Source: Octopus sinensis (lineage: Eukaryota). From it: a DNA stretch of 64,000 bases. A program made the position numbers and the translations under genes. The stretch spans positions 62,001 to 126,000 of the forward strand of contig NW_021836292.1 in assembly GCF_006345805.1 (NCBI RefSeq). The letters are read 5' to 3'. Below the pieces are notes generated by a model. The model did not search any database. It had not been told where the DNA came from and saw only the letters and a program-made list of their open reading frames with translations. Below are positions 1-64,000 of the stretch, piece after piece. Every line of letters starts with the position of its first letter. Positions within the stretch are counted from its first letter, which is position 1.

Positions 1-309
1 AAGAAAATGACCAAATTCTTTATTATAAACATTAGCATATACTTATGGAGAATCTCTTCAGACTTAGCCACTTTCAACAACGCTGCTCACAATAACAATA
101 AAACGCACACAGCAAGTAGTGTCAATGGAAAAATTCAGTTATACAGATAAAACACTCATCAACGCAGGATACGTAAAATTATTTAGTTCATCCAAGAGAA
201 ACTAATTCTCTAACACACGCATGTTGCCATAAAATAATCAACGAATAATACCAGATGAAGCTCAGATGCATACCTAATTTAGACGTCGTCATCAGAAACA
301 AAATGATCA

Positions 310-470
310 ACGGCATTTCTTCTAGATGTTTACGTTCTTAGTTCAAATCCAACCGAAGTCAACTTTTATCCTTTCGGGATAAAATAAAGTATCAGTCAAG
401 CACTGGAGTTAATGTAATCGACAAGCGCCTTCTAAAGATATTGCTGGCCTTGTACCAAAATTAGAAACAA
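310..470 (+). mobile_element. Degenerate SINE, family A (tRNA-derived, central 'cctttcatcctttcggggtcgataaa..aagtaccag' domain)
   Basis: Matches better-preserved copies at 34566 and 53905 (tttacgttct..gttcaaat..gtcaacttt..cctttcggg..aaataaagta). Confidence 0.65.
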
Positions 471-990
471 CTACTACTGCTGTTTTCATATATATACATT
501 TTTTTAATTCAATTTTTTATGTAAATCGTTTTATAGTTTCTGATTTTAATTTTGTAGACTTCAAAGATATTCCCCGCCGCCATTATTATTTCGCCCTGCA
601 CCACGTCTATTTGTTATAATTTATCTTTATTGTCGAGAACTTAATCCCCGTTTGGCACCATTCAATGTTTTCAGCATATACTACTGTTTACATCCAGAAA
701 CATAATCATATTTTCTGCAGTATGAAGATAAAATTTATGGTTTATAATTTAGTTCGATAAGTACCAGAACAAAATCCTCGGTCATTGCTTTCCGCTAAAT
801 AATATGTAAAAGAATGGAGTGGGGGCGTCAGTAAATTCACATATCCACGTTGCCGGAGATCAATGTAAAAAAAAGATAATAACGTCCACTATAAGTAATG
901 GTATATTGAGATCTAATAACTGGTTATTGGTACTGCTAGAGCGAGGGAAAAAACATACAAACACCCACCCACTCATAAACACACACACGC

Positions 991-1023
<33 letters not shown>

Positions 1024-1101
1024 ATATATATATGAATAGTATATGATATATAGAATATAGTATATATATATATATGAATAGTATATGATATATAGAATAT
1101 A

Positions 1102-1159
<58 letters not shown>

Positions 1160-1734
1160 TTATGTGTATTTGCAAATACATATAACATCATCAAAAGCCA
1201 AAGAGACGAAATAATAAATCAATAAATACTGTAAACAATAGATTTATGAGTGTCAATTAAGCAACCGACGAATAAAGCAACATAAAAGGTTAATAACATA
1301 AAAGAATGATAATTATCCACCTTTCAAGTAAGCAATAAATGGGTGTTGATGGCAGTTGTTGTCTTCAGGTCGGTGGAACACTTAATGGTGTCAGACAATG
1401 AAACGTATGTTAAAGATATTAACTATGAGCTACGTCAATGGGAAGTGTTTTAGTGTTAATAGCTGTTATCGCTTTCTGGGTGATTACACACTTGATGGTG
1501 TCTGTCACACTGAGGTACATGTATTAACGGCATTAGCGAACAAGCGGGTAGGTAGGTTTGTGGTGAATAAGGTGGAGTGGGAGGGGTAAATATTAGGTAG
1601 GGGTGTGGTTTATGGTAGTTCCTTATACATGTATTACATTTGCGTAAATGCATATATATATAAATATATATATATGTAAGTATGTATATATGCATATATA
1701 TATACATGCATATTCAGGTGCATTTATGCTTATA

Positions 1735-1773
<39 letters not shown>

Positions 1774-1841
1774 TATATATATACACATATTGACATACAC
1801 AAACAGACACACACAAAAACACACATATACCTGCGTACACA

Positions 1842-1881
<40 letters not shown>

Positions 1882-2001
1882 AACACACACACACACACAC
1901 ACAAGCGAGCACATAAGTACAAAACAAGGTGGGGAAATAGTACACGAATGACAAAGGAAGAGTAATATGATTTTTATTGAAGCTGCAAAATCGTTACAAA
2001 G

Positions 2002-2038
2002 CTGTTACTCAGAGTTTCACGTTCCCGTTCGTCGGACA
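2002..2038 (-). ncRNA. Minimal type I hammerhead ribozyme motif (C-C-G-A-C-G-A core variant)
   Basis: Minus strand reads TGT-CCGACGA-ACG ggaa CGT-GAAA-CTC t GAG-TA-ACA: stems I, II and III with a GUA cleavage triplet. Confidence 0.6.
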
Positions 2039-2073
2039 TTTGTTATGGAACGTAAGTCCCTCATATTGTTATC

Positions 2074-2119
2074 ACAACTGTCCCACAAACGGTAACGTGA
2101 AACTTTGAGTAACAGTTGT
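2074..2119 (+). ncRNA. Decayed inverted copy of the same hammerhead motif
   Basis: ACAACTGT-CCCACAA-ACG gtaa CGT-GAAA-CTT t GAG-TA-ACAGTTGT: perfect 8-bp stem I but a mutated core. Confidence 0.5.
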
Positions 2120-2237
2120 ATACAAGCCGTTAGAAGACATAAAGCTTTGGAATTGCCTGAGATAAAATCTCTTCATAAATTTGTATTATATATACAAATA
2201 TATATATATGTAGTACAATGCACAGATGGCGATATGT

Positions 2238-2543
2238 TGTTTGTTCCTTCTCGAGCCACGCCTGGTTCATAAGGGCCTGTTTCCCGGTTTCCTTGGCGTA
2301 TAGGTTCCCCACCTGGACGGGATGCCAGTCCGTCGCAGGTGAGCTGCAAGATGCAGGAAGAAAGAGTGGGAGAAAGTTGTTGCGAAAATGTCAGCAGAAG
2401 TTTCGCCATTACCTTCTGCCGGAGCCGCGTGGAACTTAGGTGTTTCGCTCATAAACACACACATCGCCCGGTCTGAGATTCGAACCCGCGATCCCTCGAC
2501 CGCGAGTCCGCTGCTCTAACCACTAGGCCATGTGCTTCCACAT
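2238..2543 (-). mobile_element. tRNA-derived SINE with 13-bp target site duplication
   Basis: Minus-strand A box TGGCCTAGTGG and B box GGTTCGAATC; TSD gatggcgatatgt at 2225-2237 and 2544-2556; short gaacaaacaac tail. Confidence 0.9.
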
Positions 2544-3179
2544 GATGGCGATATGTGCAGACGTTAAAAATTAAGCTGACCCTGACGGTTTCTACGATGA
2601 CTGTTATAGATCTTCGATCAACCGAACTGCTTACAACGAGTAAGTGACTGAGTATTTTACTATTACGTGTACACTTAATGCAATCTCTATGTAGAATAAC
2701 CGTTGTACAATGTGTGACAAGGCCGGGCTTTAGAAGAGTAGGAACAGTAAATCTGATAGGCTTCTGCATAGTTTCCATTTACACACTTTCACTTATAAAA
2801 CAAAGTTTACCGAAATTATGTGAAGCGAAACCTAGGATATCAAGCAGTGGAATCGAACCCCAAACATCATATTGACATGGTTTAGAGTGTATGACACATT
2901 CAGTTCTTAGAAATGAAAAGAGTATCAATAACCTTATTAGTACCAAGCACTGTACTGCAGTGTACACCACCAACTATGAATGCAGTGGTGTAGCAACTGT
3001 GGTCATTAGCAGAATTAATAGGCGTACAAAAGTATCCTGAACAGCGGAGAGAGGGGGAAATTGCGGCCCAAACGGCAAATCACTATATTCCTTCAAACAA
3101 ACCGTTTGTTTTGGGTTTTTTTTTTTATTTTTGGTTTTTGTTTTTGTTTTTCAGGCGAAATGTTATAATTTTATTTTTA

Positions 3180-3390
3180 GGCAGTGAGCTGGAGAATCGT
3201 TACCTCGCTAGAAAAAATTTTAGTGCCATTTCTTCCGTCTTTACGTTCTGAATTCAAATTCTAACGAGGTCCACTTTGCCTTTCATCCTTTCGGGGTCGA
3301 TAAATTAAGTACCAGTTGAACACTGAGGCCGATGTAATCGACTTATCCCTTCCCCTGAAACTGCTGACTTTGTACCAATCTTTGAAATCA
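3180..3390 (+). mobile_element. SINE family A
   Basis: ggcagtgagctgg head, ttcaaatt B-box-like motif, gcctttcatcctttcggggtcgataaattaagtaccag central domain. Confidence 0.85.
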
Positions 3391-3489
3391 ATATTTAAAA
3401 TTTACTTCAGTCTTTCTTTCTGATTAACTTTGTGTTAGTCATACAATATAATTGCTTAATTAATGATAAATCATCTAAAGCACATATGC

Positions 3490-3711
3490 TCTTTTACTCT
3501 TTTACTTGTTTCAGTCATTTGACTGTAGCCATGCTGGAGCACCGCCTTTAGTCGAGCAAATCGACCCCAGGACTTATTCTTTGTAAGCCTACAACTTATT
3601 CTATCGGACTCTTTACCCGAACCGCTAGGTTACGGGGACGTAAACGCACCAGCATCGGTTGTCAAGCGATGTTGGGAGACAAACACAGACACACAAACAT
3701 ATACACACACA

Positions 3712-3755
<44 letters not shown>

Positions 3756-3935
3756 ATATATATATGCATATACGACGGGCTTCTTTCAGTTTCCGTCTAC
3801 CAAATCCACTCATAAGACTTTGGTCGACCCGAGGCTATAGTAGAAGACATTTGCCCAAGGTGTCACGCAGTGGGACTGAACCCGGAACCATATGGTTCGT
3901 AAGCAAGTTACTTACCACACAGCCACTCCTACGCT
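3490..3935 (-). mobile_element. Full-length SINE family B (tRNA head, internal (TA)/(CA) microsatellite, LINE-like 3' tail)
   Basis: Minus strand: ggagtggctgtgtggt...gggttcagtccc head; tail aaggcggtgctccagcatggctacagtcaaatgactgaaacaagtaaaagagtaaaag; many copies in the window. Confidence 0.9.
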
Positions 3936-4187
3936 TATATATACAAATTTAGCTACCTTCCAAGATAATAACTTCATTCATGAAGCTGAATTTTTATACC
4001 TTATTTCGGAAGGCGTTCGGGTACGTCTCTAACAGCAAATTATGAAACGATCTGTGAAGTAATTCACACCTTTTTTCTCTTCTGCCGAAAGCATAGACAG
4101 AATCTGTTTACATTCCTATAATTTACTATAACATTTTCTATATTATAACTTATTTACTAAAGTCCTTCTAATATTTAAAATATATAA

Positions 4188-4390
4188 GGTGGTGAACTGG
4201 CAGAATCGTTAGCACACCGGGCAGAAAGAGTAGTGGCGTTTTGTCTGTCTTTACGTTCTGTATTCAACTTCCACCGAGGTCGACTTTGCCTTTCATGTTT
4301 GATAAAATAAGTACCAGTTGAACACTAGAGTCAGTGTAATGGACTTACCCCTTTCCCAAAATTGCTGGTCTTGTGCCAAATTTGAAACCA
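4188..4390 (+). mobile_element. SINE family A
   Basis: ggtggtgaactggcagaatcgttagcac head and gaggtcgactttgcctttcat core. Confidence 0.85.
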
Positions 4391-4599
4391 GTCTTTAAAA
4401 TAGATGTGATTATTTCCGTGACAGTCTACATATTCTTCAATTACTTCTGTTCTACTTAATATATGTTTCTTGTAGTGTCTAGCTATTATGAGTTTCATTT
4501 CATGCTGCGATCAAAATCCATTTGGTCCTACAACTCTGTGCGCTGCGCTATTTAGCAGATGCTAGGATTTTATAATTTGATTTTAACTGTACATGATAC

Positions 4600-5345
4600 T
4601 CTTCTTCCTTGCCAGATCTGAGGGATCTGTAACATTAAAACTTATTAGATTGATGCCATTAATATATCTTCTTTGTAAATCAAAATTGCTGGGGTGATAT
4701 AAGCTGGGCGGCAATTCCAGGAAATCCACGGTCTAGAAGAAAAGATTAATGTGGAGATGAGTGGGGGTGGGTTATGAGGAAGTTGACAGTCTTATATAAT
4801 TTTTATTTTCTAGTAGCAGAAGACACCTGTCTCCCTGTATTCGTGGTAAATATACCTGTGTCCATGTTTTGAATGGTGTCTTATGAATATAGCAAATATT
4901 GAATGGTGTTTTCTTAATTCAGAAAAATATTATCTAACTAAAATACATCTTTGCTTTCCTATGTAGTTTTTCTAACACAGCTTATGCTTTATAGTGTAGT
5001 ATTCATACCTATAAACTTGTTATTTACCTCATTTAATTAGTTTCTTAATATTTTAATAACTCACCTTCCTATACTTTTCTTTCAACAGTGAATGTTTTTG
5101 CTTGTACTCTATTTCTTTAAAGCCGAACTAATTGCAGCTCTGTTTTGGTCTAATATTTTTTTATCTGTTTCTTCATCTAACGTCATATTTGTTAGTTTAA
5201 TTCAATATTGTGTCTTCAACATTAACTTAACACACTTTTGTAAACCGAATTCCAATTCAATCTGCCTACTCAATCTGTGAACCGCAATAGTTGTTTGTCA
5301 TCTACAGCATACAACTTGACGTCATCTATAAATAGGCGATTGCTG
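4600..5345 (-). mobile_element. Degenerate non-LTR retrotransposon RT fragment (R4/Dong-like)
   Basis: Minus-strand translation gives LFIDDVKLYA (catalytic DD motif) followed by IELEFGLQKC; many stops. Confidence 0.55.
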
Positions 5346-7454
5346 GTTTGCCATAAACAAAACTTGTCTCCATAAGTAGTCTGTTTAGAAATGTCATTCT
5401 TGAAAGTCATCCCAGACTATTGGGAGAAAATATTAGAAGAAAACACGCTTCGTGAATTATCTTCAGACAGGAGATCTGTTCTGAATGCTTACAACAGAGA
5501 GTACTCCACTAAAATCACCCAAAGTTGAGCTAGTGATGTTAAGGTAAAGATGTTAGACCAGGTACATCCCCTTAAAATTAAAACCATTGGGAATTGACAG
5601 TTAAGTTCTTGTTGGTGGTTATAAACTGATTAATGTCAAATACTCTCCCCTACCTCTATTTTACTGGTACCATAAAACCAGCCATATCTTCATAAAAGAA
5701 TATGCTTCAGGAGATGCTAGCAAGATAATGATAAATAGAGATGAGATGATAACCAGAAAGAAGAAGGACAGGGGTGACTTAACATATTATGATTATCAAC
5801 TAAAAGGGGCCTAAAATGGAAAACAAAGAAGGTCACAATGAGATCTAAGTGCGGGAATTAAAAGTACGGGGCAAATGTGCATCCAAACTTAGCAAAATTT
5901 ACATATTAAAAAATAAAAATTTAGGAAGGATTTAAGGACCAAGTAAGAGAAGAAGGATACATAAAACAATCGAGGCCATGAAAGTGGGGGACTTTTATAT
6001 AAAATAGAAACTTCATAATGCTTCTTCTTAGCATAATGTTAAGGTGATCATGATAAAACTATTCAACAACGAACCTATAATTAAATTCAGATGTCATCCA
6101 AGTAAGGATACACATTTTCTATTGAATCAAAACCAGAGATTAAAGGCTGAAAAAATAAGATAAATATTTCTATAACAGGTAAACTTATTTAAAAACCTTG
6201 GGAAAATATATTTATATAAAAATTACCAACATTATGAAAAAATCTGAAAGGATATAAGGTTTAAAAATACCACATATATATACATAAAAATATATATATA
6301 TATAAATATATATATATAATATATATATATATAATGAAATATATAGTGCAATTATAAAATATAAAATACAAATATAAATAAATAAATATAAATACCATAT
6401 TGTATTATATTATACCATGATTACTATAGAGAGGAGTTACAAACTCCTTCACAATCTATAGAAATTACACCAATATATATGAGGGTATATAGATATACAA
6501 AATACAGTAATGTAATATAAAAGAATAAATAAAATAAAATAAAAATGAATAAAAGGAAAAATATCTGTATAAAATTTCAATAAAGGATTTAAAAAATGAA
6601 AAAATAAAAATAAAGGTAAAACTTTTACATTGTGAATGCCATAAAATATATACCGGATATAAAAGGAGATAAAAGATAAAAAATAAGGATAAGTCAAGAT
6701 ATTTATAAGAATATCGGAAATGGTTTTATAAAATATTTGTAAGATATATTATTACAGATGCAGATGTGTGTAGAATCATAACAGTTCTTAAAGGGTATAT
6801 AATATCCTTAAGTGAGGCGTAAGATCTGGTAATCCATTGTTAATATACTTATTGTGACTGATAGGGAAGAAAGTCTTAGAATGGAATGGGAAATAATGTA
6901 ATCTAAGAATAGGAGGAATGCAGATTAAACAGGGGTTATAAGAGGGCAATAATTCCATACAAGAGAGGGAATGTTAGGAAAGATATGACACCCCAGATAA
7001 TTTCTGCCACTAAATTATATGTATAATATTATTTGTTTCTAAAATATTTAAATGTACGGTTCATCTTATGCACACAGGATACTCTGAGGTCTAATAGGAT
7101 ACTCTAAGGTCTAGTAATTAGGTTATTCTTATCTCTATACTTAAAAATTTCGTAAATTTCCATACAACATAGTTCGCATCCATATCTTTGTATGGCTGAA
7201 CTCCCCTTACTATCCCATTTAAGGCTAAATTTACTATCGCTTTCCTTAATTTCCCAGATTTTACTAGATAATGATGTACTGTTAGTTTTATGTCTAAGTC
7301 TAAAAGATAGAAGATGTTTATTAAGGTGCTTCTTCATATCATCGAACACCCGATATAAATAAAGTTACTAGTTTCAGTCATTACTGTACATTTGTAAACA
7401 ACATTTTGGACTTAACAAGACCTAATAACGGGCATGGAGATATTACCCTACAAT

Positions 7455-7475
7455 TGCAGCTGGGGATATTACTGC

Positions 7476-7523
<48 letters not shown>

Positions 7524-7540
7524 CATTATTATCATTATTA

Positions 7541-7592
<52 letters not shown>
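7455..7592. repeat. (ATT)n microsatellite
   Basis: Directly visible. Confidence 0.95.
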
Positions 7593-7596
<4 letters not shown>

Positions 7597-8036
7597 TAGT
7601 TTTATTTTTATAGCATGCTTTCATTTCACTACCGAGCGCAGCTCTGTGTGCCTTGGGTATGTGCTGTGGTTTGCTGTGATACTCTTATGGTTACTGTATT
7701 GAAAGTGCCCAGTAGTGCAATTTTCTGTATGTTATATATATTTGTAAGTCCTGGTGTTTTTGTTATGTATCTGTCTGAATATTTTTTTATCATACCTAAT
7801 GTGCCTACTATGATAGGAATTATTTCTGTTTTAGAATCCACATTCGAGTTACCTCTATTTCCAGGTTTTTGTATTTTTAAAATTTCCTCATTTCTTTTAG
7901 AGAAACGTTGTCATCTGCTGGTATTGATACATCAATTAGAAAGCATTTTTTTCTTCATGATCTCTGACAACTTTATCTAGCTTTTTAGCCTTAATTTCTT
8001 TGTGTGTGTATTGGCATATCCCAGAGTATGGTTGCT
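7597..8036 (-). mobile_element. 3' fragment of an RLE-endonuclease non-LTR retrotransposon (R4/Dong-like) within (TAA)n
   Basis: ILWDMPIHT..CFLIDVSIP..KYKNLEIEV..IIPIIVGTLG..IQKIALLGT matches a PD-(D/E)xK RLE C-terminus; flanked on both sides by (ATT)n. Confidence 0.8.
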
Positions 8037-9974
8037 TTATTATTATCATCATTATTATTATTATTATTATTAATAGTAGTATTACTTCTATCATTTATAG
8101 TATCACGCAAATTCGTTGCAGTATTATCAGGTGTTGTGTCAGTAATACCTGAGTTATATCTAGCGGTATCACTGTTTATATTAGTTCTATCATTCTGGAT
8201 TCCTATACATCCACTATTATCATCATTACAGGTGTTTAAATCACTATTGATAATATTATTACCACTAATCCCCCGGGATAATTTTATATTTCTTCTATTA
8301 AATCGGGCTATAAAAGTACCTATATTAGGAAGGGTGGAATATGATATTCTGATTATCTTACGGGAGAAGATTTTTTTGTACTTATGAGAAGCTGAGAAGA
8401 TTTTTTTTCTAAAATCGCCATAAATTTATTATATATATATATTAGTAGATATAGTACAGTTAAAGGGAATATTATACCAGACTACATTATTATTTCTCGA
8501 ATTCTTAGGTTTATGAAAGCGTATCCTATCAATTCTACTACCTCTCGAACTCTCTGTTTGATTATTAAATATGGTCTTATTATCGGTATTTATGTTATCA
8601 CTAGAGCAGGCTCCATTCATCTCGGTCTTATCCTTACTATTATTATACATGTTAGACATTTTACCGTCCATAGATTCTATTTTCTTATTGTTATATATCT
8701 TATTCATTGATTTAATAGGAATGTTAGAGGCTATCCTGATAGGTTTATTTGCTCGACTAGGTGGGCTATTGTTCCTCTTTTCCCGTCTATTTTCATTACA
8801 ATTCCTAGTAGGTATCTGACTTTCCGAATTAAAGAAAGCAATCTCCTGATTATATCCTGCTTTAGAAAGAGCAGAGTTATACTAGTGGGAGTATGAATTA
8901 AATATATCTCTATTAGCTGATAATTTCGTAATTCGTCTCGAAATTTCTTTTAATACCGATTTTAATACATTAGGGGACGTGATTAGAGGATTTGCTCACA
9001 TACCTAGTAATTTCATCCGGTTTTCTAGCCAGAATTTATATCTAAAATAGTGTCTAAGAAGTTAGCTAACATCGTGTCGTATTCGAAAGTGAGTCTTAGG
9101 TTAAAGCTTTTGAAGAATTTTCTGATTTTGTTCCTAATTCTTTCTATAAGTGTTTTACTATTACTAGGTATAATGAACAACGCATCATTCTCATAAAGAT
9201 TACCCTGCAGTTCAGGGATTTCACTAACAAGACTTTAAGAGATATGCACCAAACAAATCAGTAATCTGGGCCGAGACACTCGAACTCATAGGAAAATTAA
9301 AATTATTAAGGGTATCCCACCTCGTCCATAACCTACCTCCAAATTCTATGATAGTTTTCCTAGCTAAATGAATAATATCTATTTCGTGCCTAGTTATAAG
9401 AGAGAGGCTTTTAGCGAAAAATCACGAACTTGTTTAATAGAATAGGGGAGATGCTAGAATAATAACCATTGATATCAAATTGTATAAACGAGTAATTACT
9501 TACATTTTCAATAGATGTGAACAAATGTATTACTTCATCAGTATTACACCATGAGTTAAGAGATAAATTAGGAATTATTAGGGGCAATATCGTATCAAGA
9601 ATGGATTTACTAAGTCGACCAAGTAAGCCTAACAGAGGGATTGTACATATAGTTGGTGTTTAGTATCGTCTTACAACGAAACCAGATCTAATAACTCTGA
9701 TATTCTCTGATATTATTTTAGCGTAACTTTGAATACTTTCATATTAAAGACTACTACGATCATCTGAACGAAAGCCATGCTTATCCATCTATTTATATGT
9801 GAGGGGTTTTGTGGGGCAAGTATGCGTGAGTTTGTGTATGTGTGTGTGCGTCCGTGCGTGTGCGCGCGTGTGCATGTGTGTGTGCGTTTGCGTGTGTGTG
9901 TGTAGTTCTACAATTGTCCACTATCGAAACCGTCAGGTCATATCTCAATAAATTCTTTCCAAGGATTAAACAAG

Positions 9975-10118
9975 TGACAAAAAGTATGGACTATAAATGA
10001 CGGTGAAGATGAAAACCAGACTCGGTTGATTCGATTGAATATTCTTCAAGGTGATACCCCAGCATGGCCGCAGCCTAATGGCTAAAACGAGTAAAAGATA
10101 AAAATAAAGATAAAAGAT
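9975..10118 (+). mobile_element. 3' tail fragment of SINE family B or its partner LINE
   Basis: aaggtgataccccagcatggccgcagcctaatggctaaaacgagtaaaagataaaa. Confidence 0.7.
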
Positions 10119-10171
10119 ATATTTATACATAACATATAGACAGACATACAGATAGACAAACAAATAGTTAG

Positions 10172-10304
10172 ATACATACATACATACATACATACAAACA
10201 TACATACATACATACATACATACATACATACATACATACATACATACATACATACATACATACATACATACATACATACATACATACATACATACATACA
10301 TACA
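10172..10304. repeat. (TACA)n microsatellite
   Basis: Directly visible. Confidence 0.95.
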
Positions 10305-10314
10305 AAATGTAACC

Positions 10315-10500
10315 ACATGTGAATCGTTGGCGATTTTCTTCCTCCGTCTGCTCTTCTTTTGGACTTTTTTCTGTTTCTGAAGAAGAGCCTTGCTCGAAAC
10401 GTAAAACCATCTTTTTTACCTTTCCTGGGTGTCAGATAATACATTATATGTACCACGTCCTCGCGTTTTTACTTTTTCATGTTTGTTCTTTTTTTAGATT
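10315..10500 (+). mobile_element. Short non-coding repeat carrying a minimal hammerhead (PLE pseudo-LTR-like), family H1
   Basis: Homologous copies at 19170-19350, 32380-32580 and 46590-46735 (all minus strand). Confidence 0.75.
10373..10407 (+). ncRNA. Minimal type I hammerhead ribozyme (family H1), intact core
   Basis: GTTT-CTGAAGA-A-GAGC ctt GCTC-GAAA-CG-TA-AAAC; stem III reduced to palindromic ACGT; GUA triplet. Confidence 0.7.
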
Positions 10501-10906
10501 TACTACATACATACATACGTACATATATAGACCTTTGTGTGTGTGTGTGTGTTTAGTGCGATTTAAAATTTAGATTGCAGTATAAATCACCAAAATTTAG
10601 AACACCGTAGGTATTCCTGTTCGTATCATTGTCCTCATATCATTAAGTATGAATCCGCAGTTTGGGGACGTTACAGAGTGCATATCAAAAGGAAGCATGA
10701 CGTCCATAAAATGTTAGAATCTCTCATATTCTGTGCTTTATATCATTTTGTTCTTTATACACCTGTTGATTGTTTAGCCGACCAAAACTTCGAAATAGCT
10801 GTCAATTGTATTGAATAATCATTCTGCTTAGTGTAAACTTGTTTGTTTCATAACCTACAAACAATCGCTAATATGTATGTGTGCATGTATCTATTCCTCT
10901 CTCTCC

Positions 10907-10955
<49 letters not shown>

Positions 10956-11445
10956 TATGAACGGGTACGTAATTGGCAATAAATGTCAAGGTGAAGAATG
11001 TTATGCAATTTTAGAAAACAGAAAGGCACAAATAGAAAACAAAGGAACAAATGTTTAAGGAACATTAACAGAACTAAAAAATATTCGGTTTGACATTTTA
11101 ATTTTAATAAGCTGTAATCTCCGGGAGAAAGTTCTTCTACATATATATGTAAGAAACAACAAACATGGTGATACAAGTGCATATTCTCAAATTTATAAAT
11201 ACTTAAATACATAATGATGTTTCTTTTAAAATTTCTTACTTAAACCCCTTCGGAACAACATACTTGTTTCCCATAGTTGAATTCAACGATGTTAAACAAT
11301 ATCTTTTGTTATTTGTTGAAGTAGAAGAGACAATTATATAATTAGCTGTAGCATCATACAATGTGTGGATGAGTGTACGCGAGTTCATAGGGATAAGTTC
11401 ATTCACTACACACTTACACGCACACAAATACATAGGTATACATAC

Positions 11446-11512
<67 letters not shown>

Positions 11513-12502
11513 CAGAGTTCTCCTTCAAAGAGGGACAACGTTTCACAGTGAAAAGCAACTTCACATATACTTCGGTGAACTTGATATACGCACTAACCTG
11601 CACTGGGTATCAAGAGCAATACATAGGTCAAACAAAAAGCAGTCTACGTAAAGAATGGCTCTGCACAGATCCCAGATCAAAATTCCCCAAAACAGAAAAA
11701 ATAGCATTCAGCCAACACATAGACATTTGCGCCAACAACAAAAATCCAAGCTTCAGAATTTTCCCCTCTACTAAGTCAGGGACGATACAGTCTGGAGCCA
11801 ACGAATTAGAAAAGAGACTCTGTTTATTACAAAATACAGACCCTTTTTGAACGCGTCTACAACAAACGACATATCTACCACGGCCTTAGAATAACACAAA
11901 TACACACGAAAATATAAAAAATGATATACTCAAGAGATTCTCAAGAATTCATTAAAAACAGTCCCAATTACTGTTATAATCCATAACGTGCCAATTTTAA
12001 GTCATTTGAACATTTAACACCTTACTACTTTCATACTAACTACATTCCTTCTTATTCTCCCTTCTCTTTCTTCTTCTTTGTCTTCCTCCTCCTTCCTAAC
12101 TTTACCACTATTGCTGTTTAGAATAACACCTACGCAAATTTTATAAACAAAACATTTAAAAGAGAAGTTTGAGGAATTTAACAATTACTACTACCATCCA
12201 CAGCGGGTCATTTTCGGGGCAGCTGAGCATTCAACATACTACTGTCATGGCACTCCCACATTCTTCTTCTTCCCTACCAAGAATTTACAACCCACAAGAG
12301 TAAACAAGAGAGACAGAAACAGGCAGAAAATGTCACTTGTATTTGAACACTATGCAAATATTCTTTTAAAAAACTTTTCTTTTGATTTTTCCAAATTTAA
12401 TTTGTTTTCCGTACTTACAGTTGAAAAAGTGTCAATGACTGAAACTGGTACTGAAATGTTTTTTATAAAATTATTTTAGCATTTTCTATCTTGACATTTT
12501 TC

Positions 12503-12505
<3 letters not shown>
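11513..12505 (+). mobile_element. Penelope-like element 3' fragment (GIY-YIG endonuclease + 3' region)
   Basis: ORF 11365-11850 contains NLIYALTCTGYQEQYIGQT (GIY-YIG); a homolog lies at 35490-35660; flanked by (TA)n; decayed hammerhead at 12418-12453. Confidence 0.85.
12418..12453 (+). ncRNA. Decayed minimal hammerhead at the 3' end of the Penelope-like fragment
   Basis: CAG-TTGAAAA(for CTGAAGA)-AGT gtcaatg ACT-GAAA-CTGG-TA-CTG. Confidence 0.45.
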
Positions 12506-12547
<42 letters not shown>

Positions 12548-12550
<3 letters not shown>

Positions 12551-12660
12551 ACGGGCTTTCTTTTCAATTTCCGTTTACCAAATCCGCTCACAAGGCTTGG
12601 TCAATCCGAGTCTATAGTAAAAGACACTTGGTCAAGGTGCCACGCAGTGGAACTGAACCC
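12548..12660 (-). mobile_element. SINE family B fragment
   Basis: gacgggctttc..ccgtttaccaaatcc..aaggtgccacgcagtggaactgaaccc. Confidence 0.8.
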
Positions 12661-12662
12661 AG

Positions 12663-12715
<53 letters not shown>

Positions 12716-12889
12716 GATATGTATTATGCACGCATGTGTGCGTGTGCATATATGTATTATGTTTGTACCTATATTCTATATACATACGTATGTTATGTAT
12801 ACATATTAACGTATGAATTTATTTATCATTCTATTTGACTCAGGTTTAGTCTTATACCTGGTAGAATTTATGTGAGTTGCGCATTACTA

Positions 12890-13170
12890 CCCGTAACCTT
12901 AGATATCCACAAGCTTTAAATAATCTTTCAAGTATTCAAAACTCTTCTGATAATCTCTCCTGAAGCTCTACAGGACATTCTATTCCAATCACCTTCTATA
13001 TAATTACTCACAGTCCCAAATGCACCAATTGTTACGAGCACAACATTTACAGTTTTTGTATTTGAAATTCTCGCAATTTTAAATTTTAAGGGATTGTGTT
13101 ATTTTATTTTTCATCTTCTTTCTTTACAATCCTGGAATCAAACGGACATGATAGATCAATTAGCAATTCA
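12890..13170 (-). mobile_element. RLE-type LINE 3' fragment
   Basis: ELLIDLSCPFDSRIVKKEDEK...VNVVLVTIGAFGT on the minus strand. Confidence 0.65.
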
Positions 13171-13598
13171 TGTGTGGGATGGCTTGTGTGTGTGTGTGTG
13201 TGTGTGTTTATGTATGTTTTGATATGATATTTGGGAAGGAAACTGAGTACTCTTCTCTGAGGAGCGGTCAATAAATGATGAGACGGTCGGTCAGGAGACT
13301 GCGACACATCAATAAAACAGAATGTGTTAACGTTCTTATTTCCATTTAGTAAGGCTTATAACATTTAAAAAATTTTCAGTCCTTATATACAGTGTTTGCA
13401 TGTGTGGGGGGTGCGCGTGCGTATGGGTGTAGATATCAGGCACATGCCGTCAGTAATCATTCAGGGTAGACATCTTATGCGTATTAATCTGAGTAACCTT
13501 CATATTTTGCCATCAAAAGAAAATGTTGCTATCGGTCTACTCTGTAGAAGGTAGGCACTGCCTATCTTGCCTACCTACGCGGCACGTCCCTGATCTAT

Positions 13599-15866
13599 AT
13601 GTGTGTGTGTGTCTTTGTGTTTGAATATATATGCTTCACAAATAATATGGATCTCATCCATAATGTGAAAGTGACACCGACACTACTCTCGGATCACAAC
13701 ATGGTAGAGCTGACTATGTACGGGCCAAAGGAAAGCATGGACATGCAGCCTACAAGAAGCTCTCAGAATCTTTCCAGCTTGAACTTCAATAAGGCAAACT
13801 GGAAACAAATTGAGAAAGAGATACTCAAACAAAACTGGCCTGAATGTCTCTCCTCGCCGGACATCGACATGAAACTCCAAAAATTCATGTATGTAATGCA
13901 AGCCATATGCTACAAATATGTCCCAGAGAGAAAGGCCACTGTACACAAGAACAAAATCCCCAGAGAGAGGAAAATTTTAATGAGACGGCGTACAAAAATT
14001 TCAAATCGCCTAAACAAACAAATTGAAAGCAGTGAAAAGTCCCGCCTGAAAATAAAACTGTTGGAAATTGAAAATTGTCTGCAACTCTCCCATGAAAAGG
14101 AAAGAGCAGACAAAGAAGCCTGGGCTATAGACAACATAAAAACTAACACCAGAGCTTTCTACAGGTATGCCAAAGAAACAGCTACAGTGCACTGTAGGAT
14201 AGGGCCACTCCTTGAAAAGGATGGCACACTCACAGGAAAACCAATGAGGGTAAGTGAAATACTGAATGAACAATTCAAGAGTGTTTTCACTCCACCCCTT
14301 GGGCATTTCCAAATCAGCAATCCAACTGACTTCTTTACCACTGCAGATATAAAATCAGAGGCGGCGACGATAAATTACATCGATATAAAGGAAGACGATG
14401 TAATAAAGGATATAGATGAAATGAAGACAGACTCAGCTATTGGCCCCGATGGATTCCCGGCAATCCTCCTAAAAGCATGTAAGAGAGTCCTAGCAAGACC
14501 ACTGCAGTTCCTCTTTCAGAGCTTCCTTGCAGCTGGCAAACTTCCAAGAAAACTGAAGGAAGGTAAAATATGCCCTATTCATAAAGGAGGTAGCAGAGCG
14601 GAGGCCAAGAACTACAGACCTATCTCTCTCACCTCACACATCAGCAAGGTCATGGAACGAATAGTTAGAAGGAAACTAATCACCTTCCTTGAAGAAAATT
14701 ACTTACTGCCTGACACCCAACATGGTTTCCGACCAGGAAGAAGCTGCTTAACTCAGCTCCTACAACACTATGACTGGGTGCTGAAACAACTGCTCAACCA
14801 CTCAAATGTGGAAGTCATATATCTTGACTTTGCAAAGGCCTTCGATAAAGTCGATCATGGAATGATATGTCACAAACTGCGTGATCTCAACATAGTTGGA
14901 AAACTGGGAGAATGGCTTCATGACTTTCTGAAGAATAGAAGTCAGGTGGTAGCAGCCAATGGGGCCACTTCCATTAACACGCAAATAGTGATAGGTGTTC
15001 CGCAGGGCACTGTTTTGGGACCACTACTGTTCATAATGGCCCTCTCAGACATGCCCTCAGCCACGCAGAGAGCCACGATCACAAGTTATGCAGATGATAC
15101 AAAAGTTTCACAGGCAATACAGAACCCTGAAGACACTAAGCACCTGCAATGTGAGCTGGACGAAATATACAAGTGGGCTGAAAAGAATAGCATGCAGTTC
15201 AATGCTGAAAAGTTTCAAGCTTTACACTATCAGCATGCAAAACTGAATGCAATACCCAATGAATACACTGGACCCGGAGGGATTGCAATCCCGGAGGCAC
15301 AATCAGTGCGTGACCTGGGTATTCACATGAGTGATGACGCGACCTTTCATGTACATGTTGCTAAACAGACAATGAAATGTAGACGGCTGGCTGGATGGAT
15401 TCTTAGAACCTTTAGAACAAGAGAACAAGAAACCATGATGGTCCTCTGGAAGACACTTGTCCTAAGCCACTTTGACTATTGCTCTCAGCTATGGTCACCA
15501 TCCAGTGTCAAGTTGATCACAGAACTTGAGGCGATCCAACGAAGCTACACGAAGAAGATAGCCTCTGTGCAGCATATGAGCTACTGGGAAAGACTCCAGA
15601 GATTAAAGCTCTATTCCCTGGAGCGTAGGCGAGAAAGATATGCTATAATATATATCTGGAAGATCCTGGAAGGTCTTGTCCCAGACTTTGGCATCGAGAG
15701 TCACACAAATGCCAGAACCGGACGCCACTGCGTAGTACCAAGGACTCCAAATTTGCCATCAAGATGTAGGACAATATATTGTGATAGCCTTCAGAGGCCC
15801 ACGGCTCTTCAATATCCTCCCGAAGAACCTGAGGGACCTGCATGGTGTAGATGCGGTTGTCTTTAA
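13599..15866 (+). CDS. LINE ORF2 (end of APE domain + complete reverse transcriptase); a small deletion frameshifts the C-terminus, which continues in 15781-15993
   Basis: SDHN (APE end), GPDG, NYRPISLTS, QHGFR, YLDFAKAFDKV, GVPQGTVLGP, YADD, DLG motifs. The annotated Met lies in flanking microsatellite, so it is not the native start. Confidence 0.9.
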   Translation: MCVCVFVFEYICFTNNMDLIHNVKVTPTLLSDHNMVELTMYGPKESMDMQPTRSSQNLSSLNFNKANWKQIEKEILKQNWPECLSSPDIDMKLQKFMYVMQAICYKYVPERKATVHKNKIPRERKILMRRRTKISNRLNKQIESSEKSRLKIKLLEIENCLQLSHEKERADKEAWAIDNIKTNTRAFYRYAKETATVHCRIGPLLEKDGTLTGKPMRVSEILNEQFKSVFTPPLGHFQISNPTDFFTTADIKSEAATINYIDIKEDDVIKDIDEMKTDSAIGPDGFPAILLKACKRVLARPLQFLFQSFLAAGKLPRKLKEGKICPIHKGGSRAEAKNYRPISLTSHISKVMERIVRRKLITFLEENYLLPDTQHGFRPGRSCLTQLLQHYDWVLKQLLNHSNVEVIYLDFAKAFDKVDHGMICHKLRDLNIVGKLGEWLHDFLKNRSQVVAANGATSINTQIVIGVPQGTVLGPLLFIMALSDMPSATQRATITSYADDTKVSQAIQNPEDTKHLQCELDEIYKWAEKNSMQFNAEKFQALHYQHAKLNAIPNEYTGPGGIAIPEAQSVRDLGIHMSDDATFHVHVAKQTMKCRRLAGWILRTFRTREQETMMVLWKTLVLSHFDYCSQLWSPSSVKLITELEAIQRSYTKKIASVQHMSYWERLQRLKLYSLERRRERYAIIYIWKILEGLVPDFGIESHTNARTGRHCVVPRTPNLPSRCRTIYCDSLQRPTALQYPPEEPEGPAWCRCGCL

Positions 15867-16087
15867 AGTAGGACTGGATCTCTTCCTGTCAGGTGTCCCG
15901 GATGAACCAACTTCACGGCAGGAGGTGCAGATGAGGGCAGCTGCATCGAACTCTCTCATGCATCAGATGGCGTTTGCTAAAAAGCATCCGTGAGGTAAAA
16001 TCGTGTAGCAAACCAAATGGCGGTGCCCCAGCATGGCCACAGCTCATTAGCTGAAACTGGAAAAATCAAAATCAAAATCAAAAATCA
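13632..16087 (+). mobile_element. 5'-truncated CR1/L2-group LINE
   Basis: Homology to the copy at 26.4-28.9 kb starts at tgcttcacaaat; RT ORF; 3' UTR ggcggtgccccagcatggccacag and (AAAATC)n tail; inserted in (TA)n. Confidence 0.95.
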
Positions 16088-16097
16088 TATATATATA

Positions 16098-16148
<51 letters not shown>

Positions 16149-16787
16149 CATTAAAATATATCCATACCTACGTACATACACACGAATATACAAACATATA
16201 CACACATACTGATACATAAATACGTACGAAATAATTGGCATCCAATGACACAGTTGGTGGTGCAATATATATATTCAAAAAAATTACCGTTTTGGCTCCA
16301 TAAAGACTTCCAGTAACAATAATTTACCGAAGTAACGTACTTGAAATGATTTTTCCGGAACTGACCATTAAAAATATCAATGTTTTACAAAGACATATTC
16401 ATTATATAGACCATCTGATGCTACTGTTAACATTGTTTATGAAAGAAAGGATGTACTTTCTTACAATGTAAAATCTAAAGTGATATTTGACAGAACTATT
16501 TGTAATATAATCGTATTTAGCCATTTTTTTTTATTTATTTCTATTATACATTTCAACGCTTACTTTCGGTATCCGTCAACCTATTTAACTGTGTACGTAT
16601 AGATCTATTTATCTGTCTATTTATCTCTCTATGTATCTATCTATTTCTCTATTTCTCTATTTATCGCTCTCTCTCTCTCTCTCACACACACAGACATATA
16701 TATATATGTATATATATTTACATTTTTATACTTACTGCATTTACAAAGCATCCTTTCTCTATCTACATACTCTCTATCCACACACAC

Positions 16788-16859
<72 letters not shown>

Positions 16860-17356
16860 TATATGCACACAAATACATGTACCTATGTATGCATTTGCAC
16901 ATTTATCTCTAGTTATCCGTTTTAATATATTTAATGCGCACTGCATTAAACATTAATAATAGCATTTAATAACATTCAAGTGTGTGCCTGTGAGTGCATG
17001 TGGCCGTGTGTGTGTGTGTACGCGTGCGCAAGAGTATATTCATGTATATGCATGAGTGTATATATATGAGTGTATGTAAGTGTGAGTGTATGCACATGTG
17101 TTTATATATATATAATATATAATATATATTATGTGTTTACATGTTTGTATATATATATATATATATATATGAAGGTAGGTATGTAGGTACTATCATGCAT
17201 TACATATATTTTGTAACGTATGTTGAATATATATATATGTATGTGTTTACATATGTGTGTGTGCGCGTGTGTGTGTGTGTATACATGTGTGTGTGCGTGT
17301 AAATATATATATACGAAATATATGCAATGCAAGATACGTACCTACCTACCTACCTT

Positions 17357-17391
<35 letters not shown>

Positions 17392-17396
17392 TATAT

Positions 17397-17770
17397 AGTG
17401 TAGGAAGAAATGGAGCTGAACGAAGATTTAACAAAATTCCTTTTTATTATTTTCTACATATGTTTCAAAGGCTGCAAAGTCCCTAATTCGGATTGAATAA
17501 GGAGTCCATTTTGCAGCCTTCTCTTCAGGAAAATCCAGGAACTTAATTCTCCAACAAAATGCACAGCAAGCTTTTCGACAAACGCTCACGAGGAGCCCAT
17601 GGAAAATATGGCACAAACTGTCTATCTATATGCGTTGACGCCAGGCTGGGTGAAGGCAGACGAGAAGGTCCGTTGAGATAATTCAAGGTTAGAATCCGGT
17701 TAGCAGAAGGGGAGTACAGGAAAATCAAAGAGTGTGAATGTATTCTGTATGACTGGTGTTAATATTTGAA
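17397..17770 (-). mobile_element. Short non-coding hammerhead-bearing element (family H2) abutting (TA)n
   Basis: Contains the intact hammerhead below, then an AATAAA and a ...cctacacta(ta)n end; partial homologs at 39705-39765 and 41028-41088. Confidence 0.6.
17449..17534 (-). ncRNA. Apparently intact type I hammerhead ribozyme with extended stem II
   Basis: Minus strand: ATTTTC-CTGAAGA-GAAGGCTGCAAA...TTTGCAGCCTTT-GAAA-CATATG-TA-GAAAAT; 6-bp stem I, 12-bp stem II base, palindromic stem III, GUA site. Confidence 0.85.
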
Positions 17771-17917
17771 TTATTTTAAGAATGATTGCTAGAGTGTTTG
17801 AGTGTGAGAAATTGCTTTCATGTATGTGTGTGTGCGTCTATGTATGTGTGGCAGTGTGTTTCGAAGGCAGCAATATTATCTGATACATTAGGATAGATAT
17901 ATGCAAGCATAGACACC

Positions 17918-18118
17918 TATTTCTTTACTACCCACAAGGGGCTAAACACAGAGAGGACAATCAAGGGCAGACAAACGGTTTAAGTCGATTATATCGACCC
18001 CAGTGTGTTACTGGTACTTTATTTAATCGACCCCGAAAGGATGAAAGGCAAAGTCGACCTCGGCGGAATTTGAACTCAGAACGTAATGGCAGACAAAATA
18101 CGACTACGCATTTCGCCC
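17918..18118 (-). mobile_element. SINE family A
   Basis: Reverse complement of the family consensus, including the tail tttagccccttgtgggtagtaaagaaataggt. Confidence 0.9.
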
Positions 18119-19116
18119 TTAGATACCTTCTCGCCTCCCCACTCTACCCTTAAACTTGCAAAACATCGAGGATGCGACGACTAGGGAGGAGGGAGCTGAA
18201 CGCATACTCGCGTAGCAGTTAAGTGGACTGGAGCAATGTGAAATGAAATGCCTTGTTCAACATGACGCATAACCCGGTCGAATAATCGAGTCCGCGGACC
18301 AAACATCCCAGCCGTTCACTAACCCCGGCACATTCACCCTCAACAACATCATCATCAACTGCAATCAATGATTACAGCCGAATTTAATGTAAAAGGTTTG
18401 AGAGAAAGTGGAGCAAAATACTATTCTATTGTTACTGCTATTGTTGTTTAGCCCTAGGTCAGCCCTTGTCCAACAGACTTATGATCAAATACGTACCACC
18501 TGTAACATTTTCCAATAACTCCTTTTCTCTAACAACAGGATGAGATTTGAAAACAACTTTTCTGTTATTTCTAACTGGTTGATCGATCGATTATGTAGAG
18601 GATCCTTCGCTGATCTGTCTTTTAGTGCAAGCTATCTAGGACTACATTATCTAAAGTGTCTATTTTTTGAAAGAGGAAATACGAAACATAACGCAGTCTG
18701 TGTTGTGTTACTGAAAAATGAGTTCATTTTGTTTATAATTTTGACTTTAATGCATTTCATTTACTATACAAACAATTATGAATAATAGAGTAGATGTATT
18801 TCTTTAGTGGAATAAGTGTTTAATTAATGTTGTAAGTGTTTAATTAACGAAATAAGTTCTAAATGCCAACCAGTATTAGGCACAGTTTAAATGTGTGAGG
18901 AAAAAAGTGCAAAGCTCTCTCTACTTCTGCTGTTGTTATGGTTGTTGCTCTTGTTGTTGGTGTCGTCACAGCCTTTGCCATTGCTTTGTTGTTGCTGCTA
19001 CTTATAATGATGATGATGCACAAACCTTGGCATATATATATGTGTGTGTGTGTGTGAGTGTATGTATTTACATGTGTGTGAAGGCATGTAAGTATGCGTA
19101 TGCATGCATATATATA

Positions 19117-19149
<33 letters not shown>

Positions 19150-19169
19150 GTAGTCAATCCAAGCATGAA

Positions 19170-19350
19170 CAAGCAAGAAAAACCAACAACGCGATGACGT
19201 GGAACAAGTACAGTGTTATTGAACGCTTAGGAAAGGAAAGAAAGGAAAGAGGATTTCACGTTTCGAGCGGAGCTCTTCATCTGAAATGTAGAAAAAGTCC
19301 AAAGAAGGGAAGACGGAGAAAGAAAATTGCCAACGATACACACGCGGTCA
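19170..19350 (-). mobile_element. Family H1 repeat with decayed hammerhead (19253-19287)
   Basis: ATTT-CAGATGA-A-GAGC tcc GCTC-GAAA-CG-TG-AAAT on the minus strand. Confidence 0.7.
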
Positions 19351-19399
19351 CACACACACACACACACACACACACCACACACACACACAACACACACAC

Positions 19400-19443
<44 letters not shown>

Positions 19444-20620
19444 CTAGCAGTATCGCCCGGCGTTGCTCGGGTTGTAAGGGAAATAACTATATAAGCATTT
19501 TTAGAGAGTTATAGCAAAAAAATAGCAAAAAAATGCATTAAAAATTGAAAAAAAATTAAGGTAATTTTTTTTTTAAATCGTTGACACATCGTAGATATTT
19601 TTAGAGAGTTACTTCCCTTATATAAAAGCGAAAAAAATGCATTAAAAGGGGAAAATATGATGGTAAATTTTTTTTTAAATCGTAGACTCATCGTAGACGC
19701 GCGCTAATACCCAGAAGGGCTCGATATGAATCACGACTATAAGATACCCGCTTTTGGTCAAACTGCACCGCAAAATGTGGGAGTAGTTACGAATCTAAAT
19801 CGTAGGAGACAGACACACAACTTCACTCTTATATAAAGATGCTTTTTTTTTTCAGTCATAGAGTTAGATTTATGAAGGTCTTCAGTAGAAAATCCTTCGA
19901 ATTCTGACTCGCTGCTTGATATAATGAAATTCGTATCCATTTTTTGTCAGAATTACAAATTTTGAAAACACAATAGGAACAAATTTCGGAAAAAAATCTC
20001 CCATAATTCACGGAATTAAAATTACACTTCGATTTTTTGTACAAAACTGTATTTGAAGTGTTTACAAAGCATAATACGTGTTTTCACGAATGTACTAAAG
20101 AGATTTACTCTGATATTCTCATTTAAATATGAATAGGTAAATTCGGGCGGTTTGGTAACGAAAGGGTTTATATAAGTGTCGTCTGTTTATACATAAACAC
20201 TGTTTCATACTTTCAGTTTAGTCTTCCTCAACTCACTCTGTCGCTATTTACTCTTTTCCAAGAACATTTTCACTCACTCTTATCTGTTAGTTTGCCATAC
20301 ATTTTACTCATGTATCTATCAGCGTGATAGACAGAAACAAATATTACATCTAGTTTCACTTTATTCGTTGCACACTGTGTGTGTGCGTTTGCGTGTGCTG
20401 TAAACCAGACTAAGAAAAGCATTTGACATACACACCAGAATGTGAGTTTTCTGTAAATTTTGCTTAATTGGAGTTTAAATTTTAAAAACTGGACCTGGCA
20501 AAACCCGATGCATTCTACTCTTAAAAATGCTAGGTAAATTGTAATTGAAGAAATCCTATATTGTAGATTTCTATAACTGACAAAGGGAGGCAGATAAAAT
20601 CTGCCTTTTATAATAAGAGA
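19444..20620 (-). mobile_element. Non-autonomous Helitron(s): 3' hairpin + CTAG at 19444; 5' TC ends at about 19839 and 20620
   Basis: Minus strand ends cccgagcaacgccggg-cgatactg-CTAG|t; starts a|TCtttatataag and a|TCtcttattataaaag. Confidence 0.75.
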
Positions 20621-20627
20621 TATATAT

Positions 20628-20793
20628 ACGAAGAGTTTCTTCCCAGTTTCTGATACCAAATCCACTCACAATCCTTTGGTCGGCACCAGGCTATAGTAGA
20701 AGTCATTTGTCCAAGGTTCCACACAGAGGGACTAAACCTGGAACCATGTGATTGCGAAGAGACCTTCTTACCACACAGCCACACCTGCGCCTT
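20628..20793 (-). mobile_element. SINE family B 5' half
   Basis: aaggcgcaggtgtggctgtgtggtaag head on the minus strand. Confidence 0.85.
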
Positions 20794-21693
20794 CATATAT
20801 ATATATATATGAAGATTAGGATAATCCCTGCTAGGACGCATTTGATCTTAAGATGTATCAGTCCGACCTTTTAGTTTAGATAACATCAGTAACAACAACA
20901 ACAGCAACAACAACAGTAACCGCAGATATTCAATTCTGAACATGTCTATTTTAAATATTGATGGATTTACTTATAACACAGACAACTTTGCTGTGACAGT
21001 ATAGAATTAACTAACTTTCCTCTATTATTTAGCAATGCAACTTTAGTTTCCAATTATCTCGGAAAAGCTATCATTAAGTGGACAAAACTGGACTTTTTTA
21101 CGGTCAGTCTATGGTCTGCTTACATTTCCATTTTTTTATTGTATCGCTTTTTTTTCATCTATCTTTTTTTAATGAGTATGCATGACATTTTCATGGTTTC
21201 CGTATAAAGCAATTAACCCTTTCATATGATGCCATAATATATTATGTTGCCACTTTATAGCATCGTGTATGTAACAGGTTGTAGGCGGAGCGTGTTTTTC
21301 TGAATCATTTTTTGCTTCGGTAATGATTCAGCTTTCTAAAGAGTCTTCAATTTGTAGAGATTCAAAAACATTAGTAAGCTCCAAAATAGAGAAGATATCA
21401 TACAAACATTTTTTTATGACTATTTTCATTTTCATACTTATATAAATAATACTGATCAATAAAAGTTGCTTATTTAAAGGGGCGCCGTTCGCATGTTTCC
21501 CTCTTTTACAAATTATATGCTATGCCCACACACATGCAAACATATATGCACATGTATAAATTATTTGCCCTTTGAATTAGCGTGTAAGTAGCTGAGTATT
21601 CCACGGACACGTATACCATTAACGTAATATTCAGGCAGAATCAACGTAATAGATAGATAGACATTTACCCGCATAAACACATATTCACATACA

Positions 21694-21763
<70 letters not shown>

Positions 21764-22449
21764 ACAGTGGATATTAATTTGCTCATCCATCTCACTTGGA
21801 TGTGTTGTTAAAAACGCCATGAACTGTGGTAGCAGTCCTGAGAAGTCATCTCGCAGTCTAAAGAGCACAGATTATACACAGCCCGCCAGTTTTTTTTTTG
21901 TTTGTTTTTTTGTGAAATCACTGCCTGTTTACTCAGTGCTACACTATACCGATTTGGCGGACTTTCAATCTAACATTCGGTGCTTGGGTATCTGTTACTA
22001 ATGATATACTAATTACGATGAAATCACGTGATACAACGGTAGTGACAAAATTTCGTCAGTTGATATCTGTGCTTTTTAGCACCTAACGTTTATAAGAGAT
22101 GACTGTTAGGAATGCGATCATAAAAAGAAACACTTCCAAATTGAGTTGTATATGCAAATTAATATTCGTAAGAACGGCTGCTTCCGTCGCTAATAGCTAA
22201 TTTATACAGTGGATAGATTGATTTGCATATTTGTGAGCAGATATGCAAATTAGCTATTCACTAAAGCAATACCTTTATTTGTGAATACTGTTTTACATCT
22301 AAATATTATATGCTATGCATTGACAAATGAAACCAAATGACCCCGAGGAGCGGTCAAGAAACAATAAAACATTCTGTCAAGAAACTTCCCCCTCATTTTC
22401 CGCTCATAAAACGCGTAGACAGAATGTATTTACATTCGTATTTCTCTCT

Positions 22450-23610
22450 TAGGTAGGTTTCCTAATATTTGGATTTATTACAGTTTTGGTGATGTACGTT
22501 ATATTTAGTACCCAGTGATAAAACTGCATACAAAGGAAATTGATACTATCGAGCACAAGTTGTCATGTGAGCAAAAAGATAGAGTAATCATGTGTTCTAG
22601 TAGGGCCCACGTTCTACATGAATTCAAAAGAAAACCAAGTTGCAGTAAGTCATAGATATATGACATACATCATGTTTACTGATATATTTGTAGTTATTGA
22701 TACACTAGCTACCGAGAGATTAAATAATGACTTACAACACAGCTCTATTCTAACATGAAATATTCAGGCAGTCTAACAAAATAACTCAATTTCGAAATGT
22801 AGAGCTTGAGGTAAGAAATTGAAAGTTATATCATGTTTATTTAAGCTATAGATACTAATAAATAGCTGCAGGAACATTGAAATAGCAAGTGTCCACATAA
22901 ATATGATAGGTTGGTGGTGACGTTTCCACTTAGAAGAATTGTTACACTCTTCACAAACAAAGCACTACACTTATAAATCTACAGAATTAAACAAAATCTG
23001 ATAAACAATGGATATACCAATAAGGTAGTAGATAAGACCATGGTGTAACAGAAAACCAATATCAAAGAAGTAAAACATCAAATACTACTCATGAAAATAA
23101 ACAACCCACAGGTAAAGTGCATCAGATGAATCAAATGTATGCTAGCTATAAAATATGTTATGAAAACACTCATAAAATAAAATATTGTATGTTTTCATAA
23201 TCAAAAATTAATGATATTTTACAACCTAAAAGAAATAAATTAAACAATATCTTATCAATAACAAACCACGGGCATCTAAACTTATGAACATGCTACAAAT
23301 AACGAATGTGAATTACAATATCGATAGCAAACGGAGAAGCTGCAAAAACTCCAGACTGTAATTGTTACATTGAGCATGCAAGTATGATACATTGTTACAG
23401 ACTATTATGCGCATACAACGAAAGAGCAATTGCGACGTACTACATCAACAACAGCGGACAACATAAAACAAAGCTTAATACGGAAACATTGTTATACAAC
23501 ACAACCATCTTATACGGAAGTCCAAAATAGAAAACTAGGCGAGTAATTATGGAAGCGAAATAAGTAGCACAGAAATAACGTATAATAGTCACAAACAAAA
23601 ACCAGTCCCC
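22450..23610 (+). mobile_element. Highly decayed retroelement remnant, probably Penelope-like
   Basis: A-rich coding-like strand with fragments such as 'VVIDT..Y' and 'NTTILY..KTR.VIMEA'; heavily interrupted. Confidence 0.35.
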
Positions 23611-24294
23611 AATTCTTGAAAGACCGGGGTGCGTGGCTTAGTAGTTAGTGTGGTACACTCATGATCGTAAGAGTGTGGTTTTGATTCCTGAATTGAGTGA
23701 CATGTGTTCGTAAGTAAAGCATTCCATTTCGCATTTCTCCAGTCCACTCAGCAAGTGAATCCAGGAAATCAGCTTGATAAGCCTATAGTTCAGGAAGGAC
23801 TTTTGACCCCTTTCAGTTCTTGAAAGAAAGAGGCTTTGAGTCGACGATCAAAGATTTAAACCCGGCAGCAATGTCACTTCAAACAGCAATCCTATTCCAC
23901 CTGAGATGGTAATAAGACCCCTTAATCCCACCAACCACATCATCTAAAAGATCAGAAGAAGAGAATTTGAGGAAACAATAAAGAAACCGTAAAGAATTCA
24001 AAAGTAATATTTGTAAAATAAAGAAAATATAGAACTTAAATATAGAACTGAGAAAATATATATTCTCAATATATGGATTCTCCGTTACCTCTGAGCAACA
24101 AAATATGAAACAGCACATCAGATACCTTATGGTTATCAGCTCATGAGATCTGCGTTATATAACTTTCTGTTAGGCGTTCTGTAAGATTTTAGATATCAAT
24201 TATTTAGTAGTAAAACTATATCATACATGGATACAGTACTTATTGAAGGTAATAAACGTTGCTACTGTTGATGCTTCTCTTACTGTTTTTTGAT

Positions 24295-24337
<43 letters not shown>

Positions 24338-24564
24338 CAGTAATAATAGTAGTGGTAGTAGTATTGATGAAAATTCTAATTGTATACTTAGAACTACTTA
24401 CGTCATTGTGAATTTAAGAAAAAACTTCTATTTATGACAGATGTGGAAACTATATAGAACTTCACCCGCCTCCAGCTTGGCTTCCATATAAATGCGGTTA
24501 AATAGCTATATGGTAAAACAATTTCTGAATATACTGCCCCACTTAGAAACAAATTTCGTGTTAT

Positions 24565-24765
24565 TGCTTTCAAATTTTGACACAAGGGCCGCAATTTCGG
24601 GGATTACGTAAGTCGATTACATCGAACCCAGTGCTCAGCTGCTACTTATTTTATCGACTCTGAAAGAACGAAAGGCAAAGTCGAATTCGGCAGCATTTCA
24701 ACTAAGAACGTAAAGACGGACGAAATGCCGCTAAGCATTTTGTCCGGTGAGCCAGCTCGCCGCCT
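24565..24765 (-). mobile_element. SINE family A
   Basis: Reverse complement of the ggcggcgagctgg head and central domain. Confidence 0.85.
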
Positions 24766-24895
24766 TCTCTTTGTTCATAATATTACGATAGGAAAATAAC
24801 AGCTGCCAAGTGTTATAAGAGCTTATTTATCAAACACGTTATTTTGGATTTGCGGCATCTTATCCTCTAGCGTTATACTAACCGAAATTGTACGT

Positions 24896-24945
<50 letters not shown>

Positions 24946-25160
24946 GTGTATGTGTGTGTGGCCCTATTTACACCTGGCCCATCACTTTTTCATCCGTTTT
25001 TTTTTTACCTCTCACTATAATTTTCCAATGTAATTTTCTTCTGAGAAAGAAAAAGTCCAAGACGTTATGATACTTTCTCTCCTTAAGCGCCAAGCCAATA
25101 CATAAAACCTATTCTTCCTGTGCTGTTTAGTTTTTCTTTTTACATTTCCCATATATATAT

Positions 25161-25490
25161 ATGGCTCAGTGGTTAGAGCGTCGAGCTTACGATCGTGAGG
25201 TTGTGAGCTCGAATCCCGGACCGGGCTGCGTGTTGTGTTCTTGAGCAAGGCACTTTATTTCACGTTGCTCCAGTTCACTCAGCTGTAGAAATGAGTTGCG
25301 ACGTCACTGGTGCCAAGCTGTATCGACCTTTGTCTTTCCCTTGGATAACACTGGTGGCGTGGAGAGGGGAGGCTGGTATGCATGGGCGACTGCTGGTCTT
25401 CCATAAACAACCTTGCCGGACTTGTGTCTAGGAGGGTAACTTTCTAGGTGCAATCCCATGGTCATTCATGACCGAAGGGGGTCTTACCCT
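25161..25490 (+). mobile_element. SINE family C (tRNA head, CORE-like ttgagcaaggcacttta domain)
   Basis: A box TGGCTCAGTGG, B box-like gctcgaatcc; near-identical to 38645-38966 and 39968-40289. Confidence 0.9.
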
Positions 25491-25496
25491 TTTTAT

Positions 25497-25590
<94 letters not shown>

Positions 25591-25644
25591 ATAATATATA
25601 TATACATATATACGGGCAACATAAAAGAATGCAATATATATATA

Positions 25645-25998
25645 TATGGTTCCGGGTTTAGTCCCACTACGTGGCACGTTGGGCAAGTGTCTTCTACTAT
25701 AGCCTCGGGCCGACCAAAGCCTTGAGTGGATTTGGTAGACGAAAACTGAAAGAAGCCCATCATGTGTATATATATGTGTGTGTGTGTGTGTGTTTCTGTG
25801 TCTGTGTTTATCCCCCTGAACATTGCTTGACAACCGACGCTGGTGTGTTTACGTCCCCGTAACTTAGCGGTTCAGCAAAAGAGTCCGATAAAGTACTGGG
25901 CATACAAATAATAAGTCCTGGGGTCGATTTTCTCGACTAAAGGCGGTGCTCCAGCATGGCCGCAGTCAAATGATTGAACCATAAAAGAATAAAAGATA
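25645..25998 (+). mobile_element. SINE family B (slightly 5'-truncated)
   Basis: Internal (TG)n and tail aaggcggtgctccagcatggccgcagtcaaatga. Confidence 0.9.
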
Positions 25999-26043
25999 AA
26001 ATATATATACATGCATACATACGTACATATACATGTGTGTATA

Positions 26044-26113
<70 letters not shown>

Positions 26114-26319
26114 GGTGTGTGTGTTTTAGATTGCTCATCTTCAATGCACTGCAGGACGACGGCCTCAGCATGGTCCCTCCACCAGCCACGGTCTGATGTG
26201 GAGGCCGTGAATTTGAACATGAGATTTTGATAGCTTGATTAGCCTACTTTGCCACACAGGCTCGACATGGCTTGGCGGAGGTATGCAGCTTTTCTTTTTT
26301 ATACACTCATACTCAGAAG

Positions 26320-26440
26320 TACTCAAGTCGACTTCATCGACCCTCAGTGCTCAACTGGTGCTTATTTTATCGAGCCGAAAGGATGAAATGCGAAGTCGAC
26401 TCCGGAATTTGAACTCAGAACGTTACGACGGACAAAGTAC
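26320..26440 (-). mobile_element. SINE family A body, split from its head (30420-30455) by the LINE insertion
   Basis: Minus strand gtactttgtccgtcgtaacgttctgagttcaaattcc continues the consensus from the head gagctggcagaaacattag at 30455. Confidence 0.75.
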
Positions 26441-26533
26441 TGATTGATTGATTGATTGATTGATTCTAGTTTCAGCTTATGAGCTGTGGCCATGCTGGGG
26501 CACCGCCATTTGGTGTTGCTACTTGGTTTCACT

Positions 26534-29527
26534 TCATGGAGGCTTTCTAGCAACTGCTATTTGGTGCATGAGAGAGTTCGATGCAGCTGCCCTCATCTGC
26601 CCCTCCTGCCGTGAAGTTGGTTCATCTGGGACACCTGACAGGAAGAGATCCAGCTTCATTTTAAAGACATCTGTATCCACCCCATGCAGGTCTCTCAGGT
26701 TCTTCGGGAGGATATTGAAGAGCTGTGGGCCTCGGAAGCCCAGGCTATCACAGAATCTTGTCCTACATCTTGATGGCAGGTTTGGAGTCCTAGGCACCAC
26801 GCAGTGGCGCCCAGTTCTGGGCATTTGCGTAACTCTCGATGCCAAAGTTCAGGACACTTCCCTCCAGGATCTTCCAGATGTATATTATGGCATATCTTTC
26901 CCACCTACGCTCCAGAGAATATAATTTTAATCTCTTGAGTCTTTCCCAGTAGCTTACATTCTGCATAGAGGCTATCTTCTTTGTGTAGCTTCGTTGGATC
27001 GCCTCAAGTTCTGTGATCAACTTGACACTGGATGGTGACCATAGCTGAGAGCAATAGTCAAAGTGGCTTAGGACAAGTGTCTTCCAGAGGACCATCATGG
27101 TTTTTTGTTCTCTTGTCCTAAAGGTTCTAAGAATCCATCCAGCCAGCCGTCTACATTTCATTGTCAGTTTAGCAACATGTACATGAAAGGTCGCGTCATC
27201 ACTCATGTGAATACCCAGGTCACGCACTGATTGTGCCTCTGGGATTGCAATCCCTCCGGGTCCAGTGTATTCATTGGGTATTGCATTCAGTTTTGCATGC
27301 TGATAGTATAAAGCTTGAAACTTTCCAGCATTGAACTGCATGCTATTCTTTTCAGCCCACTTGTATATTTCGTCCAGCTCACATTGCAGGTGTTTAGTGT
27401 CCTCAGGGTTCTGTATTGCCTGTGAAACTTTTGTATCATCTGCATAACTTGTGATCGTGGCTCTCTGCGTGGCTGAGGGCATGTCTGAGAGGGCCATTAT
27501 GAACAGTAGTGGTCCCAGAACAGTGCCCTGCGGAACACCGCTCACTATTTGTGTGTTAATGGAGGTGGCCCCATTGGCTACTACCACCTGACTTCTATCC
27601 TTCAGAAAGTCATGAAGCCATTCTCCCAGTTTTCCAACTATGTTGAGATCACGCAGTTTGTGACATATCATTCCATGATCGACTTTATCAAAGGCCTTTG
27701 CAAAGTCGAGATATATGACTTCCACATTTGAGTGGTTGAGCAGCCGTTTCAGCACCCAGTCATAGTGTTGTAGGAGCTGAGTTAAACAGCTTCTCCCTGG
27801 TCGGAAACCAGTTTGGGTGTCGGGCAGCAAGTTATCTCTTCAAGGAAGGTGATCAGCTTCCTTCTGACTATTCGTTCCATGACCTTGCTGATGTGTGAGG
27901 TCAGAGAGATAGGTCTATAGTTCTTGGCTTCCGCTCTGCTACCTCCTTTATGAATGGGGCATATTTTACCTTCCTTCAGTTTTCCTGGAAGTTTGCCAGC
28001 TGCAAGGAAGCTCTGAAAGAGGAACTGCAGTGGTCTTGCTAGGACTCTCTTACATGCTTTTAGGAGGATTGCCGGGAATCCATCGGGGCCAGTAGCTGAG
28101 TCTGTTTTCATTTCATCTATAGCCTTGGTTACATCGTCTTCCTTTATATCGATGTAATCTATCGTCGCCGCCTCTGATTTTATATCTGCAGTGGTAAAAA
28201 AGTCAGTTGGATTGCTGATTTGGAGATGCCCGAGGGGTGGAGTGAAAACACTCTTGAATTGCTCATTCAGTATTTCACTTACCCTCATTGGTTTTCCTGT
28301 AAGTGTGCCATCCTTTTCGAGGAGTGGCCCTATTCTACAGTGCACTGTAGCTGTTTCTTTGGCATACCTGTAGAAAGCCCTGGGGTTAGATTTTATGTTT
28401 TCTATAGCCCAGGCTTCTTTGTCTGCTCTTTCTTTTTCATGGGAGAGTTGCAGACATTTTTCGATTTCCAACAGTTTTATTTTTAGGCGGGACTTTTCAC
28501 TGCTTTCAATCTGTTTGTTTAGGCGATTTGAAAATTTCGTACGCCGTCTCATTAAAATTTTCCTCTCTCTGGGGATTTTGTTCTTGTGTACAGTGCCTTT
28601 CTCTCTGGGACACATTTGTAGCATATGGCTTGCATTACAGACATGAATGTTGAAGTTTCACGTCGATGTCTGGCGAGGAGAGACATTTAGGCCAGTTTTG
28701 TTTGAGGATCTCTTTCTCAATTTGTTTCCAGTTTGCCTTATGGTAGTTCAAGCTGGAAAGATTTTGAGGGTTTCTTGTAGGCTGCATGTCCGTGCTCTCT
28801 TTTGGGCCGTACATGGTCAGCTCTATCATGTTGTGATCCGAGAGTAGTGTCGGTGTCACTTTCACATTATGGATGAGATCCATGTCATTTGTGAAGCAGA
28901 GATCCAGTGTGTTACCTGCCCTGGTTGGTTGGAGTATTACCTGCTCCATGTACAGGGTGTTGATGAGGTTCAGGAGGGACCTCGCCTGTCCTCGTTCACA
29001 TCTTGTCATTCCTGGGAGAGAAAGGCCCTCGGGCCATCTGACATTGGGCAGATTGAAGTCTCCCATAAGAAGTACACTTATGTGTTGTTCTAATGTGGTT
29101 AGAACTTCTTCTATTTTTATAAGGCAGTCTTCAAACTTGCCACATGGCTTGGGGCATCTGGAGGGCGATATGTAGCACACACAACTACATCAAGTTGCCT
29201 AATATGTACAATTAGTGTGTCACACACCGAGTTTGAGTATGACAAGAGGACCTGGGGTGTGAGGTCCTCACGGATGTACATAGCAACACCTCCATGACTC
29301 CTTTCTTTCCTGTCGGTCCGTAGTACAGCATACTGTGGTATGTGTAACTCCGCATCTGCTATGTCCGGTTTCAGGTGCGTTTCTGTAAGTGCTATGCATA
29401 AGGCTTGATTGCATGCAACAAAGTCTCTCAGGAACGGGATCTTTGTCTTGTTACTGAGTGTTTGCAGTCCTCTGATGTTCAGTAGGAGTATCGAGGTGAG
29501 GTGTACGTTGTTGCCGGCGGTGTCCAT
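26534..29527 (-). pseudogene. LINE ORF2 (APE endonuclease + RT), broken by about 4 frameshifts
   Basis: LLNIRGL, LTETHL, GGVAMYI, YRPP, MGDFN, LDL, SDHN, then RT motifs including YADD across ORFs 29117-29635, 28635-29180, 27782-28624, 26790-27830 and 26534-26845. Confidence 0.9.
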
Positions 29528-30385
29528 CCTGTGTCTGTTTGCTGTGGTGGTCTGGTATATAGTGAGTAGTCCCACCTGCGGGCTTGGGTTTGATGAAGCC
29601 AGGTCAGCTGCTGTACAATCTTTTGTGCCATGCACAAAAAAGATTGTTGCTCAGCAGCTGCTCTTTCGACAACATCATGTTGGCTGTTTGTGGCGCGCAC
29701 AACATCTGCGTACCTCCGCTTTGGGGCAGGTGGTGCGTGGTCCATTCCTTTTCTTTGTGTTGATGGTTTGTCCATCTGCCTCGTGTCTCTGTGGCAGGGT
29801 CCCCGATGTGCAAAGCGGCAGCCTGCACCTTCCTTCCATGCCAGCAGGAACCTCTCAGGTAGAACATACACACCCGTGTGCGTGTTTGGTTCCATCCTTT
29901 GCGGTTCCACTTCTATTTCTGGTTGTTTCACTCTTTGGTCCTGCTTGAGCTTTTTCTTTTCCTTTAGCTCTTCCAGTCCTTCTTTTAGTTCTTCTTCCTC
30001 CCTCTACCTCTTCACCGGGTTCTCCGTCTCATGGCCCTTGCTGCCGGTTGGAGAACTTGCACCTGGGTTCACTTCCCGGGCAGGTTTCTCATTCAAAACC
30101 TCCTCCCGGCGTCCACCAGGTGGGGGTGACTTCTTTCATCGTCTCCATCTTGCCATCTTTGCCCCGCTCGTTCTCAAAGATGGCATCAAGTGCGCCAATG
30201 TGACGACGTACAAGCGCATATGAGCGCACGAATTCCTGTCTCTTTCGCTCCATCTGAGCCGCTGTCCTCTTGTAGCCTCTGCTCTTCAGCGCAGCCGCAA
30301 TCACCTCGCTAGGGCTATCTCCGCCGGCGCACTCCCATGCTCGTACGAATAAATCCAGCTCGTCACGTCTCCATGCTCTGGACAT
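29479..30385 (-). pseudogene. LINE ORF1: putative N-terminal Myb/SANT-like domain, acidic coiled segment and CCCH zinc finger (frameshifted)
   Basis: W..DE..LF..AW...IA..L..RGY.RT..Q...K pattern; joining frames gives CMFYLRGSCWHGRKGAGCRFAH; the stop overlaps the ORF2 start by 49 nt. Confidence 0.7.
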
Positions 30386-30519
30386 GCTGGATAATCCGTC
30401 TATCCGTTTATCTATCTAATTATGTTCCGGATTACTAATGTTTCTGCCAGCTCATCTATACACAAACGTGTGTATGCGCGCATGCGCGTTGCGGTTGTAG
30501 GGGTGTGGGGTGGATGTGG

Positions 30520-30561
30520 TATGTATATATATATGTATATATGTGTATGTGCGAGTACATA

Positions 30562-30642
<81 letters not shown>

Positions 30643-30886
30643 TATATACATATATATATTACATATATATATATACATATATATATATACATATATATAT
30701 ACATTATATATACATTATACATTATAATATACATATATATTACATATATATATACATATATATATACATATATATATAATATATATATACATATATATAT
30801 ACATATACATATATATATATACATAGATATACATATATATATATACATATATATATATATACATATATATATATACATATATATAC

Positions 30887-30917
<31 letters not shown>

Positions 30918-30938
30918 CATATATATATATTACATATA

Positions 30939-30969
<31 letters not shown>

Positions 30970-31378
30970 CATATTATACATTATATAAAATACTATATAT
31001 ACATATATACCATATATATACATATATATATATACATATATATATATACCTATATATACATATATATACAATATATATACAATATATATACATATATATA
31101 TATACTTAATATATACATATATATATATATACTTATATATATATATATATATACATATATATAAATACTTTATATATACATATATATATATATACTTATA
31201 TATAATATATACAATATATATATACATATATATATATACAATATATATATATATATATATATATATAGATATATAATACTATATATATATACATATAATA
31301 TATATATTCATATATATATATACATATACATATATATATACATATATATATATATATATTATATATATATTATATATA

Positions 31379-31424
<46 letters not shown>

Positions 31425-31521
31425 TGTATATATATATATATATAGTTTATATATATATATATACTATATATATATATATATATATAATATAAATATGTAT
31501 ATATATATATATATATATGTT

Positions 31522-31553
<32 letters not shown>

Positions 31554-31558
31554 ATATG

Positions 31559-31589
<31 letters not shown>

Positions 31590-31608
31590 ACAGATATATA
31601 TATATGTT

Positions 31609-31671
<63 letters not shown>

Positions 31672-31690
31672 GTATGTATATATATATTTC
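30520..31690. repeat. About 1.2 kb degenerate (TA)n/(TACA) array
   Basis: Directly visible. Confidence 0.95.
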
Positions 31691-32207
31691 ACTTAAATTT
31701 CGTCAGTAGTGCTGGCCCATTGTTTCTGTGTTAACACAGTAGCGTCAGAGTTCAAATTTTTCAAACTAACAGGTTTCATCTCATTTGTACAGGTCATATG
31801 TTAAAAATAACGGAAGAGCAAGAATATATAATACGAAGCACAATTGGAAGGAAAATTATTGAAATCAATAAACCTAGAGCAGAGTGAGCGGTTTTCGCTA
31901 TAACGACCATATTTGGGATCTAACTTAGTAAACCATTTATAAACGGAATGAAGAAGTAGGAAACTTATTTTGCAATGGTGTGATGGGCCTACAATGATAA
32001 GCAGTATTGAAATAATTATTATCAACGTCTCGCTTTAAATAGTCTAACGGTTTAATTCGTTTAAATAATCCCACTATTCCAGGGAGGTCATGGCGGAAAT
32101 AGGGTTTAATCAGAAACAACCGTCATTACGCTTTCCACTTGGATACCTAAGCGTGACCGCCTGAGACTATAGATATTGTCCGCCATCTCGTTCTTGGTCT
32201 ACACCTG

Positions 32208-32239
<32 letters not shown>

Positions 32240-32379
32240 AATATATATATATATATAACGTATATATATACGTATAGATATATATAGATAAATAGATAGA
32301 TAGATATATTTAATATATATACGCATATATATATATATATAATAATATATAATATATTATATATATATATAACGGAGAT

Positions 32380-32580
32380 AAAAAGAAAAAGACAAGAAGA
32401 AAAAAATAACGCGAGGACGTGGTGTATGCAAAGTATTAATAAGACGCTCAAAGAAGGAAAGAAAAAGTGGTTGTTTTACGTTTCGAGCAAAGCTTCTCTT
32501 CGGAAACAGGAGACATAGGAAAGTCCAAAAGAAAAGGAAGGAGGAAAATAATCGCCAACAGTCCACGTCTAGTCACATTT
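32380..32580 (-). mobile_element. Family H1 repeat, hammerhead decayed
   Basis: aacgcgaggacgtgg...ttttacgtttcgagc...aatcgccaac homology. Confidence 0.7.
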
Positions 32581-32899
32581 TGCCTATGTTATAGTGAAGT
32601 CTTCACATTTTTAGTCTTGACCCAATGCCTATTTTTTACATAATGAATTCGCCTCCCATATATACTATTCTACTTTGCATTAGCAATATTAGTACTTCTG
32701 CCTCTCATTCTTTAATTATATCAATATTTAAACAAAATGATGGTAGCTTTTCTTGATTATAATGTTACTTTGTAAATTAAAATCAAATAATTTTTAAGAT
32801 TCAAATTTTATCCTTAGCTGCAATATTTTAAATAAAAGTTTTCTTGTTCTGTACTTTACGGCATTAAGAATATTATTCAACTATTGTCGTAGTTGAATG

Positions 32900-33529
32900 A
32901 TATACTCTTTTACACGTTTAGCCGCGGCCGTGGTCATGCTGGAGCACCACCATGGTCTTTAGGACTTCCTCAGTCTGGGGTTTCATATCACCACTCCTGT
33001 ATGTGCCTTTGTCCCAGTTGTTGGTACATTTGGTGCATAAAGGAATTTGATTCTGCTAACCTCGTCTGCACTTCATGTCGGGTTATTGGTTCATCCAGTA
33101 TTAGGGAGAGGAGGATATCTAGTTCCTTTTTGAAGACCTCTACTTCCACCTTATGCAGATTTCTTAATTTTGTGACAGGGCATTGAGGAACTGTGGGCCT
33201 TTGAACCCTAGACTACTGCAGTACCTGGTCCAGAATTTAGATGGAGTGGATGGTACATCTGTTACAATAAAATGGCGACCAGTTCTGACATTTGTATAAC
33301 ACTCAATGCCGAAGTTAGATACTCGCCCTTCTAGAATTTTCCATATGTGTATAATTGCATATCTCTCACGCTTTTGTTCCAGGGAGTGAAGTTGTAGTTT
33401 TCTCAGCCTCTCCCTGTAGCTCATCCGCTGCATGGTTTCAATCATTTTAATGTAGTGTTGTCGGACTGCTTCAAGCTCTGCTTTTAGTTTGGCACTATAT
33501 GGTGACCATAAATGGGAGCAGTAGTCCAT
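32900..33529 (-). mobile_element. Older, diverged 3' fragment of the same LINE group
   Basis: DYCSHLWSP..SLEQKRERYAIIHIWKILEG; 3' end ggtggtgctccagcatgaccac..gtaaaagag. Confidence 0.9.
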
Positions 33530-33988
33530 GACGGTCTTTAATTGACCGTTATCGATGACAGATAGGCGTCCAATACGCTCACGATCTTCAAGGCTCAGGT
33601 CTCCACTGTGAAATCTTTTAAACCATTTTCGAGCTGACCACTAAATGATCTTTTCGTCACCAAACGTTTTGATGATATCACTTTGAATATCAGCTTTGAA
33701 TATCGCGCTTTGACAGTTCCATTTCAGCTGATTGTAACAATGTTTTCTTTATTGCCCACAGGGGGCTAAACATAGAGGAACGGTATAAATGAGGGAGGGG
33801 TCGATGGTGCAGATGATTGTAACAATGGGGGAAAATATCCATGTTAATTTATTGATGCAGTCTATGTCTGTATTATCAGACAATTGCAAAAAAGTGTTTA
33901 AAAGTGTTTAAAAAATTCAAAACTTTGCAAAAATCCGCTACAGATTCTTCATGGTCCAAAACGTTGCTTACTTTTTACTCATCCTGAT
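33530..33988 (-). mobile_element. mariner transposon 5' remnant
   Basis: WFKRFHSGDLSLEDRERIGR (mariner N-terminal HTH region); terminus ta-tcaggatgagtaaaaagtaagc resembles a mariner TIR. Confidence 0.65.
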
Positions 33989-34565
33989 AGTTTAGTTTCA
34001 TATAAATTTATGAACGCAAACTTGGTTTATAAACCATGAGGTCGCGAGTTCAATTCTACAGTGCGTCATCGAAATCTTCAAATCGTCGGAGGGATTTATT
34101 ATGATTAATTATGATTAATCTTCTAAAATTATTAATCTCCATTTAATATAAAATGTTGAAGTGTATATAAACTATCCCAATTTAATACGCTAACATAACC
34201 TTCGTGTGATAAAGTATTTCTACTGTTATTTATCTAGACAAACATATAGAATGACTTGTCACAAATTTGAAATATGTCTCTTTTGTTAGGAAGTTAGCCT
34301 TTATGTTTTTCTTTAAAATATTTCCAACACATTTTCCTTATGACAACTAAGTTTAAATCTACAAGTGATTTTGTTTTGTTTTTTGTTTTTGTTTTACTAA
34401 ATTTTAATCGTCACATCATTTAAATGAGATGTTACTTTGATTTGTCAAAAATAACACTCCTCTCTTAACTATATGACAATCCTACTCTATCTTTCATTCA
34501 GTTACAAATTGATGCAAACTATTTCAAACACAGAAATTTTTCAAGGTAATATTTTCTTAATAAAA

Positions 34566-34960
34566 GGCGGCGAGCGGGCAGAATCGTTAGCACGCCGGGC
34601 GAAATGCTTAGCGGTATTTCGTCAGCCGTTACGTTCTGAGTTCAAATTCCGCCGAGGTCGACTTTGCCTTTCATCTTTTCGGGGTCGATGAATTAAGTAC
34701 CAGTTACTCACTGGGGTCGATGCAATCGACTTAATCCCTTTGTCTGTCCTTGTTTGTCCTCTCTGTGTTTAGCCCCTTGTGGGTAGTAAAGATATAGGTA
34801 TTTCATCTGCCTTTATGTTCTGAGTTCAAATTCCGCCGAGGTCGACTCTGCCTTTCATCCTTTCGGGGTCGATAAATTAAGTACCAGTTACGCACTGGGA
34901 TCAGTCTAATCGACTGTCCCCCTCTCCCAAAATTTCGGGCTTTGTGCTTGGAGTAGAAAA
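34566..34960 (+). mobile_element. SINE family A, dimeric
   Basis: Full monomer 34566-34800 followed directly by a second body 34797-34960. Confidence 0.9.
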
Positions 34961-34974
34961 GTATATATATGTTA

Positions 34975-35660
34975 ACATTATCATATCTACCGTTCAACTC
35001 ATGTCACCCCAGACACACCAGAATGAATATCCCCTTCAGCCTAGCAAAAAGGATCTGTACTATAGTTTCAAATGCAAGCACCAGGGGCACACGACTACAT
35101 AAACTAAAGGATACACTCATCACCAAGAACTATCCACCTTCACTAAGTGACATATGCTTTCAACATGCCCTACAACTCAACATCCATGAACTCAGATATC
35201 CCAAATTAAAGAAGAATTTACAACCAAAAGCTCTATCATACATCTCCACACACAACCCTCTTAACAAAGAAGCCTTCGACACCATCCTTCAAAATATTCC
35301 CCTGCTAAAAAAGGACCATAAAATGAACTTAATCCTCCAAACACACACCATCTTAAAAAGCAAGTGACAGCCCAAACCTATGAAAAGTCTCCTAACACAA
35401 GCCCGAATACGCTCAACAACAACACTGAAGCCGTCAGTAAAGAAAAATACGGAAGACCCAACTGTGAGATATGGGTCAATTTAACTGAGGGATCAGAGTT
35501 CTCCTTCAAACAGGGACAACGTATCACAGTTTAAAGCAGCTTCACATATGCTTCGGAGAACCTGGTATACATACTAACCTGCTCTGGTTGTCAAGAGCAA
35601 TACATAGGCCAAACAAAAAACAGTCTACGTCAAAGCATGGCTCTGAACAGATCCCAGATC
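34975..35660 (+). mobile_element. Penelope-like element fragment (RT thumb + GIY-YIG)
   Basis: YLPFNSCHPRHTRMNIPFSLAKRICTIVS...YP and NLVYILTCSGCQEQYIGQT. Confidence 0.85.
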
Positions 35661-36430
35661 TGTATAAGTGTAGAACAATCTATATAAGTGTAGAACAATC
35701 TAAGAATAAATTGTTTCCTTTCTTTCGTGGTCTTTGCAACCACATACTAAATTTTCAAAGAATTTTTAAAGGAATAATTTTAATAAATATTATCGTATAT
35801 ACTTCCATTACATTGTCGTGTAAATGTGATAAAGTGTGTGTGTGCGTGTGTTGTATGAGAGAAAGAGAAAGCGTGAGAGAATTAAGGTGGGATTAAACAT
35901 AATTATGGAGAGGTTAAACATAACGCAAATATTAACGAGTCTCCCTGGAAAATTCCTCGCTTATTAAAGGGGATAAAGTGTTTCGCTGAAATGTTCCTCT
36001 CTCATTAAAGGGGACAACAAATCTTCCTGGAAAATTTATCTCTTATAAAAGTGGATAACTAGTCTTACAATGTACATTAGTTAGCCATTAAAATAAACAC
36101 ACCAGGTTGTCCATTTACAAATAAGGTTATGTAAAAGAAAAAATTAAAATGATTTAGATGGAGGGTTATCGTTCTCACAGCGACAATGTTCTTGATACGT
36201 GTGACGTACCAGCTAAAACAATTTTTGTACTTTTTGCACGGATGGTAAGCCAGAGATCATTCTCAAAGAAATTTCAGTTCCTATTTTGATCATTCCTAGT
36301 TCTACAATCACTGTATTGTAACCCCTTTTTCAATTTTAATGTGGAAATCTGAGCTTGACAAATTCTTTTGCTGCAGTATTCTGATCATTTCAGTCAATAA
36401 ACTGACGTTGTTATTTTGGCCTTTTACAAG

Positions 36431-36640
36431 ACGGCGATCTGGGAAAACCGTTAACACGCCGGGCAAAATACTTAATAGTATTTCATCCAGGTTTACATTC
36501 TGAGTTCAAATTCCACTGAGGTTGACATTGCCTTTCATCCTTTCGGAGTCGATACCAATAAGTATTACTTTAGCACTGGGTTCGATATAATCGACTAACC
36601 CCTTCCCAAAAATTTCAGGCCTTGTGCCTTTAGTAGAAAG
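36431..36640 (+). mobile_element. SINE family A
   Basis: Head and central domain, (ATT)n tail. Confidence 0.85.
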
Positions 36641-36779
36641 GATTATTATTATTATCATTATTATTATTATTATCGTCATCATTATTTTGGGAGACATTTC
36701 TGGATATGTTTCAGTCTTATCAGTTAGGCATACACTTCTCCATACTGGATAAAATCACAAAAATAATCAAGTAGACACG

Positions 36780-37140
36780 TTTTGGATCTGAAGGTGTTGA
36801 GAATAAATGCGTTGCCCTTCTAGAGTTCACACCAACCGATCCACCACCACCTTGAGGCAATCTCTACTGCCCCCACAGGTGTTGAGAATAAATGCGTTGC
36901 CCTTCTAGAGTTCACACCAACCGATCCACCACCACCTTGAGGCAATCTCTACTGCCCCCACAGCCAATCTGATGGCCTTCTTCCCACTGGTCCTTGTGAT
37001 GCTAAGCATGTTGTAAGCTCTGCAGAAGGACTGGTCTGTAAATCTTCTGCATCCCACCTCGATGTTAGCACACCCACTGCTTTGCCATAACATCACCGGA
37101 TTAATCCGAGCGTTTTCGATCTCGGTGTAGTGGAACTGAT
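36780..37140 (-). mobile_element. RLE-type LINE 3' fragment (HERO/NeSL-like) with an internal 85-bp tandem duplication
   Basis: IEVGCRRF...AVEIASRWWWI; 36792-36876 is repeated at 36877-36961. Confidence 0.65.
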
Positions 37141-38500
37141 ACGCTCGATAATTTTATTATCTTGCTGTTTGTTGTAGTAATAATTAGTTGGACAAGTTTT
37201 TTTTTTATCTTTTTGTTGGTATAATAATTAACTAGATGCTTTTTAATCTCAGTCTACTGTAAATAATTTGTTCAATAAATTCTTTAATCTTACTATTTGT
37301 AGTAATGATTAAATATAGACGCGTTTAATCTGAGATACGCTTTGAATCTGAATCTGACGATAATAATTGCTAGTTAAGTTTCTTTATGTTTTTCTTTTAT
37401 TAATCTCAATATTGTTGTAATAACTAATTAGATGAGTTTGTGTGGAGGTAACAATATCCTTAGTATTATTTTTTTTAATCTTGGTTTTTTTCTGGTGAGA
37501 ATTAGCTATAGAAGTTTTGAATCTCGGAATTATATTATGAATTAAGTTGGGTGAGTCTGTGATTGCTTTTTGTAGTAAGTTTTGAATGTCAAGTGTTGTG
37601 GAAGAATTAAGACCAGGAAAGAAAAGGAAACTAATAGAAATATTATGAGGCAGTGGACAAGTAGATTGGTTATATATTTGGTCTCGGGACATCTCGATAG
37701 AAAGAAATATAATAATAGACTACATTGATAAAGATAAAATGAGGGCTGTTCTGTTTAGTCGCTTGACCTTCTAGAACCAACAGACAAAACCTCTTTCAAG
37801 TCCCACCCAACCGTCGTTATTCTGTTGTATTGATCTTTGCAGAGTTATCCGGTTAATTCTTAGCACAACACCGAGACTCAAAATTTATCTTACTAATTCG
37901 TAAAAAGTGAAAGCAATTCAATTTACTATAATGGAATTCTATGCTATGTTTACAAATCAGCTACATATTTAGGAAAAGTTGCATTATTTTCTCTCTTTTG
38001 CGAAAGGAAAAAAATATATAATGTAATAAAAAAAAAAGTACGATCTAATTTGGACAGAAATCAATATAAGAATTAAGACGGCAGGGTGAGATTTGAAAGA
38101 GATTTGACTGTTAATTCTTGTAGGTCGAGCAACTACATAGTGACTTCCTCATTTCATCAAGTAGTTTACTATTCTCGTCATGAGTCTCACAAATTACTGA
38201 ATTCCTTTCTTTCGAAATGTCTAGCGACCAAAATATATAATTAACCTTATTTTGATTCTTCCTTCACTTCATAACACTTCTGATAGTTTCCCTTTCCTTA
38301 TCCTTCTTCAAAATGGAAATTCAAAATTTATATAGCTAATTCTAACCACAACAAACAGTAAGATTAGAAAAAAAATTTAGCAAGTTATTGCGACCACACT
38401 GAGACGCGGACCGTTTATAGTGAATTAGTCTTCACATATGAAATACAGGGATTATAAAAAAAAAAGCTAATTAGAAACTTTTATGTGCCACAGGTAGACA

Positions 38501-38567
<67 letters not shown>

Positions 38568-38644
38568 TAATTAGGCACCTGCTTCGATAAAAATAGAAAT
38601 CGAAACACCTCTAAGCCACAGAAGAATTCCAAAATTAATAGGCA

Positions 38645-38966
38645 CATGGCTCAGTGGTTAGATCGTCGAGCTTACAATCGTGAGGTTGTGAGTTCGAACC
38701 CCGGACCGGATTGTGTTTCTTGAGCAAGACACTTTATTTCACGTTGCTCCAGTTCACTCAGCTGTAGAAATGAGTTGCGACGTGACAGGTGCCAAGCTGT
38801 ATCTGCTGTTGCCTTTCCCTTGGATAATACTGGTGGCGTGGAGAAGGGAGGCCGGTGTGCATGGGTGACTGCTGGTCTTCCATAAACAACCTTGCCCGGA
38901 TTTGTGCCAAGGAGGGTAACTTTCTAGGTGCAATCCCACGGTAAGTCATGACCGAAGGGAGTCTCA
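38645..38966 (+). mobile_element. SINE family C
   Basis: TGGCTCAGTGG and GTTCGAACC boxes. Confidence 0.9.
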
Positions 38967-39844
38967 ATGGTAGGAAAAAAATTTAGTGAACAAGAATTGT
39001 ATCACCTCCGTCAAAAATGCAAGACGAATGCTGCTTAATCTAATATCATGATTTCGAACTTAGCGCCAGAGGCGCTTGAATCTCCTCATTCGAATCTACC
39101 AGTGGTAGCTACTAGAATTCACCTACTACCATTCCTGTAAATTCATTTGAGTAGTCGAACACCAACTGAAACAAATGAATTGCGTGAAATTATTTATAAA
39201 TTAATATAAGAACGCTATTATTTCTAAAAATAATATCGTTGGTGGTCGCGAGAGTAAAGCCGTATAGGTAAATTAATAAATTATATATAAGATTTATAAA
39301 TATATTTATATACACTAGGGTACTACTTAAGCGCCTGCTTCGCTAAAAATAAATGTTAAAATACTTCTAAGCCACAGAAGAATTACAAAATTAATATAGG
39401 CATGGAAAGAAAAAAATTTTAGTGAACAAGAATAGCGTCTTACCTCCCCCAAGAATGCAAGAGGCATGCTGGTTACTTTAATATCATGATTTCGAATTTA
39501 GCTCTAAAGTGTTAGAGCACTGCCTTTCGTCGAACAAATCGACTCCATGACTTATTCTTTGTAAGTCTAGTACTTATTCTATCGGTCTCTTTTGCCGAAG
39601 CACTAAGTTACGGGGGGCGTAAACACATCAGCATCGGTTGTCAAGCGATGGTGGGGAAACAAACACAGACACAAATATACATATATATATATACATAATT
39701 AAATGAAAGAATGGAGTCGAACGAAGATGTTAACAAAATTCCTTTACTCTTGACATATGTTTGCTACCCTGGTTTCGGTTCAACGAATTTTCCATGCTGA
39801 CGATAAACATAGGATAATTCATTCACCTATTTAATATATATATA

Positions 39845-39890
<46 letters not shown>

Positions 39891-39967
39891 TAATTAGGCA
39901 CCTGCTTCGATAAAAATAGAAATCGAAACACCTCTAAGCCACAGAAGAATTCCAAAATTAATAGGCA

Positions 39968-40289
39968 CATGGCTCAGTGGTTAGATCGTCGAGCTTACAA
40001 TCGTGAGGTTGTGAGTTCGAACCCCGGACCGGATTGTGTTTCTTGAGCAAGACACTTTATTTCACGTTGCTCCAGTTCACTCAGCTGTAGAAATGAGTTG
40101 CGACGTGACAGGTGCCAAGCTGTATCTGCTGTTGCCTTTCCCTTGGATAATACTGGTGGCGTGGAGAAGGGAGGCCGGTGTGCATGGGTGACTGCTGGTC
40201 TTCCATAAACAACCTTGCCCGGATTTGTGCCAAGGAGGGTAACTTTCTAGGTGCAATCCCACGGTAAGTCATGACCGAAGGGAGTCTCA
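39968..40289 (+). mobile_element. SINE family C (duplicated copy)
   Basis: Appears identical to 38645-38966. Confidence 0.9.
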
Positions 40290-41164
40290 ATGGTAGGAAA
40301 AAAATTTAGTGAACAAGAATTGTATCACCTCCGTCAAAAATGCAAGACGAATGCTGCTTAATCTAATATCATGATTTCGAACTTAGCGCCAGAGGCGCTT
40401 GAATCTCCTCATTCGAATCTACCAGTGGTAGCTACTAGAATTCACCTACTACCATTCCTGTAAATTCATTTGAGTAGTCGAACACCAACTGAAACAAATG
40501 AATTGCGTGAAATTATTTATAAATTAATATAAGAACGCTATTATTTCTAAAAATAATATCGTTGGTGGTCGCGAGAGTAAAGCCGTATAGGTAAATTAAT
40601 AAATTATATATAAGATTTATAAATATATTTATATACACTAGGGTACTACTACTTAAGCGCCTGCTTCGCTAAAAATAAATGTTAAAATACTTCTAAGCCA
40701 CAGAAGAATTACAAAATTAATATAGGCATGGAAAGAAAAAAATTTTAGTGAACAAGAATAGCGTCTTACCTCCCCCAAGAATGCAAGAGGCATGCTGGTT
40801 ACTTTAATATCATGATTTCGAATTTAGCTCTAAAGTGTTAGAGCACTGCCTTTCGTCGAACAAATCGACTCCATGACTTATTCTTTGTAAGTCTAGTACT
40901 TATTCTATCGGTCTCTTTTGCCGAAGCACTAAGTTACGGGGGGCGTAAACACATCAGCATCGGTTGTCAAGCGATGGTGGGGAAACAAACACAGACACAA
41001 AATACATATATATATACATAATTAAATGAAAGAATGGAGTCGAACGAAGATGTTAACAAAATTCCTTTACTCTTGACATATGTTTGCTACCCTGGTTTCG
41101 GTTCAACGAATTTTCCATGCTGACGATAAACATAGGATAATTCATTCACCTATTTAATATATAT

Positions 41165-41210
<46 letters not shown>

Positions 41211-41212
41211 CA

Positions 41213-41376
41213 CGACAGGCTTCTTTCAGTTTCCGCTCACCAAATTCGCTCACAACGCTTTAGTCGGCCCGAGGCTATAGCAGAAGATACTTGCCCAAGG
41301 TGCCACGCAGTGAGTCTGAACCTGGAACCATGTGGTTGGGATTCAATCTTCTTACTACACAGCCACTCCTGCGCCT
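41213..41376 (-). mobile_element. SINE family B 5' half
   Basis: aggcgcaggagtggctgtgt head on the minus strand. Confidence 0.85.
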
Positions 41377-41377
41377 G

Positions 41378-41446
<69 letters not shown>

Positions 41447-43170
41447 TATATATATATATACATACATATATATATATATACAGATGTGTAAGTATTAAAA
41501 ATTGTTTATCACGTGTAGTAAAATCTAGGTTCGATTTTCTGACTTGGCGGTGCGTTGTATCCTTAAGCAAGGTACTTCATTTCCTGTCGGTCCACCACAC
41601 TAGACTGAAAATAAGTCCCAGTAGCATTTGTAGGTTAACTTTCCGATAGACTGATATCCTGTTGAGTAATAGGGGAGTTTTGTATTCAAAATTATTTAAC
41701 ACCTCAGAAGCTCAGATAGACTCTTGCCTAATGAGCCCATGAAGTTGAGCTCATTTAACTTATTTATACTAACGTATCTGCATAAGATATGTCTTTCTAG
41801 TCAACTATTAGCATCATCATCATCAACATCATCATTATCATCATCATCGTCTGAACATCCATTTTTCCTTGCTTGCATCGGTCATATATAATTAGTTTAG
41901 TCAAATTTTCTATAGCCAGATGCCCTTCTTGTTGCCCTATTTCCTCTAATCCTTCGAACACAAACATCCCATTGACTGGGTATGTTTTCATGGAATATTG
42001 TAAAACGAAAGGCACTTGTGACATTCATTTACAATTGTTGCACGATGAATAGGCACTCATATATGTGTGTGTATGTGTGTGTATACATATCTTTTCTACT
42101 CTAGGCACAAGGCCCGAAATTTTTAGTGGGGGAGCCAGTCGATTAAATCGACCCCAGTTCGCAACTGGTACTTAATTTATCGACTCCGAAAGGATGAGGG
42201 GCAATATATATATATATGATGTGTGAAAACTAATTCACCAGTTGTTTAGCCTACATTAACACTAAAACTTAAACTTTAGTATCAATGGCTTGCTAAATAA
42301 TTTTTTCCATCTTCTTGTTTGTTGTGGCAAGAATTAACGATATAACACTTGAGGAAAGATTAAGGCCAAGAAGTAAAGGGAAACTATCGGAAGTGCTATG
42401 ATGGCAATAAGAATAAGGTTAATTATATATTTTGGTCTCTAGACATTTCGAAAAAGAAAAATTTAGTAATTTCTAAAACACATGAGAATAATATACAACG
42501 TTGATGAAATGAGGAGGTCAATATTTAGTCATTTGACTTACTAGAAATATCAGCCAAGCCTATTTCAAATCTTAACCTACCGTCTTAAGATTGTTATATT
42601 GATTTTTTTCCCCATTAGTGTTTTTTATAACATTTTTTTTCTTTTTGTTGACATTAATTACCTTAACTGCTTTGCAAATTAGCCATCTCTGGCTGTTACA
42701 ATGTGTAATTGAGCTCGTAGACACAAATAATAACATCAAACCCTGCCGTCACCTTTGTATCTACCATCCACCTAAATAGCTATTTATACATGACAACACT
42801 ATACTTCATACAATAACAGCAGTTAATGTTTTCCTCCTTCTTTCCATTGAACACATACGCAAATTTAGAGTTGTTGTAATAAGTAACTCCAAACTTATTG
42901 CACTTTGTGAAATTTCTGTTCAACATTGTAAGTTGGCTGGCGTACAAAAATGAAAGTGTTTAGTTTGTTTTTTTTCTCACCATTTATTTTCTACTTAACC
43001 ATGAATGCTCTTTGTATTAACTACTATGTGTAACCTAGTAATAGGCTGTGTGGTGTCGGGGTATAGGTTAGATTTCTGAATAAGGTGGGGAGTTGTCACT
43101 GTAGAAGTGAACAATTTGTATCAAAGATAAAATAAAATTTGCAATTACTTTGGAGAATAATAAATTACAT

Positions 43171-43535
43171 ACTGTTTTACAAGTTTCAGTCATTCGACTG
43201 CAGCCATGCTGAAGCACCGCCTTTAGTCGAACAAATCGATTCCAGGACTTATTCTTTGTAAGCCTAGTACTTGTTCTATCGATCTCTTTTGCCGAACCGC
43301 TAAATTTTGGGGACATAAACACACCAACATCGGTTTTCAAGTGATGGTGGTGGGGACAAACACAGATACAAAGACACACACACACATAAATATATGCTTC
43401 CGTCTACTAAATCCATTCACAAGGCTTTGGTCGGCCCGAGGCTATAGTAGAAGACACTTGCCCAAGGTGCCACGCAGTAGGACTGAACCTGGAACCATGT
43501 GGTTTGGAAGCTAGCTTCTTACCACACAGCCACGC
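43171..43535 (-). mobile_element. SINE family B with 3-bp TSD (cat)
   Basis: The empty site is visible in the inverted paralog near 47330. Confidence 0.85.
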
Positions 43536-43589
43536 CATGGTAGCACTGATATTAAAAGATTATAATTTATGCATAAATGTAATAATTCT

Positions 43590-44230
43590 TTCTCAATTTG
43601 GCACAAGCAATTTTGAGGAAAAAGATAAGTCGATTACATCGAACCTGTACTCAATTGGTATTTATTTTATCGACCCCCGAAAAAATGAAAAGTAAAACCG
43701 GCCTCCGTGGCATTTAAATTGAGAACGTGAAGAACCAGAAGAAACGCTGGTAAGCATAAATGTAATAGTGAGAACCGAATCGGATTGTAATAATTGCGAA
43801 GAAAAGGGCGGTGGATTAGCAAAATCGTTAGCACTTCGAGCAGAATGCTTAGCGACATGTCGTCCGTCCTTACGTTCTAAGTTCAAATTCTGCCGAGGTC
43901 GACTTTGCATTTCATCCTTTTGGGGGTTGATAGGATAAATACCAGTGGAGCACTGAGCTCGATATTATCGACTTGCCGTTTCTCCCGAACTTGTTGCCCT
44001 TGTGTCAGAACTTGAAAGTAATAATTGCTAGGAAAAAAGACAGTGAGCTGGCAGACTCGTTAGCACGTCGGGCAAAATGCTTAGCTGCATTTCGTCTGTC
44101 TTTACGTTCTAAGTTCAAATTCCGCCGAAGTCAACTTTGCCTCTCATCCTTTCGAGGTCGATAAAATAAGCATCAGTTGAGCACTGAGGTCGATGTAATT
44201 GCTGGTCTTGTGCCAAAATTTGAAACCAAT
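43590..44230. mobile_element. Cluster of three family A SINEs (43590-43730 minus; 43807-44015 plus; 44040-44230 plus)
   Basis: Consensus head and central domain matches. Confidence 0.85.
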
Positions 44231-45273
44231 AATTACGAAGAAAACTTCAACACACGGTTATGCCTGAATTTTGTTGAGTGACTAAGGATTTCCTCAAATG
44301 AGAATTTTGTTTCTCAGGCGATTTAAAGGTACAAATCCTCCTATCTTAAGAAGAGCATTTCTCCCGTTTGTGACTCTAAATCGATCCTAATACTTGGGTG
44401 ATTGTTTATAGACCACAGACGACTATCAGATAAATCTGACGCCTGCGGGATTTCAAACCAGAACAAAAAAAAAACGACAAAAGTCAGTAATCAAGGAAGT
44501 TCGCCACTTGGTCAGCTGATTTTGCCAGTCAGCTGACCTATTGACGCCCTCCCTCAGGAAATAACAGCTTTCGTGGTGTCATTGATATTAAAAGATTCTA
44601 ATGCATGCATTGATATAATAATTGGAAACAAAGCAAGCTTGTATTGAATTGAGGATAAAAATATTATAGATATAGGGTATATTAAAGTCATTATGGAAAT
44701 TGTAGTGACAGAAACAGGTTGATAAAAAATATGAGAGTTTAGTAATAGTGTCACAGCGTAATGAGTAAAATCAACAAAAATTGAAAGAGAAAGGGACTGA
44801 GACGACTTACATTTAATGAAAGGAAAATAAAAACTAATTTAGTGTTGCAACCAGTTTGAATTCATATTTGAACAAGGACACAATTTTACTTTACTACAGA
44901 ATAGTAAAGTATACTGCGTGTGTGTGTGTGAATACGTGTATATAATTGTTATTATTTTTAAATGGTAAAAAGTTTCAAAAATGACCCAAGAGCCCAGTTT
45001 CGTGCATAGCATTTATAAAAGATTAGCGAAACTCACGGCCCTTGAGACTAGTGTGGTTTTCTGCCAATTAAAATTAATAAAAAAGAGTATATATAACCAT
45101 ATATAGAGTTCTATTTCTCCTAGTTGACCGATCAAACATGTATATATACATTCATATATATATGTATGTACATATATATATATATATATGTGTGTGTATA
45201 TATATGTGTGTGTGTATATATATGTGTGTGTTTGTGTAGCATATATATATGTTTGTATATATATGTGTGTGTG

Positions 45274-45307
<34 letters not shown>

Positions 45308-45311
<4 letters not shown>

Positions 45312-45671
45312 TAATATTAAGTAATTAAGGGTTTAGCAACGATTTGCCTCACCACACACCGAATTTAGAAATAGCAGTCAAAGAGTTATGGCTATTCTTT
45401 CTACTTAAAAGGGAGATCCCAGTAAAACCACAGCACTTAAAAGGCAAACAACGCAGACAAAAGAGAAAGAAATGACGACCTCCCTTTTAAGTAGAAAGAA
45501 TAGCCATAACTCTTTGACTGCTATTTCTAAATTCGGTGTGTGATGAGGCAAATCGTTGCTAAACCCTTAATTACTTAGTATTACTTAAACCTTCCTTGAA
45601 TGGGGCTTTTACATGCCGAAATCTACTAGGTGAAATTAATGATTATTCCAAATTAATTAATTCCACCCTAT

Positions 45672-45672
<1 letters not shown>
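45308..45672 (+). mobile_element. Fold-back element E1: 108-bp inverted arms + terminal hairpin ending ccaccctata
   Basis: 45308-45415 is the reverse complement of 45480-45587 (2 mismatches seen); terminal ggtgaaattaatgatt/aattaattaattccacc hairpin. Confidence 0.85.
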
Positions 45673-45703
<31 letters not shown>

Positions 45704-45825
45704 TCACAATCAAGGAACGGCCATAATAGGCCATTCACCCACTAGAAATAACAGCCAAAAGCTTCAACCGCAAAATAACATCAATTCCGTAAACCAGGAG
45801 AAAATTAAAAAACATTTACCCTGTA

Positions 45826-45932
45826 ATTTCTTATACGATGCACCGTTTCATCTACTGTTTAATGGTAAACTAACCTGATTAAATTAAATCAAGCCAATCT
45901 TCCATAGGCCCTTAGAATCATCAGTAAGAAAT
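45826..45932 (-). ncRNA. Type I hammerhead ribozyme (inverted-arm copy)
   Basis: Reverse complement of 46193-46298. Confidence 0.75.
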
Positions 45933-46192
45933 AGCCAAGTCGGAACAGATATTTTCACGAGGCATTTCCGACCCTGCCTCGGCGCTGGTGGCAAAAAAAT
46001 TCTACAAAATTTTTTGCCACCCTATATTGATTAATTATGAATGTTCTGGTTAATTCCGTAATGGAATCGGCGGCTTATATTTATTTGCTGCCGATAAATT
46101 TGGCGCGAGTGCGATGATTTGAAAATTTTAGGTCAGATATTGCCGAGGCAGGGTCGGAAATGCCTCGTGAAAATATCTGTTCCGACTTGGCT

Positions 46193-46298
46193 ATTTCTTA
46201 CTGATGATTCTAAGGGCCTATGGAAGATTGGCTTGATTTAATTAATCAGGTTAGTTTACCATTAAACAGTAGATGAAACGGTGCATCGTATAAGAAAT
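46193..46298 (+). ncRNA. Type I hammerhead ribozyme with long stem II
   Basis: ATTTCTTA-CTGATGA-[tTCTA...TAGAt]-GAAA-CGGTGCATCG-TA-TAAGAAAT; 8-bp stem I, near-palindromic stem III, GUA site; first stem II pair is U-U. Confidence 0.8.
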
Positions 46299-46521
46299 TA
46301 CAGGGTAAATGTTTTTTAATTTTCTCCTGGTTTACGGAATTGATGTTATTTTGCGGTTGAAGCTTTTGGCTGTTATTTCTAGTGGGTGAATGGCCTATTA
46401 TGGCCGTTCCTTGATTGTGATGTTGAACTTAAAAATGGTCTATGACTATTTAATTTTTTCCCACTATGCCGCTGGTGGCAAAAAAATTCTACAAAATTTT
46501 TTGCCACCCTATATGATTAAT

Positions 46522-46589
<68 letters not shown>

Positions 46590-46593
<4 letters not shown>

Positions 46594-46735
46594 ATCCAAA
46601 CAAGAAATCACAAAGGAAAGAAGGAGGGTTTAACGTTTCGAGCGGAGCTCTTCGTCGGAAACATAGAAGGAAAGATCCAGAGAAGGGAAGACAGAGGGAA
46701 AAAAATCGCCAACGGTACACACGAGGTCACATTTT
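46590..46735 (-). mobile_element. Family H1 repeat with hammerhead motif at 46628-46662
   Basis: GTTT-CCGACGA-A-GAGC tcc GCTC-GAAA-CG-TT-AAAC on the minus strand. Confidence 0.75.
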
Positions 46736-47380
46736 GAAAGACCGGAGAATGTCTGTGTAAATGTAAGTGGTGGCGACACAAGTGGGAAAATGGAAGTAGA
46801 AGAAGAAAGGTAAAAAGTACGAGGAAAAAGTGGAAGAGTCACTGACAAATCTTTTTGATTTCCAATCACGATTTCAATGGCGTACTCCGGAAGAATGGTA
46901 ACAGTAATGCGTAGGTGTAAAAATCCAGGAATTGGTATCCAAGGCACTCAGAGGGCCATACACTGTCAACTGAAATAGCAGAATCACTGAAAATGTTTTG
47001 CTAGTGGATTTTAAACTATGTTAAATCATTTTCAATGTCCTTAATTTTGAAGTTCATGAATTCTTTATAATGATGTAATGTTTTCATTAATCAATTAAAG
47101 GAGTCGTTAGAAACGGTAGTAATGGATTGACACCTGTACCGCTACTGTTACTCATATACAGGTCGGCTTTACTTTTCATTTTTCCGGGGTCGATAAAATA
47201 AATACGAAATGAGCACTGAGTCGATGTAATTGACTTATCTCTTCCTTCAAAATTGCTAGTCTTGTGCCAAATTGAGAAAGAATTATTACATTTATGCATA
47301 AATTATAATCTTTTAATATCAGTGCTACCATGTAATTTATTATTCTCCAAAGTAATTGTCAATTTTATTTTATCTTTAAA

Positions 47381-48070
47381 ATCTTGGACTTTGTACCGAA
47401 AGCGCAAGAATCAGCTTGACGCTTTTCATATGCGATGCTTACGTACTATCTCATACATAAAACCAAGCAACCGTATTCATAACAGGGAGGTACTTAAGCA
47501 ATGCAACATATCAGGTATTGAAGCCATCCTCATCAAAATTCAGCTTAGATGGTCTGGTCATCTCTCACGTATATGTGATATCAGAATCCCGAAGTAACTT
47601 CTCTTTGGCCAATTCCCAACAGGACGGTCAGTTAGGAGGCCACTCTTGCGCTTCAAAGACAAACTGAAAGACAACCTGAAATGATGCAACGTTCCTTTTT
47701 CTTCCTGAGAATACAAAGCATCAGAGCGTAGGACCTGGCGCCAGTTCTGCTTCTCCTCGGTTCAAAACTCTGAGCAAAATCGACCGGGAATAACTTCGTG
47801 CAAGCACGAAGGCATTCTGGCAAAGCACTGCTTCTCTAAATGAAAGTCTTACCTGTCATTGTCATTTTTTGACACGAAGCAAAGCAGGCCTAGCCGTCCG
47901 CTCAAGAAAATACATAGTAAATAATCCACAAGCACTCAAGCAAACTGAGTCCTCAACTTGTTCCATTTGTCGAAAGTTTTGCAAGGCACCAGCAGGCCCC
48001 AAGAGACATGTTCGTGTCCAACACTTTATTTTACTGAACTCTCATTTGTCGTCCACAAGAGAATCCATTG
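47381..48070 (+). mobile_element. RTE-clade LINE 3' fragment
   Basis: SWTLY..LDAFHMRCLRTI..NREVL..QLRWSGHLSR..RIPK..RPLLRFKD and a C-terminal CxxC..H..H motif. Confidence 0.9.
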
Positions 48071-48472
48071 TATATATATGCATATATTGATCCATTTTTG
48101 TTGCTTTTTTCTTGTTTATAATCACCCCGCATTATCTTATGGTTAATACCATATAGATTTCTGGTGCATCTAAGTTAAGTACCGCATTCATGTGAATTCA
48201 ACAGAACTCATTTGAATCTTAATTGCTTTTACTATATATATATATATATATTATTATTATATATATATATATATATGATATATATATATATCATATATAT
48301 GTATGTATGTTTTGTGTATGTATGTGTGTATGTATGTATCGTCTATAGAAAACATAAATCCGAAAGAAGCATACTCTAAGATGTAGAGCAGTATATATTA
48401 AAAATGTGGACACTCAGTTTAAGGGGCTACCTTAGGTTTTCCATCCAATCCCATAAACCGGCCCTCCCCATT

Positions 48473-48570
<98 letters not shown>

Positions 48571-48580
48571 TATATATATA

Positions 48581-48754
48581 TAAGTTCAGTAAAATTTAGA
48601 TTTAGTTGAATATGGTACTTAAGTTAAAGGCACCAGAATTTAGTATGGTATTATCCATATAATTCAAAATGGGTTGATTGCATTATACACTTAAATGGAG
48701 TCGCATGAAGCGATCGTACTGCATTACCTCTGGATATCCTTGTTGCTTATTTTG

Positions 48755-48837
<83 letters not shown>

Positions 48838-48986
48838 GACATATACATATATATATATGTATGTATATATACATTGATACAGCTTTATACACACACACAC
48901 ATATAGTATATATACATACATATATGTGTGTGTATGTGTGTGTATAAAGTTGTATCAATATATATATACATACATATATATATATG

Positions 48987-49033
<47 letters not shown>

Positions 49034-49211
49034 TATATAATCAAAATAAGCAACAAGGATATCCAGAGGTAATGCAGTACGATCGCTTCATGCGACTCTA
49101 TTTAAGTGAATAATGCAATCAACCCATTTTGAATTATATGGATAATACCATACTAAATTCTGGTGCCTTTAACTTAAGTACCATATTCAACTAAATCTAA
49201 ATTTTACTGAA

Positions 49212-49214
<3 letters not shown>
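48581..49214. repeat. Large inverted repeat (about 178-bp unique arms plus mirrored microsatellites)
   Basis: 48581-48758 is the reverse complement of 49037-49214 with 2 mismatches seen. Confidence 0.95.
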
Positions 49215-49248
<34 letters not shown>

Positions 49249-49261
49249 TACATATATGTGT

Positions 49262-49350
<89 letters not shown>

Positions 49351-50349
49351 AAGCTGTATCAATAGACAGGTGAAAAAACTTTGTCTTTATACCTTATATT
49401 TTTGGGGACAGAAAATGGTGGGTCAACCGAATAATTAAGTTCCAATGCTGTATCGGGTTTTCATCATCGACTGAGTAGCCTCTTTAACTGTCTACGGAAG
49501 CATTGTCTATATATCCATTATAATTAAAAGCGCAAGGAAACTGGATGACTACTTTACGTGTATAATGTATTCTTGCCAATTAGTTGGATAAAAAGTAACT
49601 ATTGCACTAGCAGTGTTTTACTTCGATACTATACTTTACTGTAAGATAGATTTATGGATTTTTAGCTAGCTGTATATGGAAAGATGGAAGTAAGTAAAAT
49701 GTCCTATGTGTGTGTACGCGCTTATGTGTAATAGTGTCTTTTGCTTTTTCCTTAACATTACTTTTCGCAGTATGCTTGTATAATCGATCCTTAAGGGAAA
49801 TGTTGGTTAAGCCGATGTATGACACTGTAGTACTGGGGTTTCTTTCTGGGTTATTTTTATTTTTTCAGACATGTATTCCTCATACCTTAAGAATAACGAA
49901 ACATTCTGTAGCGCCATTTTTAGAGTAATTTGTACTTTTAAAATCTTTTGTTTGTTGTTTTATCTTTTCTTTTTTGCAACTGTTTATGGCCTTAGTTTGT
50001 TTTATTTTGTAATTACTTTAAAGACAGAAAATAACTCTGTGTGTGGTGTGTGTATGTGTGTGTGTGTGTGCGTGAGTGTGTGCGCGTGTGTGTGTGTGTG
50101 TATGTGTGGCTACTTGTATTAGTTTATATTACCATCCGTGCCAACGCTTCAATTCGCTGGATTTGGAAATTTTCCTTCAGAAACTCATGCCTAAAGAGCA
50201 GTTTTATATCCCGAGTATCTGTACAGGTACACTTCAGATAGAAATTCTGCCTTTGATATTGATATTCACAGGGCTCTTCGAGATTTATGTTTGCTTTCTA
50301 AGCATTATACAAGGGGTTTCCCATTAGATTATAAAGTACCGTTTCAATA

Positions 50350-51480
50350 TTTCCACATGACATGATTTCTTTTTGTTTTTATTTTTTTTATTTCTCTTTT
50401 ATTCCTTGATTCTAGCTAGATCCTTTACTAATAGAGCAGCGGTTTAACCATGCAAGACGTATATAACTTCCTTGGGTATCATATACTTGCATATCCAACT
50501 TCTTTAGTTGACATGGCTTCTCGTATAGTTGTTGCCACATTTGTTGTTTTTAAGTATTTCTTCTCTGAATATTTTACTTCTTTAGCTGCTGGTTCAGCAT
50601 TGATTTTTGTTTCATCTTTATCTAGTTCTTGCTAAGATCGTTTGGGGCTGGAGTAGAATTGTTTGTTTTGTTCAAAGGATTCGCCGTCGTTTTTAATATC
50701 AACGGATTGTTAGCGATTTAGCGACGATCTCTTTTCTTCAGGCTGTCTTTGGTTTCCTGTACTTATTTATTTATTTTTGTTATTTTAATTTCTCCAGTAA
50801 TTGTCATTCTTTCACTCTTACGCATTTCTGTTATTTAGTTATTGAAATCATTAAAGAGAGATATCTGCTATCTTATCCTATTTTTTTCGTATGTTTCTGA
50901 TGTTGCTGGTTTAGATTTTGATAATCTAATGAGTATATATGAGGGGAGAACTAACTATTCTTTGTATCTTGTGTGATTTTCGCATATATTATTTTGTTTA
51001 TTCTAGCAATATTGACGTCTTTGTAGATTTGCATTTTTATTGATGTAGCTATTTCATCGTTAAGTTTTATCTTTGGGGGTTATTTTCGTTAGTCCATAAA
51101 AAGATCAATCGTTTTTAACTCTTAAGTATTTTCCCTATTAAACTATTGTCATATTCCGATTTTCTATCTTCAGAATATTTTTTTTCTTAAATATTTCTCA
51201 AATTTCCTGTTATTCAATATTTGTTCGTGTTTCTTTTTCTTGTTTTTTTTTTGTTTTGTTTTTTCTTGATCTGACTATTCTGTAGTAGATTGATTTCATA
51301 TTTTATTGTTTACATTGTTTGGAGTTTCTTTTGTTTGGGAGCGGTGTTTCTTACCTTTGGGCACGTGTCAGCTTTACGTGATTTATTTACGTCTGTGCTT
51401 TTATCCTCGTTATTTGTTTGCTTTTTTTTTTCTTTTTCGTGATTTGTAATTTTGTGTTCTTTTTCTTAAAGTGTTCTATA
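50350..51480 (-). mobile_element. Decayed R4/Dong-like LINE N-terminal region
   Basis: 'EQNKQFYSSPKR..QELDK..KINAEP..KEV' resembles the pre-RT region of these elements; many stops. Confidence 0.4.
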
Positions 51481-51610
51481 TCTACGTTTCATATCTTTTC
51501 GCATTGAGGCGTGCTATTTCAAATTCGCAAGTATTTTGGAATACAAAGTATTTTGGAATACAAAGTATTTTTTAGATTAAGGTTATTTTGTCTCCAAATT
51601 ATATACTAAA

Positions 51611-52832
51611 CTAGCAAACTGACCCGTCCTTTGGACAGTTTAAGCTGCTTTGGTGTATTTTTCACCAAATAATTGAACTACCGAGAATATTTATGAGTAG
51701 CACGGCAATCTATGTTTCCGATTAACCTAGGAACAGTATACCAAATTGAAGGCTGGTTATTGTGGAGGTCGTTGCACTTTAATGATCATAGAAGATATAA
51801 GTTTGCAAGCGATGCAAATTAGAGCTACTGAAGTGTTTGGGGAGTAGATTACGGATAATGACTGCAAAATATAGTTGTTTTACATAAAAGCGAAATTTCT
51901 TGTCAGAAACAGCCACATAAACGGTGTAAAGAAATTGAAGGAAGACGTTGAAACTACCCATCAGCGAGTTTATTTTATTCAACAGCAAAGGGGGCTATTT
52001 TTTCGGAGAGAAGTATGATTAGCACGTTCAAAAATAGCAATATAATGCCATAAAGTTAAAAGAATGTATTTTCTACGTATACGAACACTTTGATATTGAG
52101 TTCCGGTAACGAAAATTGAAAACATGAAGAGCTTGACTTCAGTTCACGAATACTGTTTTGAATCTTTAGCAGTTCGCAGTGAAAAGATGTCGCGTTCGAA
52201 ATATCATAATGGATGGGTAAAAAAGCATCCTTAAAGTGAAACAACGCATTGGTAGGTAAACAAAGGTGTCAACAAATAGAAGTGCGGGAAGGGAACATCA
52301 TCTTTCAAGTAACTCAGAATAGGTAAAGGTAAGCTTGACAAAGTTTAATGCAGTTTAAATATGGAGATTAAGATTGTTTGGTATTGGGTATTCATCGCGT
52401 ACAGTGATCCTAGTCAATTTAATTGCCGTCGCAGGTGGACAGTATAAATAAATAGACAAAACCCTTTCACTTTTATAATATTCTCTAACCAAGTAGTAAT
52501 ACACAATTACAACATATAAATAATAAATCAAAAAATGTGAAAACGACTAAAAAATATTCTCTAATGCCAATATACGACCAATTAGATTTAAAAAGTATGG
52601 AAGACCCTACATACAAAAAATTACATACAACGAATTAGAGAAAACCCCGTATAGACCACCGTTTTTCCCGGTTTGTCCATTTACGCGGGAGCTCTGGGCA
52701 AAATGTTATAGTGCATGACCATCGTAGGAACATAAGATTTGTGTGTAAAGTTTGGTGAAAATCTGTTGAGAATTGTGGAAATGTATACATTAGTCAATAT
52801 ACACACATATACTATGATTTATATATACTAGA
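51611..52832 (-). mobile_element. Non-autonomous Helitron with traces of helicase coding sequence
   Basis: a|TCtagtatatataaa 5' end; ctgtcc aaa ggacgg hairpin then CTAG|t 3' end; 'QFLYTV...VIIRNLLP' resembles a Pif1 helicase segment. Confidence 0.75.
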
Positions 52833-53863
52833 TAATATCGTTATTTCATTTTGTGGGTGTGAGAAATATAATATGTATGTAAAATAGAAATTTATTCCTC
52901 TCTTGAGTTTCTTTCTTGATGTAGATTATCGTTTTCGTCAGGTGCCGATTTATCCATTTCAGTAAAGTTTTACACTGTCCATTTTCCGTGCTTTTTGTGC
53001 ATGAAATCAAAGGAATCATTCTCTTTTTAAGATCAGGCTGAATAATACAGTTTTTATTTGTACTATTTGTCATTTTTTGTGAGGAAAACTGAATCCGTTT
53101 GTTGATAGGACTTGTGACCTCTGGTAGCAGATTGCCAGCCAGTGTGAACTTTTGCAATACGCAAATGATGTCAGCAAAATAATGTTTCAGGTATATTGAG
53201 GATGCTCAAACACACTGAGGTGATAAGTACTGCTCCTGGGGAGTTCGAAGCGGTGGCAGGAACAAAATGTAATCAAGGAAAGTCGATGAGGCCTGTAACT
53301 CAATATTTGGGAAGGCAAATCCAGGCTGCTCAACAGCGCTGTGAAGCATTGGAATCATGAACGAACTGATTAAATTGCTTGGGATCTGCTTTAATCCAGG
53401 TCTCCAGTTAGACAAGCACTATAACGTGGTGATGAGTAGAATAGCTAATAGTCTTTTCTACTCTAGGCATAAGGCCCGAAATTTTGGGGGAGGGGCCTGT
53501 CGAGTAGATCGACCCCAGTACGCAACTGGTATTTAATTTATCGACGAAAGTATGAAAGGCAAAATCGATCTCGCTTACTCTTCTAATTTCTGTGGAAGGG
53601 GTGGATTTCGCTGGTCAGACAGTCCACTTGCTGCGTCAATATCAGCAGCGTGGGGAACTGGGCATGCATTGGCTAATGATGGGCAGACATGCACTGAGGT
53701 TGCGACTTCTCCAGTACTTCCTTAACAGAGAGCAGGTGTGGTTGTTGTTTGTTTCACTCAGATTTTCGGCAGCTTGTCGCTTTTATATTTTGAGGAAGAA
53801 GGATAGGATATAGTATATGGCATGAGGAAAGCAGAGGTTGAACTCAGATATTTCATGCCTCGG

Positions 53864-54140
53864 AAGAAACGCTAGCACGCCGGGCGAAATGCGTAGCCGT
53901 ATTAGGCGGCGAGCTGGCAGAAACGTTAGCACGACGGGCGAAATGCGTAGCTGTATTTCGTCTGCCGCTACGTTCTGAGTTCAAATTCCGCCGAGGTCGA
54001 CTTTGCCTTTCGTCCTTTCGGGGTCGATTAAATAAGTACCAGTTACGCACGGAGGTCGATATAATCAACTTAATCCGTTTGTCTGTCCTTGTTTGTCCTC
54101 TCTGTGTTTAGCCCCTTGTGGGTAGTAAAGAAATAGGTAT
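53864..54140 (+). mobile_element. SINE family A with a duplicated head segment
   Basis: agaaacgctagcacgccgggcgaaatgcgtagccgtatt precedes a full copy starting at 53905. Confidence 0.9.
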
Positions 54141-54819
54141 TCCATGCCTCTTTTCTCATATTCTATTTTATATGTCTTCACCATCACTAGCGTCTCTGGT
54201 TTTGTGATTTGTCCTTGTAATATATTCTCATCCGTTGCCCTTGAGGCAAATAAAGAATTAATTATTATTATTCCAGTACATCAAATCTGTAGAGGCGAGC
54301 ATTTTTCAGGTCAGCTGCTTTTTAAGTCTTTTTTTTTTCTCTCTATTTCTCAAAATGTTATATCACTCGACTCTGCTGTCAACATATCGGAATGACTTTG
54401 AAAATACCGAAAAGAACACCAGCAACAATAACAACATTATCGACAAGATCAAAAAATTATTTGCAATGTAATCAAAAGTCTGTTTCTGCTTGCTTTCTTA
54501 ATCAATATTACTGTGTATATCTTTGGTTTATTTTCATGTAAATATTTGTCTGTGGTCATAGAGTACACAATAGAGAGGTTATCAATTATCTCCCCCTTCG
54601 TTAATTTATTTGAGAAAATGTCTACATAAGTGAAAAAGTGAGAAAAAATAAAAACAGAAAAACTTTCACACTACCTGAACCCAAACAGACCACCTGACCC
54701 TTGTAAACAAAAAAACTAGATACCCAATCAACAAACAACTTTTATGAGAAATGTATAGGTCATGCAGTACAAAATTGAGATATCATTTGTCTCCTCTTCA
54801 GTATTATATCCAAAAATAC

Positions 54820-55040
54820 TTTCCCATTTCCGCATTCGACATTTTTAACTTCTGGGGTCTTGCATGCGTAGCGGGCTTGATACTTGCAGTCTATGGTACC
54901 ATGCTATGTTTTCTTTTCAACTATTTAATACCATCCTGGTCATTCTAGCCGTATCAAGAATGCGAATATCTTGTAACAGCTTTACTGAGTATTCTATTCC
55001 GATTCCCTTTATATTCCTTCTGATACTGTCCCCAAGGACA
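54820..55040 (-). mobile_element. RLE LINE 3' end adjacent to (ATT)n
   Basis: LLQDIRILDTARMTRMVL resembles the LQK..LLGTARILRKVL terminus; (ATT)n at 55040-55148. Confidence 0.55.
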
Positions 55041-55084
55041 TCATCATCATCATTATTATCATCATTATTATCATCATTATTATG

Positions 55085-55150
<66 letters not shown>

Positions 55151-56113
55151 GCCCCTTAAACCGTTCCCATCCCAAAATGAAACAAATTACCAAGAAATCA
55201 AACAACTTTTTCGCATTTCAGCTTTATAGATATTGATAGTGTGGGTGGCCAGTTATATTACAATATTGACTACTCTACATCTTAGAGCGTGCTTCTTCTC
55301 CAGATCTATGTTTTTCTACAAACGATATATATATATATATAAACATATAGATATACATATATATACACATATATACATAGATAAATATGAGTGTGTGAGT
55401 GTGTGTGTGCGCGCGCGTCTGTGTGTGTGCATGTAATGAATTCTAACATCTAAATAAGAGCTCACATTTGGGTGGAAGGAGTACTGCCAATTATACTGCC
55501 ACTTGTTATCATCACCATTGTGACCACCAACACTCGGTCTATGGATGGCTCATCCGAGCTCTCTGGAGATTTTCTTTTAATTATGTCAGTAGGGCCTTCC
55601 ATCATATGTGCCATCGCCAGATGCTGAGTGTGGACTTCCACAAACTTCTCACAGTACAGTGTAACCAATTTTGAGAAAGAAGGACAGAGGTAGCGACGAG
55701 GAGGAGGAGGAGGAGGAGGAGGAATTGAAGACGTTAACGTAATTCAATACCGCGATGTACGTTATGCACCTCTCAACCTGTGAAAACTTGCAAAATCCAC
55801 ACCCACTCTTTTATTTCTAAAATAATAGGATTAACAATTTTGCATCCATTTTAGCCAATGCTCTGGCTTTTGATGTTAACTGTCAGAAATGTAAAATAAA
55901 TACCATATGAAACATTTTGAAAATGTATGGATTAATTTCTTTATTATTTTCCTCTCCTTCCACGAATAATTTATTTTTCCTTTTAAATTTAAATTGGAAA
56001 TGATAGAGCACAACATAAATAATCTCCTTAGAGGAGTTTTCGAATGTTTTGCCGTATGTTTATTAAAGATAGTCTGATTATCTGATTAGTTGCATGATTG
56101 TTTGCTTAAGTGA

Positions 56114-56420
56114 AGGCGTGTGTCGTAGAACGTAAGGTATTCGGCTTACGATCACCAGGTCGTGTGTTCGAAACCGGCGGCGCATTGTTTCCTTAAACAA
56201 GACACGTTATTTCACGTTGCTCTTGTCCACTCAGTTGGCAAAAATGAGTTGTATCTGTATTTCAAAGAGCAAGCCTTGTCACATTCCATGTCTCACTGAA
56301 TCTTCTTGAGAAATATGTTAAGGGTATGCGTGTCTATGGAACGCTCAGTCTGTTTCACTTAATTTCACGAGCAGGCTGTTTCATTGATCGGATCAATTGG
56401 AACTCTCGTCGTCGTAATTG
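56114..56420 (+). mobile_element. Degenerate family C-like SINE
   Basis: gttcgaaacc B box and ttatttcacgttgctc..ccactcag core. Confidence 0.7.
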
Positions 56421-57862
56421 ATTGTTATGCTTGTCTTGACACTGTTTTACGTTGTTAATCGACAGAAAAGAACTGTGGAATTGATAATCCCAAATCCTAT
56501 GAGACTACAGGGACAACATCAATTTTCCAGATCCTTTGGTTCCAAAATCTGTCCATATTACTGATTTTTTCCGAAACAAATATGGTCACGTTGGTCAATA
56601 CATTCTAAATTAAGTAAATATGAAATTTACATAAATAGTTAAATGAAAAACGGGTACCTGTACAATAGTATGAATTATACAAGTTTGACATTAGTGTACT
56701 GTACAAGGTACTAGTCTGTGTAAGACACTAAGTAAACTAGTGAGGTGGCCACGGGAATTTGAAGTTCCTGCTCGTAATATATGCCGATTGTTAGAGGTTC
56801 TGGACAATCATTGAGTAGAAATTCGTTGTTGTTCCTGCAGTGGGATTGATGCGGTTGGTGTTCAGGTTGAACATAGAGAAAGATATGAGACAAAAATATG
56901 AGAGAGAGAGCAATTCCAGAGAATTGGATCCGTTGGAGTATGACTAAACAGCATAATCTCAGATTTGTTTACTCTTTTCAGGGGGTTGGGTAACCATTTT
57001 GAACTCCATCTTTGGCGTTTATGTATGGAATTACGTTTGGTATATAATAGTAGCCGATATTTGGTATCGTTGACTAAATTTTCCTATCTGATCAGCTTTT
57101 TAAAAGATTAGAGTATGATTTGAGGAAAATTAGAGTGCTACATCTAGTAGGGGAAAAGATCCCATAGAGGTATTTTCATTTAAAGAAAATGGGTAGCTTA
57201 GAGCTCCATGTACTTTGGTCTTTTGGAGAGGGGCTGCACAATAATAATGCAGTGTGGGTGATAGAACAGGTATGTTAATCTCCTGGATAGTTTTTCACTG
57301 TGTATGTGTGTGTATGTGTGTGTGTATGTGTGCTTTTGTATGTACTTGCCTAACAGTAATATACATTTATATCTATATACACGCACGCACACACACGTAT
57401 CAAAACAAAGAATCAAAAGTCCTTCCCGCGTCATAAGCCCATAAGGCCATTTTTCCGTATTCTGTGGCGAATATATTCCACACTTAGACGGGACGCCAGT
57501 TTAGTCCCAGGGTTGCTCGTGTTCTCAACTGAATGGAATGGAGTAAAATGGGACAACGTGAAATAAATTTTTTTGCTCAAAAGCGCAGCACATCGCCCGG
57601 CCCAGGAATTGAAACCACAATTTTACCATATGTGTGTGTGTGTGTATTTATGTATGCATTTATTTATCTAGATCTTGGCTTAGCTCGAACAATGGCAGTT
57701 AGCCTTGCTGATGCTCTATGGATAAACAACTATATCTCCTCACTAAATATGAGCTGAACGAGTACCTATTTACAACACGTGCATAAAATTCTGAGTTGCT
57801 CAGTAGTAGTTCCTCAGCAGATTCATTATACATGTTTGTATTTATTAGTCTGCGTACTTTCA

Positions 57863-57976
<114 letters not shown>

Positions 57977-58679
57977 TGCATTGATTAGCAGTCAATAACT
58001 CATATGGCCATTATTGAAGATTTCTTACAGACGCATATGTGCCTTACAGACTCTGAATCATTGCCTGTTAACTTCTTTTAAGAATTTGTCAAATCGTCGA
58101 AACCCTTTTGCAAATTGAATACTGAAGGAAACCATGCTATACGAATTATTATTTTTTTAATACTACTCGCCTCCATGTATAGAGTACTTATAAATTGTTA
58201 TTTCATGTGTGTGTGTGTGTTTGGGTGTGTTATTTGTATATTGTATTCCAAGCCAACTTTTACTAATCCTTATAGTTAGAAAGATCTCAGAACATAGAAA
58301 AAAATGCAAAACTGGAAAGTTTCTTCATAAATTATTTTGTTTTCTATGCATGTATGTGTGCGCATATTGGTACGCGTGTGTATGTGTGCGTGAGTCTGTG
58401 TATGAGTATTTTTACGTAGGAAGGACATGAAAGTATTACAGACGTGGAATAAAAAGAATTATTTTAACGCATTATTTCCTTAATTTCTTTAATAATTCAT
58501 ATTTTCATCTATATCTGTCTCTATAAACATGTTCGTGGACGGTTGTGCTCGTTGGTGTGGACTACGGGATGCATAATTTAGTCGTATACTCAGCTTATAG
58601 TCTTCATTCTCAATAACAAAACGAAAGAAAAGAGATAGAGAACAAGAAATATTGGCAGTATCATATAGATATATACATA

Positions 58680-59626
58680 TATATATACTACATGTGTGGA
58701 AATCTGTGGCTGTATTTGTGACGTTGTTATCTACGTCGTTTCGTCGATTTTAATGAAATTTGACACGTGAGTAAAACTAATGTTAGGAAAACTAGTGACA
58801 TACTTAGATTGTTGAAAAAATCGATAATAGTGCCCCTGGAAGGGATTCTTATATCTACTACATATAACTAATATATTATTTTTAAACATCCTAGGGAAAT
58901 AACCCTAATATATTATTTTTAAACATCCAAAGGAAATAACCCATTCGCTCCTGAAAGGGATCCTTATTTAAAGCCAAAGGAAATAACCCATTCATGTTTG
59001 TAAATTTTTTCGTATAAATCAAATTGATTTTGCTTATTTCTTAGTATTTGAACTATTTGAGTTATTTTCGCAATTTACCCAGTACAACGCTTAAACAAGT
59101 AAATAGTATTTTCCTAAACAATAGATCCACTTATTTCGGTTTGTGGCTTAGTCGCGAATATACCAACACTAGCGCCGTTGAAAGTAATATTCTCTGCGAA
59201 CGCACAAAAGCTTTTTTCAGAATCATTTACTTTGAATTATTATCTCATATCTGATTAGCCTGTTATTACATAACATGCTTCACGATTTTAGTATACATAC
59301 CTTATTAGTATTTTCTCTTAAGTTCTATATACTCTGGGAACGTATTAAAGCCTTTTTCGGGGCTACTTTATTTGAATACTTACTATCGGGTAATTAATTT
59401 CATGTTATTATATAACTGACTTCACAATTTCGATATTCATAACTTATTGGTAACTCGTAAAAACAAGATGCTGTGTAAGACAGTTCGGTCTTCTCACTGA
59501 ATGCATGAAAACCGTTTTAAGAGCTACATACTTTGCATTGTTGTCAGTGGGTTAGCGAAACAATTAAGAGAACGAAACCAAGGAATAAACCCCGCTTTCC
59601 CGGGAATTACCGGGTACATCAACTAG
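58680..59626 (+). mobile_element. Non-autonomous Helitron
   Basis: 3' cccggg aatta ccggg hairpin then CTAG|t; gattttaatgaaatttg internal motif; 5' end uncertain. Confidence 0.7.
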
Positions 59627-59724
59627 TATATATATATATATGCATGCATGTATGTATGTATGTATGTATGTATGTATGTATGTATGTATGTATGTATGTA
59701 TGTATGTATGTATGTATGTATGTA

Positions 59725-60032
59725 TGCTTAGCGGTATTTCGTCTGACTTTACGTTCTGGGTTCAAATTCCGCCGAGGTCGACTTTGCCTTTCATTCTTTC
59801 GGGGTCGGTAAATTAAGTACCAATTGCTTATTGAGGTCGATCGGCTTTAAATAAGGATCCCTTTCAGGAGCGAATGGGTTATTTCCTTTGGATGTTTAAA
59901 AATAATATATTAGGGTTATTTCCCTAGGATGTTTAAAAACAATATATTAGTTATACATAGTATATATAAGAATCCCAAAAAATTCTCAAAAGAATTCTCA
60001 AAAAATTCAGGCCTTGTGTCTAAAGTAGAAAA
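59725..60032 (+). mobile_element. SINE family A interrupted by an inverted 134-bp copy of nearby Helitron sequence
   Basis: SINE 59725-59842, insert 59843-59976, SINE tail resumes aaattcaggccttgtgtc. Confidence 0.8.
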
Positions 60033-60053
60033 GAATGTGTGTGTATGTGTGTG

Positions 60054-60116
<63 letters not shown>

Positions 60117-60124
60117 TAAACGTT

Positions 60125-60156
<32 letters not shown>

Positions 60157-60160
<4 letters not shown>

Positions 60161-60911
60161 GTGCGATGGGTAAATTGTCGCCATTTTATAATTTTAGTTT
60201 TTTGCATGCTCATTGTTTGTTTTCATTTTATCGACTACACGGTATAGTAGGGTCAGTTGGGCACCGTCCGTGAGAAAACAGTACCATGATGCAATTCACT
60301 TTGGCAGTAATTTGAAAACGACATGCTGTACTGCTTGGCATTCGCGCCGGACATTTCAGAGTGTTTGGGTGTCAGTCTGAGAACATGTACCGAGAGTGAT
60401 AAAAATCAAACATCCAGTCAATGTCGTGGTGTTTGGGGTGGTCACCCTGTGTCAAGAGGGTGGCTTCTGAAAGATCCTACGTCTTGCAACAGGACTCTGC
60501 ATTATGCGACACAAGCAAGAGGATCCAGTCATGGCTTTCAGGCAATTTCTGCGACCACATCATCCCTAACATCTGGCCACCCTAGACTGCAACCCCCTTA
60601 GTTATTATGTGAGAGGTACAGTTTAGCGAGAGACCATCAAAGTTCCTTGTAACACCAAAGAACTGAAGGCAAAGATTATGGCTGCATTCACCAACTTAGA
60701 CAAGGAGACAGTCTAGAAGAGTCGCAGGAGACTCCAAAGTCGTCTGGAGGCTGTTGTTGAAACCAATGGCGATTTTATTGAATGAATTTATTCTTTAGTA
60801 CCTTAAGATATTTTCTATGTAATGTTGGAAGATATATCAGTTAAAATGAGATGTCAGTGTTATTTTCATTTTTGCGTAATTTAGACGACAATTTATTCAC
60901 CACAACTGGTG
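60157..60911 (+). mobile_element. Internally deleted Tc1/mariner-superfamily transposon
   Basis: Imperfect TIRs (taaattgtcg / cgacaattta) in TA context; IWPP..CNP and SRLEAVVETNGDFIE C-terminal transposase motifs. Confidence 0.8.
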
Positions 60912-60955
<44 letters not shown>

Positions 60956-60963
60956 TACATTAG

Positions 60964-61004
<41 letters not shown>

Positions 61005-61007
<3 letters not shown>

Positions 61008-61350
61008 CTAATGTAGGATAAAACTTTTTCGAAAAAAAAGTTTATCAATGGCCAGCATATCAAAAAATACCTTTAAAGGTTAAATTTATAAATAACATAT
61101 AAAATAAGGGCAAAAGAAAAGTTCTAATGCCAAATATGCCGATAAACGACAAAATTGTCAATAACCATTATAATTTAAGCGTCTCGAAACAAGCCGACAG
61201 AAATTTCTAAGAAAATCCGTTATTACCGTATTGGTCCCAATTTCGGGATTAATCGTTAAGCGTTTCGAGACGCTAAAATTATAATGGTCATTGACAATTT
61301 TGTCTTTTTCGGCATATTTGGCATTAGAATTTTTCTTTTGCCCTTATTTT
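61005..61350 (-). mobile_element. Fold-back element E3: about 89-bp inverted arms, 3' half of a hammerhead and terminal hairpin
   Basis: 61102-61190 vs 61263-61350 inverted; minus-strand spacer has GAAA-TTGG ga CCAA-TA; terminal gataaactttt..aaaagttttatc-ctacattag. Confidence 0.75.
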
Positions 61351-61357
61351 ATATGAT

Positions 61358-61423
<66 letters not shown>

Positions 61424-61428
<5 letters not shown>

Positions 61429-61645
61429 CTTCTTCGGGATGGTCATTTTATCTTTTTTTTTCAAATAACACACGCACAAATTTTTTTTCTTCACTCGTTT
61501 ATTACTGTTATTTTAATATTTTATTTCCAGACAATGACAGGCATCAAAATGATAAAAATAATAAAATAACAGTAATAAACGAGTGAAGAAGAAATATATA
61601 TAGTGCGTGTGTTTGTTAGGCAAAATAATAATAATAATAATAATA

Positions 61646-61697
<52 letters not shown>

Positions 61698-61736
61698 AAT
61701 AAATAAACAAAATGACCATCCCGAAATACAACAATA
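61424..61736. repeat. Imperfect nested palindrome (MITE-like or fold-back)
   Basis: ttcgggatggtcatttt / aaaatgaccatcccgaa; ttcttcactcgtttattactgttatttt / aaaataacagtaataaacgagtgaagaa. Confidence 0.85.
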
Positions 61737-61775
61737 TCTATTTCAACACACGATTTCACATCAGAACCAATATAC

Positions 61776-61865
61776 GTTCTACAAAATGTTTCGGAGTCTA
61801 ATTAATTCCAAAGACAAAAACGAAAAGCTCTTAATGAAATAAACATTAAATTCTTCGTCGGGAAT
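61776..61865 (-). ncRNA. Possible partly decayed type I hammerhead with long stem II
   Basis: TTC-CCGACGA-agaatttaat...attagactcc-GAAA-CA ttt TG-TA-GAA. Confidence 0.5.
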
Positions 61866-61927
61866 TCCATAAAAGAATAAAAGAAAAGAATATACATATA
61901 AATGTGTATATATATATATATATATAT

Positions 61928-62254
61928 ATTCTTTTATTTGTTTCAGTCGTTTTTACTACAGCCATGCTGGAGCACCACCTTTGGACAATTCGACCCCAGG
62001 ACATATTCTTTGTAAGCCTAGTACTTATTCTATCGGTCTCTTTTGCCGAACCGCTAGATTACGGGGACGTAAACACACCAACATCGGTTGTCAAGAGATG
62101 GTAGGGGGACAAATACAGACACACGAATGAAGAAAAAATATTCTGGTGTGTTTATTTGGACGATAACAGATTAGGGATGAGCTTGTTCAGGACTTGTGCT
62201 TTAATTTTCCATGTGTTACCTTGTCAGCCTTTTATCGGTGTGCGTATGTATGTA

Positions 62255-62329
<75 letters not shown>

Positions 62330-62359
62330 GTGTTGTGTGTGTGTATATAATATATATAT

Positions 62360-62395
<36 letters not shown>

Positions 62396-62430
62396 CATAC
62401 ATACATATATATATACATACACATATATAT

Positions 62431-62506
<76 letters not shown>

Positions 62507-62655
62507 TACGACAGGCTTCCTTCAGTTTCGAACTAGCAAATCCGCTAACAAGGCTTTGGTCGGCTCGAAGCTATAGTAGAAGACCCTTGCTCTAGGTGCC
62601 ACACAGTGAGACTGAACCTAGAATTATGTGGCTGGTAAGCAAGATACTTACCACG
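61928..62655 (-). mobile_element. SINE family B split by an expanded internal microsatellite and insert (3' half 61928-62122, 5' half 62508-62655)
   Basis: Both halves match the consensus in the correct order. Confidence 0.8.
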
Positions 62656-63239
62656 CACACACACGCACATACGTATATATATACATATGTGTGTGTGTGT
62701 CTGTGTGTGTGTCTGTGTGTGTGTGTATGTATGCATATGCATACATGCATTTATACATATATGTTTGTGTGTGCGTATGTGTATGTGTGTGTGTGTGTGT
62801 AAGTGAGCGCGTTTGTCAGTTTAACAACTTTTATTTAAAATATATAACATAAAATCGCACACAGCTATCTACACTTCATTTTATATGTTAATGAATTGTT
62901 CATATATCTTGTTTCAGCCAATATGTCTAAGTTCATTGACATTTCAAGAGTGTCTTGGACATATATCTGGATAAGATGATATTACTAACGCATTTTTGTC
63001 ACCGTTTTCCCAAGGAATCAACACCACTGGGAATGCTGCTGCTTCTGTAACTGTTTCCTATTTATTATCACCAGGTATTCGCTTTTTCTGTTCGTTACTG
63101 TCCGATTTGTTTCAATAATTAAAAAAGTATGTTGTATCGTTGTGTCTCGTACTCAACTGGTGTAATGTGATGTCTGTGTTGTGTGTGCGCGTACAGACAT
63201 TACAAACCTCTGTGTGTGTATCTGTGTGTGTCTGTATAA

Positions 63240-63405
63240 AGGCGCAGGAGTGGCCTCTGTGGTTAGAAGTTTGCTTCACAAGTACATGATTCCGCGGGTT
63301 CAGTCCCACTGCGCAGCGCTTTAAGTAAATGTCTTCTTCTATAGCCTCGGGCTGACCAAAGTCTTGCGAGTGGATTTGCTAGTTCGAAACTGAAAGAAGC
63401 CTATA
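63240..63405 (+). mobile_element. SINE family B 5' half
   Basis: aggcgcaggagtggcctctgtggttag..gggttcagtccc. Confidence 0.85.
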
Positions 63406-63441
<36 letters not shown>

Positions 63442-63659
63442 TATATATATGTACACCGATTAGAAATTGCACTGAAGGCTGACTGGGTGGCACGCGGAAA
63501 ATTAAGGCACAAATCCTGAACAAGCTCATCCTTCATCAGTTATCGTCCAAAAATCATAACAATTTCACGCCTTTAATGATAAGATTGTTCACATGATTAG
63601 GTATGCATGTGCACATACGTGTGTATTTATATTTGTATTTATAAAATTTGGACGTGGAC

Positions 63660-63960
63660 TTGCATGAAATGATGAAGGAATTAATCAATTTATGATAAAT
63701 GCAACTCCTAACTCAAATAAACTTTATCAATTCATGGTGAACGCAACTTCTAATAAAGATTCCAGTGCTAATGCAATTAGGATTTTCTGATAAATATCTT
63801 CTATGATCTGCATATTTATCTGTTTATCCCCAAATCCTGAGGAATCTCAAGTAGCTTCGTGTATTCACATCCCAGACGGAGACGAGTACCAATCTTACAT
63901 GTGGCAGGCTTGATAATTGCTGAGCAATTTCTCTTGGCTTGAAACTAATGGTAGCCTTGT
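63660..63960 (-). mobile_element. Decayed RTE-like RT fragment (probably continuing at 62880-63110)
   Basis: 'KLLEIPQDLGIN' and 'MQIIEDIYQK' resemble an RTE RT segment. Confidence 0.4.
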
Positions 63961-64000
63961 TAACTACAATAAAGAATATATGTATATATTATATATATAT

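Follow-up and report, generated by a model that had tools for sequence, protein, structure and literature searches.

The window, a 64,000-nucleotide stretch of Octopus sinensis contig NW_021836292.1, carries on its minus strand a 5′-truncated copy of a LINE that is assigned to the CR1 clade and designated family A (Table 1). The copy is inserted in a SINE and not in a TA array, and both flanks match a single SINE copy at window 53911-54044. It differs from full-length family-A copies by 19-26 substitutions in about 3980 bp (alignment 30427-26441), and its truncation point lies 42 bases upstream of the ORF1 start codon. ORF1 begins with MSRAW at 30385, its stop codon ends at 29479, and the start of ORF2 overlaps its end by 49 bases.

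ORF1 of the window copy has net single-base losses at 30148, 30109, 30030, 29882, and 29835, together with an additional loss and gain at 30207/30203 that offset each other. Compared with copy L036, 9 of the 11 single-base losses in the window copy lie within runs of one base, which suggests that they are assembly errors. A preliminary description of this DNA restored the zinc finger by a one-base frame correction; the base missing at 29835 does split the finger, but the whole of ORF1 has five net losses. Elsewhere in the window, positions 32988-33640 (minus strand) hold a 3′ fragment of an older family-A relative with a protein identity of about 60%. Positions 34957-35620 (plus strand) contain decayed frames that we take to resemble the end of a Penelope-type element.

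Table 1. Features at the family-A locus (window coordinates)
Feature	Position	Strand	Remarks
CR1 LINE family A copy, 5′-truncated, within SINE	26442..30427	-	alignment to full-length copies
5′ UTR, final 42 bases	30386..30427	-	longer copies: >1 kb AT-rich tandem repeats here
ORF1	29479..30385	-	~303 aa where intact; window copy with five net frameshifts
Myb/SANT-like head, residues 1-76, four predicted helices	30158..30385	-	
Single CCCH finger C-x7-C-x8-C-x3-H	29806..29870	-	base missing at 29835 splits motif
C-terminal long helix, conserved, residues 227-273	29572..29712	-	AlphaFold, dN/dS; possible oligomerisation segment
ORF2, APE endonuclease + reverse transcriptase	26534..29527	-	998 aa in L036; frameshifted in window copy
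3′ tail (AATC)n	26442..26465	-	
(TA)n array, ~1.1 kb, host DNA outside element	30520..31680		begins ~90 bases past 5′ junction

Family A in the octopus genome

A DNA search of the octopus's own genome (2.7 Gb) returned 1537 candidates, 40 of which were scored, and 29 loci besides the window were fetched. The scored copies, the window itself aside, are 97-99% identical. An intact ORF1 of 302-304 aa with the C-x7-C-x8-C-x3-H motif reads natively as one frame in 14 of the 29 other copies, which bears out the original call of a LINE ORF1, and the region 30089-30385, whose absence from other copies would have spoken against that call, is present inside the element in all 29. Intact ORF1 consists of a Myb/SANT-like head, one C-x7-C-x8-C-x3-H finger, and a C-terminal helix. 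In L036, ORF1 (301 aa) and ORF2 (998 aa) are both intact, and ORF2 matches the Pfam families RVT_1 (E 1.5e-30) and Exo_endo_phos_2 (E 2.5e-12), giving an N-terminal APE endonuclease and a reverse transcriptase (RT).

Family A has a short tandem-repeat 3′ tail, (AATC)n, and 5′-truncated copies, as in LINEs of the CR1 clade. Its RT matches by eye the clusters O.sinensis_7, _21, _36, _54, and _135_LINE in the supplementary alignment of PMC10294476, and Table S7 of that paper lists all five in the Jockey superfamily, CR1. The trees made here contain no named reference elements, and the CR1 name comes from this by-eye RT comparison. Family A is a young, recently expanded octopus LINE.

Full-length copies carry a 5′ UTR (L003:280-1500) whose tandem-repeat unit varies, and the Myb head may bind these repeats of its own element. 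Between A subfamilies (window 29479-30385), the head shows a synonymous divergence of ~0.85 and the finger one of 0.05-0.15, a drop that suggests mosaic 5′ ends. Contigs of four sequencing runs, guessed to be RNA though none is recorded as such, cover ORF1, and this coverage does not in itself demonstrate expression.

The Myb/SANT-like head

The N-terminal head is well supported as a Myb/SANT-type domain by its predicted fold and by homology to the heads of two further octopus families, B and C; its own Pfam score is weak, at 20.5 bits for Myb_DNA-bind_4 (PF13837, E 6e-4) against a cut-off of 27. A homologue search among 1.84 billion representatives gave 31 matches, which served as the AlphaFold alignment. 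The head is modelled at pLDDT 87, with helices at residues 7-20, 26-35, 42-60, and 63-76 in a predicted helix-turn-helix fold. Most of the 31 homologues have the head, finger, or C-terminal helix in common with family A at ~30-50% identity; 10 were looked up by name, and the five that are named are all from Octopus. Word-based searches returned one and two proteins, both O. vulgaris.

Structural comparison of the head gives sub-threshold scores. Foldseek finds no match to the head model at E 0.001 and ranks PHR1 MYB and the GT-1 trihelix at the top. VIA places TEAD4 first (Z 7.4, rmsd 7.5, 75 aligned), followed by DNAJC2 SANT (Z 7.3, rmsd 4.8, 68) and RAD MYB (Z 7.1, rmsd 2.5, 58), with a trihelix domain also among the matches (Z 6.4). 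The neighbours are mostly Myb, SANT, TEA, and homeodomain proteins, all under VIA's own mark of 8. The ESM Atlas gives no usable match for the whole ORF1 protein, and its head matches, all below 0.9, are leads only. A PDB sequence search returns no Myb match for family-A ORF1.

Families B and C are young CR1 families with heads homologous to that of A. Family B (L232:4077-5303 (-), L234:4091-5287 (-)) has a Myb-headed ORF1 of 409 aa with two fingers and a (ATCAAAGT)n tail, and its RT is 44% identical to that of A. It was initially planned as a non-Myb control and proved to carry a Myb head. Family C (L318:1345-5681 (-)) has an intact ORF1 of 457 aa with a Myb head and, by eye, four CCCH fingers, an ORF2 of 1018 aa, and a (ATCTAAGTTT)n tail; its RT is 72% identical to that of B. 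The heads of A and of B/C are only about 30% identical, and profile comparison links the A head to the B head at 92% (E 6e-7) and to the C head at 96% (E 9e-10). Some B and C heads exceed the Pfam cut-off, at 28.1, 28.8, and up to 42.9 bits. Applied to 30 Myb/SANT loci, the family-A profile scores 25 C-type heads at 34-53 bits and the five Myb/SANT ORFs without LINE context at no more than 10 bits. Between A subfamilies, dN/dS is 0.16-0.36 in the head versus 0.48-0.77 in the linker (seven non-independent pairs).

The Myb/SANT-like reading of the N-terminus thus stands by the AlphaFold bundle and the homology to B and C, against a family-A Pfam score under the cut-off and a Foldseek search that found no match. 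The head belongs to the same domain family as PIF/Harbinger accessory proteins; ORF1 is followed by a LINE ORF2 and a LINE tail with no DDE transposase neighbour, and no close sequence link to PIF/Harbinger proteins appears among the five non-LINE Myb/SANT ORFs compared. SANT-type domains frequently bind proteins rather than DNA.

Zinc fingers, PHD-headed relatives, and enzyme trees

The CCCH finger of family A scores 19.4 bits against the zf-CCCH Pfam cut-off of 20.5. Intact copies show its ligands and spacing natively, as do homologues that are about 30% identical, and its profile matches Muscleblind-type fingers in a PDB sequence search (best E 5e-4). The dN/dS of the finger, 0.29-1.59 from few sites, is uninformative. 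The C-terminal helix is modelled at a pLDDT of about 90 for residues 241-270 and has a dN/dS of 0.05-0.18; by eye, such helices resemble each other between families. Family-A ORF1 has no Pfam match to RRM, CCHC, PHD, or esterase domains at E 10, and its AlphaFold model contains no strand of at least three residues.

Related RTs were collected from 80 metagenome loci, of which L070-L072 are the three closest with CCCH motifs in the upstream frame. All three have tandem CCCH fingers; PHD domains are encoded in L070 (Pfam 29.3 bits), and the cysteine pattern of L071 is PHD-like. A search of the octopus's own genome with the L071 head gave 14 matches and led to family D (L370:2399-6741 (+)), a young CR1 family with an (AAATG)n tail. 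Family-D ORF1 opens with a helical part and a PHD-like finger, which Pfam scores at E 0.01, below its cut-off; three CCCH fingers follow, and a helix closes the protein. The PHD-like head of D is homologous to that of L071 (E 1.5e-5).

Profiles of the family-A finger and C-terminal helix have no significant match in L070-L072 (best E 0.055), and the link between these ORF1s goes via P0147 and family D. The first finger of D is spaced like the A finger, whose profile it matches at 95% (E 3e-8). This match, together with the tandem arrays in PHD-headed relatives, argues that the family-A finger is inherited from such an array and that the head is the exchanged part. The two fingers of family B are alike and resemble the last finger of the ancestral array. 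The earlier proposal of captured ORF1 modules is therefore best confined to the head, which looks newly acquired; the CCCH finger is instead a remnant of the tandem array.

Smaller RT trees (26-31 rows) were made from rows hand-picked from 184 RT-bearing sequences plus C and D, and two trees were built by a quick method. The 26-row RT tree places A and D in one starred clade (95/93) and contains a 17-row clade (98/96) that leaves out B, C, and L070-L072. A 29-row endonuclease tree agrees, grouping A with D (97/93). For the RT and likewise for the endonuclease, all 200 bootstrap trees require the Myb label to change twice. The AU test rejects A+B+C as a single clade (p 0.0005) and A+B together in a 30-row tree (p 0.027), the grouping tested being taken from ORF1 homology and the trees having been inspected before the tests. 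As judged from these comparisons, the enzymes that accompany the homologous Myb heads form two distinct lineages, and PHD-headed relatives occur in both. The conflict between the head and the enzymes, which place A with D and apart from B/C, suggests that the head moved between lineages; with ORF1 known for few tree rows, the simplest reading is that it probably did so within octopods. The consulted parts of PMC4120745 describe ORF1 evolution in these elements as reticulate, and a transfer of the head is in line with this.

Insertion at TA arrays and a proposed role of the head

Insertion sites were compared by one measure in all sets, a TA array at most 60 bases from the last non-tail base. 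Each set comprised the first 30 of 40 scored matches, two of the 30 family-C loci being dropped because their end motif was unmatched, and background positions came from 20 arbitrary 10-kb stretches. A TA array is present at the 3′ end in 23/30 copies of A, 30/30 of B, 22/28 of C, 3/30 of D, and 10/30 RTE-type ends, with a background of 12%; the B, C, and RTE sets were seeded from copies next to TA, and the query for C extended into the tail and three bases of flank. For a pure (TA)5 run the counts are 20/30, 28/30, 21/28, 3/30, and 7/30, with a background of 7%. A differs from D (p 2e-7), family-D junctions show no difference from background (p 0.72), and RTE-type ends are also enriched (p 0.002). 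The TA preference follows the ORF1 head and not the enzyme tree, a correlation that contrasts two Myb lineages with one control CR1 family, D, that has no such head.

At the 5′ junctions of truncated copies, TA occurs in 3/9 copies of A, 11/15 of B, 12/26 of C, and 0/13 of D. By another measure it occurs in 6/10 junctions of A, which is the weakest case at this end. Arrays lie on both sides in 11/15 copies of B, 11/26 of C, and 2/9 of A, which speaks against the idea that they grew out of the tails of inserted copies.

Family-A junctions start with (A)ATA in 26 of 30 cases. The excess of arrays is significant given ATA (p 5e-6) or ATAT (p 0.001). Given an ATATAT start, 17 of 19 junctions have an array versus 79% expected, with no significant excess (p 0.20); nicking or priming that favours a short (AT)n stretch could thus account for the pattern.

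LINE ORF1 proteins are known as RNA chaperones, and the endonuclease is generally held to select the target in APE-type elements. The Myb-headed families A, B, and C lie mostly at TA repeats, unlike their PHD-headed relative D, and a contribution of the Myb head to aiming insertions there would therefore be likely. The preferred reading, given a probability of about 0.5, is that a predicted Myb/SANT-type head, which likely took the place of an ancestral PHD-like one, probably tethers the RNA-protein particle to TA repeats for ORF2 insertion. The CCCH finger and basic linker would bind or coat the element RNA, and the C-terminal helix would oligomerise ORF1p and so multiply the heads. Several Myb heads could then hold the particle on TA-repeat or AT-rich DNA, at which ORF2p would nick and prime, and recombination within octopods would have passed the head between lineages. 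A stronger version, in which ORF1p is a swappable targeting factor whose (TA)n-binding head passed between two distant octopod CR1 lineages and carried microsatellite targeting with it, independently of the endonuclease, is tentative.

A serious competitor, though a somewhat doubtful one, accepts a real Myb-like head that has no aiming role. The TA preference would come from the endonuclease or from pairing of tail and target, with two origins (in A and in B/C) or a loss in D, and the head would act in nuclear import, contact chromatin, or bind the 5′ UTR repeats of its own element. The (A)ATA junction starts, the loss of array enrichment given ATATAT, and the AT-rich tandem array in the family-A 5′ UTR all fit this account, and the TRAS1 endonuclease is said to recognise its repeat target. 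The passages of PMC9710019 consulted describe a Myb protein of Harbinger3_DR that attaches to its own element and is imported together with the transposase, which fits as well. The endonuclease of A, however, groups with that of the non-preferring D and not with those of B/C, which would demand either two origins of the preference or its loss in coincidence with the head type. The (AAATG)n tail of D could equally pair with AT-rich targets, yet only 3 of 30 copies lie at arrays.

The direction of exchange and the nature of the head each admit a further alternative. It is unlikely that the Myb head is ancestral to the whole CR1 subclade, with PHD-like heads gained twice and no transfer between octopus lineages. 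The two changes on the trees fit both directions, the roughly 30% identity of the A and B/C heads is compatible with an old split, and the ORF1s of most RT relatives are missing from the comparison. However, the homology of the D head to L071, which lies on the other branch, suggests that the PHD-like form is the shared old state; moreover, the 80 metagenome loci, with 71 upstream frames, yield no Myb head (best E 0.6), and the five of ten looked-up homologues that could be named are confined to Octopus. That the head is a generic helical bundle and not a Myb/SANT domain would suit the sub-threshold Pfam, Foldseek, VIA, and Atlas scores of family A; the homologous B and C heads above the curated cut-off, and the scores that the A profile gives to C heads, make this very improbable.

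If the preferred reading of a tethering head is true, a DNA-binding head that tracks insertion preference across lineages would give ORF1p a targeting role and would explain the pile-up of abundant LINEs in TA arrays of octopus genomes. The octopus genome is a natural test set, since three of its young families have the head and a close relative lacks it.

Several known systems share parts of this arrangement. In the portions of PMC4120745 consulted, ORF1s of types I-V in Jockey, CR1, and L2 elements are modular and exchanged between lineages, and the PHD-headed forms resemble family D. Family A differs from types I-IV in having no RRM, CCHC, esterase, or PHD domain, so a Myb/SANT-like head with a CCCH finger in a CR1 ORF1 falls outside these types, in agreement with the first impression of an unusual architecture. 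Myb, SANT, and CCCH are absent from the main text of PMC4120745, and a term look-up found no Myb in PMC4120745, PMC11203168, PMC13343379, or PMC13282606. The CR1 clusters of PMC10294476 have an RT stretch like that of family A; its main text names ORF1 once, and no ORF1 domain description was found in the main text and part of the supplements.

According to the parts of PMC13708176 consulted, RLE-type elements such as R2 have zinc-finger and Myb target-binding domains, and their Myb domains aid target recognition, a precedent for head-aided targeting. As in family A, a Myb-type domain in a non-LTR element is tied to target choice. The R2 Myb lies within the RT protein beside a restriction-like nuclease, whereas family A has a separate ORF1 protein, an APE-type enzyme, and a loose preference. 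The PIF/Harbinger Myb/SANT/MADF accessory protein, as far as it is described in the sections of PMC9710019 consulted, belongs to the same domain family and is likewise a second protein beside the enzyme; PIF/Harbinger is a DNA transposon whose accessory protein binds the element's own ends, whereas family A is a LINE. CR1 elements, modular ORF1s, and Myb-aided targeting in R2-type elements (PMC13708176, in part) are already known. Among the openly accessible papers searched, which leaves aside Repbase, Dfam, and most subscription papers, none was found to describe a CR1 element whose ORF1 has a Myb/SANT or CCCH domain. New here are families B-D, the within-genome control, and the tree conflict between head and enzymes.

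Some minor observations concern individual loci. Different CR1 copies adjoin one another at the same TA arrays in L039, L044, and L156, and a family-D copy is inserted inside a family-A copy in L375. The last 66 residues of P0129, a predicted lipin protein, correspond to the family-A ORF1 linker at 61% identity, which reflects either exonisation or a gene-model error.
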